A stretch of DNA of 41,288 nucleotides, from the IMG/VR virus record IMGVR_UViG_3300023171_000003, positions 1 to 41,288 of that record. One strand, given 5' to 3'. This document shows positions 1 through 41,288 of the stretch, in pieces (position 1 is the first letter of the stretch; every line of letters starts with the position of its first letter). The position numbers and the translations under genes were made by a program. Origin of the DNA: a virus. The notes below the pieces were generated by a model, which worked only from the letters and a program-made list of their open reading frames with translations, ran no database searches and was not told the origin of the DNA.

Positions 1-127
1 CGATTTCACTGCAATATTGATCTTGACTTTTTTCATTTTCATTCCTTGTAGTGGTGGAACAGCGGTTAGACTTTGACGCCGGTAGCTCGGTCGCCATCCA
101 GGTAAAAATCGTCAACTTCAAATTCTT
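1..127. repeat. Terminal direct repeat, identical to 41162-41288 (circular-assembly overlap or terminal redundancy)
   Basis: The first 127 nt (cgatttcactgcaatattga...caacttcaaattctt) are reproduced base for base at the end of the window. Confidence 0.95.
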
Positions 128-311
128 GGCCGTCATCGTTTTTGAATTTGCGAGCATCATGCAAATCCTTCAGGTCAAGCAATCCACAAACATCGATTCG
201 CATAAGTCCAGTTTGCACTTCAATGTCGTGAACAGGCCACCACGTGCCAAAAATGTTTGCATAAAGCTGGCCTAGACTGTTGATCCAGTCAAAATCGAGT
301 TTGTCGCTCAC
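66..311 (-). CDS. Hypothetical protein (81 aa), GTG start
   Basis: ORF with GGAGG 6 nt upstream of GTG. GTGA overlap with the upstream small ORF. Its 3' part lies in the terminal repeat. Confidence 0.55.
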   Translation of the reverse strand: MSDKLDFDWINSLGQLYANIFGTWWPVHDIEVQTGLMRIDVCGLLDLKDLHDARKFKNDDGQEFEVDDFYLDGDRATGVKV

Positions 312-427
312 AGCACACCTCCAGCTTTAGCGCCCAGCAAGCAGGCAGCAACGATGATGGCGAAGACGATACCGGCGCGAGGGAAGCGGCGAACTGTAGG
401 CATGCAGTATTTAGGCAGATTTGGCAT
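308..427 (-). CDS. Small hydrophobic protein (39 aa, MPNLPKYCMPTVRRFPRAGIVFAIIVAACLLGAKAGGVL)
   Basis: Hand-translated; below the ORF-track cutoff. TGATG overlap with the upstream gene and GTGA overlap with the downstream gene. One predicted TM helix. Confidence 0.35.
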   Translation of the reverse strand: MPNLPKYCMPTVRRFPRAGIVFAIIVAACLLGAKAGGVL

Positions 428-594
428 CACTTCCCCTTCATATTAAAGCGGCCCAAAAGAGCCGCCAGTGGTTTGGCTGGAGCCGGATCACGCACCGGTA
501 CGCGCTGACCGTTGAGGTGCGCTGCGCCTAGCACGGGGTCGGCTCCGACATTTCTTGCTGCGCGCTCCTGAGCGGCTTTCGATAGTGGCTTCAT
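427..594 (-). CDS. Hypothetical protein (55 aa), first gene of the leftward operon
   Basis: Internal Met of ORF 427-735 preceded by AGGAG with a 5-nt spacer. The longer 102-aa version would run through the promoter region. Confidence 0.55.
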   Translation of the reverse strand: MKPLSKAAQERAARNVGADPVLGAAHLNGQRVPVRDPAPAKPLAALLGRFNMKGK

Positions 595-637
595 GTTCAC
601 TCCTATTTGGCTTCGCGATTGCGCTGCCTTGAACATC

Positions 638-666
638 ACTATATCCAATATGCTACACCAACACAA
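638..666 (-). promoter_or_regulatory. Candidate sigma70 leftward promoter (TTGTGT-17 nt-TATAGT on the minus strand)
   Basis: -35 is the complement of 661-666 and -10 the complement of 638-643, with 17-nt spacing. It sits 44 nt upstream of the 594 start. Confidence 0.4.
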
Positions 667-690
667 GGGATTTCTTTTGCGTATTGTATC

Positions 691-719
691 TTGTTTGCTA
701 CTCAAAGATGGCGTATTAT
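691..719 (+). promoter_or_regulatory. Candidate sigma70 rightward promoter (TTGTTT-17 nt-TATTAT)
   Basis: -35 at 691-696 and -10 at 714-719, about 40 nt upstream of the Cro-like gene. Confidence 0.4.
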
Positions 720-724
720 GGACG

Positions 725-740
725 TATCCAATCACGGATA
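725..740. promoter_or_regulatory. Operator-like inverted repeat TATCC-N6-GGATA
   Basis: Lies at the predicted rightward transcription start. The octamer TATCCAAT recurs at 642-649, overlapping the leftward -10. Confidence 0.3.
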
Positions 741-758
741 TGACATAAGGAGCAATAC

Positions 759-983
759 ATGCCTACCCTTCACCAAGACTCGTCTCATTTACTGTTTGAC
801 CACATTATCAAGTCGCGTCAACTGAAGAATGACGCAGCTTTAGGCCGTCTTATCGGCATCACTCCTGCGGTACTCAGCAAGATCCGCCACGGCCGCCTGA
901 ACGTCAGCGCGCAGATCATCATTAACGTGCATCTGCGGACGGATATGCCGGTGCGCGACATCATGGCTCTGTTGCCTGAGTAA
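759..983 (+). CDS. Cro-like HTH transcriptional regulator (74 aa)
   Basis: AAGGAG RBS. HTH segment NDAALGRLIGITPAVLSKIRHGR. First gene of the rightward operon, opposite the divergent promoter. Confidence 0.6.
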   Translation: MPTLHQDSSHLLFDHIIKSRQLKNDAALGRLIGITPAVLSKIRHGRLNVSAQIIINVHLRTDMPVRDIMALLPE

Positions 984-986
984 GCC

Positions 987-1448
987 ATGCGTCCCAAGTT
1001 CGCCACTCGCCAGTTCCTAGTCAGCTCCGAGCGGGTCCGCGACAACCTGCTGGCTGCTGTACGGAACATGCCAATCGACGCGAAGAAACCTCTTCAGGCA
1101 ATCCTGCGCGAAGAGGTGAAGGCTAGGAAGCTAGACCAGCAGGCACTCATGTTTGCTGGTCCATTGCTGGATATCTCTCGGCAAGCGTGGTTTGAAGGTC
1201 GCCAGCATAGCGTTGAAGTGCTTCATGAGTATTTCAAGCGCGAGCTACTTCCTGATGACTTCGACCCTGAGCTTTGCATTGAAGGCTACATGAAGTGGGA
1301 CGTTGATCCAGGCGGCAATCGTGTCCTTGTCGGCAGTACAAAGCAATTGACCGTAAAAGGCTTTTCGCAATACTTGGAGGCTGTGTTTGCCTTTGGTGCT
1401 GCGATGGGCGTTGAATTTCATGCGTCACCTAATGAGGGAAAATCATGA
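987..1448 (+). CDS. ninB: NinB/Orf-family recombination mediator
   Basis: Resembles lambda NinB: ...RKLDQQALMFAGPLLDISRQ... (lambda RSLDQNRKLWACLGDVSRQ) and ...GSTKQLTVKGFSQYLEAVFAFGAAMGVEF (lambda GQSTSRMRVGEFAELLELIQAFGTERGVKW). Confidence 0.7.
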   Translation: MRPKFATRQFLVSSERVRDNLLAAVRNMPIDAKKPLQAILREEVKARKLDQQALMFAGPLLDISRQAWFEGRQHSVEVLHEYFKRELLPDDFDPELCIEGYMKWDVDPGGNRVLVGSTKQLTVKGFSQYLEAVFAFGAAMGVEFHASPNEGKS

Positions 1449-1693
1449 GCAACGAGTGCTATTACAACGGGACAGCTGGGGTGGGCGGTGGCAACCCTGT
1501 GAAAACTCAAGCAGAACTTGTAGCAAAAATTAACGCAGCCGAAGTTCCAGCAGCATCCCGCTACCAACTGACGCACGCAGAAGCATTGGACCGTGCGCAA
1601 CTTCTGGCTCTATTCGATAAGCTGGACGCCCGTGGTCAGAAAACAACGCTGGCTATGCTCGCTGTCGCCGTGAAGCTTCATCCGAAAGCCTAA
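1445..1693 (+). CDS. Hypothetical protein (82 aa)
   Basis: ATGA overlap with ninB; compact operon context. Confidence 0.55.
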   Translation: MSNECYYNGTAGVGGGNPVKTQAELVAKINAAEVPAASRYQLTHAEALDRAQLLALFDKLDARGQKTTLAMLAVAVKLHPKA

Positions 1694-1694
1694 C

Positions 1695-2453
1695 ATGCCT
1701 CCGCTGATCCCGAATCCGTCCTCAGTCAAGCGCAATGCAGAGCTACGCCGCGTCTTGTCTGTAATGGCGCTAAGGCCCATGGGCATGACGACGAAGGAAA
1801 TGCGCGTAGAGCTTGATTTGCCGCTGATTCGCGTTCGTAACTACGTCGCGGTGATGCTGGAGGGCGGCGTGATCTACCGTCACAAGTCTAACCACGGCGG
1901 CAGCAAGAAAGTCTATCGTCACTGTGTAGCATTCGACCGCGACCAGATCGATGGCTTCCTTGCCAAGCTGGAAGCGCAATTCGCAAAGCCGCTCGGTAGC
2001 CAGCGCCAGGCCATCAGGATGCCTGAGTTAACAAAGAAGAAACCAACACAAAGGACTCGACCAATGAACGATACGCAAAAGAAAGTGCTCGAACACATGC
2101 GCAACATGTTCGACTTCATCGCCGCTCACCCTGGCTGCACGATGATGCAAATGTGCGCGCACTACAAGCAGGCTGCTTCGACCCTGCGCACACCATTGCA
2201 TCATCTGCGCGACGGTGGCTACCTTGAAGTCACCGAAGGAGCGCGCAGTAAGTTGGGCCAGTCGCCTAATGCCTACACTGTATCAGACAAAGGCCGGCCT
2301 AACGCAGCACCGCAGCGCAAGAAGAAGGGCGAGCGCGTCGCTAAGATCATCATCGATCCCAACATCAAGCAGGTCATAAAGAAGGCTAAGCAGCTTGGCA
2401 TGGCTCCGTATGCTGATCTGCCGGCAGGGTTCTTCGCCAGGTCTGCCGCATGA
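1695..2453 (+). CDS. Hypothetical DNA-binding protein with two winged-helix-like repeats (252 aa)
   Basis: Two similar segments (TTKEMRVELDLPLIRVRNYVAVMLEGGVIYRH and TMMQMCAHYKQAASTLRTPLHHLRDGGYLEV) separated by a basic linker. Confidence 0.55.
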   Translation: MPPLIPNPSSVKRNAELRRVLSVMALRPMGMTTKEMRVELDLPLIRVRNYVAVMLEGGVIYRHKSNHGGSKKVYRHCVAFDRDQIDGFLAKLEAQFAKPLGSQRQAIRMPELTKKKPTQRTRPMNDTQKKVLEHMRNMFDFIAAHPGCTMMQMCAHYKQAASTLRTPLHHLRDGGYLEVTEGARSKLGQSPNAYTVSDKGRPNAAPQRKKKGERVAKIIIDPNIKQVIKKAKQLGMAPYADLPAGFFARSAA

Positions 2454-3061
2454 GCCTATCCCGCAACAAGCAACTGGTGAGGACCGGGTTCAAGCCTCCC
2501 GAGCCAAAGCCAGAAGTTGGCCGGCGCAAGCGTAAATGCGCAGTTTGCAGAGAATCGTTTGAGCCACGCAACATGATGCACAAGGTCTGCAAGCCAGAAT
2601 GCGCAGTAACGCACGCAGAGGTCATCAGGAAGGCTCAGGAGCGCAAAGTAGACAGCGCACGCCGCACCGCACTAAAGAGCCGCGCAGACCACGCCAGGGA
2701 AGCGCAGACAGCTATGAATGCCTGGGTACGCTTCAGGGATCGGCTGGATGGCTGTATCTCATGCGACAAGGGACCAGACTGGCAAGGGCAATGGCATGCT
2801 TCGCACTTTATCAGCGTCGGGGCTTGCCAAACCACCCGCTTTGATCCTTCCAATCTACATAAAGCATGCAGTATTTGCAATAACCATCTTTCCGGAAATA
2901 TCCGATCTTATAGGCCTCGCCTTATCGCCAAGATCGGCCAGGTTGAGGTTGACCGCCTGGAAGGCTGGCATGAGCCTAAGAAGTTCAGCATTGAAGAACT
3001 TAAAGCCATCAAGGCGCATTACGTGGCAGCACTTAAAAAACTGAAGGAGCAACTGAAATGA
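2450..3061 (+). CDS. ninG: NinG/Rap-family structure-specific endonuclease
   Basis: About 200 aa. N-terminal Cys cluster (CAVCRESF...CKPEC) and C-terminal CISC...HASHF...CSICN motifs typical of lambda NinG. ATGA overlap with the upstream gene. Confidence 0.75.
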   Translation: MSLSRNKQLVRTGFKPPEPKPEVGRRKRKCAVCRESFEPRNMMHKVCKPECAVTHAEVIRKAQERKVDSARRTALKSRADHAREAQTAMNAWVRFRDRLDGCISCDKGPDWQGQWHASHFISVGACQTTRFDPSNLHKACSICNNHLSGNIRSYRPRLIAKIGQVEVDRLEGWHEPKKFSIEELKAIKAHYVAALKKLKEQLK

Positions 3062-3168
3062 CCCGCAACCTCGATGCCCTCCAAGACCTCAACTATCTGT
3101 ACTGGCGCATGACAGCTGTCCAATATCGCGGCCTGCTGCGTAAGTGTGGTGTTCGGCGTCTGAAGTAA
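3058..3168 (+). CDS. Small ORF (36 aa, MTRNLDALQDLNYLYWRMTAVQYRGLLRKCGVRRLK)
   Basis: Hand-translated. AAGGAG 8 nt upstream; ATGA overlap with the ninG stop. Confidence 0.4.
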   Translation: MTRNLDALQDLNYLYWRMTAVQYRGLLRKCGVRRLK

Positions 3169-3207
3169 TCGCCGATCTAGCGCACCATCAACCACCGAAA
3201 GGGAAAT

Positions 3208-3438
3208 ATGAAAATTGTACATGCGGAGTTCGGCAAGCCAAGCATTGACCTTGCTCCTGACTTTAGCGCTGTCTTGCGCGAACTGGCCGACGCGGTAGAT
3301 GCTGGCGAAATTGGCGGTGCTTGCGTCATCGTCGTCAGGAATGGTGAGTATGAGCTTCACTTCCCATCTAGTCTGTCGGAATCGCTCATCATGAGTACTC
3401 TGTTGCATCGCCGCGCCACAGACAAGTTTCTGGCCTAG
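3208..3438 (+). CDS. Hypothetical protein (76 aa)
   Basis: ORF with an AAAGGGA RBS. Confidence 0.5.
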   Translation: MKIVHAEFGKPSIDLAPDFSAVLRELADAVDAGEIGGACVIVVRNGEYELHFPSSLSESLIMSTLLHRRATDKFLA

Positions 3439-3442
3439 CATC

Positions 3443-3817
3443 ATGGACCGCATAGACGCAGTTCTAGCCGCTATGCCGGCTACCAGAGCCGAGATAATGG
3501 CGAAGACAGGGCTAACCAAGGGAGCCGTGCAGAACGCCGTAGAGAAGCTGCATGCGGCCCGTTGGTGCTATGTCTCAGGCTGGCGGCGGGAGAAGCGCAA
3601 CAACACGGGGACATTCGTGCAGCGCCTCTCTGCTGGGCCTGGAAAGGATCGCGCCTGCACGCTAAAGCCGCTCACGCAGAAGGAGCGCGACGATATGCGA
3701 CAAGCTCGCCTAGTCAAGTCTGGCGACATCGAGGAACGTCGGCGCGGAAATCTGATGCGCTACTACGAGCAGCGCGCAAAGTCGAGGAAGAACGATTGGC
3801 TTGGCCCTTTACGCTAG
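3443..3817 (+). CDS. Winged-helix protein (124 aa); candidate late-gene regulator/antiterminator by position only
   Basis: N-terminal wHTH-like segment (RAEIMAKTGLTKGAVQNAVEKLHAARW) and a basic C-terminus. Last gene before a promoter plus strong terminator, as for lambda Q. Confidence 0.55.
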   Translation: MDRIDAVLAAMPATRAEIMAKTGLTKGAVQNAVEKLHAARWCYVSGWRREKRNNTGTFVQRLSAGPGKDRACTLKPLTQKERDDMRQARLVKSGDIEERRRGNLMRYYEQRAKSRKNDWLGPLR

Positions 3818-3848
3818 GAATGTCGTTTTCTGAGACTCAAGATTTTCC

Positions 3849-3877
3849 TTGCAGTATGTTCGCCAGCGTGTCAGAAT
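3849..3877 (+). promoter_or_regulatory. Candidate promoter (TTGCAG-17 nt-CAGAAT) upstream of the compound terminator
   Basis: Hexamers at 3849-3854 and 3872-3877; the -10 is only 4/6 to consensus. Confidence 0.25.
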
Positions 3878-3916
3878 GCACCTACATCAACGGCGTAGGA
3901 ACCGTTTGAGAGTAAG

Positions 3917-3987
3917 GCCGCTTTAGTAAGGATTCTGCCCCAGCAATGGGGTTCCTACCAGAATCCTAACTACAGCGGCTTTTTTTT
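3917..3987 (+). terminator. Compound intrinsic terminator: long imperfect hairpin plus T8
   Basis: GCCGCT...AGCGGC outer stem; TTAGTAAGGATTCTG/CAGAATCCTAACTAC arms; apical CCCC-AGCAAT-GGGG hairpin; followed by TTTTTTTT (3980-3987). Confidence 0.65.
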
Positions 3988-4257
3988 CGTCTAATGAAAA
4001 CGAATCAGCAATTTCATTGTATGCGTCCATCAAAGATCCTCTAGGACGACTGCGCGAACACGGCAGGAGGTGGCCCTGAAACTAGGGTTGGCTGAAAAGC
4101 CGGGGTGTGTTCAGGGGTAGTGTCCGTGGCTCGTCTCACAGGCAGTGCCAAGCTCTTTATCTTCCTCTGGGGGGTATGGGGGGCTTTGGGGCAAGGAGCC
4201 GGGTCTGAACTCTAGGCAATAACAAACAGCAGTAAAACAATAAGGTAAATTCTTAAA

Positions 4258-4533
4258 ATGAAACTTTTAGAATATTTACAGATGAAATATGGACAGTCCG
4301 AGCCATCTGTAATGACGTGTTCGGAAGCGCAAGCGTTTGGCGTTAAATGGCCTCTTTCTGATGGCTGGCTTAAGCGTCACGGCAATCAAGTTCTTGACCC
4401 AAAAATGGCAGATGCTTTGATTGCAAGACTGCGTAAAAAGGCGGCAAGTAAGCCCCCATCAAATGGGACTGCCTTTTATTATTTGCGTGGCGCAGAAATC
4501 CTTGAACAGCATTATAAAAAGGCCTCAAAATGA
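4258..4533 (+). CDS. Hypothetical protein (91 aa), paralogous to the N-terminal domain of the HNH endonuclease at 38176-38823
   Basis: MKLLEYLQMKY...EAQAFGVKWPLSDGWLKRHG aligns with MNVLQYLQTKY...EAIAFGIPYPLKPGWLAKHG. AT-rich gene with no clear SD. Confidence 0.6.
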   Translation: MKLLEYLQMKYGQSEPSVMTCSEAQAFGVKWPLSDGWLKRHGNQVLDPKMADALIARLRKKAASKPPSNGTAFYYLRGAEILEQHYKKASK

Positions 4534-5222
4534 ACCTAAGTCTCCAAAACAATACAGAACAGACTATGACTAGCTTAGAGTTAGTCGAGTTTATCAATGA
4601 AGACCGCAAAACCGCATCGGCTGGCGACACGTTTAGCGTGCTGAGCCATTCGGACTTCTACAAAAAAGCGAAGGTTGTACTTGGTGAGGGTGTCGGAAAA
4701 TTTTCTGATACCTACCAGAACCCGCAAAACAAGCAGTTTTACCAAATCTACCGCTTCCCAAAGCGTGAAGCTTGCCTGATGGCGATGAGCTATAGCTACG
4801 AGTTGCAAGCCAAGGTTTTTGACCGGATGACAGCGCTTGAGGTTGCCGACCCGCTGGCTGGCCTTCCTGCTGAGCAGCGCGCTTTGATTGGTGTCATGCT
4901 GGATAACGCTGCTATCAAGGCTGAGCAAGCCGCACAAGCCGTCCTGATTGCTAGCCAAGCTGATAGCATCAAACGCCTGGAAGCGAAGCAGTCAGCCTTT
5001 GAGGATGGCGCTTCATACTTTACCGTCATAGGCTATGGAGTGCATCGGGGTATCTCGTTTGGCCTAACTGATGCGGGTACGCTGGGCCGCGCTGCTGCGA
5101 AGCTCAGCAAGGAAAACGGTATAGCCGTGGACAAAGTGAAAGATCCGCGCTTTGGTTCCGTCAACAGCTATCACGAGTCTATGCTTGATGCTGCGCTGGC
5201 TAAAATCCACGGGGGCATGTAA
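4530..5222 (+). CDS. Rha-family-like phage regulatory protein / antirepressor-like
   Basis: N-terminal TSLELVEFINEDRK...FPKREACLMAMSYSYELQAKVFDRMTALE matches the Rha pattern as I remember it. ATGA overlap upstream. Confidence 0.5.
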   Translation: MNLSLQNNTEQTMTSLELVEFINEDRKTASAGDTFSVLSHSDFYKKAKVVLGEGVGKFSDTYQNPQNKQFYQIYRFPKREACLMAMSYSYELQAKVFDRMTALEVADPLAGLPAEQRALIGVMLDNAAIKAEQAAQAVLIASQADSIKRLEAKQSAFEDGASYFTVIGYGVHRGISFGLTDAGTLGRAAAKLSKENGIAVDKVKDPRFGSVNSYHESMLDAALAKIHGGM

Positions 5223-5533
5223 TGAGCACTTTGCCTGAATGGTTGCCCCTTATCCCATGGCAGGGCTACGTTGAAATGCGTAAGAAGAAGCGCGCCGTAA
5301 TGACTGAACGCGCCATGGAACTGCGTATCGCTGATCTTGCTAAGCTGAAGGCTGAAGGCGAGGACATTGGCGCTGTGCTCGACCAGTCCACCGCAAACGG
5401 CTGGACTGATGTATATCCGCTGAAGGAGCGCCGCGCCACACCGCGCCAGTCGCCAGCCTTCGACAATTCGCGGCTTGGCAAGCACGGCCAGGCTACCGCT
5501 AACGCTGCACTTGATTGGCTGGAGGGGAAATGA
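5222..5533 (+). CDS. Hypothetical protein (103 aa); possibly a DnaD-like replication-organiser domain
   Basis: Pattern WLPLIPWQGYVEMRKKKRAVMTERAMELRIADLAKLKAEGEDIGAVLDQSTANGW is reminiscent of phage replisome-organiser C-terminal domains. Weak. Confidence 0.5.
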   Translation: MSTLPEWLPLIPWQGYVEMRKKKRAVMTERAMELRIADLAKLKAEGEDIGAVLDQSTANGWTDVYPLKERRATPRQSPAFDNSRLGKHGQATANAALDWLEGK

Positions 5534-5697
5534 GCGCTGACAATGACATTGTGAGATATGCACTTCGGATTGCAAAGCTTATGGAAGAAATTGAATATGA
5601 GCGCGCCAATCTCGATTACGACAAAGAGCGCATGAGCGATGCTACTCGGCGTATAGATCGACTAGCAAAAGCCATAGACGAGTTTCAATATGATTGA
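5530..5697 (+). CDS. Hypothetical coiled-coil protein (55 aa)
   Basis: Internal ATG with GGAGGGGAA RBS and ATGA overlap with the upstream stop. Confidence 0.45.
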   Translation: MSADNDIVRYALRIAKLMEEIEYERANLDYDKERMSDATRRIDRLAKAIDEFQYD

Positions 5698-6292
5698 TAA
5701 CCTTGATGAGAAGAAGCGCTTCGCAGGGTTGATCGTGGCACTGGCTGACTACTACAACAAGACCGCCTCCAAGGGCGTGATTGCGATGTACTGGGAGGGC
5801 TTGCGCCAATACGACTATGAAGCCATCAAAAAGGCTGCATGGGCGCATACGCAACTTCCCGACGAGGCTGGGCGCTGGATGCCACTGGTCAGCGACTTCA
5901 ACAAGATGCTGATCGGGCGCACGTCGGACCAAGGCCAGATTGCCTGGAGCAAGGTAGACCGCGCCGTTCGCACTGTCGGGCCTTACGCTGATATAGCCTT
6001 TGACGATCCTATCATTCACCGCGTCATTCAGGAAATGGGCGGCTGGGTGCATCTATGCGGCAAGGACGACAAAGAATGGCCCTTCACGGCCAAGGAGTTC
6101 GTCACTCGCTACCAGTCCTACAAGATGACCGGCGAGCTGCCAGAGCACGCGCCATACCTTACCGGCATCGCATCGTCGCAGAACCAGACCGCCGGCCATC
6201 AACAGCCACTGGAAGTACGCTTGCTAGGCAACGCAACGAAGGCCAAGCATATCGCCAGTGCGCGGAGTGTGGCGCAGGAACAACTTGAGTGA
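5690..6292 (+). CDS. Hypothetical protein (200 aa); possibly helicase-loader-like
   Basis: Loose resemblance to lambda P-type loaders (W..GL....YE.I..A...........RWMP...DF); function not established. Confidence 0.55.
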   Translation: MIDNLDEKKRFAGLIVALADYYNKTASKGVIAMYWEGLRQYDYEAIKKAAWAHTQLPDEAGRWMPLVSDFNKMLIGRTSDQGQIAWSKVDRAVRTVGPYADIAFDDPIIHRVIQEMGGWVHLCGKDDKEWPFTAKEFVTRYQSYKMTGELPEHAPYLTGIASSQNQTAGHQQPLEVRLLGNATKAKHIASARSVAQEQLE

Positions 6293-6309
6293 ATGCGCTG
6301 AAATAGCGC

Positions 6310-6338
6310 TTGCATGATGCGCTGACGTGGCGTATATT
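6310..6338 (+). promoter_or_regulatory. Candidate sigma70 promoter (TTGCAT-17 nt-TATATT)
   Basis: Good hexamers and spacing in the 99-nt gap before 6392, flanked by the 9-nt direct repeat ATGCGCTGA at 6293-6301 and 6317-6325. Confidence 0.45.
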
Positions 6339-6391
6339 ACGTACATGGGCAGCGCAACGGGCGCGGCGGAATTGGAGAAGCGGAGCACGAT

Positions 6392-6730
6392 ATGAATGCA
6401 GACTTTAAATACACCATCGAGCAGCCAAACATGGTCCGCGCCCACTTTGACGACTTCCAAGAAGTTACCGAGTACGTCGAAGAGTTGACCGCTAAGCGCC
6501 GCCCGTTCACATTCATCGACAACACCGCGTCGGCTGCTGCAAAACCAAAGAAGGCCAAGGTTCGCGGTATTCGTTGTGAGGCAAGCGGCTACCGTCTGGT
6601 AGGTCGCGACTTCTACAGCGTCACCGAGAAAGACGGCCAACACGTTTGTGATACATGCGGCAAGGCAATCAAAATCGCGGTTCGTAATGGTAACGAATAC
6701 ATCCCGGTCCACAACGAACCAACCGCCTAA
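6392..6730 (+). CDS. Hypothetical protein (112 aa), possible Cys-pair zinc ribbon at the C-terminus
   Basis: GGAG-type RBS; CEASG...CDTCGK. Confidence 0.55.
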   Translation: MNADFKYTIEQPNMVRAHFDDFQEVTEYVEELTAKRRPFTFIDNTASAAAKPKKAKVRGIRCEASGYRLVGRDFYSVTEKDGQHVCDTCGKAIKIAVRNGNEYIPVHNEPTA

Positions 6731-6769
6731 TCAACCCCGTCCGCTACGGCGGCATCATACGGAGCATCA

Positions 6770-6976
6770 ATGCCAACCACAGAAGAAATCAAGCGCGCCC
6801 GGAAAGCTGCTGGTCTCACGCAGCTTGAGGCTATCCGTGTGCTTCGACCTGGCAGCAAGACGGCTAGGACGTGGCTGACTTGGGAGACGAAGCCCGATAG
6901 CATGCCGCCAGAAATGTGGGAATATTTCCTGCTGAAGACTAAATCCGCCCGCCGTCGCGCTGGCGATAAAAACTAG
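6770..6976 (+). CDS. XRE-like HTH protein (68 aa)
   Basis: EEIKRARKAAGLTQLEAIRVL HTH signature; ACGGAG RBS. Confidence 0.55.
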   Translation: MPTTEEIKRARKAAGLTQLEAIRVLRPGSKTARTWLTWETKPDSMPPEMWEYFLLKTKSARRRAGDKN

Positions 6977-6986
6977 GGAGAATAAA

Positions 6987-7322
6987 ATGGGTGAGCCGCA
7001 TAAGTGGGCAGAAGTGATTAAAGCTGCAGCAGATGGCAAAGATGTAGAGCGATTTGAGCAGGGGGTATGGAAGCGTAAGGAAGGGTATTATGCAATACGT
7101 AATTGGCTTTGGGGTGAAAAACAACAACATCGTATCAAGCCCGAGCCAGTTTATCCTGTAACGCGGATCACACCTGAAGAGGCATATGAAATGCTAAAGG
7201 TGTGTGTAGAAAAAGTTGGGCGTATTGAATGGACGCGTGCTGATGACTTGGTATTGTTTGCCAACGCAGCGATCCGCCGCGCAATTGAAGACGGCGATGT
7301 CATCCTGCCGAATAAAGACTAA
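6987..7322 (+). CDS. Hypothetical protein (111 aa)
   Basis: GGGAGAA RBS; operon context. Confidence 0.55.
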   Translation: MGEPHKWAEVIKAAADGKDVERFEQGVWKRKEGYYAIRNWLWGEKQQHRIKPEPVYPVTRITPEEAYEMLKVCVEKVGRIEWTRADDLVLFANAAIRRAIEDGDVILPNKD

Positions 7323-7332
7323 GGGGAATAGC

Positions 7333-7908
7333 ATGAAAAAGATAAAATCTGTATTTCAACGAAACTACGATGGCAACCGCAAGGTTCGTGATGAAGTTGT
7401 CCCTGGCTCTGAATGGGTTCTATCTGGTGAGGGCATCGCGACTCGCAAGTATGATGGTATGGCGGTAGCAGTGATCGATGGCCAGCCATTCAAACGCTAT
7501 GACGCCAAAGCGGGCCGCACTCCACCGCCATCGTTCCGCCCAGCACAACCCGAAGCGGATCCGGTAAGCGGCCACTGGCCTGGATGGGTGCCAGCCGAAG
7601 GCAGCGATGCAAAACACGTTTTGAAGTGTTTGGCATGGGGCAGCGAATTCATATTCAAAGGCGGTCCTGTCCCGGATGGCACATACGAAGCATGCTCGCC
7701 GGAAATTGGAACACGCCATGGGGCAAACCCTGAGAATCTGAGTGGACCCCGACTATTCATCCACGGCGCTGATGTACTGGACGCCTTCCCGCGCGACTTC
7801 AGCGGCATTCGTGAGGCTCTCCGCGATAGTCCTATGGAGGGAGTGGTCTTCCATCATCCAGACGGACGCATGGCGAAGATCAAGAAATCAGATTTTGATT
7901 ATAGTTAA
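7333..7908 (+). CDS. Minimal ATP-dependent ligase-like nucleotidyltransferase (191 aa)
   Basis: Motif I KxDG (ATRKYDGMAVAV) and C-terminal EGVVFHHPDGRMAKIKK (motif IV/V-like). Start at the internal ATG after AAGGGGAA. Confidence 0.55.
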   Translation: MKKIKSVFQRNYDGNRKVRDEVVPGSEWVLSGEGIATRKYDGMAVAVIDGQPFKRYDAKAGRTPPPSFRPAQPEADPVSGHWPGWVPAEGSDAKHVLKCLAWGSEFIFKGGPVPDGTYEACSPEIGTRHGANPENLSGPRLFIHGADVLDAFPRDFSGIREALRDSPMEGVVFHHPDGRMAKIKKSDFDYS

Positions 7909-7917
7909 GGAGCCGGC

Positions 7918-8166
7918 ATGTACACCCAATGGATTATCGTTGTAGTAGCGCTCCTTCTCGGCGGCTACGGATTCCGCCAGATCCGCAAAGCTGGCGAGGA
8001 CATCACCGCAGAGAAAGAGCGCCATGCCTACGATGCACTGGTAAAGCGCCAGCAAGAGCACTCTGCCGAGCAAGCGCGCAAGCAGGCATTCAAGGACATC
8101 GGACCATACCTGCGGCGCGAGCTGAAGGATCACAGGAACCCAACGCGGCCAGGGAGTAAGGTATGA
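7918..8166 (+). CDS. N-terminally membrane-anchored protein (82 aa)
   Basis: AAGGAG RBS; TM segment WIIVVVALLLGGYGF followed by a charged tail. Confidence 0.5.
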   Translation: MYTQWIIVVVALLLGGYGFRQIRKAGEDITAEKERHAYDALVKRQQEHSAEQARKQAFKDIGPYLRRELKDHRNPTRPGSKV

Positions 8167-8492
8167 AGACGGATCGTGAGTTGTTGGAACTGGCAGCGAA
8201 AGCTGAAGGTCACGGCATCTGGATTGATGACGAAGGAAGCGGCTTGGTTTTCCTCAATGATAAATTTACCGGCGTCTTGTGGAACCCTCTTCATAACGAC
8301 GGTGACGCGCTGCGGCTGGCTTCCAAGTTGCGGTTAATGATCAAGCCCGGTAAGCATCTTGGCGATGGCTGCACGGTAGAATCTCAGCAAAGCGGTATCG
8401 CCGGCTGTACCTGCTTCCGAGACGACCCCGCCGAACAAATGCGGGTCGCAATTGTTCGAGCTGCCGCATCCATAGGGGAGCAGATGCCATGA
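8163..8492 (+). CDS. Hypothetical nin-region-type protein (DUF2591-like by pattern)
   Basis: MKTDRELLELAAKAEG...WNPLHNDGDALRLASKL...RVAIVRAAA pattern is common in lambdoid phages. Confidence 0.5.
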   Translation: MKTDRELLELAAKAEGHGIWIDDEGSGLVFLNDKFTGVLWNPLHNDGDALRLASKLRLMIKPGKHLGDGCTVESQQSGIAGCTCFRDDPAEQMRVAIVRAAASIGEQMP

Positions 8493-8884
8493 TCGGCCAG
8501 CATACGCCCGGGAAGATGGTTGCAAATGGTACAGAGGTATGGTCAGAGGATGAATGCGAAAGTTGCCATCCTATAGTCGGGTACGATTATGATAATCGTT
8601 CCTGCCGTCTGCCGGAGGAATTGGAGGCCAATGCTCGACGCATTGCCGCATGCTGGAATGCTTTTGATGGATATTCCACTAATGCTATTGAAAACTTGCA
8701 GTCGCTGAAGCAGTTTATACGTGATAAGGATAAGAAACTCACCGAAGCTCGCGCATTGCTAAAAGAAATAGTTGGAGATTGGGCTCCATTTATGGGAGCT
8801 ATTGAACTATGCGCAATAGATGGATGCTCTTGGTACGAGAGAGCTAAAAGCTATCTTGACGCATGCAATACGCTGGGAGAATGA
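8489..8884 (+). CDS. Ead/Ea22-like protein
   Basis: EANARRIAACWNAF motif (compare EANARLIAAAPEL in Ead/Ea22-like proteins). Confidence 0.45.
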   Translation: MIGQHTPGKMVANGTEVWSEDECESCHPIVGYDYDNRSCRLPEELEANARRIAACWNAFDGYSTNAIENLQSLKQFIRDKDKKLTEARALLKEIVGDWAPFMGAIELCAIDGCSWYERAKSYLDACNTLGE

Positions 8885-8885
8885 C

Positions 8886-9020
8886 ATGAAAGCTGCTCAT
8901 GTAGCCCGCATTGCGGAAATCGAGTATAGCAAGCTTATGCGCCGCATTCTTGATCGATTGGATGCTGGTGACTGGGATAAGTTCAACTGGGGTACTTGGA
9001 AGGGATGGAACAATATATGA
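8886..9020 (+). CDS. Small hypothetical protein (44 aa)
   Basis: Internal ATG of ORF 8820-9020, just after the upstream stop. Confidence 0.35.
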   Translation: MKAAHVARIAEIEYSKLMRRILDRLDAGDWDKFNWGTWKGWNNI

Positions 9021-9310
9021 GCGAACAATACAAAGACCGTCCAGCGCGATCAGTGGTTTGTGCTGCCAACAAATACGGCGATCTAGTTTTCATCGGAGTT
9101 CGCCACTTCTGCCCTGTGATGCAGTTCAACATGCGGACCCATGATATACCGGGTCTTCGCAGGACGCGAGGCGAGGTACAAGGATTCATCGACCAATTCG
9201 GCGTGTTCATGGATCGCAAAGAGGCAGCAATTGTTGCTAAGGAATCGGGGCAGCTTGCGCGCTACGGCGACAACTTCCCCGAAGTGTTGTTCAGCGAAGA
9301 CTTGTACTAG
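9017..9310 (+). CDS. Hypothetical protein (97 aa)
   Basis: ATGA overlap with the upstream gene; alternative starts at 8996 or 9005. Confidence 0.5.
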   Translation: MSEQYKDRPARSVVCAANKYGDLVFIGVRHFCPVMQFNMRTHDIPGLRRTRGEVQGFIDQFGVFMDRKEAAIVAKESGQLARYGDNFPEVLFSEDLY

Positions 9311-9318
9311 GAAAAACC

Positions 9319-9522
9319 ATGAACGCCGCAACTACCCTTCTCCACGACATGCGAGGCCAGCAACTGAAGGCCCTAGCACGCATCATAGGCGAGCTAAAGC
9401 CAGAGGACGCAGACCGCGTGCGGCGCTTTGCAACGCTGGCAGGACCGCTCTACGACACGCGCAACCTTAGCGATAAGTCGCTTGAGGAGATTGATGTGAT
9501 GACAGGAAGGTATTTTCAATGA
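9319..9522 (+). CDS. Hypothetical protein (67 aa)
   Basis: AGGAAAAACC RBS. Confidence 0.5.
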   Translation: MNAATTLLHDMRGQQLKALARIIGELKPEDADRVRRFATLAGPLYDTRNLSDKSLEEIDVMTGRYFQ

Positions 9523-9665
9523 GCCAAGAAGAATTATTTTTATGGTGTGAAGTTGGCGTAGGGGTAGGCGTAATATTCGGCATAATCGTCGGTCAAATTT
9601 TCAGTGAAATCTTTATCTGGAAGCGCCCGTGGCGACAAGCACTGAAATTCTGGAGGATGGAATGA
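9519..9665 (+). CDS. Small membrane protein (48 aa)
   Basis: Hand-translated MSQEELFLWCEVGVGVGVIFGIIVGQIFSEIFIWKRPWRQALKFWRME. ATGA overlaps at both ends. Confidence 0.4.
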   Translation: MSQEELFLWCEVGVGVGVIFGIIVGQIFSEIFIWKRPWRQALKFWRME

Positions 9666-9829
9666 CTACCGAAGAACATGAGAGGGCGCGCAGAGAACTC
9701 GGATTCACCAAACCGGACGACGAGCCGCGCTATACGGAGACCACCTACAAGACGGTAGATGGTGGTGAAATAGTAATACGAACTTCTGTGAATTTGGTGA
9801 TGCGCAAGATATTTACGAGGCCGATATGA
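9662..9829 (+). CDS. Hypothetical protein (55 aa)
   Basis: Internal ATG of the GTG-started ORF 9629-9829, coupled to the upstream stop. Confidence 0.4.
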   Translation: MTTEEHERARRELGFTKPDDEPRYTETTYKTVDGGEIVIRTSVNLVMRKIFTRPI

Positions 9830-10050
9830 GTGAGATTTCTTATTATAAAACGGTTAATTATTCATTTCAGATGCAAAATATGAAGCCGCGCATCAAGCTA
9901 TTGTCATGGCATAACGCAGGCTGGCGGCGAATGTGGATGTGCGGTGTTTCTACGATGGACCCATATGCATACGTTGCTGCTACGCCACAAGAAGCATATG
10001 CTGGCTGGAAAGCAAATCAGCCTGTTGACACCAAGAACAAACCACGATAA
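9826..10050 (+). CDS. Hypothetical protein (74 aa)
   Basis: ATGA overlap; last CDS before the long non-coding region. Confidence 0.5.
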   Translation: MSEISYYKTVNYSFQMQNMKPRIKLLSWHNAGWRRMWMCGVSTMDPYAYVAATPQEAYAGWKANQPVDTKNKPR

Positions 10051-10890
10051 CCTGAATCATCGACTGCATTGACGATAGCCCCGAAGCTGCGGCAGAGGGC
10101 GAAACCGGCAAGCGGCAAGAATTGTAGTAGTGCAAAGTAACAGGCAAGAAAATGGAAGTGGTTGCGCAGCATTAAGCAGTGCGCTGAGCGCGTGGTTCGA
10201 CTCCATGTCCGCAGTGACCGGCGCATCGGTCAATGAATTGCAGTAGTGCAGAGCCTGGCAACCAGACGCAGCTTTCCGAAAGGGATGGGCATTGTTTGAC
10301 TGGAAGCCAAATCCCGGCGACGCGGGGAGATAGCGAAGATGCAAAAGCGGATGCAGGCGGCAGGACCGCTCTGATACAGCGAGTAGCCCAAATGGTGTTG
10401 CATAGCAAGGCGCTGAAACTAGCCGACAGAAAATGCTGGCATCTGTTCACTATTAGCAAGAAGCTGTGCCATAGTCGGGCACGCCGGCAGCAACCGGCAT
10501 TGGTGAAACAGAGGGTATTCCGGGAACGGTAGAGCGGTCGTGCGGCACATGCCTCTAAGCATCGATACGTTGCGCCAAGGTTGAAAGACCTTGCCTCTGT
10601 TGTAATTAAGCTGCACTGACAAGGGATAAACTCAGTGCATCGCCTCACCCTCGTAAGGGGTGGCCTAACAAGTTTCACTTGGCATAGAAAGCGCTCCGGC
10701 AGGACCGGTCAAGCGGATTTATGCAGTCGTCAGAGGACGTGCACGAAATCTGATTCAGGTGAAACCTGTTAGGCGAATACTGTCAGAAGCTTCACCACTG
10801 ACTCGCCTATTCAGTTTCATGCGTCAGGCCTTCCCGATATTGGCCCGGGACTCCAAAGATCTTTGCCCGGCCACGCGCCGGGTTCTTTTT
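10051..10890 (+). ncRNA. Candidate large structured non-coding RNA or long structured leader/3'UTR; class not assignable by eye
   Basis: No credible ORF. Stems of 4-8 bp at 10354-10373, 10483-10498, 10576-10593, 10612-10639, 10692-10715 and 10771-10808. Small GAAA/UGAAA-loop hairpins at 10274-10285 and 10756-10768. T-loop-like GGTTCGACTCC. Ends in a canonical terminator. Confidence 0.35.
10865..10890 (+). terminator. Rho-independent terminator
   Basis: CCCGGC-CACGC-GCCGGG (6 GC pairs, 5-nt loop) followed by TTCTTTTT, 70 nt upstream of terS. Confidence 0.7.
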
Positions 10891-10960
10891 GTCTGCTGCT
10901 GTGATACACTTGCCGTATCGAAATCAATGAGGCTGGACAAGCTACGGCATCCAGGCAATC

Positions 10961-11434
10961 ATGACTAAGCAAGTTGCAGAGAAGAAGCCAAGAGGACGCC
11001 CGTCTCTCTACAAGAGCGAATATGATGAGCAAGCCCGCAAGCTTTGCCTCCTAGGCGCAACAGACCCGGAGCTAGCAGATTTCTTCGGCGTCAACATAGA
11101 TACTATCTACGAATGGAAGAATGTCCATGACAGTTTTTCCGATGCCATAAAAAGAGGCAAGATCCAAGCGGACTCAAATGTTGCTGATCGCCTCTATCAG
11201 CGCGCCATGGGATATGAGCATGCTGAGGTCGATATTCGCGTCGTTAATCAAGAAATCATCAAGACGCCAATCACTAAGATTTATGCGCCTGACCCTACGG
11301 CCGCTATCTTCTGGCTGAAGAACCGCCAACGTGCAAAATGGCGAGATAAAGTAGAGAGCGAGATTACCGGTGCAGATGGGGCTGACCTGATGGCCGGTAT
11401 CACGATTAAGCTTGTTGCTCCAAATGGAAGCTGA
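10961..11434 (+). CDS. terS: Terminase small subunit
   Basis: N-terminal KPRGRPSLY...ELADFFGVNIDTIYEWKNVHDSFSDAIKRGK HTH pattern typical of TerS; directly precedes and overlaps terL. Confidence 0.8.
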   Translation: MTKQVAEKKPRGRPSLYKSEYDEQARKLCLLGATDPELADFFGVNIDTIYEWKNVHDSFSDAIKRGKIQADSNVADRLYQRAMGYEHAEVDIRVVNQEIIKTPITKIYAPDPTAAIFWLKNRQRAKWRDKVESEITGADGADLMAGITIKLVAPNGS

Positions 11435-12668
11435 GTTTCCTGAGAAGCTAGGCTTCCTGTTCGCTCCTAAGCGCTACAAGATCATTCGCGGTGGACGCGG
11501 TTCAGGCAAGTCCTGGGGAGTCGCTCGCGCACTCTTATTGCAGGGCAGGGCAGGAAAGTTGCGCATTCTCTGCACTCGTGAGGTGCAGAAGTCTATCAAG
11601 GACTCCGTACACAAACTGCTGGGCGACCAGATCGCAGCAATGGGACTTGGTGGCTTCTACGAGATACTAGACGCTGAGATACGCGGCAAAAACGGCACCT
11701 CGTTCGTCTTCGCAGGTTTGGCTGGCAATACCATCGATTCGGTCAAGTCGTTTGAAGGCTGCGACCGCGTCTGGATCGAGGAAGGCCAGGCCGTCAAGAA
11801 GCGTTCGTGGGACGTGCTGATTCCTACCATCCGTAAGCCTGGCTCCGAGATATGGGTAACCTACAATCCCGAGCTGGAAAGCGACGACACGCATCAACGC
11901 TTTTTCACTGACGACGATGACACGACTGTTGTCGAAATGAATTATGTGGATAACCCGTGGTTCTCTGAGGTGCTGGATAAAGAGCGTCTTCGCTGTATGC
12001 AGCGCACGCCAAAGGATTACGACAATATCTGGCTGGGCAAGTGCAAGCCGGCGGTTGCTGGCGCTATCTACTATGACGAAGTTATCAAGATCGAGGACGA
12101 AAAGCGAATCTGCAACGTGCCATACGATCCGATGCTCAAGGTTCATGTTGTCTATGACTTGGGCTGGAATGACGCCATGGCAATCAGTCTGGTACAGCGC
12201 CAATCGTCTGAGCTACGCATCATTGAGTACATCGAAGATAGCCACAAGACGCTAGACCACTATTCCGCCATCCTCAAAGAGAAGCGTTACAACTGGGGTA
12301 AGGTATTCCTGCCACATGATGGCGAGCATCGCAACATACAGACAGGCAAGAGCGCGAAAGAGACGATGGAAGCGCTTGGCTGGGATGTGCTCATTACGCC
12401 GAACATGAGCGTTGAGGACGGCATCAGGGTCACGCGCATGACGCTAGGCCGCGTCTACTTCGACAAGACCAAGACAGAGCGCCTGATCCAATGCGCCAAG
12501 CGCTATCGTCGCTCAATCAACCAGCAGACGAATGAGCCAGGCGCGCCGCTTCATGATGAGTGGTCGCACGGTGCGGATAACCTACGTTATGTGTCAATCA
12601 ATGCCGACCAGATGACGAATGAGGAATGGGGCCAGAATCTGGCATACCCGAGCATGCGTAATGCTTAA
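11424..12668 (+). CDS. terL: Terminase large subunit (PBSX/Terminase_3-like)
   Basis: Walker A RGGRGSGKSW. Typical size and downstream nuclease half. ATG at 11424 preferred over the TTG at 11412. Confidence 0.9.
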   Translation: MEAEFPEKLGFLFAPKRYKIIRGGRGSGKSWGVARALLLQGRAGKLRILCTREVQKSIKDSVHKLLGDQIAAMGLGGFYEILDAEIRGKNGTSFVFAGLAGNTIDSVKSFEGCDRVWIEEGQAVKKRSWDVLIPTIRKPGSEIWVTYNPELESDDTHQRFFTDDDDTTVVEMNYVDNPWFSEVLDKERLRCMQRTPKDYDNIWLGKCKPAVAGAIYYDEVIKIEDEKRICNVPYDPMLKVHVVYDLGWNDAMAISLVQRQSSELRIIEYIEDSHKTLDHYSAILKEKRYNWGKVFLPHDGEHRNIQTGKSAKETMEALGWDVLITPNMSVEDGIRVTRMTLGRVYFDKTKTERLIQCAKRYRRSINQQTNEPGAPLHDEWSHGADNLRYVSINADQMTNEEWGQNLAYPSMRNA

Positions 12669-12681
12669 CCAAGGAGGAAGT

Positions 12682-12939
12682 ATGTGGAAACGTAATCCGT
12701 ACAGGAACCCATTGTGGTTTTTTTACAAACACGCATTCGGCTTCAATAATGGCGGTCGATACCTTAATTTCAGATATAACAGAGGTGAAAACGTTGATAT
12801 GAGGTTCTACCTATATTTCTTGGGACTTAGGTTCTCAGTCAGGCCCAAGATGTCCATGCCTAGCGACCAAGACATTAATTCCGAAATGGTAAAAGTCATT
12901 GAGCGGTGGGAAGCAAGAAGGAAAAAGGAGGAAGTATGA
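12682..12939 (+). CDS. Small hypothetical protein (85 aa), member 1 of an AT-rich small-ORF cassette
   Basis: Perfect AAGGAGGAAG RBS; internal ATG of ORF 12619-12939. Confidence 0.55.
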   Translation: MWKRNPYRNPLWFFYKHAFGFNNGGRYLNFRYNRGENVDMRFYLYFLGLRFSVRPKMSMPSDQDINSEMVKVIERWEARRKKEEV

Positions 12940-13085
12940 AGCTGTTCAAGAAAATATCTATTGGCTGGGTATTCAACGAAGGTGGTCGGCTATTGACGTT
13001 GAGTTATTTCCGTAGCTGGCCTAAAGGAAAGCGATTCCGTCTCTGGATGGGCTACAAGCGATTCAAGCGTGAATTCATCTTCTAA
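12936..13085 (+). CDS. Small basic protein (49 aa), paralog of 12682-12939
   Basis: Hand-translated MKLFKKISIGWVFNEGGRLLTLSYFRSWPKGKRFRLWMGYKRFKREFIF. Identical AAGGAGGAAGTATG initiation region; shared N.GGR.L...Y...RF.L..G..RF pattern. Confidence 0.5.
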   Translation: MKLFKKISIGWVFNEGGRLLTLSYFRSWPKGKRFRLWMGYKRFKREFIF

Positions 13086-13144
13086 TGCATAAATTACCAC
13101 CAACAAAGATTTCAGTGTAGAATTGCGCGAAATCGGGAGGAAAT

Positions 13145-13279
13145 ATGTTTAGCAAAGACGTATCTTGCAGTAGAAATGGCACAAACACTGTCATTACTCA
13201 ATACCGATTTATGGGTATTTTGCTGTACGAGAAAACGGTAGACATGTGGATTGCTCAGCATATTCATCATATGTCCTAA
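13145..13279 (+). CDS. Small hypothetical protein (44 aa)
   Basis: Hand-translated MFSKDVSCSRNGTNTVITQYRFMGILLYEKTVDMWIAQHIHHMS; GGGAGGAAA RBS. Confidence 0.4.
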   Translation: MFSKDVSCSRNGTNTVITQYRFMGILLYEKTVDMWIAQHIHHMS

Positions 13280-13321
13280 CTAAAACTTTCAGCGTATCGA
13301 TGTGAATCGCCCGCTAACCAA

Positions 13322-15718
13322 ATGACCAAGCCAGAGAAAATCACAGAAGACGGCCTTCGCGCGCTGATCGACCAAGAAGCGCAGAATGCCTATGGCTACC
13401 GTGATGGCCGGCTTGAGGAAATGCGTCGCCGGAATGAATACTACTTCCTGGCCGAAGCGAAGGAAGATCTAGCGCCCCCAGAGATTGAGGGGCGCTCGTC
13501 AGTTGTGGACACCACAGTTCGCAACACGGTACTGGGCATGGAAGGCCCGCTAATCAAGACATTCTACGGCTCAGACAACGTGTTTGAGTTCGAAGAGCGC
13601 AAGCCAGATGACGCACCGAAGGCCAAGCTTATCAGCGCCTATGTAAATCACATCTTCCGCAACAAGAATCCAGGCTACACGATCACGGCAACGTGGATTC
13701 GTGAAGCGCTGCTCAACAAGGTTGGCTTCATCAAGGTATGGTGGGACAACTCCGATGTCGAATCGCGCGAGGATTATCGCGGACAGACTGACGTGCAGCT
13801 TGCATTGCTGCTGGACGATCCAGAAGTCGAACTGATAGATCAGAAATCGTATCAGGACGAAGACGCAGCTCAAGAGAAGGCCAAAGCCATCGAGCAGGCC
13901 ACTCAGAAGCTCCAACAGATGCAGATGGCAGCGCAGCAGGCAATGAGCCAGCCGCAACCTCCAATGCAGCCAGGACAGCCTCCACAGCTACCTCCAGCCG
14001 TCGCGCAATTCCAGCAAGCGCAGCAGATGTTCCATCAGCTTCAAGCCGCGCCAATCCCGATGCTATACGACGTGAGCATGAAGCGCGTCAAGACTGGCGG
14101 CCGGCTGTGCATTGAGAACGTGCCGCCTGAAGAACTGCTGATTAGCAAGAATACTAAGTCATTCGCTACTACGCCATTTGTCGCGCATAGAGTGCGCCGC
14201 ACGTTGAGTGACCTTGAATCGTCGGGCTACAAGATTCCGGAAGAAGGCTTATCCGAGGGCGATACCGGCGCAAGCCTCAATCCTGAGCGTGTCGAGCGCG
14301 AGCAGTACAACAACTATGATTCCTACCTGACGGACATCAATCAGTCGTCGGACAAGTCCATGACGATGTACTGGATCATGGAATCTTATTTGCAGGTTGA
14401 TTATGATGGCGACGGCATTGCCGAGTGGCGCAAGGTTGTCAAATGCGGCTCGCATATCCTGGAGAACGTCGAGTGTGACGGTCCTCCATTCGTGGCGCTT
14501 GGCTCAATCCTGTTGCCGCATCAGTTCTTCGGCCTTTGCCCTGCTGATCTTGCTGTACCTACTCAGCAAATTAAGACAAGTCTTAAGCGCGCAAACCTTG
14601 ACAACATGTATTTGCAGGTCAATGGAGGTCATACGGCATTGGAAGGGCAAGTTAATCTTGATGACTTGCTTAATAACCGTCCTGGTCGAGTAGTCCGCGT
14701 TAAATCGAATGATGCTGTCCAGCCTTTGGCTCAAGGAATGGGCGATATCGCTGGTTCGATGTCGCTCATTGAATACTTTGAAAATGAGGCAGAGGAATCT
14801 ACAGGTTGGGGACGCCAGAGCCAGGGCGGCAATGGTATGCAGCTCCAGCAGACTGCCACGCAGTCGAACATCATCACCAACCGCGCCGATTCCCGCGTCG
14901 AGACAATCAGCCGCTACATGGCTGAGACTGGCTTCAAAGAGCTTGGCCTGATGATCCTCAAGCTGGTGACGAAGTATCAGAACAAGTCGGAAATGATCAA
15001 GGTTGCAGGCGGCGATTGGGTCGATGTCGATCCGCGTGAGTGGACGAATCAGTTCGATCTGTCGATTAACGTCGGCCTTGGTACTGGCAACAAGGATCAG
15101 CTCATCAATCACCTGATGGCGCTCTCCGCTAAGCAGGGTGAAGGCTTGCAGATTGGAACCGCGACTCCTGAGAACATCTATGCGCTTGACAAGAAGTTGA
15201 CCGAAGCGCTTGGCTTCAAGAATGCCGACGAGTTCTTCAGCGATCCAGCCAAACAGCCGCCTAAAGGCCCGCCGCCTGTCCCTGATTCGGTGCAAGTGGC
15301 GCAGATCAAGGCACAGAGTGACGCGCAGCTCGTGGATAAGAAGGCACAAGAATCAGCGGCTGAACGTCAGCATAATGCTGAAATGGAACAGTTCAAGATA
15401 GAGGTAGAGTCTAGAGCGAGGATGCAGATTGATCTGAACAAGCAGCAGGCTGAAGCAAACCAAAAGGAATTGGAGGCGCAGAACGAAGCGCAACTTACCG
15501 CTCTTCGTGAGCAATACGAGCACGAACGAGAAATGGCGAAGCTTGCCGATGCTGCTGCACAGCGCGAACTCGACAAGTACAAGATTGATCAGGACAACCT
15601 GACCAAGATTGCCGTGGCTGAGATTGCCGCACACAAAGAGGTTAGCAAGTCGCTGATTGCTGCCGATTCCGCAGCGCAGACGGCAGCAATGCATGGAGAA
15701 CAAGATGGCGACAATTGA
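13322..15718 (+). CDS. Portal protein (798 aa) with a Q/P-rich insertion and a long C-terminal coiled coil
   Basis: Size and position after terL and before scaffold/MCP. C-terminal ~160 aa heptad-rich helix resembling a portal barrel. Confidence 0.8.
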   Translation: MTKPEKITEDGLRALIDQEAQNAYGYRDGRLEEMRRRNEYYFLAEAKEDLAPPEIEGRSSVVDTTVRNTVLGMEGPLIKTFYGSDNVFEFEERKPDDAPKAKLISAYVNHIFRNKNPGYTITATWIREALLNKVGFIKVWWDNSDVESREDYRGQTDVQLALLLDDPEVELIDQKSYQDEDAAQEKAKAIEQATQKLQQMQMAAQQAMSQPQPPMQPGQPPQLPPAVAQFQQAQQMFHQLQAAPIPMLYDVSMKRVKTGGRLCIENVPPEELLISKNTKSFATTPFVAHRVRRTLSDLESSGYKIPEEGLSEGDTGASLNPERVEREQYNNYDSYLTDINQSSDKSMTMYWIMESYLQVDYDGDGIAEWRKVVKCGSHILENVECDGPPFVALGSILLPHQFFGLCPADLAVPTQQIKTSLKRANLDNMYLQVNGGHTALEGQVNLDDLLNNRPGRVVRVKSNDAVQPLAQGMGDIAGSMSLIEYFENEAEESTGWGRQSQGGNGMQLQQTATQSNIITNRADSRVETISRYMAETGFKELGLMILKLVTKYQNKSEMIKVAGGDWVDVDPREWTNQFDLSINVGLGTGNKDQLINHLMALSAKQGEGLQIGTATPENIYALDKKLTEALGFKNADEFFSDPAKQPPKGPPPVPDSVQVAQIKAQSDAQLVDKKAQESAAERQHNAEMEQFKIEVESRARMQIDLNKQQAEANQKELEAQNEAQLTALREQYEHEREMAKLADAAAQRELDKYKIDQDNLTKIAVAEIAAHKEVSKSLIAADSAAQTAAMHGEQDGDN

Positions 15719-15998
15719 ACAGCGCATCTATAACGGCGACCGCGCACGCGAGGTACTGGAAAACGAAGCCTTTGAGCAGGCTTTCACGGATATCAAGACG
15801 GAGATTATCGAGCAATGGACAAACTCACCGGTGCGCGACCTGGACGGCCGCGAAAAGTTGTACCAGTTACTGAAACTGGCGGACAAGTTGAAAGCGAACC
15901 TGCAAACGAGCTTGGAGACGGGAACGATGGCGAAGTTGGATCTGGCGCACCAAGAGACGCTGGCGCAGAAAGCAAAGCGTGTGATTGGGCTGGCCTGA
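15705..15998 (+). CDS. Hypothetical head-morphogenesis protein (97 aa)
   Basis: ATG with GGAGAA RBS overlapping the portal end; helical, acidic. Confidence 0.55.
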   Translation: MATIEQRIYNGDRAREVLENEAFEQAFTDIKTEIIEQWTNSPVRDLDGREKLYQLLKLADKLKANLQTSLETGTMAKLDLAHQETLAQKAKRVIGLA

Positions 15999-16153
15999 TG
16001 GCTGCCGTGGTCGCATCCAATGCGCAAGTGTCGCGTTGCTGGCATCCAGCGCCGGCCGCCGAACTGATCCAGATGCCAAACGGTAGCAACGTTGCAGTGC
16101 TGACTGGCGATGCTGCTTATCAGCTGACGACTGGCGACGTAATTAAATTGTAA
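15998..16153 (+). CDS. Small hypothetical protein (51 aa)
   Basis: TGATG coupling to the upstream gene. Confidence 0.35.
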   Translation: MAAVVASNAQVSRCWHPAPAAELIQMPNGSNVAVLTGDAAYQLTTGDVIKL

Positions 16154-16198
16154 TTCAACCCACTGGACAAGCCGCAAGGCATCCACAAGGAGCAAGAA

Positions 16199-17170
16199 AT
16201 GAGTGAAGCAGCAGATACCGGCAGTTTGGATATGGGCAGCGCATCGGACGCATTCGAGACGCTGTACGGTGGCGATCAGCCAGAAGTCGAAACGCAGGAA
16301 GCTGCTGCTGAACGCCTGGCTGCTGAAGAAGCCGCCGGCGATGCACCAAAGGATCCGCCAGAAGATGGCGAAGAGCAGGACGGCGAGGCCGCTGCGGAAC
16401 CTGAAACCGTCACCATCGAAGTTGATGGCAAGCCGGTCCAGATGACCAAAGCGGAATTGGCCGAGGCTGTGAAGGGTTCGATGCGTCAGAAGGACTACAC
16501 GCAGAAGACCATGGAAACGGCCGAAGAGAAGCGCGCTGCACAGACGGCAAAGCAGGAAGCCTACGCTAAGCGCGAAGAGTTGGCGAACAAGCTGCACACG
16601 TACACCGTGCAGACGCAAGGAACGCTTCAGCACATCGAAGCGCAGTTGACAGATGAACTGTGGCAGACAGACCCGATTCAATATGGCTTGCTGGAACGCA
16701 CCCTCAAAAAAGGACAAGCGGAACTAGCCAAGGCGAGCGGGGAGTTGCAACAGTTGCAGCAAGAATATCAGGCTGAACAAGCCGAGAAGCAGGCTCAATT
16801 CCGACAATCCCAGCACCAAGCACTGCTTGACAAGCTGCCGGACTGGAAAGACCCCGCTAAGGCGAAGGATGAGGCGCTGAAGATTCAAGCGTATCTGAAC
16901 ACTCAAGAATTCACCGGCCAAGAGCTGGGCGAAATGAACGACCATCGCCTAGTAATCCTGGCCCGCAAGGCAATGATGTACGACGGCTTGATGGAGCGTG
17001 CTGCCAAAGCGACCAAACAGGTTGCAGCAGCGCCCGCCAAGGTTGAGCGTAGTGGCACGCCAGCGCAGCGCAACGGCGCAGCAGAGGCACGCCAAGCAGC
17101 TCTCAACAAGCTATCTAAAGGTGGTGGCAAGCTCAGCGATGCTGCGGCGGCCTTCGCCTCATTCATGTAA
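16199..17170 (+). CDS. Scaffolding protein
   Basis: AAGGAG RBS. Acidic, Ala/Glu/Gln-rich, predicted helical. Immediately upstream of the major capsid gene. Confidence 0.7.
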   Translation: MSEAADTGSLDMGSASDAFETLYGGDQPEVETQEAAAERLAAEEAAGDAPKDPPEDGEEQDGEAAAEPETVTIEVDGKPVQMTKAELAEAVKGSMRQKDYTQKTMETAEEKRAAQTAKQEAYAKREELANKLHTYTVQTQGTLQHIEAQLTDELWQTDPIQYGLLERTLKKGQAELAKASGELQQLQQEYQAEQAEKQAQFRQSQHQALLDKLPDWKDPAKAKDEALKIQAYLNTQEFTGQELGEMNDHRLVILARKAMMYDGLMERAAKATKQVAAAPAKVERSGTPAQRNGAAEARQAALNKLSKGGGKLSDAAAAFASFM

Positions 17171-17207
17171 CCAAATTTCATACGCCGAGAGGCGCTAGGA
17201 GCTAAAA

Positions 17208-18131
17208 ATGGCCGCACCAGCAAATACCTTCTTATCTACTGCCGCGATTGGTAACCGCGAAGACCTGAGCGACATCATCTATCGCATCAGCCCAACTGAC
17301 GTGCCTTTCATGTCGATGATCGGCAAAGGCAAGGCAACGAACACGCTGCACGAATGGCAAACCCAAGACCTGGCAGCATTCGGCGCGAATGCACAGGCTG
17401 AAGGTGACGATGCCGCCGCCGTGGCTGTGACGCCGACTGTTCGCCTGGGCAACCGCACGCAAATCTCGACCAAAACCGTGATCGTGTCCGGCACCCAAGA
17501 GGCAACCATCAGCGCCGGCCGCAAGTCGGAAATGGGCTACCAGATGGCAATGAAAGCGCTGGAACTGAAGCGCGACATGGAGTTCGCCCTGACGCAGAAC
17601 AACGTCACTGCGACCGCCCCTCGTCAACTGCGCGGCCTGGTCGGCTGGGCTGGCGACAACGTGAACGCAGGCGTCGGCTACGTTGCACCAAACTACGTCA
17701 CCAACGTGGCGCAGACCGATGGTACGCAAGCGCTGTTCACCGAGGCTCGCCTGAAAGACGTGCTGCAAAAGGTGTTCACCGCTGGCGGTATGCCTGACAC
17801 GATCATGATGGGCCCGCTGGCAAAGCAGACCTTCTCGACCTTCACCGGTAACGCCACTCGTATGGACGAGAGCGAAGACAAGAAGCTGTATGCGTCGATT
17901 GACGTGTACGTGTCGGACTTCGGCAGCATCAAGGCCGTGCCGAACCGCTTCCAGCGCGCTCGCGACGTGTGGGTACTGCAATCGGATATGTGGTCGGTTG
18001 ACTACCTGCGCCCATTCTTCAGCCAGGATCTGGCGAAGACCGGCGACAGCCTGAAAAAGCAGCTCATCGTGGAATACACGCTGCGTTGCGGCCAGCCGAA
18101 AGCATCCGGCGCTGTACTGGATATCCTGTAA
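17208..18131 (+). CDS. Major capsid protein
   Basis: Position and size (307 aa). N-terminal GNREDLSDIIYRISPTDVPFMSMIGKGKATNTLHEWQTQDL resembles epsilon15/BPP-1/SU10-type capsid proteins (from memory). Confidence 0.8.
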   Translation: MAAPANTFLSTAAIGNREDLSDIIYRISPTDVPFMSMIGKGKATNTLHEWQTQDLAAFGANAQAEGDDAAAVAVTPTVRLGNRTQISTKTVIVSGTQEATISAGRKSEMGYQMAMKALELKRDMEFALTQNNVTATAPRQLRGLVGWAGDNVNAGVGYVAPNYVTNVAQTDGTQALFTEARLKDVLQKVFTAGGMPDTIMMGPLAKQTFSTFTGNATRMDESEDKKLYASIDVYVSDFGSIKAVPNRFQRARDVWVLQSDMWSVDYLRPFFSQDLAKTGDSLKKQLIVEYTLRCGQPKASGAVLDIL

Positions 18132-18142
18132 TCAACCCGGTC

Positions 18143-18156
18143 GGGGCTTCGGCCCC
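18143..18156 (+). terminator. GGGGC-UUCG-GCCCC hairpin after the capsid gene (attenuator or mRNA stabiliser; no clean U tract)
   Basis: 5-bp GC stem with a UUCG tetraloop, followed by TTCCTC. Confidence 0.3.
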
Positions 18157-18176
18157 TTCCTCAACTGGAGAAAATT

Positions 18177-18641
18177 ATGGGTACCAATGCACGACAAACG
18201 CAGGGCGGCGGCTTTGCTCTGTACGACGACGTTACCTCGTCCAAGGTCATGGAAGCTGGCGGCACGCACCGCGCCCTCATCATCAAGCAACTGCCTATCG
18301 TCGGCGTTGTAGCGACCACTGGTGGCGCGATCCTGGCATGGGCGAATCCTGAAAACGTCCCGATCATCATCGACCGCGTGGAAATCGATGTCATCACGAA
18401 GTCTACTGGCGCTGCGAACATCAGCGTCGGTACGGCTGCGAATGGTACGACCTCTTCGGCCAACCTGATCGACACGTATGCGATTGGCGGAACGGAGAAG
18501 GTTGTGACGAACATGGATGACAAGGGCACGAATGGCAAATCTGTCCAAAAGATGAGCCTCTCGCAGTTCCTGACCATCACCGGCAGCGCAACCACGGCTG
18601 GCCTTGTTGCTACCGTCAACGTTCACTACTACACGACCTAA
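18177..18641 (+). CDS. Putative capsid decoration/cement protein (154 aa)
   Basis: Directly downstream of the MCP; Gly/Thr/Ala-rich, beta-rich composition. Call is by position only. Confidence 0.45.
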   Translation: MGTNARQTQGGGFALYDDVTSSKVMEAGGTHRALIIKQLPIVGVVATTGGAILAWANPENVPIIIDRVEIDVITKSTGAANISVGTAANGTTSSANLIDTYAIGGTEKVVTNMDDKGTNGKSVQKMSLSQFLTITGSATTAGLVATVNVHYYTT

Positions 18642-18646
18642 ACCAG

Positions 18647-18667
18647 CAGCCCTTCGGGGCTGTTTTT
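18647..18667 (+). terminator. Rho-independent terminator
   Basis: CAGCCC-TTCG-GGGCTG followed by TTTTT. Confidence 0.7.
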
Positions 18668-18677
18668 GGAGATAGCC

Positions 18678-18980
18678 ATGCGTATCAAAGCATTTCACAC
18701 AGCAGGCAAGGCCACGGTCAAGATAGCAGCCGGAGCAGCTAGCTTGTCTGCTGCACTAGACCAGTTCAGCAACGCCGTGCGCGTGTACAACGCCGGTCCT
18801 AACGCCTGCCGCATCAAGTTCAGCGGTCCTGCTGGTGCGGCTGTAGCAGCCACGGCAACGGATATGAACGTACTGCCGAATTCCGTCGAAGTCTTCACCA
18901 AAGGCGATGCGACATTCGTCACCGCTATCTGTGACACCGGCACGGCAGCGATTGAGTTTACTGACGGCGAGGGGATTTAA
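18678..18980 (+). CDS. Hypothetical virion protein (100 aa)
   Basis: GGAGATAGCC RBS at the internal ATG. Confidence 0.55.
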   Translation: MRIKAFHTAGKATVKIAAGAASLSAALDQFSNAVRVYNAGPNACRIKFSGPAGAAVAATATDMNVLPNSVEVFTKGDATFVTAICDTGTAAIEFTDGEGI

Positions 18981-18981
18981 C

Positions 18982-19320
18982 ATGAGCTACCGAGCAGGCG
19001 GTATTTCTAAATCTGACGTGATGCAAGCGGCCACGCCTGCGCCGCCGAGTACGGGTGGCACGGTAACGGTAACCAATACAGGCTTGACCGGCTTAACTGT
19101 CGTCAATCCTGCTGGCACGCTTGCAACACTGAGTATCACATTACCCGCAGATGCAAATAGCACGATTGGTCAAGTTGAGCGTATCGCGTTTCTTAAATCG
19201 ATCACTGCATTGACCATCAATGGCGCGACCACAATTCTAGGCGCTCCAGTCTCGGCTGTTTTAGGCGATAACATCGGCTTCCAGAAGGTAGCCGCCAACA
19301 CATGGACGCGCATGTCATGA
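18982..19320 (+). CDS. Hypothetical virion protein (112 aa)
   Basis: Starts 2 nt after the upstream stop; structural-module context. Confidence 0.55.
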
Positions 19321-20003
19321 AAAAAGCTCTTTTCGCTATCTTGGCTCTGGCGTCCTGCTTCGCATATGCAGACCCAACCGACGTTACGGTACGCCAACGC
19401 AATATCACTGATACGGCATACATTGACCGTTTCATTCCATTCCCAGCCGGTGGCGTAAGCTGTTTGTTCTCACTCGACGGCGCAAGTGTTCAGCCTGGCT
19501 GCTATCTGCTTGGTTCAGGCCTATCGCTGGGTAGCGGTGTACTTACTGCATCTGGCTCGCCAGGTCCTCAAGGCCCGCAGGGTGTGGCAGGGCCGCAAGG
19601 TGCGCAAGGTATCCAGGGTGCTACTGGGGCTACTGGTGCGCAAGGGCCAATTGGCCTGACTGGCGCTACTGGTCCAACCGGAGCAACCGGAGCAACCGGA
19701 GCTACAGGGGCGGCTGGCGTCTCGCCGATCGTCAACCGCGCGCGCATTACCACGGCGAGCGATGGCACATACACGTGGACCTATCCGACTGCCTGCCCTG
19801 CTGGCACTGTGCCAGTCATCCAAATGACGCCAGAGGGAAGCGCCAGCGTGACCTACAACACCGTCATCACCGCAGCGCCGACGAATACCAGCGCCAGCAT
19901 CAAGATCACGCAGGTAACCGATGTGGTTGTGTTGAGCATCCATGTGCTTGGCGTTGCTCCCGCGAGCGCCACAGTGGTTCATTTGACCGCAATTTGCCCT
20001 TAA
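19317..20003 (+). CDS. Collagen-like repeat protein with an N-terminal signal-peptide-like segment (228 aa)
   Basis: [20 protein letters not shown]. About 19 uninterrupted G-X-Y triplets ([16 protein letters not shown]...GATGATGATGAAG), nt ~19554-19724. ATGA overlap upstream. Confidence 0.7.
19675..19701 (+). repeat. Three perfect tandem 9-bp units (caaccggag) within the collagen-like repeat
   Basis: Read directly: caaccggag caaccggag caaccggag. Confidence 0.85.
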
Positions 20004-20012
20004 GGAACCATC

Positions 20013-20426
20013 ATGCCAAAGAATATTAGCCAAAACTCGGTAGTTGACACGACAGCCAACAAGGTTACGGTCAACTCCGCTCCGCAAGGCGCTGGTCAGA
20101 CCTTCGCCTACACTCTGTCGAGCACTACAGCAACTATCTTCAACACCAGTGCTGCCGGCTCGGTCGAATACCAGTTGAATGCTGGCCCTTGGGTACTGAT
20201 CCCCCGAGGTACTGGCCCGACGATCAACTGCGATCTGGCTGTTGACACGATTAAGCTGCGCCAGGTAAACGTTTCGGATGGCGTTACAACTGTGGAAATC
20301 AGTGTTGAAAGCGCGCCATCGTCCAACTACGGCGGCATTGTAGCGCCGCTGGTGATCATCAATCTGACTGGTACTGCGCCGGCCAACGCAGACGGCCGGC
20401 CAATAGGTACGCTGTACTTCTACTGA
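20013..20426 (+). CDS. Hypothetical tail-associated protein (137 aa)
   Basis: AAGGAA RBS; structural context. Confidence 0.55.
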   Translation: MPKNISQNSVVDTTANKVTVNSAPQGAGQTFAYTLSSTTATIFNTSAAGSVEYQLNAGPWVLIPRGTGPTINCDLAVDTIKLRQVNVSDGVTTVEISVESAPSSNYGGIVAPLVIINLTGTAPANADGRPIGTLYFY

Positions 20427-20438
20427 TCGAGAACTACT

Positions 20439-21638
20439 ATGCCAGTTAAAATTAAAAAAGCCGGTGGGTATGTTGATGCCACGGTAATGGTTAAGAAAAT
20501 TGGCGGATATGTGTCGGCTAATGGCATGCTTAAAGTTGCAAATGCATATCAAAGTGTAACCACACCACCAGATCCTAGCTATACCAAGACTCGCGCTCAG
20601 CTTGCAGCCGTATCTGGTGGAACTGGTTACGCTCGATTTGCAGTCATGGGCGATTCAACTGTTGCTGGTTTCGGCTCTACTGGTGCGACTCCAAACCGCT
20701 CAGGCGCTGTGGTTGTAGGCCTCAAGGCGGCCCTGCGAGCAACCCAATCGCGCCCAGTGTTGTCCACCAGCTATATCGGCGATCAAAGCTTCTTCGTGAC
20801 CAATGGCATTGCGGCGCATACAGTTGATTCCCGCCTATCGGCACCAGATGGTACTGGCTACACGGCGCAAACCACGCGCTGCGCTGGTGGTTCGATGCTG
20901 GCCAACTCGCTCAATGCTAACCGCCTAGGGTTCCTAGCTGAAGACCCAGTAGATACGTTTGATATCTACTATGCAAGGAACGCAGGTCTTGGCAGTACAA
21001 AGGTCAATCGCGTTGGTTCTGTGCAGGGTACGTTTAATGGCGCTGGAACTCCTTCCGCAACCCTAAAGTACACGTACAGCACTGTGCTAGGTTCGACTGA
21101 CCCGCTATATTTCGCGATCAACTCGGGTAACTCTTTCATCAGTGGGATCGATGCTTACGACAGCACCACGAAGTCTGTGCGATTGTTCGGCATTGGCTGG
21201 TCTGGCGGCAGGGTGGCAGATTGGATTGCCAATGTAAATGGATTTGATCCATTCCCTTCACTGCTGGCGATGCAATTGGATTTGGTTGTTCTTCGCGTAG
21301 GAACCAACGATGCGCGCACCAATAGCGGCCTGGCCGCTTTCAGCACCAACTTGACCACACTGGTAGATGCGCTGATTGCTGGCGGAACTAACGTCGCGAT
21401 TGCAACACATTTCCCATTTGATCCTGCTGTGGCATCACAAGCTCAGCAAGACTCGTATGTACAGGCCGCTCGCGATGTTGCTACTTCGCGTAGCTTGCGT
21501 GTGTTTGACACTTATGCTCGCATCGGAACCTATGCAAATGCAGTAGCCAATGGTTGGATGTATGACACTTTGCATCCGAATGCAAGCGGCTACCAAATTG
21601 ATACTGCATTGATGGCTACTTTCATTCTGTCGCTGTGA
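20439..21638 (+). CDS. Tail-associated SGNH/GDSL hydrolase (putative polysaccharide esterase/deacetylase)
   Basis: Block I FAVMGDSTVAG, block III VGTNDAR, block V DTLHPN. N-terminal repeated KKxGGYV motif, as seen in fibre/spike adaptor regions. Confidence 0.7.
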   Translation: MPVKIKKAGGYVDATVMVKKIGGYVSANGMLKVANAYQSVTTPPDPSYTKTRAQLAAVSGGTGYARFAVMGDSTVAGFGSTGATPNRSGAVVVGLKAALRATQSRPVLSTSYIGDQSFFVTNGIAAHTVDSRLSAPDGTGYTAQTTRCAGGSMLANSLNANRLGFLAEDPVDTFDIYYARNAGLGSTKVNRVGSVQGTFNGAGTPSATLKYTYSTVLGSTDPLYFAINSGNSFISGIDAYDSTTKSVRLFGIGWSGGRVADWIANVNGFDPFPSLLAMQLDLVVLRVGTNDARTNSGLAAFSTNLTTLVDALIAGGTNVAIATHFPFDPAVASQAQQDSYVQAARDVATSRSLRVFDTYARIGTYANAVANGWMYDTLHPNASGYQIDTALMATFILSL

Positions 21639-21655
21639 TAGCCAAGGAAAATAAT

Positions 21656-21985
21656 ATGAACCCAGCACTCGTAGCAATCCAGAAGCACCGCGCCTCCAAG
21701 CATGAGGTATCGACCCGGTATATCGACACTGGCGAGGTATCCGGCATCCTGCGCACGCAAGATTGCACGCCTATCGCAGAGTACGCCAAGGCACAGCACA
21801 ACGCCGGCATGTTCGGCACGACTGATGTTAAGCATGCGGCAAAGCTTCCATTAGTAATTGTGGAAAAGTATTGCAATGATATTGGTATCACGTTTTCGGA
21901 ATTTATGCAGAATCCGATCCATATCAAGCGGGTTACATTGGATCCAAAAAACAGTGATTTCCGCATCTGGAAGGGGAACTTCTGA
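21656..21985 (+). CDS. Hypothetical protein (109 aa)
   Basis: AAGGAAAATAAT RBS at the internal ATG. Confidence 0.55.
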   Translation: MNPALVAIQKHRASKHEVSTRYIDTGEVSGILRTQDCTPIAEYAKAQHNAGMFGTTDVKHAAKLPLVIVEKYCNDIGITFSEFMQNPIHIKRVTLDPKNSDFRIWKGNF

Positions 21986-22599
21986 TGGCAATCGGCACGT
22001 ACGCAGAGTTGCAGGCAGCAGTGGCGCGCTGGATGCATCGCACCAATCTGACCGGTGATATTCCCGACTTCATCATGTTGGCGGAGAAGCGCATCACCAC
22101 CATGCTCAATGCTGACTTCCAGAACTCGGCAGGTACGATCACGACGGTGTCTGGTCAGCAGTATGCTGATTTGCCAAGCGATCTGCTTAACGCATTCTCG
22201 CTGTCGATTCCCAACGTTACGCCATCGATTGATTATGTGACGCTTGAGCAGCTTAACAGCAAGTATTACGTGGGTAGCGTTGGCACGCCGCAAAAGTATT
22301 CGATCCTCGCTGGGCGGATTTACTTCGGCCCAACGCCAGATGCTGTCTACACGGTCAAATGCTTCTATGAGGCGTCTATCCCTGCGCTAAGCGACGATGC
22401 GCCAACCAACACGCTGCTGACCACCTGGCCGAATATTTATCTGTGGGGATCGCTTGTTGAGGCCGCGAAGTTTGCGCGAGACAAGGATACTCAATCTAGT
22501 TTCAACAATGATTTTCTGGAAGCAATGGAATCTGTTAACATTCTAGACTGGTCCAAAGCTGGTCCATTAACGGTTCGTTCTGATGTCAGGAGCGTATGA
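21985..22599 (+). CDS. Virion structural protein (204 aa), possibly a head-tail adaptor
   Basis: ATGA-type coupling. N-terminal YAELQAAVARWMHRTNLTGDIPDFIMLAEKRI resembles adaptor-type proteins; weak. Confidence 0.5.
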   Translation: MAIGTYAELQAAVARWMHRTNLTGDIPDFIMLAEKRITTMLNADFQNSAGTITTVSGQQYADLPSDLLNAFSLSIPNVTPSIDYVTLEQLNSKYYVGSVGTPQKYSILAGRIYFGPTPDAVYTVKCFYEASIPALSDDAPTNTLLTTWPNIYLWGSLVEAAKFARDKDTQSSFNNDFLEAMESVNILDWSKAGPLTVRSDVRSV

Positions 22600-22802
22600 T
22601 GATCGATTTAGAGGCAATGCAAGTAGGCGATGTGCTTCCGCTGACCACTGGCAAGCGCTGGGAGCCTGAGCAGCGCGCCGAGTATCAGCGTGCGCAGGAA
22701 TATTCGCGCTCCAGCGGTCGCCGCTTTGAGGTCGATACCATCTACAAAGACTTGCCGGGTGGCCGCACGCCTGCCGGCTTCACGATTAAACGGACCAAAT
22801 AG
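22596..22802 (+). CDS. Hypothetical protein (68 aa)
   Basis: ATGA overlap. Confidence 0.5.
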   Translation: MMIDLEAMQVGDVLPLTTGKRWEPEQRAEYQRAQEYSRSSGRRFEVDTIYKDLPGGRTPAGFTIKRTK

Positions 22803-22809
22803 GCGAATC

Positions 22810-23373
22810 ATGGGACTCGAAACTGGACTGTACATCGCCGACTTGAATGCGGCAAATCCGCCTGGCACTGACCCAAAGAGCCAAGGTGATGACCATCTGC
22901 GGCTGATCAAGGAAGCGCTGCGAAACTGCTTCCCCGGCTTCACTGGTAGCGTGCTGCTGGGCGGTCAAGATGTTGGCGCAGTCAATGCCTACGTGCTAGC
23001 ACCGGCTGAGCCATTGCCTGCCTATACCGTGAACACGATGGTGGTATGGCGACCACTAGCGACCAATACGACGACTACGCCGACGATGAACGTATCCGCG
23101 TTGGGCCTGCGTAACATCAAGGCAGTGGATGGCAACAACCTGCAAATCGGCGATCTGGTCGCTGGTCAGTATGTCGTCATGGTCGATGATGGCACGCAGT
23201 TCCGCCTGGTCGCTATCACCAAGAACTATGTCGATCAGCTTGCGCTCGGTACGACGCTGCCGACACCGCCAGTTGGCGAAGGACCGTTTTTCTTCGTGGC
23301 GTCTAACGGCGTCTTCTCCTACACCACGGCTGTGGTGCCGGACTTTCTCATTCAAGCACAGGGGATTATCTGA
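22810..23373 (+). CDS. Tail fibre protein with a conserved N-terminal anchor motif (187 aa)
   Basis: GLYIADLNAANPPGTDPKSQGDDHLRLIKEALRNCFPGFTG is a recurrent phage tail-fibre N-terminal motif. Confidence 0.6.
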   Translation: MGLETGLYIADLNAANPPGTDPKSQGDDHLRLIKEALRNCFPGFTGSVLLGGQDVGAVNAYVLAPAEPLPAYTVNTMVVWRPLATNTTTTPTMNVSALGLRNIKAVDGNNLQIGDLVAGQYVVMVDDGTQFRLVAITKNYVDQLALGTTLPTPPVGEGPFFFVASNGVFSYTTAVVPDFLIQAQGII

Positions 23374-24041
23374 TGAGCACCCAAGCACAATACACAACCA
23401 ATGCCCGCGTGGGCAAGGTTAGCTTCAACACCGCCAATACCGGCCGCGATGGTACAGGCGCGCTTGCTGTGGCCTTCACGGCGACGCCAACCAAGCGCGC
23501 TGTTAGTCGCATCGATCGCGTTGTATTGGAGGCGTCAGGCGTCACCACGGCCGGCATGCTGCGGCTGTTCATTACCAAGGGAACACCTGGCGAGGTGATT
23601 TCGTCTATCACGTTCGCGACTACCACCGCGACAGTAACGACCTCTCAAGCGCATGGCCGCAAGACTGGCGACAAGGTGACGGTGCAGAACGTGCTGCCGG
23701 ACGAATACAACGTGGTTGACGTGGCGATTACCGTCGTTTCACCTACGACGTTCACCTACACGATGGGCAGTACGCCGCAGAACAATGCGCTCACGAGCGA
23801 CCTCGGCGGCTACTCGACCACACCGGCCACGCCTGATTCGCAACTGTGGCGCGAAGTTGATGTGACGGCGGTACCTACCCCATCTGCTACGCAGAAAGTC
23901 TTCGCCAACAGCATGGCTTCGACGCAAGGCCAGGACACCGCATACCTGCCTATGCTGCTACCTGCTGGATGGTCCCTGCGCGTGGCTACGCACAACGCAG
24001 AAGGCTTCAACGCCATCGTGAACGGTGGAGACACGGCATGA
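23373..24041 (+). CDS. Hypothetical tail/fibre-associated protein (222 aa)
   Basis: ATGA overlap; Thr/Ala/Val-rich. Confidence 0.55.
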   Translation: MSTQAQYTTNARVGKVSFNTANTGRDGTGALAVAFTATPTKRAVSRIDRVVLEASGVTTAGMLRLFITKGTPGEVISSITFATTTATVTTSQAHGRKTGDKVTVQNVLPDEYNVVDVAITVVSPTTFTYTMGSTPQNNALTSDLGGYSTTPATPDSQLWREVDVTAVPTPSATQKVFANSMASTQGQDTAYLPMLLPAGWSLRVATHNAEGFNAIVNGGDTA

Positions 24042-24922
24042 ACAACGGCATCTTTGTAGGCGAAACTCAGCCCGCATTGGTGCTGGGCCGCGTTGACATC
24101 ATCACGGCGATTACCGTATGGCGCAAAGATCCGAACGCCAAGTTCATCTACATCGAAGGCACGGCTGGCGGTGGTGGTGGCGGTGGTGGTAGTACTTCTG
24201 CTACGGGCGGCGGTGGAGGTGGTGGCAGCGCGAATTTTTCCGGTTTCGTACCAGCGGATATGCTTCCCGATACTGTTCTTGTCACACCTGGTAGTGGCGG
24301 TAGTGGTGGTGTAGGTAACACAAACGGCGTGAATGGTGGGATATCTACTTTTGGATCGCTTGTAACGGTCCCAGGTGGTAGCGGTGGTACATCAGGTGGA
24401 GTCGGCGGTGGCGGTGGTATTAATCCAACATTCAGCCCTATATTTAACGCAGTTATTGCGGTTGGCGGTCTATCCGGTGCTACTGGTGGTAGTGGCGCTG
24501 GCGTAGTTTCCGCCTCATCTACCACTGGACAAAATACTGGCGGCGGTAGCGGTGCTGGTACTGGCGCTGGTGGTGCTAGTGGATCAACTAGCTTTAGCGG
24601 TCTGCAATCCGCTCCTGGCAGCGCTGGCGGCCTTGCAAGCGGGACTTCTGGAGCAGATGGAACCGCGCCGTTTATCCCATTTGCTGGCGGCGCGAAGTTG
24701 GTCGCAATGCTGTCGTTCATCCGCAAAGCATTTGGTAATCCTGGCGGCGCAAGTGGTGGCGGTGGTGGCGGTACTGCTGGCGGCAATACTGCTGGCGGCG
24801 CTGGTGGTAATGGCACGGCTGGTTCTGGTGGTGGTGGTGGTAGCGGGCGCACAACTGGCGTTCCTGCGGCTGCTGGCGGCAATGGTGGCGACGGTTATTT
24901 CCGCGTTTATCAAATTATCTAA
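24038..24922 (+). CDS. Glycine-rich protein (294 aa), putative fibre component
   Basis: GGGGGGGG and GGGGGGG runs plus repeated GGxGG/SGG segments. ATGA overlap upstream. The antisense Pro-rich ORF is an artefact. Confidence 0.6.
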   Translation: MNNGIFVGETQPALVLGRVDIITAITVWRKDPNAKFIYIEGTAGGGGGGGGSTSATGGGGGGGSANFSGFVPADMLPDTVLVTPGSGGSGGVGNTNGVNGGISTFGSLVTVPGGSGGTSGGVGGGGGINPTFSPIFNAVIAVGGLSGATGGSGAGVVSASSTTGQNTGGGSGAGTGAGGASGSTSFSGLQSAPGSAGGLASGTSGADGTAPFIPFAGGAKLVAMLSFIRKAFGNPGGASGGGGGGTAGGNTAGGAGGNGTAGSGGGGGSGRTTGVPAAAGGNGGDGYFRVYQII

Positions 24923-24932
24923 GGGGATCGGC

Positions 24933-25142
24933 ATGCCTACAGCAGCAGTAATCGATGACACCGTAGAGCCAAAAATGGTCATCAACACCATTCTGGCTTC
25001 GTCGCTCGAGCCGAACTATGGCCTTCATCTGTGTTGGACACATAACGGCTATGGTATTGGCGATATCTGGTTGTCCACCGATCCTGATACTGGCATCGGC
25101 ATCTTCCAGCATCCAGAGCCACCACCGGAGCTTCAGGAATGA
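24933..25142 (+). CDS. Hypothetical protein (69 aa)
   Basis: AAGGGGATCGGC RBS at the internal ATG. Confidence 0.45.
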   Translation: MPTAAVIDDTVEPKMVINTILASSLEPNYGLHLCWTHNGYGIGDIWLSTDPDTGIGIFQHPEPPPELQE

Positions 25143-26704
25143 GTATTGTGCGCTTCCCCAATGCGGGCGCGGCTGGCGTCGTCAAAGACTTGTCGGTGCA
25201 TGATCTGCCGCCAAATGTCTGGACTGACGCGCTTAACGTGCGCTTCCGCAATGGGTTCGCACAGCAGTTCCTGGGCCATGGTGCAGCATATGGCACGCCT
25301 GCTGTCATTCCGCAGCATGTGCTGCCGCTCAATGTAGTCAATCAACGCTATTGGCTCTATGCCGGTGCGCAGAAGATTTACGCTGTCACGGTATCGGGCG
25401 GTAGTGCTGTACATACCAACCTGACGCGACAGACAACCGGCAACGATGTGAACTATACCGGCGTCGCTAACCAATGGACAAGCACGCTTCTGTCCGGTAT
25501 CCCGATCTTCAATGCCGGCAATGAGATTGACCCACCGCAGCGCTGGAACCTGAACATTGCCAATCGCATGGTGACGCTGGATAACTGGCCGGCGAACACG
25601 TATTGCAAGGCCATGCGCACGTTCAAGAACTTCCTAGTTGCACTCAATGTCACCAAAGGCGGGCAGAACTACCCCTATATGGTGAAATGGTCTGCGCCGG
25701 CAGATCCTGGCGCTGTGCCGATCACATGGGACCCAACAGATGCCACGCAGGACGCTGGCGAACAGGATCTAGCCGAGAGCAACGGCCGCATCATCGATGG
25801 TCTGCAATTGCGCGACTTCTTCATGGTCTACAAGGAAGATAGCGTATGGCGCATGTCTTACGTTGGTGGCACGTATGTCATGGCGTTTCAAAAGGTGCTG
25901 GGTATCTCTGGCGCACTGAACCGAAATTGCATCGTTGAGCTGGACGGCATCCATTTTGTGCTTACCGGGTCGGATGCCATTGTGCATGATGGGCAGACCG
26001 CCACGCCTATTTTGGATGAGGTTGCGCGCTTGGCTCTGTTCCAGGAGATTGATCAGCAAGCTATCGATAAGTGTTTCGTATTTAAGAACCCGTACCTGAA
26101 CGAGGTATTTGTCTGCTACCCAACTATCGGCAACACGGTATGCAACAAGGCGCTGGTCTGGAATTATCGCGATAAAACGGTGACGTATCGCACCTTGCCG
26201 AACCTGAATCATGCGAATTATGGCACCGTTGATGCCTCACTGTCTGATAGCTGGGATGCTGACGGCGACCCATGGAACTCCGACTTGACGCTGTGGAATG
26301 GGCCAGGCTTCACGCCTAATACCACCCGCGTCCTGATGGCGTCTAACGACAACGATTTGTTCCTGCTAGATGCAACGGCAACATTTGACGGCGTGGCTCC
26401 GGCCTCGTATGTCGAGCGGCGCGGCCTGGCATATGGCGAGGATGAGTCGCTGAAGCTGGTCAAGGGAATTCGCCCGCGTGTCATGGGCAATGTGGGCGAG
26501 ACGATCACCATTAAAGTTGGAGCAAGCGAGGATGCATATAGCGATCCGGTCTACGAAACGATGACCTATACCATAGGCGAGGATCTGAAAGTAGATTGTT
26601 TCGTTACGGGACGATATATTGCTGTACGATTTGAGTCAGGCTCAGCCTATCAATGGCGGCTTGATTCATTTGATATTGAAATTGAAACTGCGGGAATGTA
26701 CTGA
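25139..26704 (+). CDS. Large virion structural protein (521 aa; tail/nozzle-associated, family not assigned)
   Basis: ATGA overlap. Size and position among tail genes; beta-rich sequence. Confidence 0.6.
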   Translation: MSIVRFPNAGAAGVVKDLSVHDLPPNVWTDALNVRFRNGFAQQFLGHGAAYGTPAVIPQHVLPLNVVNQRYWLYAGAQKIYAVTVSGGSAVHTNLTRQTTGNDVNYTGVANQWTSTLLSGIPIFNAGNEIDPPQRWNLNIANRMVTLDNWPANTYCKAMRTFKNFLVALNVTKGGQNYPYMVKWSAPADPGAVPITWDPTDATQDAGEQDLAESNGRIIDGLQLRDFFMVYKEDSVWRMSYVGGTYVMAFQKVLGISGALNRNCIVELDGIHFVLTGSDAIVHDGQTATPILDEVARLALFQEIDQQAIDKCFVFKNPYLNEVFVCYPTIGNTVCNKALVWNYRDKTVTYRTLPNLNHANYGTVDASLSDSWDADGDPWNSDLTLWNGPGFTPNTTRVLMASNDNDLFLLDATATFDGVAPASYVERRGLAYGEDESLKLVKGIRPRVMGNVGETITIKVGASEDAYSDPVYETMTYTIGEDLKVDCFVTGRYIAVRFESGSAYQWRLDSFDIEIETAGMY

Positions 26705-26982
26705 TGCGCGATCCATCGATAAGCAGCGTGATTTATGAGCCGGGTGATCCGACGACGATTCAGAACATGGATGACCTGCGCCGCTATTTGCGCGATCAGG
26801 AAATCAAACAAGCTGCGGCTTTCAACGCGCTGGCTGCTGGGCATCTGGATATCACGACGGTCGCCCCTCCAAAGCCGCGCACTGGTGATATACGCATTTG
26901 CAGCGGTACAACCTGGGCACCAGTCGGACCTGGCGTAAGCAAGCCTGTTTGGTTCGATGGCTCGATATGGAAGGCATTCTGA
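26704..26982 (+). CDS. Hypothetical protein (92 aa)
   Basis: ATGA-type coupling on both sides. Confidence 0.5.
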   Translation: MRDPSISSVIYEPGDPTTIQNMDDLRRYLRDQEIKQAAAFNALAAGHLDITTVAPPKPRTGDIRICSGTTWAPVGPGVSKPVWFDGSIWKAF

Positions 26983-27308
26983 TGATTACCGATAAAAAAC
27001 AAATTGAAGCTGCATTGCAAGTCACTCACTTTTTCTGTGATGGCCTTTACACGAAGCGCATGGTAATCCGAGCAGGTGAAAACGTCGGGAAACATGTTCA
27101 TGATTTTGACCATCATAGCCAGTTGGCGAAAGGACATGTATTGCTCAATATAGACGGTATAGTGACCGAGCACCGTGCGCCGGCTTACCTGATGGTAGAA
27201 GCTGGCAAGCAGCACGTTATCACCGCGATTGAGGATTCTGTGTGGTTCTGTACGCATGTTACCGATGAAACTGATCCAGAGAAAATTGACGAAAGTTTGA
27301 CGCAATGA
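26982..27308 (+). CDS. Cupin-domain protein (108 aa)
   Basis: GENVGKHVHDFDHHSQLAKG (cupin motif 1-like G.....H.H...) and AGKQHVITA (motif 2-like). AT-richer than its neighbours. Confidence 0.5.
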   Translation: MITDKKQIEAALQVTHFFCDGLYTKRMVIRAGENVGKHVHDFDHHSQLAKGHVLLNIDGIVTEHRAPAYLMVEAGKQHVITAIEDSVWFCTHVTDETDPEKIDESLTQ

Positions 27309-27922
27309 AGAATTTTCTTCAAATCGCTGCCGGCCTTGATGTCATGCCGCTCCTATTGGAGTTGCAGCGCAATGCGTATCTTTGGGATAAGAATCCCATG
27401 CGCCTCTCGAAATTCGGACCTCATCATGAAACCAGCGATATCGTATTGCGCTCCCGCGATGAGCGACCGCACCTTGAATCAGGAAACTGGCTTAATTACA
27501 GCGACGAGCATACCCCTGTATGGTTTCAGAGCGTTGATATGCTCCCATCGGTAAAGCCGTTCTGCTTTGACCTGATGGCCCGGGTAAATGGTGAAATGCT
27601 TGGCGCGGTATTTATCTACCGTCTTGCTCCTGGCAAGCAAATTTATCCGCATGTTGATAATGGCTGGCACCCTGAGTTTTATGATAAATACAATATATGC
27701 CTGCAAAGTAATCCGCAAGCTGCGTTTTACTATGACGATGAGCGCATGGTGCAGAAAGCTGGCGATGTGCATTACTTCAAGAACGACACTATGCATGGCG
27801 TTATCAATGAAGGTGATACAGACCACATCGTCATGATTGTATGTATTCATAGTGATCGCGGCGACCGATGCCCATGGAGTCCAGAAGGCTGGACGCTTGA
27901 TAAACAATTGCAAGGGGAATAA
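27305..27922 (+). CDS. Cupin-fold Fe(II)/2-oxoglutarate dioxygenase-like protein (Asp/Asn beta-hydroxylase/LpxO-type pattern)
   Basis: IYPHVDNG (HxD) ... KAGDVHYFKNDTMHGVINEGDTDHIVMIV resembles the PF05118-type C-terminal pattern (W.eG....FDDs..H.v.N.....R..L.v). Confidence 0.5.
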   Translation: MKNFLQIAAGLDVMPLLLELQRNAYLWDKNPMRLSKFGPHHETSDIVLRSRDERPHLESGNWLNYSDEHTPVWFQSVDMLPSVKPFCFDLMARVNGEMLGAVFIYRLAPGKQIYPHVDNGWHPEFYDKYNICLQSNPQAAFYYDDERMVQKAGDVHYFKNDTMHGVINEGDTDHIVMIVCIHSDRGDRCPWSPEGWTLDKQLQGE

Positions 27923-27924
27923 TT

Positions 27925-29109
27925 ATGCCAGCAGCATGGATTGGAGCGGGAGCCGCAGTATATGGCGCGGCCAAGAGCGGTAAGGGTGGGTCATCCCAGC
28001 AAAGTACACAGCAGCAAATTGACCCAACGTTGCAAGCGCTCTTGTATGGTACGAGTGCCAATCCTAGTGGTCTTGCGCAGTCGGTGGCTGCACAAGCGCA
28101 GCAGGGGCAAAGCGGCGGCCTGAAGAACTTTGGACAGGGCATCGACAGCTACTTGGGTAACTGGGGAGCTGACACATTCAATCGCAGCCAGCAGAACGCC
28201 CAGCGGCTGCAAGAGAGCGTCAATGCTGCACCGCAAGCAGCCAACACGCAAGGAGTGAATGTTAGCCTGTTGGGGCTGCCAAGCCAAAGCGGCTCGGCGA
28301 ACATCGATCTGTCGCAGGGCTACAAGCGCTTCATTGATGGCGACCCAGGCAACAACCCTTACCTGAATCAGGCGCTTGCTGCTGGGTCGAACCAGTCGCG
28401 CCAAGCATTCAACCAGCTCCAGCAAGATTCCACGCGCAATCTGCAAGAGAATGTCCTGCCAGGTATCCGTAGCGGTGCAATCGCTGCTGGCGGCTTCGGT
28501 GGCTCGCGCCAAGGTATCGCTGAAGGTAAGGCACTGGGTGACTTCGGCCGCGCACAGCAGAACGCGCTGGGGCAATACAGTGCAGCGGATGCGGTGGCGA
28601 ACACTGGAGCGCGGGCCAATGCCTACGAATCCGGACAGAATCGCTCGTTGTCGGCGCTGCAAGGCTTGTCGGGACAAGACCTGCAAGCGCGCCTCGCCAA
28701 TCAAAACGCCTTCCAGAACGCTGAGACGACGAACGCCGGCCTGCGCCAAGGTGTCAACCTCGCCAACCTGCAATCGCAACTGAGCACCATCGGGCAGAAT
28801 GATGCACGCAATATCGCTGGCGTTGGCCTGAGTTCGGGTCTGCTGGGCCAAGCAGCGGCATATGGCACGAACGCGCAGAACGCCGACTGGAACAAGCTGT
28901 TGCAAGGGACTGGTGCGCTTGGTGGCCTGGCTGGCTACGGTGGAAGTTCCAATAGCAGTTCTCCGATGTACTCGAACACGTTTGGCAACCTAGTGGGCGG
29001 CGCGTCGGCTGGCTTGGGGCTGTACAACCAGTTCAAGAGCAGCAATAGCGGCGGTGGCAGCATCGGCACCAATCAGGACTACGCCAATAACGATTGGTTC
29101 ACGTCGTAA
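27925..29109 (+). CDS. Gln/Gly/Asn-rich internal virion/ejection-like protein (394 aa)
   Basis: AAGGGGAA RBS; low-complexity Q/N/G/A-rich sequence; first of three large genes before the lysis cassette. Confidence 0.55.
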   Translation: MPAAWIGAGAAVYGAAKSGKGGSSQQSTQQQIDPTLQALLYGTSANPSGLAQSVAAQAQQGQSGGLKNFGQGIDSYLGNWGADTFNRSQQNAQRLQESVNAAPQAANTQGVNVSLLGLPSQSGSANIDLSQGYKRFIDGDPGNNPYLNQALAAGSNQSRQAFNQLQQDSTRNLQENVLPGIRSGAIAAGGFGGSRQGIAEGKALGDFGRAQQNALGQYSAADAVANTGARANAYESGQNRSLSALQGLSGQDLQARLANQNAFQNAETTNAGLRQGVNLANLQSQLSTIGQNDARNIAGVGLSSGLLGQAAAYGTNAQNADWNKLLQGTGALGGLAGYGGSSNSSSPMYSNTFGNLVGGASAGLGLYNQFKSSNSGGGSIGTNQDYANNDWFTS

Positions 29110-29120
29110 AGGAGAGAACC

Positions 29121-30500
29121 ATGGGTATTTTTGATAGCCTGACCAACCTGAGCCCGGAGCAGAATCAGGGCCTTCTGGCTGCTGCCGCGCAAATCCTGCA
29201 ACAGTCGGGGCCATCGCGCACGCCTACGAGCTTCGGTCAGATCCTCGGCGGTGGCCTTGGCGCGTATCAGCAGTCCATTGATGCGCAGAAGAAGCGCAAG
29301 ATGGAAGAGGACCAAGCTGCACAGATTGCGCAGCTAACCGGATTGAAGATCGCCGATGCAAAGAGTGATCTAGCGAATCAGACAGCCGCACGTGACCGCG
29401 CAGAACAATTGCGTCAGTTCTATATGAAGCAAGGTTCTGGCGGAATCCAAAATGCAATTCAAACGCCGCCAGAAATGGGTAATAACCTTGCCCCAACGCA
29501 GTCAAATTCCGATCTGTTGAACTCGCTTCAGCCATCGCCAATGCAAAACTCAGGTGCGCAAAATGGCGGAATCTACCAACAACGGCTTGCGATGGCCCAG
29601 CAGTTGCGTAATGCAGGGTTCAGTGCTGAAGCTGATGCCCAAGAGGCTGCTGCGCTCAAGTTCCAGCCGAAGGTAAAAGAATGGCAGAAAGTACAGCGAG
29701 AAGGAAAAGTATTATACGCACCATATTTTGAAGATGGTACAAGCGGCTCGCCTGTGCCATTGGAGGTGGCTGAGAAACTGGAAAAAATCAATACTGGCGG
29801 CGCAACAGAACTGGCTAATCCATATACTGGTGCAACAGTTCGCAGTCTGAAAAACACCCAATCTCCTGATTCTGTAGCACAGGTAGCGGCAACGATTCGT
29901 GGACAGAATATTAGCCGGCAGAATGCCCTCGATACTCTGCTAGCTCCTACCTTCAATCAAGAGGCTGGCGGCTTCATATCGCGCCCTACCGCTGCGGCTC
30001 CAAATGGCACATTGACGCCCTTGGCAGGGCTCCCTACGCGTGGACCCAAGCTCACCGAAGATCAGGGCAAGGCGACTGGCTGGCTGGTTCAGGCAGAGAA
30101 TGCTTTCGCCAACATGAAGGCGGCAACGGCAGCAAACCCTAGCGCAGCGAAGCCTGGCATAAACGATATTATCGGTGCCATCCCCGGCGTGTCAGGTGGT
30201 GCAAATCTGATGCGCGGTGAAGAGCGGCAAAAGTTCCTGCAGGGGTCTTCATCGCTTGGTGAAGCGTTGCTTCGTGCAGCTACTGGTGCTGGCGTCAACA
30301 AGGACGAAGCATTGCAGAAGCAGCGCGAACTGACACCGCAGATTGGCGACAGCAATGCCGTTATCAAACAGAAGATGGACTCGATCCCGCTGTATATCGA
30401 ATCGCTCAAGGTTCGGGCTGGCGCTGGCGCTCCATTGGCGGCTGATGTTCTTTCCAATAAACCAGGCAAGGGCGCTTGGGGCATCGAGAAAGTGAATTGA
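29121..30500 (+). CDS. Internal virion/ejection-like protein (459 aa)
   Basis: AAAGGAGAGAACC RBS at the internal ATG; position. Confidence 0.55.
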
Positions 30501-30501
30501 A

Positions 30502-32676
30502 ATGGCAACCTACCAAATAACCGCGCCTGATGGGCAGAAATACAAAGTCAACGCCCCTGATGATGCCAGTCAAGACGAAGTACTGGTATATGCGCAGCGT
30601 TCTTTCAAAATGGCTAAGACACCAACTCAAGCTGCCGATCCATATGCGGACGAAGCGGCGCAATATCAGGCAAAGGTAGCGGCTGACCGTGCGGGCGCAG
30701 CCAAGAATGAAGGTCAATCGGCAGGCCGTGACTTGGCTATGTTCTTGCCGAATGCTGCTGCTGGCGCTGTGCGTGGTGCTGGCTCGATTGGCTCAACGCT
30801 GATTGCTCCGTTTGATGTGGCATCTGATGCGCTTTCTGGTAAAGGCATGAGCCTGCAATCTAACCGTGATCGCCGCCAAAAGATTGACGCCGGCTTATCG
30901 CAACTTGGCGCTGATCCGACTTCGGCAGGCTATCGTCTCGGCAAGATCGGCGGTGAAATCGCAGGAACTGCCGGCGTTGGCAGTACCTTGGCAGCAGGCG
31001 CACGTGGTGTCGGGCTAGCGCCTGGCATTGTAGAGGCTCTGGCAACTAGCGGCATGCGCGCAGGCACACAAGCTCCTGGTATCGCTGGGACATTGGCTAA
31101 TCTTGGCACTCGCTCGCTTGGTGGCGCGATTACTGGCGGTGCTGCTGCTGGACTTGTCAACCCAGAAGATGCCGGCACTGGCGCAATGATCGGTGCGGCC
31201 TTACCTCCTACGTTGATGGCTGCTGGCAAGGTAGGTAGCAGCATTGGCCGCACTCTATCTGGAGTGACGCCTCCACAAAACACGCTGGATCAGATTGCCA
31301 AGGCTCGCGCTGCTGGATATGTGATCCCGCCTACACAAGCCAAGCCATCATTGGTAAATCGCGCTCTTGAGGGCTTCTCAGGGAAGATCACCACTGCGCA
31401 GAATGCAAGTGCGAAGAATCAAGTCATCAGCAACGAGCTAGCGCGTAATGCGATTGGCGCTGCCGATCTGACGCCGGCCGGCCTGCAACAAGTTCGTCAG
31501 CAAGCGAATGCTGCCTATGACGTTCTCGGCCAATCCGCTCCATTCCAGGCAGACCAAACGTTCTTGACGGCGCTGGATAAGGCTGGAGCGAACAGCACGG
31601 CGATGCGCAACAACTTCCCTGAGCTTATCAACAATGAAGTCGATAAACTCGTTGAGGGCCTGAAATCTCGCCCGCAGTTCGATGCTCAGCCTACCATCGA
31701 AGCGATTAAGCAGTTCCGTGCAGATGCCGGCGTGAACAAGGCAGCTATGGATCCTGCTAAGCGAGCGCTAGGTAAGGCACAGAACGGCATTGCTAGCGCT
31801 CTGGAAGACTTGATCGACCGTAACCTGACTCAAGTAGGCGACACGACCACGCTCGACGCATATCGCGCCGCACGGCAGACGCTGGCGAAGACGTACGACA
31901 TTGAGAAAGCGCTTAACCCTGCGACCGGGAATGTTGATGCCGCCAAACTTGCGCAAGCCTTGAAGAAAGGGCGGCCGCTATCCGGTGAACTGAAAACTAT
32001 CGCTGAGTTTGCCAATGCATTCCCCAAGGCGGCGCAGACAGTTGAGCGCATGGGTAGCTTGCCAGGCATTAGCCCTCTGGACTTTGGCGCTCTTGGCACT
32101 GCTAGCGCCATTACGGCAAATCCTGCATTGATGGCTGGTGTTGTTGCTCGCCCAGCAGCTAGGGCCGCTACATTGTCCAACTTTGTACAGAATCGTCTTC
32201 AGCCATCAGCTCCGAGTCAGCTTGAGCAGTTGTTGCAAAGTCCGGAGTATCAGCAATTGATGTACCGCAGCGCTCCCATTGCAGCTATTAATGCACCGAT
32301 TGCTCCAGTATTGCCTGCAAACGCAATACCCCGTACACCCATGCCTTATAACATTTCACCCAATATCTTCAATATTCCAGGCAAAAATAAGGACGATGGT
32401 CTTATCGAAAAAGGAAATATCAATCTTAACAATCGTCCAACAGTTAAAAACAAAGATGGATCGATTAGCACTGTACGTTCAATGTCCATAGGTACTGATC
32501 GTGGTGAGGTTCTAATTCCGACAGTCAGTGACGATGGTCGAATAATGTCTGATAGGGAAGCTATTGAGCAATATCGCAAAACTGGACGACATTTGGGTAT
32601 ATTCAAAACACCGGATCAGGCAGATGCTTATGCAGAATCACTCCACAATCAACAAGCAGCACAGTATGTAAAATAA
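30502..32676 (+). CDS. Large internal virion/ejection-like protein (724 aa)
   Basis: Gly/Ala-rich hydrophobic N-terminal third. C-terminal [26 protein letters not shown]...VLIPTV...GRHLGIF module, which I recall from phage minor structural proteins. Confidence 0.6.
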
Positions 32677-32717
32677 TTCGTGTAAACTTGCATCACTTTA
32701 ACTTAAAAGGAATCATC

Positions 32718-32804
32718 ATGTATATCAACCAAGCAACCGGCGGCGATGGCCCAACTAAACCACCTCCGAAGCCGAAGAAACCGGCCACTAAGCCGAAGAA
32801 ATGA
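32718..32804 (+). CDS. Possible Pro/Lys-rich mini-ORF (28 aa)
   Basis: Hand-translated MYINQATGGDGPTKPPPKPKKPATKPKK. AAAAGGAA RBS; ATGA overlap with the next gene. Confidence 0.25.
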   Translation: MYINQATGGDGPTKPPPKPKKPATKPKK

Positions 32805-33223
32805 ACACGCTGCGCGACCGATTGTCGCTATGGTGTCTCTCGCTGAGTACGGGCTATGCCTTTGCATCAGTTATCAGCGCACGCCCGGCTGGTGAATATT
32901 GGGACATGGCCTACTTCGGGAGCGCAGCAACTGTAGACTGGGCAATGTACTATTTTTGCTCTGCCTACTTGAGTGGTAAATTATGCCGTGACATGGAAGC
33001 CCTATGCATCGCCTCTATTGTCGCAAATGCGCTAGGTTTTGCGCTGTATATGGCCGAGTACCCGCCAACCATCTATAACTTGATGATTGCGGGGCTTAAT
33101 TATGTGTTTGCCATTAGATTACTCATGGGCAGAGGCGATGTGTTTAACTATTCTCACTGGCGTGATTTGGTTCGCGGCGCTGTTAGTCGACGTTCTTACT
33201 TCGCGAAGGAAAAAACGAAATGA
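32801..33223 (+). CDS. Multi-pass membrane protein (140 aa), putative holin
   Basis: Several hydrophobic helices and a basic C-terminus; first gene of the lysis cassette. Confidence 0.5.
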   Translation: MNTLRDRLSLWCLSLSTGYAFASVISARPAGEYWDMAYFGSAATVDWAMYYFCSAYLSGKLCRDMEALCIASIVANALGFALYMAEYPPTIYNLMIAGLNYVFAIRLLMGRGDVFNYSHWRDLVRGAVSRRSYFAKEKTK

Positions 33224-33501
33224 TGAACTGGCAAAGCGAATTTCAAAGCGCCGTTGAGCGCGTACTAGAAAGCCCGAAAACTACTGCTGCTGTTTCTGCA
33301 TATAGCACAGCGGCAGGGTTAGCAGCACTCCAGCAGTGGATTACCGGCTTAGGCTCGACATTGGCGGTATTCGCCGGCCTGATAGGCGTCCTCGTTCTAG
33401 CGCGTCTTAACTGGATCAAGAGTGAAAATGAAAAGATCCGTGGGCGATTGCTTCGAGAGAAAGCACACGATATGGGCGTTGACCTGCTAGAGGAAGAATG
33501 A
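33220..33501 (+). CDS. Membrane protein (93 aa), putative holin/antiholin
   Basis: TM segment GLGSTLAVFAGLIGVLVLARL with a charged C-terminal tail; ATGA overlap. Confidence 0.5.
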   Translation: MMNWQSEFQSAVERVLESPKTTAAVSAYSTAAGLAALQQWITGLGSTLAVFAGLIGVLVLARLNWIKSENEKIRGRLLREKAHDMGVDLLEEE

Positions 33502-33502
33502 A

Positions 33503-33919
33503 ATGAACTTCGAAAAACTCAAGGCGCAGCTACTCATAGATGAAGGCAAGCGCTCGCGAATCTATACCGATACCGTTGGTAAGGTAACAGGTGGCGTGGG
33601 TCGTAACCTGACAGACCGACCGTTCAGCGAAGACGAAATCACGCTGATGCTTGAGAATGACATTGCCCTTGCCGCAAGCGAGCTTGACCGCGTAGCCCCA
33701 TGGTGGAAGACATTGAACGATGCGCGGCAGAACGTCATGGCGAATCTTTGCTTCAATCTCGGTGCTCCGCGCCTACTCGGATTCAAGAACTTCCTAAGCT
33801 ATGCACAAGCCGGCCGCTTTGATGCCGCTGCTGCTGAGCTACTGAACAGCAAATGGGCTGTACAAGTTGGGCAGCGTGCGCAGCGCCTTGCTAAAGTTAT
33901 GCGCGAAGGAGAATTCTGA
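33503..33919 (+). CDS. Endolysin, T4-type lysozyme (GH24)
   Basis: LLIDEGKRSRIYTDTVGKVTGGVGRNL matches T4 lysozyme [27 protein letters not shown], including the catalytic E, D and T. Confidence 0.85.
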   Translation: MNFEKLKAQLLIDEGKRSRIYTDTVGKVTGGVGRNLTDRPFSEDEITLMLENDIALAASELDRVAPWWKTLNDARQNVMANLCFNLGAPRLLGFKNFLSYAQAGRFDAAAAELLNSKWAVQVGQRAQRLAKVMREGEF

Positions 33920-34329
33920 TGTGGCCGACCCTTATCCCATTACTGGGAAACATTCTTGACAAGTTTTTCCCAGATCCTGCTGCTGCCAACGATGCTAAGC
34001 TGAAGCTGATGCAGATGGCGCAAAACGGCGAGCTCGCACAACTCGATGCTGACCTGAAACTAGCAACTGGTCAGATGGAAGTGAATAAGGTTGAGGCTGC
34101 CAGCACATCTCTCTTTGTAGCGGGATGGAGGCCAGCAATAGGCTGGATCTGCGGCGCTGCATTCGCTTTCAAGTTCGTTGTCGGGCCTTCTGCTGTAGTA
34201 CTTATGGCGATGGCCGGCCATCCAATTACGCTGCCTGAATTCGACTTCACCGAAATGAGTACGATCCTGCTTGGAATGCTGGGCCTTGGTGGCCTTCGAA
34301 CAGTGGAGAAGGTAAAAGGTGTAGCGTAA
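33919..34329 (+). CDS. Three-TM holin-like protein (GTA-type 'holin of 3TMs' pattern)
   Basis: N-terminal ILDKFFPDPAAANDAKLKL...NKVEAASTSLFVAGWRPAIGWIC pattern with C-terminal TM helices. Confidence 0.5.
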   Translation: MWPTLIPLLGNILDKFFPDPAAANDAKLKLMQMAQNGELAQLDADLKLATGQMEVNKVEAASTSLFVAGWRPAIGWICGAAFAFKFVVGPSAVVLMAMAGHPITLPEFDFTEMSTILLGMLGLGGLRTVEKVKGVA

Positions 34330-34353
34330 AAAAAGCCCGCGTAACAGCGGGCT
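34328..34353. terminator. Convergent-operon terminator hairpin (strong on the minus strand, weaker on the plus strand)
   Basis: AAAAAAA-GCCCGC-GTAACA-GCGGGC-TTCCC; read on the minus strand the stem is followed by a U7 tract. Confidence 0.65.
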
Positions 34354-34372
34354 TCCCATGTAAAGCGCCGGC

Positions 34373-34792
34373 TCAACGACGCGATACCGCCTGCACCTGG
34401 CTTTGACGTTCGCAGCCGTCCGGGATCACTTCCGCTGCGCCAATCACCCAGTCGATCATGCTTGCCGAATTTTGGCAGTCTACCTTTATGGAGCCTTTGA
34501 GGTTGATAGCTTTGTTTTGCGCGTACCACGCATAGCCCTTGAAAGCTTCCGAGCCAGTGATAGCCGATGGGTTGACCAGTTTTACTGCGTGAACGACGCC
34601 GCGCGCATCGGTGATGGTCTGCGCGCCGGGCGTGACATCGATATAGCGGGCGGTGCTGATGTCCATGGTGGAGCCAGGACCGGTGACGACGCTGGAGTTT
34701 GCGAGTGCCTGGGCCTGCGCGCCACCGCAAGCAGCGAGAACGACGGAAGCGGCCAGCAGGTCGGCAGCGAATTTCATGGTGCGTTTGAACAT
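34373..34792 (-). CDS. Lipoprotein (139 aa), moron-like terminal gene of the leftward operon
   Basis: GAAGGAG RBS; signal peptide with lipobox LAAC (MFKRTMKFAADLLAASVVLAAC-GG). Confidence 0.7.
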   Translation of the reverse strand: MFKRTMKFAADLLAASVVLAACGGAQAQALANSSVVTGPGSTMDISTARYIDVTPGAQTITDARGVVHAVKLVNPSAITGSEAFKGYAWYAQNKAINLKGSIKVDCQNSASMIDWVIGAAEVIPDGCERQSQVQAVSRR

Positions 34793-34854
34793 GGAAATAC
34801 TCCTTCAAGTTGTACCGGGTGATCCGACCCGGCGGCGTGTTGCAAGATGGTATA

Positions 34855-35139
34855 TCAATTCTTTGGCCGCAAGTCGCTGGAGCCTTCCAGCCGCACGCTG
34901 GCGCGCTTCTCGGGCGACCAGCTATCGTACTCGGCCTGCGCGTCTGCAATCTGCTTGGCGAGGCTGCTGGGCGGCTTCGCTGCTGCAATTGCGTCAGCCA
35001 CACTTACCCGAAGGTCAGGAGGCGGTCCACAGTAAGAGTCGAATCCGCCGCCTGGAAGTGGCTTAAGCACATGCACAAATATCCTTCGTAGTTTTGGCAA
35101 CGTAAGATTTACCTCGACGGAAATCATTGTCTTCTTCAT
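34855..35139 (-). CDS. Hypothetical protein (94 aa)
   Basis: ORF in operon context; weak RBS. Confidence 0.45.
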   Translation of the reverse strand: MKKTMISVEVNLTLPKLRRIFVHVLKPLPGGGFDSYCGPPPDLRVSVADAIAAAKPPSSLAKQIADAQAEYDSWSPEKRASVRLEGSSDLRPKN

Positions 35140-35142
35140 GGC

Positions 35143-35541
35143 TTATCCCACTGGCAGTGGCCGCGCTTCGCCGCCTTTAAGAACTGCTATTACTTCATGC
35201 CTGTACAGGAACATTCCATCGGGATGATCTTCTACGCTTACGCTCCAGTGTTCTGCCTCAGTTCCTTTATAGTCTGGCCCATCAACGAAATCAGCACGGT
35301 TTATAGTCCAAGTTACTGGGCGAATCTTTTCTACGGCCGCAAGCGCCGCATCGCACCAGATATCCGGCTGCGCCAGCTTCTGCTCTGCCGCTTCCAATGC
35401 TGTCCGCAGCTCGGCGATTTCGGCGTTCTTGTACTCACCTGAAATAGATTCGACCTTCTCGCCCATTCCAGCCACCAATGTTACGCCGAAGCGATCTGCC
35501 ATGCGGTCTTTCCACGTCTTAATCGCGGTGCTGGCGCTCAT
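35143..35541 (-). CDS. Hypothetical protein (132 aa)
   Basis: ATGA overlap with the upstream gene. Confidence 0.55.
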   Translation of the reverse strand: MSASTAIKTWKDRMADRFGVTLVAGMGEKVESISGEYKNAEIAELRTALEAAEQKLAQPDIWCDAALAAVEKIRPVTWTINRADFVDGPDYKGTEAEHWSVSVEDHPDGMFLYRHEVIAVLKGGEARPLPVG

Positions 35542-36281
35542 GCTGATTCTCCAGCTGGCTTGGCGGTGAGGATGGCGCGGCCAAGGGCCACAGCTTGAGG
35601 CATGGTGCAGAACACTCCACTTTCAGCGGCAAGAGCTACGATCTGCTCATCGCTCAGCGCCGCTTGCGCATTCCCGGTTGCCCGTCGTTCGCGCTCTTGC
35701 TCCAGCAGATCGCGCGTTCCGTACACGGCCATAGTTAATGGCGGCAGTTCATCATCTGCTTGCGCATGCTGCTGTGGGGCGGCTTTTTGATGCGATTCCC
35801 ACGTTGCCATCTGCTCGGCCGACATTTCAGCAGGGCAGAACTCCAGCATCAGGCGGTCAATCTCGGCTTGCTTGGCAGCCAGTTTTGCATCAAATTCCGG
35901 CTGCATATCAGCCTCACACTCTACCCAGCCCTGCGTATTACCTTCTTCGCGTGCTGCCGCCACTGCTTGCGCGGTGTGGGCATTGATGTATTTGACAATC
36001 TCGTCTGCTTTTTTGTCTGCGTCTTCACCGGGCGTTGCGTTACCCCATGCGAACATGTAACTCCAGAACTGAGAAAATTTGCTTTCGATGCTATCCACCG
36101 TCACCGCTGGCGTTCCCGTTTGCGCGGGAATCGCCGCCCGCGCAACCTCGCTGACCACCAGCAGGTTCGACAGCTCGGCTACGCGCTGCTCGGCGGTGTT
36201 CTTGGCGGTGGCCAGGCGCTCTATCGTCTCGATCTGCGCACGGCACAGTGCCGCCCATTCTTCATTCGTTGTCGGTTCCAT
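35538..36281 (-). CDS. Hypothetical protein (247 aa)
   Basis: Internal ATG preceded by AAGGAG, 4 nt after the upstream stop. Confidence 0.55.
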   Translation of the reverse strand: MEPTTNEEWAALCRAQIETIERLATAKNTAEQRVAELSNLLVVSEVARAAIPAQTGTPAVTVDSIESKFSQFWSYMFAWGNATPGEDADKKADEIVKYINAHTAQAVAAAREEGNTQGWVECEADMQPEFDAKLAAKQAEIDRLMLEFCPAEMSAEQMATWESHQKAAPQQHAQADDELPPLTMAVYGTRDLLEQERERRATGNAQAALSDEQIVALAAESGVFCTMPQAVALGRAILTAKPAGESA

Positions 36282-36285
36282 TAGA

Positions 36286-36570
36286 TTACTCCTTGGTAGA
36301 GGTGATTGCAGCATCAATGATGTCAGTGATTGCGACAAATGCGGCCTCGGCTTGCTCGCCAGTTTGGTAATGCAAAGACACCGATCCACCAATTTCGCTT
36401 GTGTATGCGCAACCGCCTTCATAGCCGAAAGACAGCGCACCCCGCTCCACCTCTACTGGCTGCTTCTCCCGCGCAATCGCATGGTCAATCAGCGCGTCAA
36501 TCGTCTTGCGGCAGAGCAGCACTCCGTTGTCTCGGTCGCTGCGTAGTTGCATCAGTTCGGCTAGGGTCAT
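36286..36570 (-). CDS. Hypothetical protein (94 aa)
   Basis: ATGA overlap. Confidence 0.5.
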   Translation of the reverse strand: MTLAELMQLRSDRDNGVLLCRKTIDALIDHAIAREKQPVEVERGALSFGYEGGCAYTSEIGGSVSLHYQTGEQAEAAFVAITDIIDAAITSTKE

Positions 36571-36779
36571 TTCGATTCCTTTGGTATCAGTTCTAGCTGC
36601 CGCTCATCAATGGGCTTTAGCACGTAGATTAGGTTGGAATACTCACAATCTGGCAATTTTGCCAGCCTAGCCACACGCGCTACCTCGTGGCAGACCGATG
36701 AATGCTCATTCTCCCAGATACAGCCCCTACACGACTTGCCAGGGGCTGTGGTTACTTGTGTGTTAGATGGCAATGGCAT
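36567..36779 (-). CDS. Hypothetical Cys-containing protein (70 aa)
   Basis: GGAAG RBS; CRGC...C...C pattern. Confidence 0.5.
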   Translation of the reverse strand: MPLPSNTQVTTAPGKSCRGCIWENEHSSVCHEVARVARLAKLPDCEYSNLIYVLKPIDERQLELIPKESK

Positions 36780-36781
36780 GG

Positions 36782-37084
36782 CTACTTCCTAGGCCACGCA
36801 ATCGGCTTGAGTTCGGCGCGCTGAGCAGCAAGCGACTGGATTTGCATCGAAATCATCTCCATTAAATTCAGTGCGTTATGCCCAGCAGCAAGCAACCCAT
36901 CAATGTCTGCCGGCTCACCATCGTTGTCAGGCTGCATAGCCCGCAGAACCTGCGCTGCAACGCTGCCAAGCTGCCCACAGTGGATTTGTAGCTGCTTCTT
37001 ACTGTCCTCATGTGCCGACCTTACGGTTGCGTAGCTCCCGCGTGCTATAAGCATTTCTTGCGATAGGGTTGATAGGTCAATCAT
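36782..37084 (-). CDS. Hypothetical protein (100 aa)
   Basis: Internal ATG preceded by GGGGGGGAAG. Confidence 0.5.
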   Translation of the reverse strand: MIDLSTLSQEMLIARGSYATVRSAHEDSKKQLQIHCGQLGSVAAQVLRAMQPDNDGEPADIDGLLAAGHNALNLMEMISMQIQSLAAQRAELKPIAWPRK

Positions 37085-37097
37085 TTTCTTCCCCCCC

Positions 37098-37424
37098 TTA
37101 GTAAGGTACATCTTCGGACTGCTTAGGGCCACCTTGCAAAGCGACATCTTGCACGCGAATATCTTGGGCCTTGACCTTCGCGCCGTCTTTGTTCGTGTAC
37201 TCGCGCTCGGTGACTTGTCCACTTACCGTGACTTTCTGGCCCTTTGTCAGATATTGCGCCAGCGACTCGGCGCGTTTGCCGAACAGAGAGCAATTCCACC
37301 AGATAGTAGGCTTCTCGCGGCCTTGGTCGTCAGCAACGCTAAAGCCAAGAACGGCATCGCCATTAGGAAGGTGACGCAACTCAGAATCACGGCCAAGCTG
37401 GCCGGCTACACAGATGATGTTCAT
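37098..37424 (-). CDS. ssb: Single-stranded DNA-binding protein (108 aa)
   Basis: OB-fold SSB pattern MNIICVAGQLGRDSELRHLPNGDAVLGFSVA...WWNCSLFGKRAE...KGQKVTVSG with an acidic tip SEDVPY. ATGA overlap with erf. Confidence 0.75.
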   Translation of the reverse strand: MNIICVAGQLGRDSELRHLPNGDAVLGFSVADDQGREKPTIWWNCSLFGKRAESLAQYLTKGQKVTVSGQVTEREYTNKDGAKVKAQDIRVQDVALQGGPKQSEDVPY

Positions 37425-37996
37425 GCTTGCTCCATTTTCAATTTGAGTGCGTCGTAGTGGGTTTTGATTTCGGCATTGCCATGACTGGCTTTCCATGCCG
37501 CGCCAAAGGCTGTTTTGAGGCCTTCAAGCGTGTTTGCAGCGTCTAGCTGGCTCTTCAGCATGGCGATGTCAACAGGCGCTTCCTGAGGCTGCTTAGAGGC
37601 TGGCTTGCTCTGCTGAGGTTTTGGCTGCGATGCTGCATTGCCGTCGTCATCTTCAGGAGCGATACCGCAAGCCGCCATCAGCGAGTAACGGCGTGCATAG
37701 CTAAGCGCTGAACCGTAGCCCTGAGGATCTTGTTTGGAGGCCGGGACATGCAGCTTACCGCCGCGAATCGTTTCGCCTGACTCGTGGATAAACACTGTTT
37801 CGACGGTCACGCCTCTTTCGTCAAGGAACGTCTCCTGCATGACAGCAATGCCATTGTTGAGCAGAGCGTCATCTACCGCATCCAGGCAAGCGCCAAGGTC
37901 GGCATACTTCGATTTAAACGCGGGATTTGTGCGGTCTTTCAGCGCTGGGCCGAATTCCTTCTTTGCCTTGATGAAGGCAGGGGCAATCTTTTCCAT
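37421..37996 (-). CDS. erf: Erf-family single-strand annealing protein
   Basis: FKSKYADLGACLDAVDDALLNNGIAVMQ and GYGSALSYARRYSLMAACGI motifs typical of ERF recombinases. Confidence 0.75.
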   Translation of the reverse strand: MEKIAPAFIKAKKEFGPALKDRTNPAFKSKYADLGACLDAVDDALLNNGIAVMQETFLDERGVTVETVFIHESGETIRGGKLHVPASKQDPQGYGSALSYARRYSLMAACGIAPEDDDGNAASQPKPQQSKPASKQPQEAPVDIAMLKSQLDAANTLEGLKTAFGAAWKASHGNAEIKTHYDALKLKMEQA

Positions 37997-38021
37997 GAGC
38001 TATTCCTAGGTTGGTACTACA

Positions 38022-38174
38022 TCAAAATGGCAGTTCGCCACGGTCGATTTGCTGCTTGCGTTCTTGCTGCTCTCGTTCTGTGATCGTCGGCCGCCAGATA
38101 TCCGTTGGCTTTTCCTCACGCCGCGCTTTGTCTTTATCGAGGCGCTCGGCTATTTCCTCTTTGGTTGGCTTCAT
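38022..38174 (-). CDS. Small highly charged protein (50 aa)
   Basis: Hand-translated MKPTKEEIAERLDKDKARREEKPTDIWRPTITEREQQERKQQIDRGELPF; fills the gap between HNH and erf. Confidence 0.45.
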   Translation of the reverse strand: MKPTKEEIAERLDKDKARREEKPTDIWRPTITEREQQERKQQIDRGELPF

Positions 38175-38175
38175 T

Positions 38176-38823
38176 TCAAAACCCTTTCAAAAATTCTTTA
38201 ACTTGGTCCAGTGGGTCGTAACACTCTCCATCTGGTTCGGTGGGACGCCAATCTGTTTCATCCCAATTGCACTTACCTTGATTGCAAGCTCCGCAAAGTA
38301 TTTGAAGATTATCAATATCCAAAGCAAGATTTGGAAAATGCTTACGAGGCTTGATATGGTCTACATTCATTACTGCGCCGTTTTGCGGAGAATCGCCGCA
38401 GCACATGCATATTGCGCCGTAAAGTTTCAATGCTTGCATGCGCAAAGTACGCCATGCATAACTCGTCAAGAATTCAGGACTGTTCGGGTCCACGTATCGC
38501 TGCTTAGGTGGTTGAGCTGGAGGCGGCACATAAGCAGCAATTCTTGGGTAACTCACAGGACCACTTTTCCCAATGATGATATCAAGCGCAGCACTGTGAT
38601 AATGCGAAAGTGACTTGCCTTTCTTTGCACGTTTTTTAGCTTTTGCTTCCAGCCCTGCCTTAATTTTTCCCATCATGTACGGCGTAACTTCACGCGGGCC
38701 ATGCTTCGCTAGCCAACCTGGCTTAAGTGGATAAGGAATACCAAAAGCTATAGCTTCAGCTTTGGTAATAGACATAGGCACTTCTGCCTTGTATTTAGTT
38801 TGCAGGTATTGCAAAACATTCAT
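38176..38823 (-). CDS. HNH endonuclease (215 aa) with an N-terminal domain paralogous to the 4258-4533 product
   Basis: CMCCGDS...VDHIKPRKHFPNLALDIDNLQILCGACNQGK HNH motif. Start chosen by homology to the paralog's N-terminus. Confidence 0.75.
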   Translation of the reverse strand: MNVLQYLQTKYKAEVPMSITKAEAIAFGIPYPLKPGWLAKHGPREVTPYMMGKIKAGLEAKAKKRAKKGKSLSHYHSAALDIIIGKSGPVSYPRIAAYVPPPAQPPKQRYVDPNSPEFLTSYAWRTLRMQALKLYGAICMCCGDSPQNGAVMNVDHIKPRKHFPNLALDIDNLQILCGACNQGKCNWDETDWRPTEPDGECYDPLDQVKEFLKGF

Positions 38824-38913
38824 AAAAAAACCCATGTGGTCGAAACAGAGGCGGTGATCGGAAAACCAGAACGGATGACTGGCATTGCGAAACTCTGCTT
38901 CGACCACATGGGT
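38824..38913 (-). terminator. Long hairpin (15 + 5 bp stem, 42-nt loop) plus U tract abutting the HNH start codon
   Basis: 38830-38844 pairs perfectly with 38899-38913, and 38846-38850 with 38893-38897. On the minus strand a run of Ts follows, then ATG. Confidence 0.55.
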
Positions 38914-38991
38914 CTTCCGTTCTTCTCTGAAACCATCACCACAACAGAATTCAGAACACAAATCATGGCACAGAACAATGTATTGCGCAAA

Positions 38992-39066
38992 CTATTTCCT
39001 CTTCCACGCCGCCAAAACAACAGCGATGATGCAAGCCGCCCATACGTGGTAGATGATGTCAGCCAT
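38992..39066 (-). CDS. Possible 24-aa hydrophobic peptide (MADIIYHVWAACIIAVVLAAWKRK)
   Basis: ATGGCTGA overlap with the upstream stop; no SD. Confidence 0.25.
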   Translation of the reverse strand: MADIIYHVWAACIIAVVLAAWKRK

Positions 39067-39280
39067 TGAGGAGGCGGCGTAGGGCTTCGTTGTGCACGCT
39101 TTCACCATCAGGTTTAGCGCCAGTCTCGCGCTCCCAGTCGAAGAAATATCCGCACATTTCGTCGTAAACTTCATCGTACATCGCCTGATATGCTTCGCTG
39201 TCGCGCTCGTCCTTCAAGTCGCGCCGCACCTCGTCAGTCATCGGCGATACGGATACAGGGCAGTCGTCTACGATGCGCAT
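39059..39280 (-). CDS. Hypothetical acidic protein (73 aa)
   Basis: Operon context. Confidence 0.5.
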   Translation of the reverse strand: MRIVDDCPVSVSPMTDEVRRDLKDERDSEAYQAMYDEVYDEMCGYFFDWERETGAKPDGESVHNEALRRLLNG

Positions 39281-39468
39281 GTCGGCTCCATTTCAAGACG
39301 CTTCTTTGCTCGATCAATCGCATCTTGGCGCTTAATGATGAGCAGCCCCCACGGTAACAAATGGCCGGTTGAAGATTCGGCAATCTGCTTTTCAAAAGAT
39401 GCCAAATCATCTTCAGCTTCCTTGATGCCTTCCGGCGTGCGCATGTTCATCTTTTGTTTGGCGCTCAT
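39268..39468 (-). CDS. Hypothetical protein (66 aa)
   Basis: ATGA overlap. Confidence 0.5.
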   Translation of the reverse strand: MSAKQKMNMRTPEGIKEAEDDLASFEKQIAESSTGHLLPWGLLIIKRQDAIDRAKKRLEMEPTCAS

Positions 39469-40085
39469 TCCTTCGCTCCTTGCCCAGCATGAGCAGCCAG
39501 GGCAGCGACATAGGCAGCTTCCAGCACGGTGCGGATCTTGTTCTCTCCGCTGAAATCCAGTAGGTCGAGCATCGCAGGGAATTCCCCTTCATCATCCACG
39601 GCGCGGCTTTCGGCCATCGCCTTGAGCATGGCGGCGTTAGGCTTGACTGGAACTACAACGCAGCTTTCACGCTGCGTCAGCAGGTAGTCATCGTCGGGGA
39701 ACTCGATGCCGACTGCCGCCAGAGCATGAACTGCCGGCTGCAAGGTGAACGAGTCCGGCTCATATTCACCGCGAATGGTATCGCTCATCAGCAGCGCCAA
39801 TTCGTGCAGTGCTTCGATCAGCTTCGAGTCCGTCATCGCCACTACTGGCTTATGCTGAGCAGCGATAGCGGCGCGGGCGTAGTCTTTCATATCATCGGCA
39901 TCGTAGAACATCGGCAAGCCATCCTTAGAAAGCTTGTAGACAGCTTTAGGCAGCGGTGGTAGTTCTGCCGCCCCATTGGCGACTGAGGGAGCGGCGAGGC
40001 AAGCAGCCAAGCCGGATTCGTATGCGGCGGAAATTTCTTCGCAGATATCGCAGGCATCTTCGTGGTTTCCGTGTTTGCAGCTCAT
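39465..40085 (-). CDS. Hypothetical protein (206 aa)
   Basis: ATGA overlap; N-terminal CxxxxxxxCDIC. Confidence 0.55.
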   Translation of the reverse strand: MSCKHGNHEDACDICEEISAAYESGLAACLAAPSVANGAAELPPLPKAVYKLSKDGLPMFYDADDMKDYARAAIAAQHKPVVAMTDSKLIEALHELALLMSDTIRGEYEPDSFTLQPAVHALAAVGIEFPDDDYLLTQRESCVVVPVKPNAAMLKAMAESRAVDDEGEFPAMLDLLDFSGENKIRTVLEAAYVAALAAHAGQGAKE

Positions 40086-40387
40086 GCTTTTTCCTTTAAG
40101 ATAGCGGCATCAATTTTCTTGCGCAGGTCTGGGCCGTTGCCATTCGGCCCGTTATGTGAAGCCGCAAACATGTGATTCGCGCTGTGATGTGGCGCGTGAT
40201 ACACGCTGACGACTCGACGCTCTAGCCAGTCTAACCTTTCAGCATCAGCAGCGATGGATTCAATATGCTCGATAAGGGCAAGGATGGTATGCGGTCCTAT
40301 ACTGTAACTTCCGATAAACCTTAGACCGGTTTCAACAATTTTTCCTTCAACAAATGCTTTAAGTTCTTTCAATTCTTCATTTGTCAT
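40082..40387 (-). CDS. Hypothetical protein (101 aa)
   Basis: Internal ATG preceded by GGAGAAAAGC. Confidence 0.5.
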   Translation of the reverse strand: MTNEELKELKAFVEGKIVETGLRFIGSYSIGPHTILALIEHIESIAADAERLDWLERRVVSVYHAPHHSANHMFAASHNGPNGNGPDLRKKIDAAILKEKA

Positions 40388-40964
40388 GCTTTTCTCCAGT
40401 AGCGATAGCGGCGTCAAGTTGTTTGTTGATGAACTCTTGCGAATCGGTGAGGTCTATGTGCATGCGATGCGCGTTTTCGCAGAGAAATCGATACCGTTTC
40501 GCATCCCGCTCCACCTCTGCTGGCGCTGCGATGGATGGGGCAGCGGCCTTGTATGCATTGATAGCCTTTTGCAGGCGCGTACCGACTTCCTCGCCATCGC
40601 CATTTTGCCAGCCGATCCACGACTTCTCATTACAGCCAGCGTGCATTGCATCAAGCGCTGCGATCACTTCGTCGCCGAGTGCGGTATGGGATGGCTGGGT
40701 GTCGACAGGGGAAATGTAAACATGCATGCCATCGAAAACATGAAAGTCATACAGCGGCGTGAACAGGATCGAGTCATCGCCGCGCGCCAGTGTGCCGATT
40801 GGCTCCTGCTCCACGTAGTCGCGCAGCGCGCCCTCTGCCACCCCCTGCGCATCCCCGATAGCCTGCCATACGCGCTCGTCCTTGCAGTCGGCGAAGTCGA
40901 TCAGCTTCATCGCTTCAACGCAGCGGCGCAGGGCATCCATTGGTGTGATGGTTGAGCGGTTCAT
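40377..40964 (-). CDS. Hypothetical protein (195 aa)
   Basis: ATGA overlap with the upstream gene. Confidence 0.55.
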   Translation of the reverse strand: MNRSTITPMDALRRCVEAMKLIDFADCKDERVWQAIGDAQGVAEGALRDYVEQEPIGTLARGDDSILFTPLYDFHVFDGMHVYISPVDTQPSHTALGDEVIAALDAMHAGCNEKSWIGWQNGDGEEVGTRLQKAINAYKAAAPSIAAPAEVERDAKRYRFLCENAHRMHIDLTDSQEFINKQLDAAIATGEKHDK

Positions 40965-41203
40965 GCTGCGCTCGCTTTGCGCTCTTTGACGCCTTCTACA
41001 GCATCACCTACAGCCAGCTTCAAAACATCGCCAGCGCCTTCATATACCTCCGCAATGCGAGCCAGATGGCAGGCTGCTTCAATGAGCGTTTGGAGCGGCG
41101 TTGCAGGATTAGGTGCTGTAGCAATGCCGCTTTCAAAGTCGGCGGTGGTGTTACTGAGATCCGATTTCACTGCAATATTGATCTTGACTTTTTTCATTTT
41201 CAT
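40961..41203 (-). CDS. Hypothetical protein (80 aa); its 5' end lies in the terminal repeat
   Basis: The start at 41203 corresponds to position 42 of the first repeat copy, so it follows gene 66-311 on the circle. Confidence 0.5.
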   Translation of the reverse strand: MKMKKVKINIAVKSDLSNTTADFESGIATAPNPATPLQTLIEAACHLARIAEVYEGAGDVLKLAVGDAVEGVKERKASAA

Positions 41204-41288
41204 TCCTTGTAGTGGTGGAACAGCGGTTAGACTTTGACGCCGGTAGCTCGGTCGCCATCCAGGTAAAAATCGTCAACTTCAAATTCTT
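41162..41288. repeat. Second copy of the 127-nt terminal repeat
   Basis: Identical to 1-127. Confidence 0.95.

Follow-up and report, generated by a model that had tools for sequence, protein, structure and literature searches.

The gap at 10051-10960 of the window, which is the 41,288-nucleotide stretch of viral DNA (IMG/VR record IMGVR_UViG_3300023171_000003) analysed here, is a real non-coding transcription unit, as read from its sequence, running from a predicted promoter to a predicted terminator. It is built from small conserved RNA hairpin modules together with putative tRNA relics, and the RNA motifs Block A, Block B, and C2 with its adjoining stem are undescribed. The unit most likely controls or accompanies the expression of the late genes. 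The role that we favour, with confidence somewhat short of even, is that of a non-coding leader of the late operon in a lambdoid-type phage, comparable to the PR'-6S-tR' region of lambda. A long regulatory leader had been named in the preliminary description as one alternative, and it fits best.

Coding content and known RNA families

The public gene call of a contig identical to the window DNA is empty across 792-1701 of locus L241. Each frame of the gap holds 6-14 stop codons, tblastx against the homologues gives equal similarity across all six frames, and the four longest open reading frames have no match in Pfam or PHROGs, which bears out the earlier view that no credible coding sequence is present. 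Small protein genes hidden in the gap are therefore hardly to be expected. Reading frames of 38-168 amino acids do occur on both strands, and in one relative (L381; L-numbers are the labels of fetched homologous or related loci) a 26-residue membrane-like frame overlaps the terS start, but none of the gap frames is kept among the homologues compared and the gene caller reports none. The protein-coding reading was dropped on the tblastx and Pfam/PHROGs results.

The gap was equally unmatched among RNA families. The whole window gave no Rfam match at the gathering score, the interval 9900-11100 at E ≤ 10 gave terminator look-alikes only, with no tRNA among them, and six homologous loci at E ≤ 1 gave only tRNAs. 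The covariance models of GOLLD, ROOL, HEARO, OLE, and raiA matched neither the window nor these six loci, in agreement with the initial judgement that no known RNA class could be assigned. ARAGORN called no tRNA or tmRNA in the window, a blastn comparison of the gap with 50,697 phage records returned no match, and nothing was found on the C2 sequence in the literature. No repeat of the gap region exists elsewhere in the window DNA, and a DGR, retron, or repeat explanation was dropped on that ground.

The region had been described as hairpin-dense, and folding energy gives no support for this beyond chance: the z-scores of sub-windows range from -2.2 to +1.2, and those of the whole region (20 shuffles only) are -2.6 for the plus strand and -2.9 for the minus strand, so that no strand is preferred. 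Thermodynamic stability, not being significant, was dropped as evidence for structure. The plus-strand orientation proposed earlier is upheld by the main C2 variant, in which a G·U pair would become a C·A mismatch on the opposite strand.

Predicted promoter, hairpin modules, and their distribution

Homologues were obtained from close terS relatives and with longer sequence patterns. In 160 terS-related and 80 terL-related loci, almost no DNA was shared with the gap except a 25-nt hairpin, and a scan with a 16-nt pattern returned mostly noise. The Block A set comprises about 15 distinct sequences, partly picked by eye after the pattern scan. The Block A model R1, which was run on fetched loci only, recognises a single copy in the window, oriented with the genes (78 bits, E 8e-16). 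Among 240 unbiased terS/terL loci and 47 C2 loci it matches only L001 and L161/L163, so the Block A family is rare. The features of the unit are listed in Table 1.

Table 1. Features in and around the gap, in window coordinates
Feature	Position	Strand	Description
Micro-protein gene	9662-9829	+	MTTEEHERARRELGF...; 55 aa, arginine-rich
Promoter P1, sigma70-like	10025-10053	+	TTGACA, 17 nt, TAACCT; predicted start near 10060
Block A, conserved 5' leader motif	10047-10129	+	invariant ATCGACTGCATTGACGRTA, hairpin P1, then GAAACCGGCAAGCGGCAAG
Block A hairpin P1	10078-10081 with 10097-10100	+	15-nt loop CGAAGCUGCGGCAGA
Internal duplication	10117-10137; 10233-10253	+	21-nt repeat, AAGAATTGTAGTAGTGCAAAG; ATGAATTGCAGTAGTGCAGAG
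Lone T-arm-like hairpin	10191-10207	+	CGTGG-TTCGACT-CCATG; between duplication copies
Hairpin	10216-10231	+	GACCG-GCGCAT-CGGTC; between duplication copies
Block B core	10456-10498	+	GCAAGAAGC plus hairpins hp1 and hp2
Block B hp1	10466-10470 with 10478-10482	+	hairpin
Block B hp2	10483-10487 with 10494-10498	+	loop CAGCAA
Block C	10612-10774	+	C1, C2, and long closing stem
Hairpin C1	10612-10639	+	GCACUGA/UCAGUGC
Hairpin C2	10646-10662	+	CACCCU-CGUAA-GGGGUG
Long stem	10663-10670 with 10767-10774	+	GCCUAACA with UGUUAGGC; abuts C2; closes ~96 nt
Acceptor/T-arm-like minihelix	10770-10813	+	UAGGCGA 10770-10776 with UCGCCUA 10803-10809
Terminator T1 (terminator scan)	10865-10893	+	GCCCGGC-CACGC-GCCGGGU, then UCUUUUUGU
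Extended -10-like element	10902-10910	+	TGnTACACT; possible promoter P2; conserved
terS 5' UTR hairpin	10932-10937 with 10950-10956	+	covers AGG ribosome-binding site 10953-10955

The hexamers and spacing of the predicted promoter P1 are kept in six homologues despite differing spacers and upstream genes, as TTGAC[CT]/TTGAT[AC]-16-TAGAAT in L243, L457, L001, L441, and L450 and as TTGACG-17-TACATT in L443, and a putative site scores at least 9/12 in 12 of the 15 Block A members. The first ~20 predicted transcribed bases are invariant. Hairpin P1 of Block A is 96% paired over 13 aligned sequences with compensatory changes at all five pairs, and its covariation score of 0.887 compares with 0.217 in shuffles (0/500) and at most 0.27 in slid controls. 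On the 3' side of this hairpin the motif RCGGCA is repeated. A 9-nt complement of the invariant 5' sequence lies at 10722-10730 and was rejected as its long-range partner, being kept by no homologue.

In Block B, the hp2 stem varies (GCCGG, ACCGG, GCCAG, UGUCGG, GGGAGG, and CGG) while the loop is constant as RRGCAA in seven sequences, and L457 and L459 are among the carriers of this block. A tRNA-like cloverleaf at 10442-10512 was discarded; its closing stem is not conserved and only the two hairpins are kept. In Block C, the C1 stem of the window reads GCGCAGA/UCUGCGC in L244, L245, and L381. Both unconstrained pairs of C2 are kept in 43 of the 45 distinct contexts of the pattern scan, and other stems stand at the C2 position in L381 and L244. 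The long stem follows C2 in 35 of 49 contexts versus 10% of control positions, and folding recovers it. C2 also occurs upstream of a YqaJ-like exonuclease gene and of other non-late genes. It was rejected as a tRNA-flanking signal, since a called tRNA lies nearby in only 5 of the 49 contexts.

The check for covarying pairs suggested in the preliminary description thus yields helices with compensatory changes in Blocks A, B, and C. Among the individual helices listed there, 10483-10498 (hp2), 10612-10639 (C1), and the terminator are real and conserved, whereas 10576-10593 and others lack comparative support because no homologue covers them; C2 is a further conserved hairpin among the homologues.

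The modules are gained and lost independently of one another. Block A is found in 15 distinct loci, of which nine carry Block B and four carry C1, and C2 is found in about 49 mostly unrelated contexts. The homologous unit ranges from ~0.2 kb in L001 to 1.5 kb in L245. In relatives it can hold one to three intact tRNA genes or a homing-endonuclease gene: 6 of 13 members have tRNA genes within the unit, HNH endonuclease or tRNA genes interrupt it, and HNH and GIY-YIG insertions make its content mosaic. The homologues share no region-spanning helix, and their longest conserved pairing closes ~100 nt. With its variable sizes, independent modules, and interrupting genes, the unit is not the one large ornate RNA that had first been envisaged.

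An arginine-rich micro-protein is encoded just upstream of the unit in the window and in L243, L244, L245, L299, L381, L416, and L448. It has 22-24 residues in most relatives, and in L457 its stop codon falls inside the -35 element of promoter P1. Synonymous codon variation among the homologues, read from their sequences, indicates a real peptide, which has no Pfam or PHROG match. Its motif is confined to Block A loci, plus L237, which has the peptide without Block A. Contigs fetched through the micro-protein alone carry Block A in three of three cases (58-65 bits). By analogy, the micro-protein is a candidate trans-acting partner of the unit, at the position of lambda Q.

Putative tRNA relics, terminator, and terS context

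Two elements of the gap resemble remnants of tRNA genes. The first, with the T-arm-like hairpin at 10191-10207, is flanked by the two copies of the internal duplication (none expected in shuffles), and we read it as a probable tRNA relic in which ARAGORN and Rfam call no tRNA. The T-loop-like GGTTCGACTCC at 10194-10204, already spotted by eye, is unique in the window against 0.01 copies expected by chance, and the hairpin at 10216-10231 is kept in L299, L243, and L457. A tmRNA, Y-RNA, or other tRNA-like domain around the T-arm was set aside, having no model support. The second putative relic is the minihelix at 10770-10813, to which the helix listed earlier at 10771-10808 belongs by sequence and fold. 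It includes an inner hairpin (10782-10802), followed by UUCA-GUUUCAUG, and its 5' strand competes with the long stem of Block C. The location matches the 3' end of a tRNA-Thr in L299, where the conserved GTTTCATG lies directly 3' of that tRNA.

These relics, the intact tRNAs at corresponding places in relatives, the mosaic endonuclease insertions, and the unremarkable folding energies would all be expected if the gap were a graveyard of decayed tRNA genes and accessory-gene remnants at a recombination hotspot between the early and late regions, its promoter and terminator left from a former tRNA operon and its non-tRNA sequence functionless. We regard this as improbable: Blocks A, B, and C persist in phages with flanking genes that are only 50-80% identical or unrelated, Block A is co-inherited with the micro-protein, and the compensatory pair changes and invariant loops indicate that RNA structure is under purifying selection.

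The textbook terminator reported to close the gap was recovered by the scan (10865-10883 plus a T-run); L245 and L299 keep both its position and its sequence, and L243 and L457 keep its position. Of 13 Block A loci, 11 have a terminator 130-1340 nt past the motif and ahead of terS/terL, and the terminase families downstream differ (Terminase_3, Terminase_6, and Sf6-type terS). The conserved promoter-like site and the conserved terminator bracket the gap and predict a transcript of ~0.83 kb. Beyond T1, the -10-like element is invariant as TG.TACA.TT in five of five homologues, and in L457 the terS that it precedes is of the unrelated Sf6 type. At the post-terminator position of L459 stands a full consensus promoter, TTGACA-N16-TACAAT. 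The terS 5' UTR hairpin changes from GCUGGA/UCCAGC to GCGGGA/UCCCGC in L243, which is compensatory.

The position directly upstream of terS, the short repeats that could bind a protein (RCGGCA and the 21-nt repeat), and the high conservation of the 70 nt after T1 might also suggest that the conserved elements are DNA sites bound by terminase, as in the pac/cos alternative of the preliminary description. Specificity for pac lies in terS. Blocks A and B, like the post-terminator element, stand before terS genes that are not related to one another (those of the window, Sf6, and L299/L381 types), and the recurrence of the RNA modules before such different terS families makes a packaging site a poor fit. 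Moreover, the covariation preserves pairing rather than sequence, including the strand-specific G·U pair, and the assembly is circularly closed, its ends lying elsewhere in the genome. This alternative is very unlikely.

The main rival of the late leader is an autonomous stable-RNA/tRNA cassette between P1 and T1, whose products would act in trans while terS is transcribed from P2. The conserved -10-like element after T1 implies that terS may own a promoter, which would leave P1-T1 as an insulated, independent RNA gene, and the cassette is likewise consistent with the bracketing by a predicted promoter and terminator, the full promoter in L459, the tRNA genes between conserved modules in 6 of 13 members, and the covarying helices. 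In addition, C2 and the long stem resemble an excision stem around a variable insert. The StxS regulatory RNA and the stable RNAs of the T4 tRNA region are cases that we take to be comparable. T-arm- and acceptor-like elements could attract the enzymes that process tRNAs. As with species 1 and 2 RNAs of T4, stable RNAs other than tRNAs would be co-transcribed with phage tRNAs, but the sequences are unrelated and the window lacks an intact tRNA. Previous studies indicate that GOLLD and ROOL consist of conserved domains and variable linkers, lie near tRNA genes and tRNA islands, and that tRNAs are sometimes held in the GOLLD linker (PMC12286853, PMC5737381). The kinship with GOLLD/ROOL considered earlier extends to a phage- or prophage-borne, non-coding unit near or interleaved with tRNA genes; in contrast, their covariance models are unmatched, no conserved multi-helix core or pseudoknotted architecture is seen, and the modules occur independently in units as small as ~0.2 kb.

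Several observations count against the cassette. In L001, L441, and L459, the terminator ends ~15 nt before the terS start codon, and in L173, L179, and L261 a terminator preceded by C2 and the long stem stands 10-20 nt before terS; these terminators are too near terS for a promoter (L001, L441, L173, and L179 having no room for one), and read-through would be required. That the unit strictly stands upstream of terS/terL, regardless of terminase family, speaks for a role in cis. The absence of a conserved global architecture, with module content varying from 0.2 to 1.5 kb, and the absence of an Rfam family match do not favour a cassette either, and we consider it unlikely, though it deserves serious weight.

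Comparison with late leaders and antitermination systems

The genome is lambdoid, with NinB, NinG, O-like, Ant-like, and Erf genes; NinB (987-1448) and NinG (2450-3061) lie upstream of the unit, and terS, terL, and the portal gene lie downstream. Under the late-leader reading, in which we infer the activity of the promoter, the termination, the processing, and each step of antitermination, host RNA polymerase would start at P1 near 10060, copy Block A and then the hairpin modules (Blocks B and C) and tRNA-gene relics, and halt at T1 ~70 nt before terS. The resulting ~0.83 kb RNA would probably be processed to shorter stable fragments; an AAGAAUU-like sequence, the kind cut by RNase E, stands at the end of each module. 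The late genes would be reached once the polymerase becomes resistant to termination. One candidate signal is the Block A hairpin with the arginine-rich micro-protein, a pair possibly akin to N/nut or ConAn1/conAn2; the other is C2 with the long stem, similar in form to the two-stem put RNA. The leader of relatives may double as an expression site for one to three phage tRNAs, a function that would have decayed in the present phage.

In lambda, PR' is constitutively active and is terminated at tR', yielding a leader RNA processed by RNase E (PMC7547250). The present unit likewise lies, on the same strand, where a nin-like early-right region gives way to the late genes, with a promoter of sigma70 type at the sequence level, a non-coding RNA, an intrinsic terminator, no gene between them, and a small candidate regulator gene abutting the promoter; its RNA, too, may be processed into a stable form (PMC7547250). 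Stx phages also have tRNA genes in the same neighbourhood, but downstream of the terminator, whereas here they are upstream. Compared with the lambda leader of about 0.2-0.26 kb, the unit is longer (0.83 kb) and may have a second promoter after the terminator, a novel micro-protein instead of a Q-family protein stands at the Q position, and covarying RNA helices rather than a DNA Q-binding site are conserved.

The put RNA of HK022 comprises two abutting stem-loops in the nascent RNA and acts in cis without a phage protein, and lambda boxB is a 5-bp stem with a GNRA-like pentaloop, accompanied by boxA and bound by an arginine-rich-motif protein. Antitermination is known to work through RNA alone as well as through a protein together with RNA (PMC11658703). 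As in N/nut, ConAn1/conAn2, put, canT, and EAR, a structured RNA here follows the predicted promoter, stands ahead of terminators, and heads a long operon of a mobile element. By analogy, Block A with its co-inherited arginine-rich peptide may follow the protein-plus-RNA logic of lambda N/nut and pLS20 ConAn1/conAn2, and C2 with the long stem forms abutting stem-loops like those of put in 35 of 49 contexts. The search against Rfam, which holds EAR, showed no sequence or model similarity to N/nut, ConAn1/conAn2, put, Tn916 canT, or EAR. Unlike boxB, hairpin P1 has a stem of 4-5 bp and a 15-nt loop; the C2 stem is 6 bp long and carries a CGUAA pentaloop, no boxA was recognised, and the arginine-rich peptide co-occurs with Block A.

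The points that weigh against the late leader are the lack of a known antiterminator, the possible P2, the tiny peptide, L237, and the occurrence of C2 before non-late genes. Scanning the upstream open reading frames (987-3817, 4258-7908, 8163-8884, and 8996-10050) with Pfam and PHROGs revealed neither Q nor N nor another known family of antiterminators. A peptide of only 22 residues is, to our knowledge, far smaller than any known antiterminator. A bolder version is a new bipartite antitermination module, in which, by analogy, the micro-protein, encoded next to a late promoter that would be constitutive, would bind the Block A hairpin on the nascent RNA and let the polymerase pass the terminators before terS; we offer it as a speculative and rather unlikely proposal, and with similarly low confidence the extension in which the leader also hosts inserted tRNAs and a second, widespread put-like element, C2 with the long stem.

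If true, the finding would bring both a new RNA-peptide pair with a regulatory role and a family of structured phage RNA modules that is likewise new, and an RNA-based or peptide-plus-RNA late switch, in uncultured lambdoid phages with no recognisable Q, would join N/nut, Q/qut, put, EAR, ConAn, and canT. The tRNA islands of these phages would be housed within the late-operon leader. A long hairpin-rich gap beside terS need not be one giant RNA, and the three motifs, absent from Rfam, can be used for annotating "empty" gaps before terminase genes.

A non-coding gap in a complete phage genome

With an exact 127-nt terminal direct repeat (1-127 and 41162-41288), the window represents an entire phage genome of ~41.16 kb that is circularly closed or terminally redundant. 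The layout is lambdoid, with recognisable NinB, NinG, O-like, Ant-like and leftward Erf genes; terS, terL, an SU10-type portal gene and an SU10-type capsid gene lie on the plus strand 3' of the early genes. The gap (10051-10960) falls exactly between terS and the last of the small early-right genes, and that it is simply the packaging site (pac/cos) is very improbable. As the preliminary description held, there is no credible coding sequence: public annotation of the identical contig calls no gene in the gap, all frames are broken by 6-14 stop codons each, and none of the longest ORFs matches a Pfam or PHROG family. The tblastx similarity between the gap and its homologues is equally strong in 6/6 frames, so the conservation is nucleotide-level, not protein-level, and we give genes hidden within the gap almost no credence.

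Elsewhere, the plus-strand ORF at 7216-7908 matches PHROG 14301 ("RNA ligase", E 1e-72) and no Pfam family; a link between this RNA-repair-type enzyme and the putative tRNA relics in the gap is possible. A second ORF-poor stretch of low G+C (~46%) occupies the terL-portal interval (12669-13321), with three tiny ORFs in the public gene call (85, 49 and 44 aa) and no Rfam match. Gly-rich collagen-like GGN/GGT repeat families lie within a structural (tail-fibre-like) gene (24150-24900), and the leftward early region contains a 24-nt inverted repeat (38827-38850/38893-38916; 92% complementary, 42-nt spacer) that may serve as operator or terminator.

Features of the gap and neighbouring genes
Feature	Position	Strand	Remarks
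NinB	987-1448
NinG	2450-3061
Micro-protein gene	9662-9829	+	arginine-rich (MTTEEHERARRELGF...); 55 aa here, 22-24 aa in most relatives
P1, predicted promoter	10025-10053	+	TTGACA-17 nt-TAACCT
Block A	10047-10129	+	invariant start; hairpin; conserved flanks, repeated RCGGCA
Block A hairpin	10078-10081 with 10097-10100	+	15-nt loop, conserved
21-nt duplication	10117-10137 and 10233-10253		flanks the lone T-arm-like hairpin
T-arm-like hairpin	10191-10207		stands alone
Block B	10456-10498	+	GCAAGAAGC and two hairpins
Block C	10612-10774	+	C1, C2, long stem
Long stem	10663-10670 with 10767-10774
Minihelix	10770-10813		acceptor/T-arm-like; at the position of the end of tRNA-Thr in L299
T1, terminator	10865-10893	+	conserved among relatives
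Extended -10-like element	within 10902-10960		invariant TGnTACAMT, directly after T1
Hairpin over terS ribosome-binding site	within 10902-10960		compensatory change in L243
terS	10961-11434	+
terL	11412-12668	+

Independent RNA modules

The gap matched none of 50,697 phage records, and 240 loci picked by terS or terL similarity had almost nothing in common with it. In close terS relatives from a large protein collection (L243, L244 and L245), the stretch before terS is likewise empty of genes over 0.97-1.5 kb and shows collinear patches of similarity to the gap, and pattern scans added L299, L381, L416, L001, L441, L443, L446, L448, L450 and L161. Among the loci carrying Block A, the unit ranges from about 0.2 kb (L001) to 1.5 kb (L245), the modules occur independently of one another, and 6/13 members hold one to three called tRNA genes. 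The gap of L243 contains an uncalled low-GC HNH endonuclease ORF (about 3180-3560), and in L161 a GIY-YIG ORF directly follows the terminator (4220 onward).

The Block A helix is 96% paired in 13 aligned sequences, with compensatory changes at every pair; its covariation score is 0.887 vs 0.217 in shuffles (0/500) and at most 0.27 in slid controls, the stem positions having been left unconstrained in the search pattern. Block A occurs once in the window and is rare among unbiased terS/terL loci. In the second hairpin of Block B the stem differs wholly between relatives and the loop RRGCAA is kept, and C1 shows two compensatory pairs. Both unconstrained pairs of C2 (CACCCU-CGUAA-GGGGUG) are kept in 43/45 distinct pattern-scan contexts, and in its main variant one pair is a G.U, which can form on the plus strand only. 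Across about 49 contexts (L246-L292, L173, L179, L219 and others; 10646-10774 in the window), a long stem lies directly 3' of C2 in 35/49, vs 10% of control positions. C2 with its abutting long perfect stem is a widespread two-stem RNA element of high-GC phage contigs, found before terS, YqaJ-like exonuclease genes and other genes, and often followed by a GAAUGCGCAGGCUGAUGCGC hairpin. It matches no Rfam family, and a literature sequence search for C2 returned nothing; in shape it resembles put, a protein-free element (PMC11658703). That the region is a non-functional graveyard is unlikely.

Several tRNA-like sequences with T-arm motifs (GGTTCGAnTCC) were seen in L245 (5150-5900), L452 (3150-3330), L255 and L288; ARAGORN leaves them uncalled or calls oversized tRNAs of 94-97 nt, and some sit inside the long stem ACCACAC...GTGTGGT. 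These sequences might represent tRNA-like RNAs that are unusual or carry inserts.

The preliminary description had proposed a candidate large structured RNA of about 0.8 kb, naming GOLLD and ROOL as known phage-associated examples of large RNAs but assigning the gap to no class. The terminator (10865-10883 and T-run) is real, and the T-loop-like GGTTCGACTCC (10194-10204) is present, once in the window. The unusual hairpin density finds no support in folding energy, with sub-window z values of -2.2 to +1.2 and a whole-gap score about equal on the two strands. The independence of the modules, the 0.2-1.5 kb variation and the lack of any conserved region-spanning helix among homologues argue against a single ornate RNA of the GOLLD or ROOL kind. 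The GOLLD and ROOL models fail to match; the Rfam 15 scan gave 0 hits at the gathering score in the window and only terminator look-alikes at E<=10 in 9900-11100, and ARAGORN found no tRNA or tmRNA in the window. What the unit does share with GOLLD and ROOL is tRNA-island association and variable linkers (PMC12286853, PMC5737381).

Promoter, micro-protein and terminator

The P1 hexamers and spacing are kept despite a differing spacer and even a differing upstream gene; other members have TTGAC[CT]/TTGAT[AC]-16-TAGAAT, or TTGACG-17-TACATT in L443, and a P1-like site scores at least 9/12 in 12/15 members. A terminator lies between Block A and terS/terL in 11/13 Block A loci, across terminase families, and the same 70 nt after T1 lie upstream of an unrelated Sf6-type terS in L457. 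In L001, L441 and L459, ~15 nt separate the end of the terminator from the start codon of terS, and in L173, L179 and L261 a terminator stands 3' of C2 and its stem, 10-20 nt before terS; at such proximity read-through is required. We tentatively read the gap as a late-operon leader with antitermination, in which a constitutive-looking predicted P1 would produce a non-coding RNA ending at a terminator just before the late genes. In position and in its sequence of elements, this matches the arrangement of lambda PR'-6S-tR'. In lambda, PR' is always active, Q is needed for transcription to pass tR', and the late leader may itself be processed into a regulatory RNA (PMC7547250).

A Pfam/PHROG scan of ORFs upstream of P1 (987-3817, 4258-7908, 8163-8884 and 8996-10050) turned up no member of the Q or N families. 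The micro-protein gene just upstream of P1 shows synonymous variation, is usually missed by gene callers, and is tightly linked to Block A, being restricted to Block A loci plus L237; in L457 its stop codon falls within the -35 of P1. As an independent test, contigs fetched via the micro-protein alone carried Block A in 3/3 cases (58-65 bits). The order micro-protein-P1 mirrors Q-PR' in lambda. The linkage also suggests that the micro-protein and Block A may act in antitermination as a pair of protein and RNA, in the manner of N/nut or ConAn1/conAn2. However, at 22 aa the peptide would be an unusually small antiterminator, and the Block A family is small. The -10-like element conserved after T1, and the full TTGACA-N16-TACAAT after the terminator in L459, point instead to terS possibly having its own promoter; in that case P1-T1 would form an insulated cluster of RNA and tRNA genes with trans-acting products, a possible but rather doubtful alternative.

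The unit is of a known kind, a phage late-operon leader and tRNA-associated non-coding region. The specific RNA motifs, the modular arrangement and the linked micro-protein have no counterpart in Rfam, Pfam or PHROGs. If peptide-RNA antitermination were confirmed, the interest of the unit would rise considerably above moderate.
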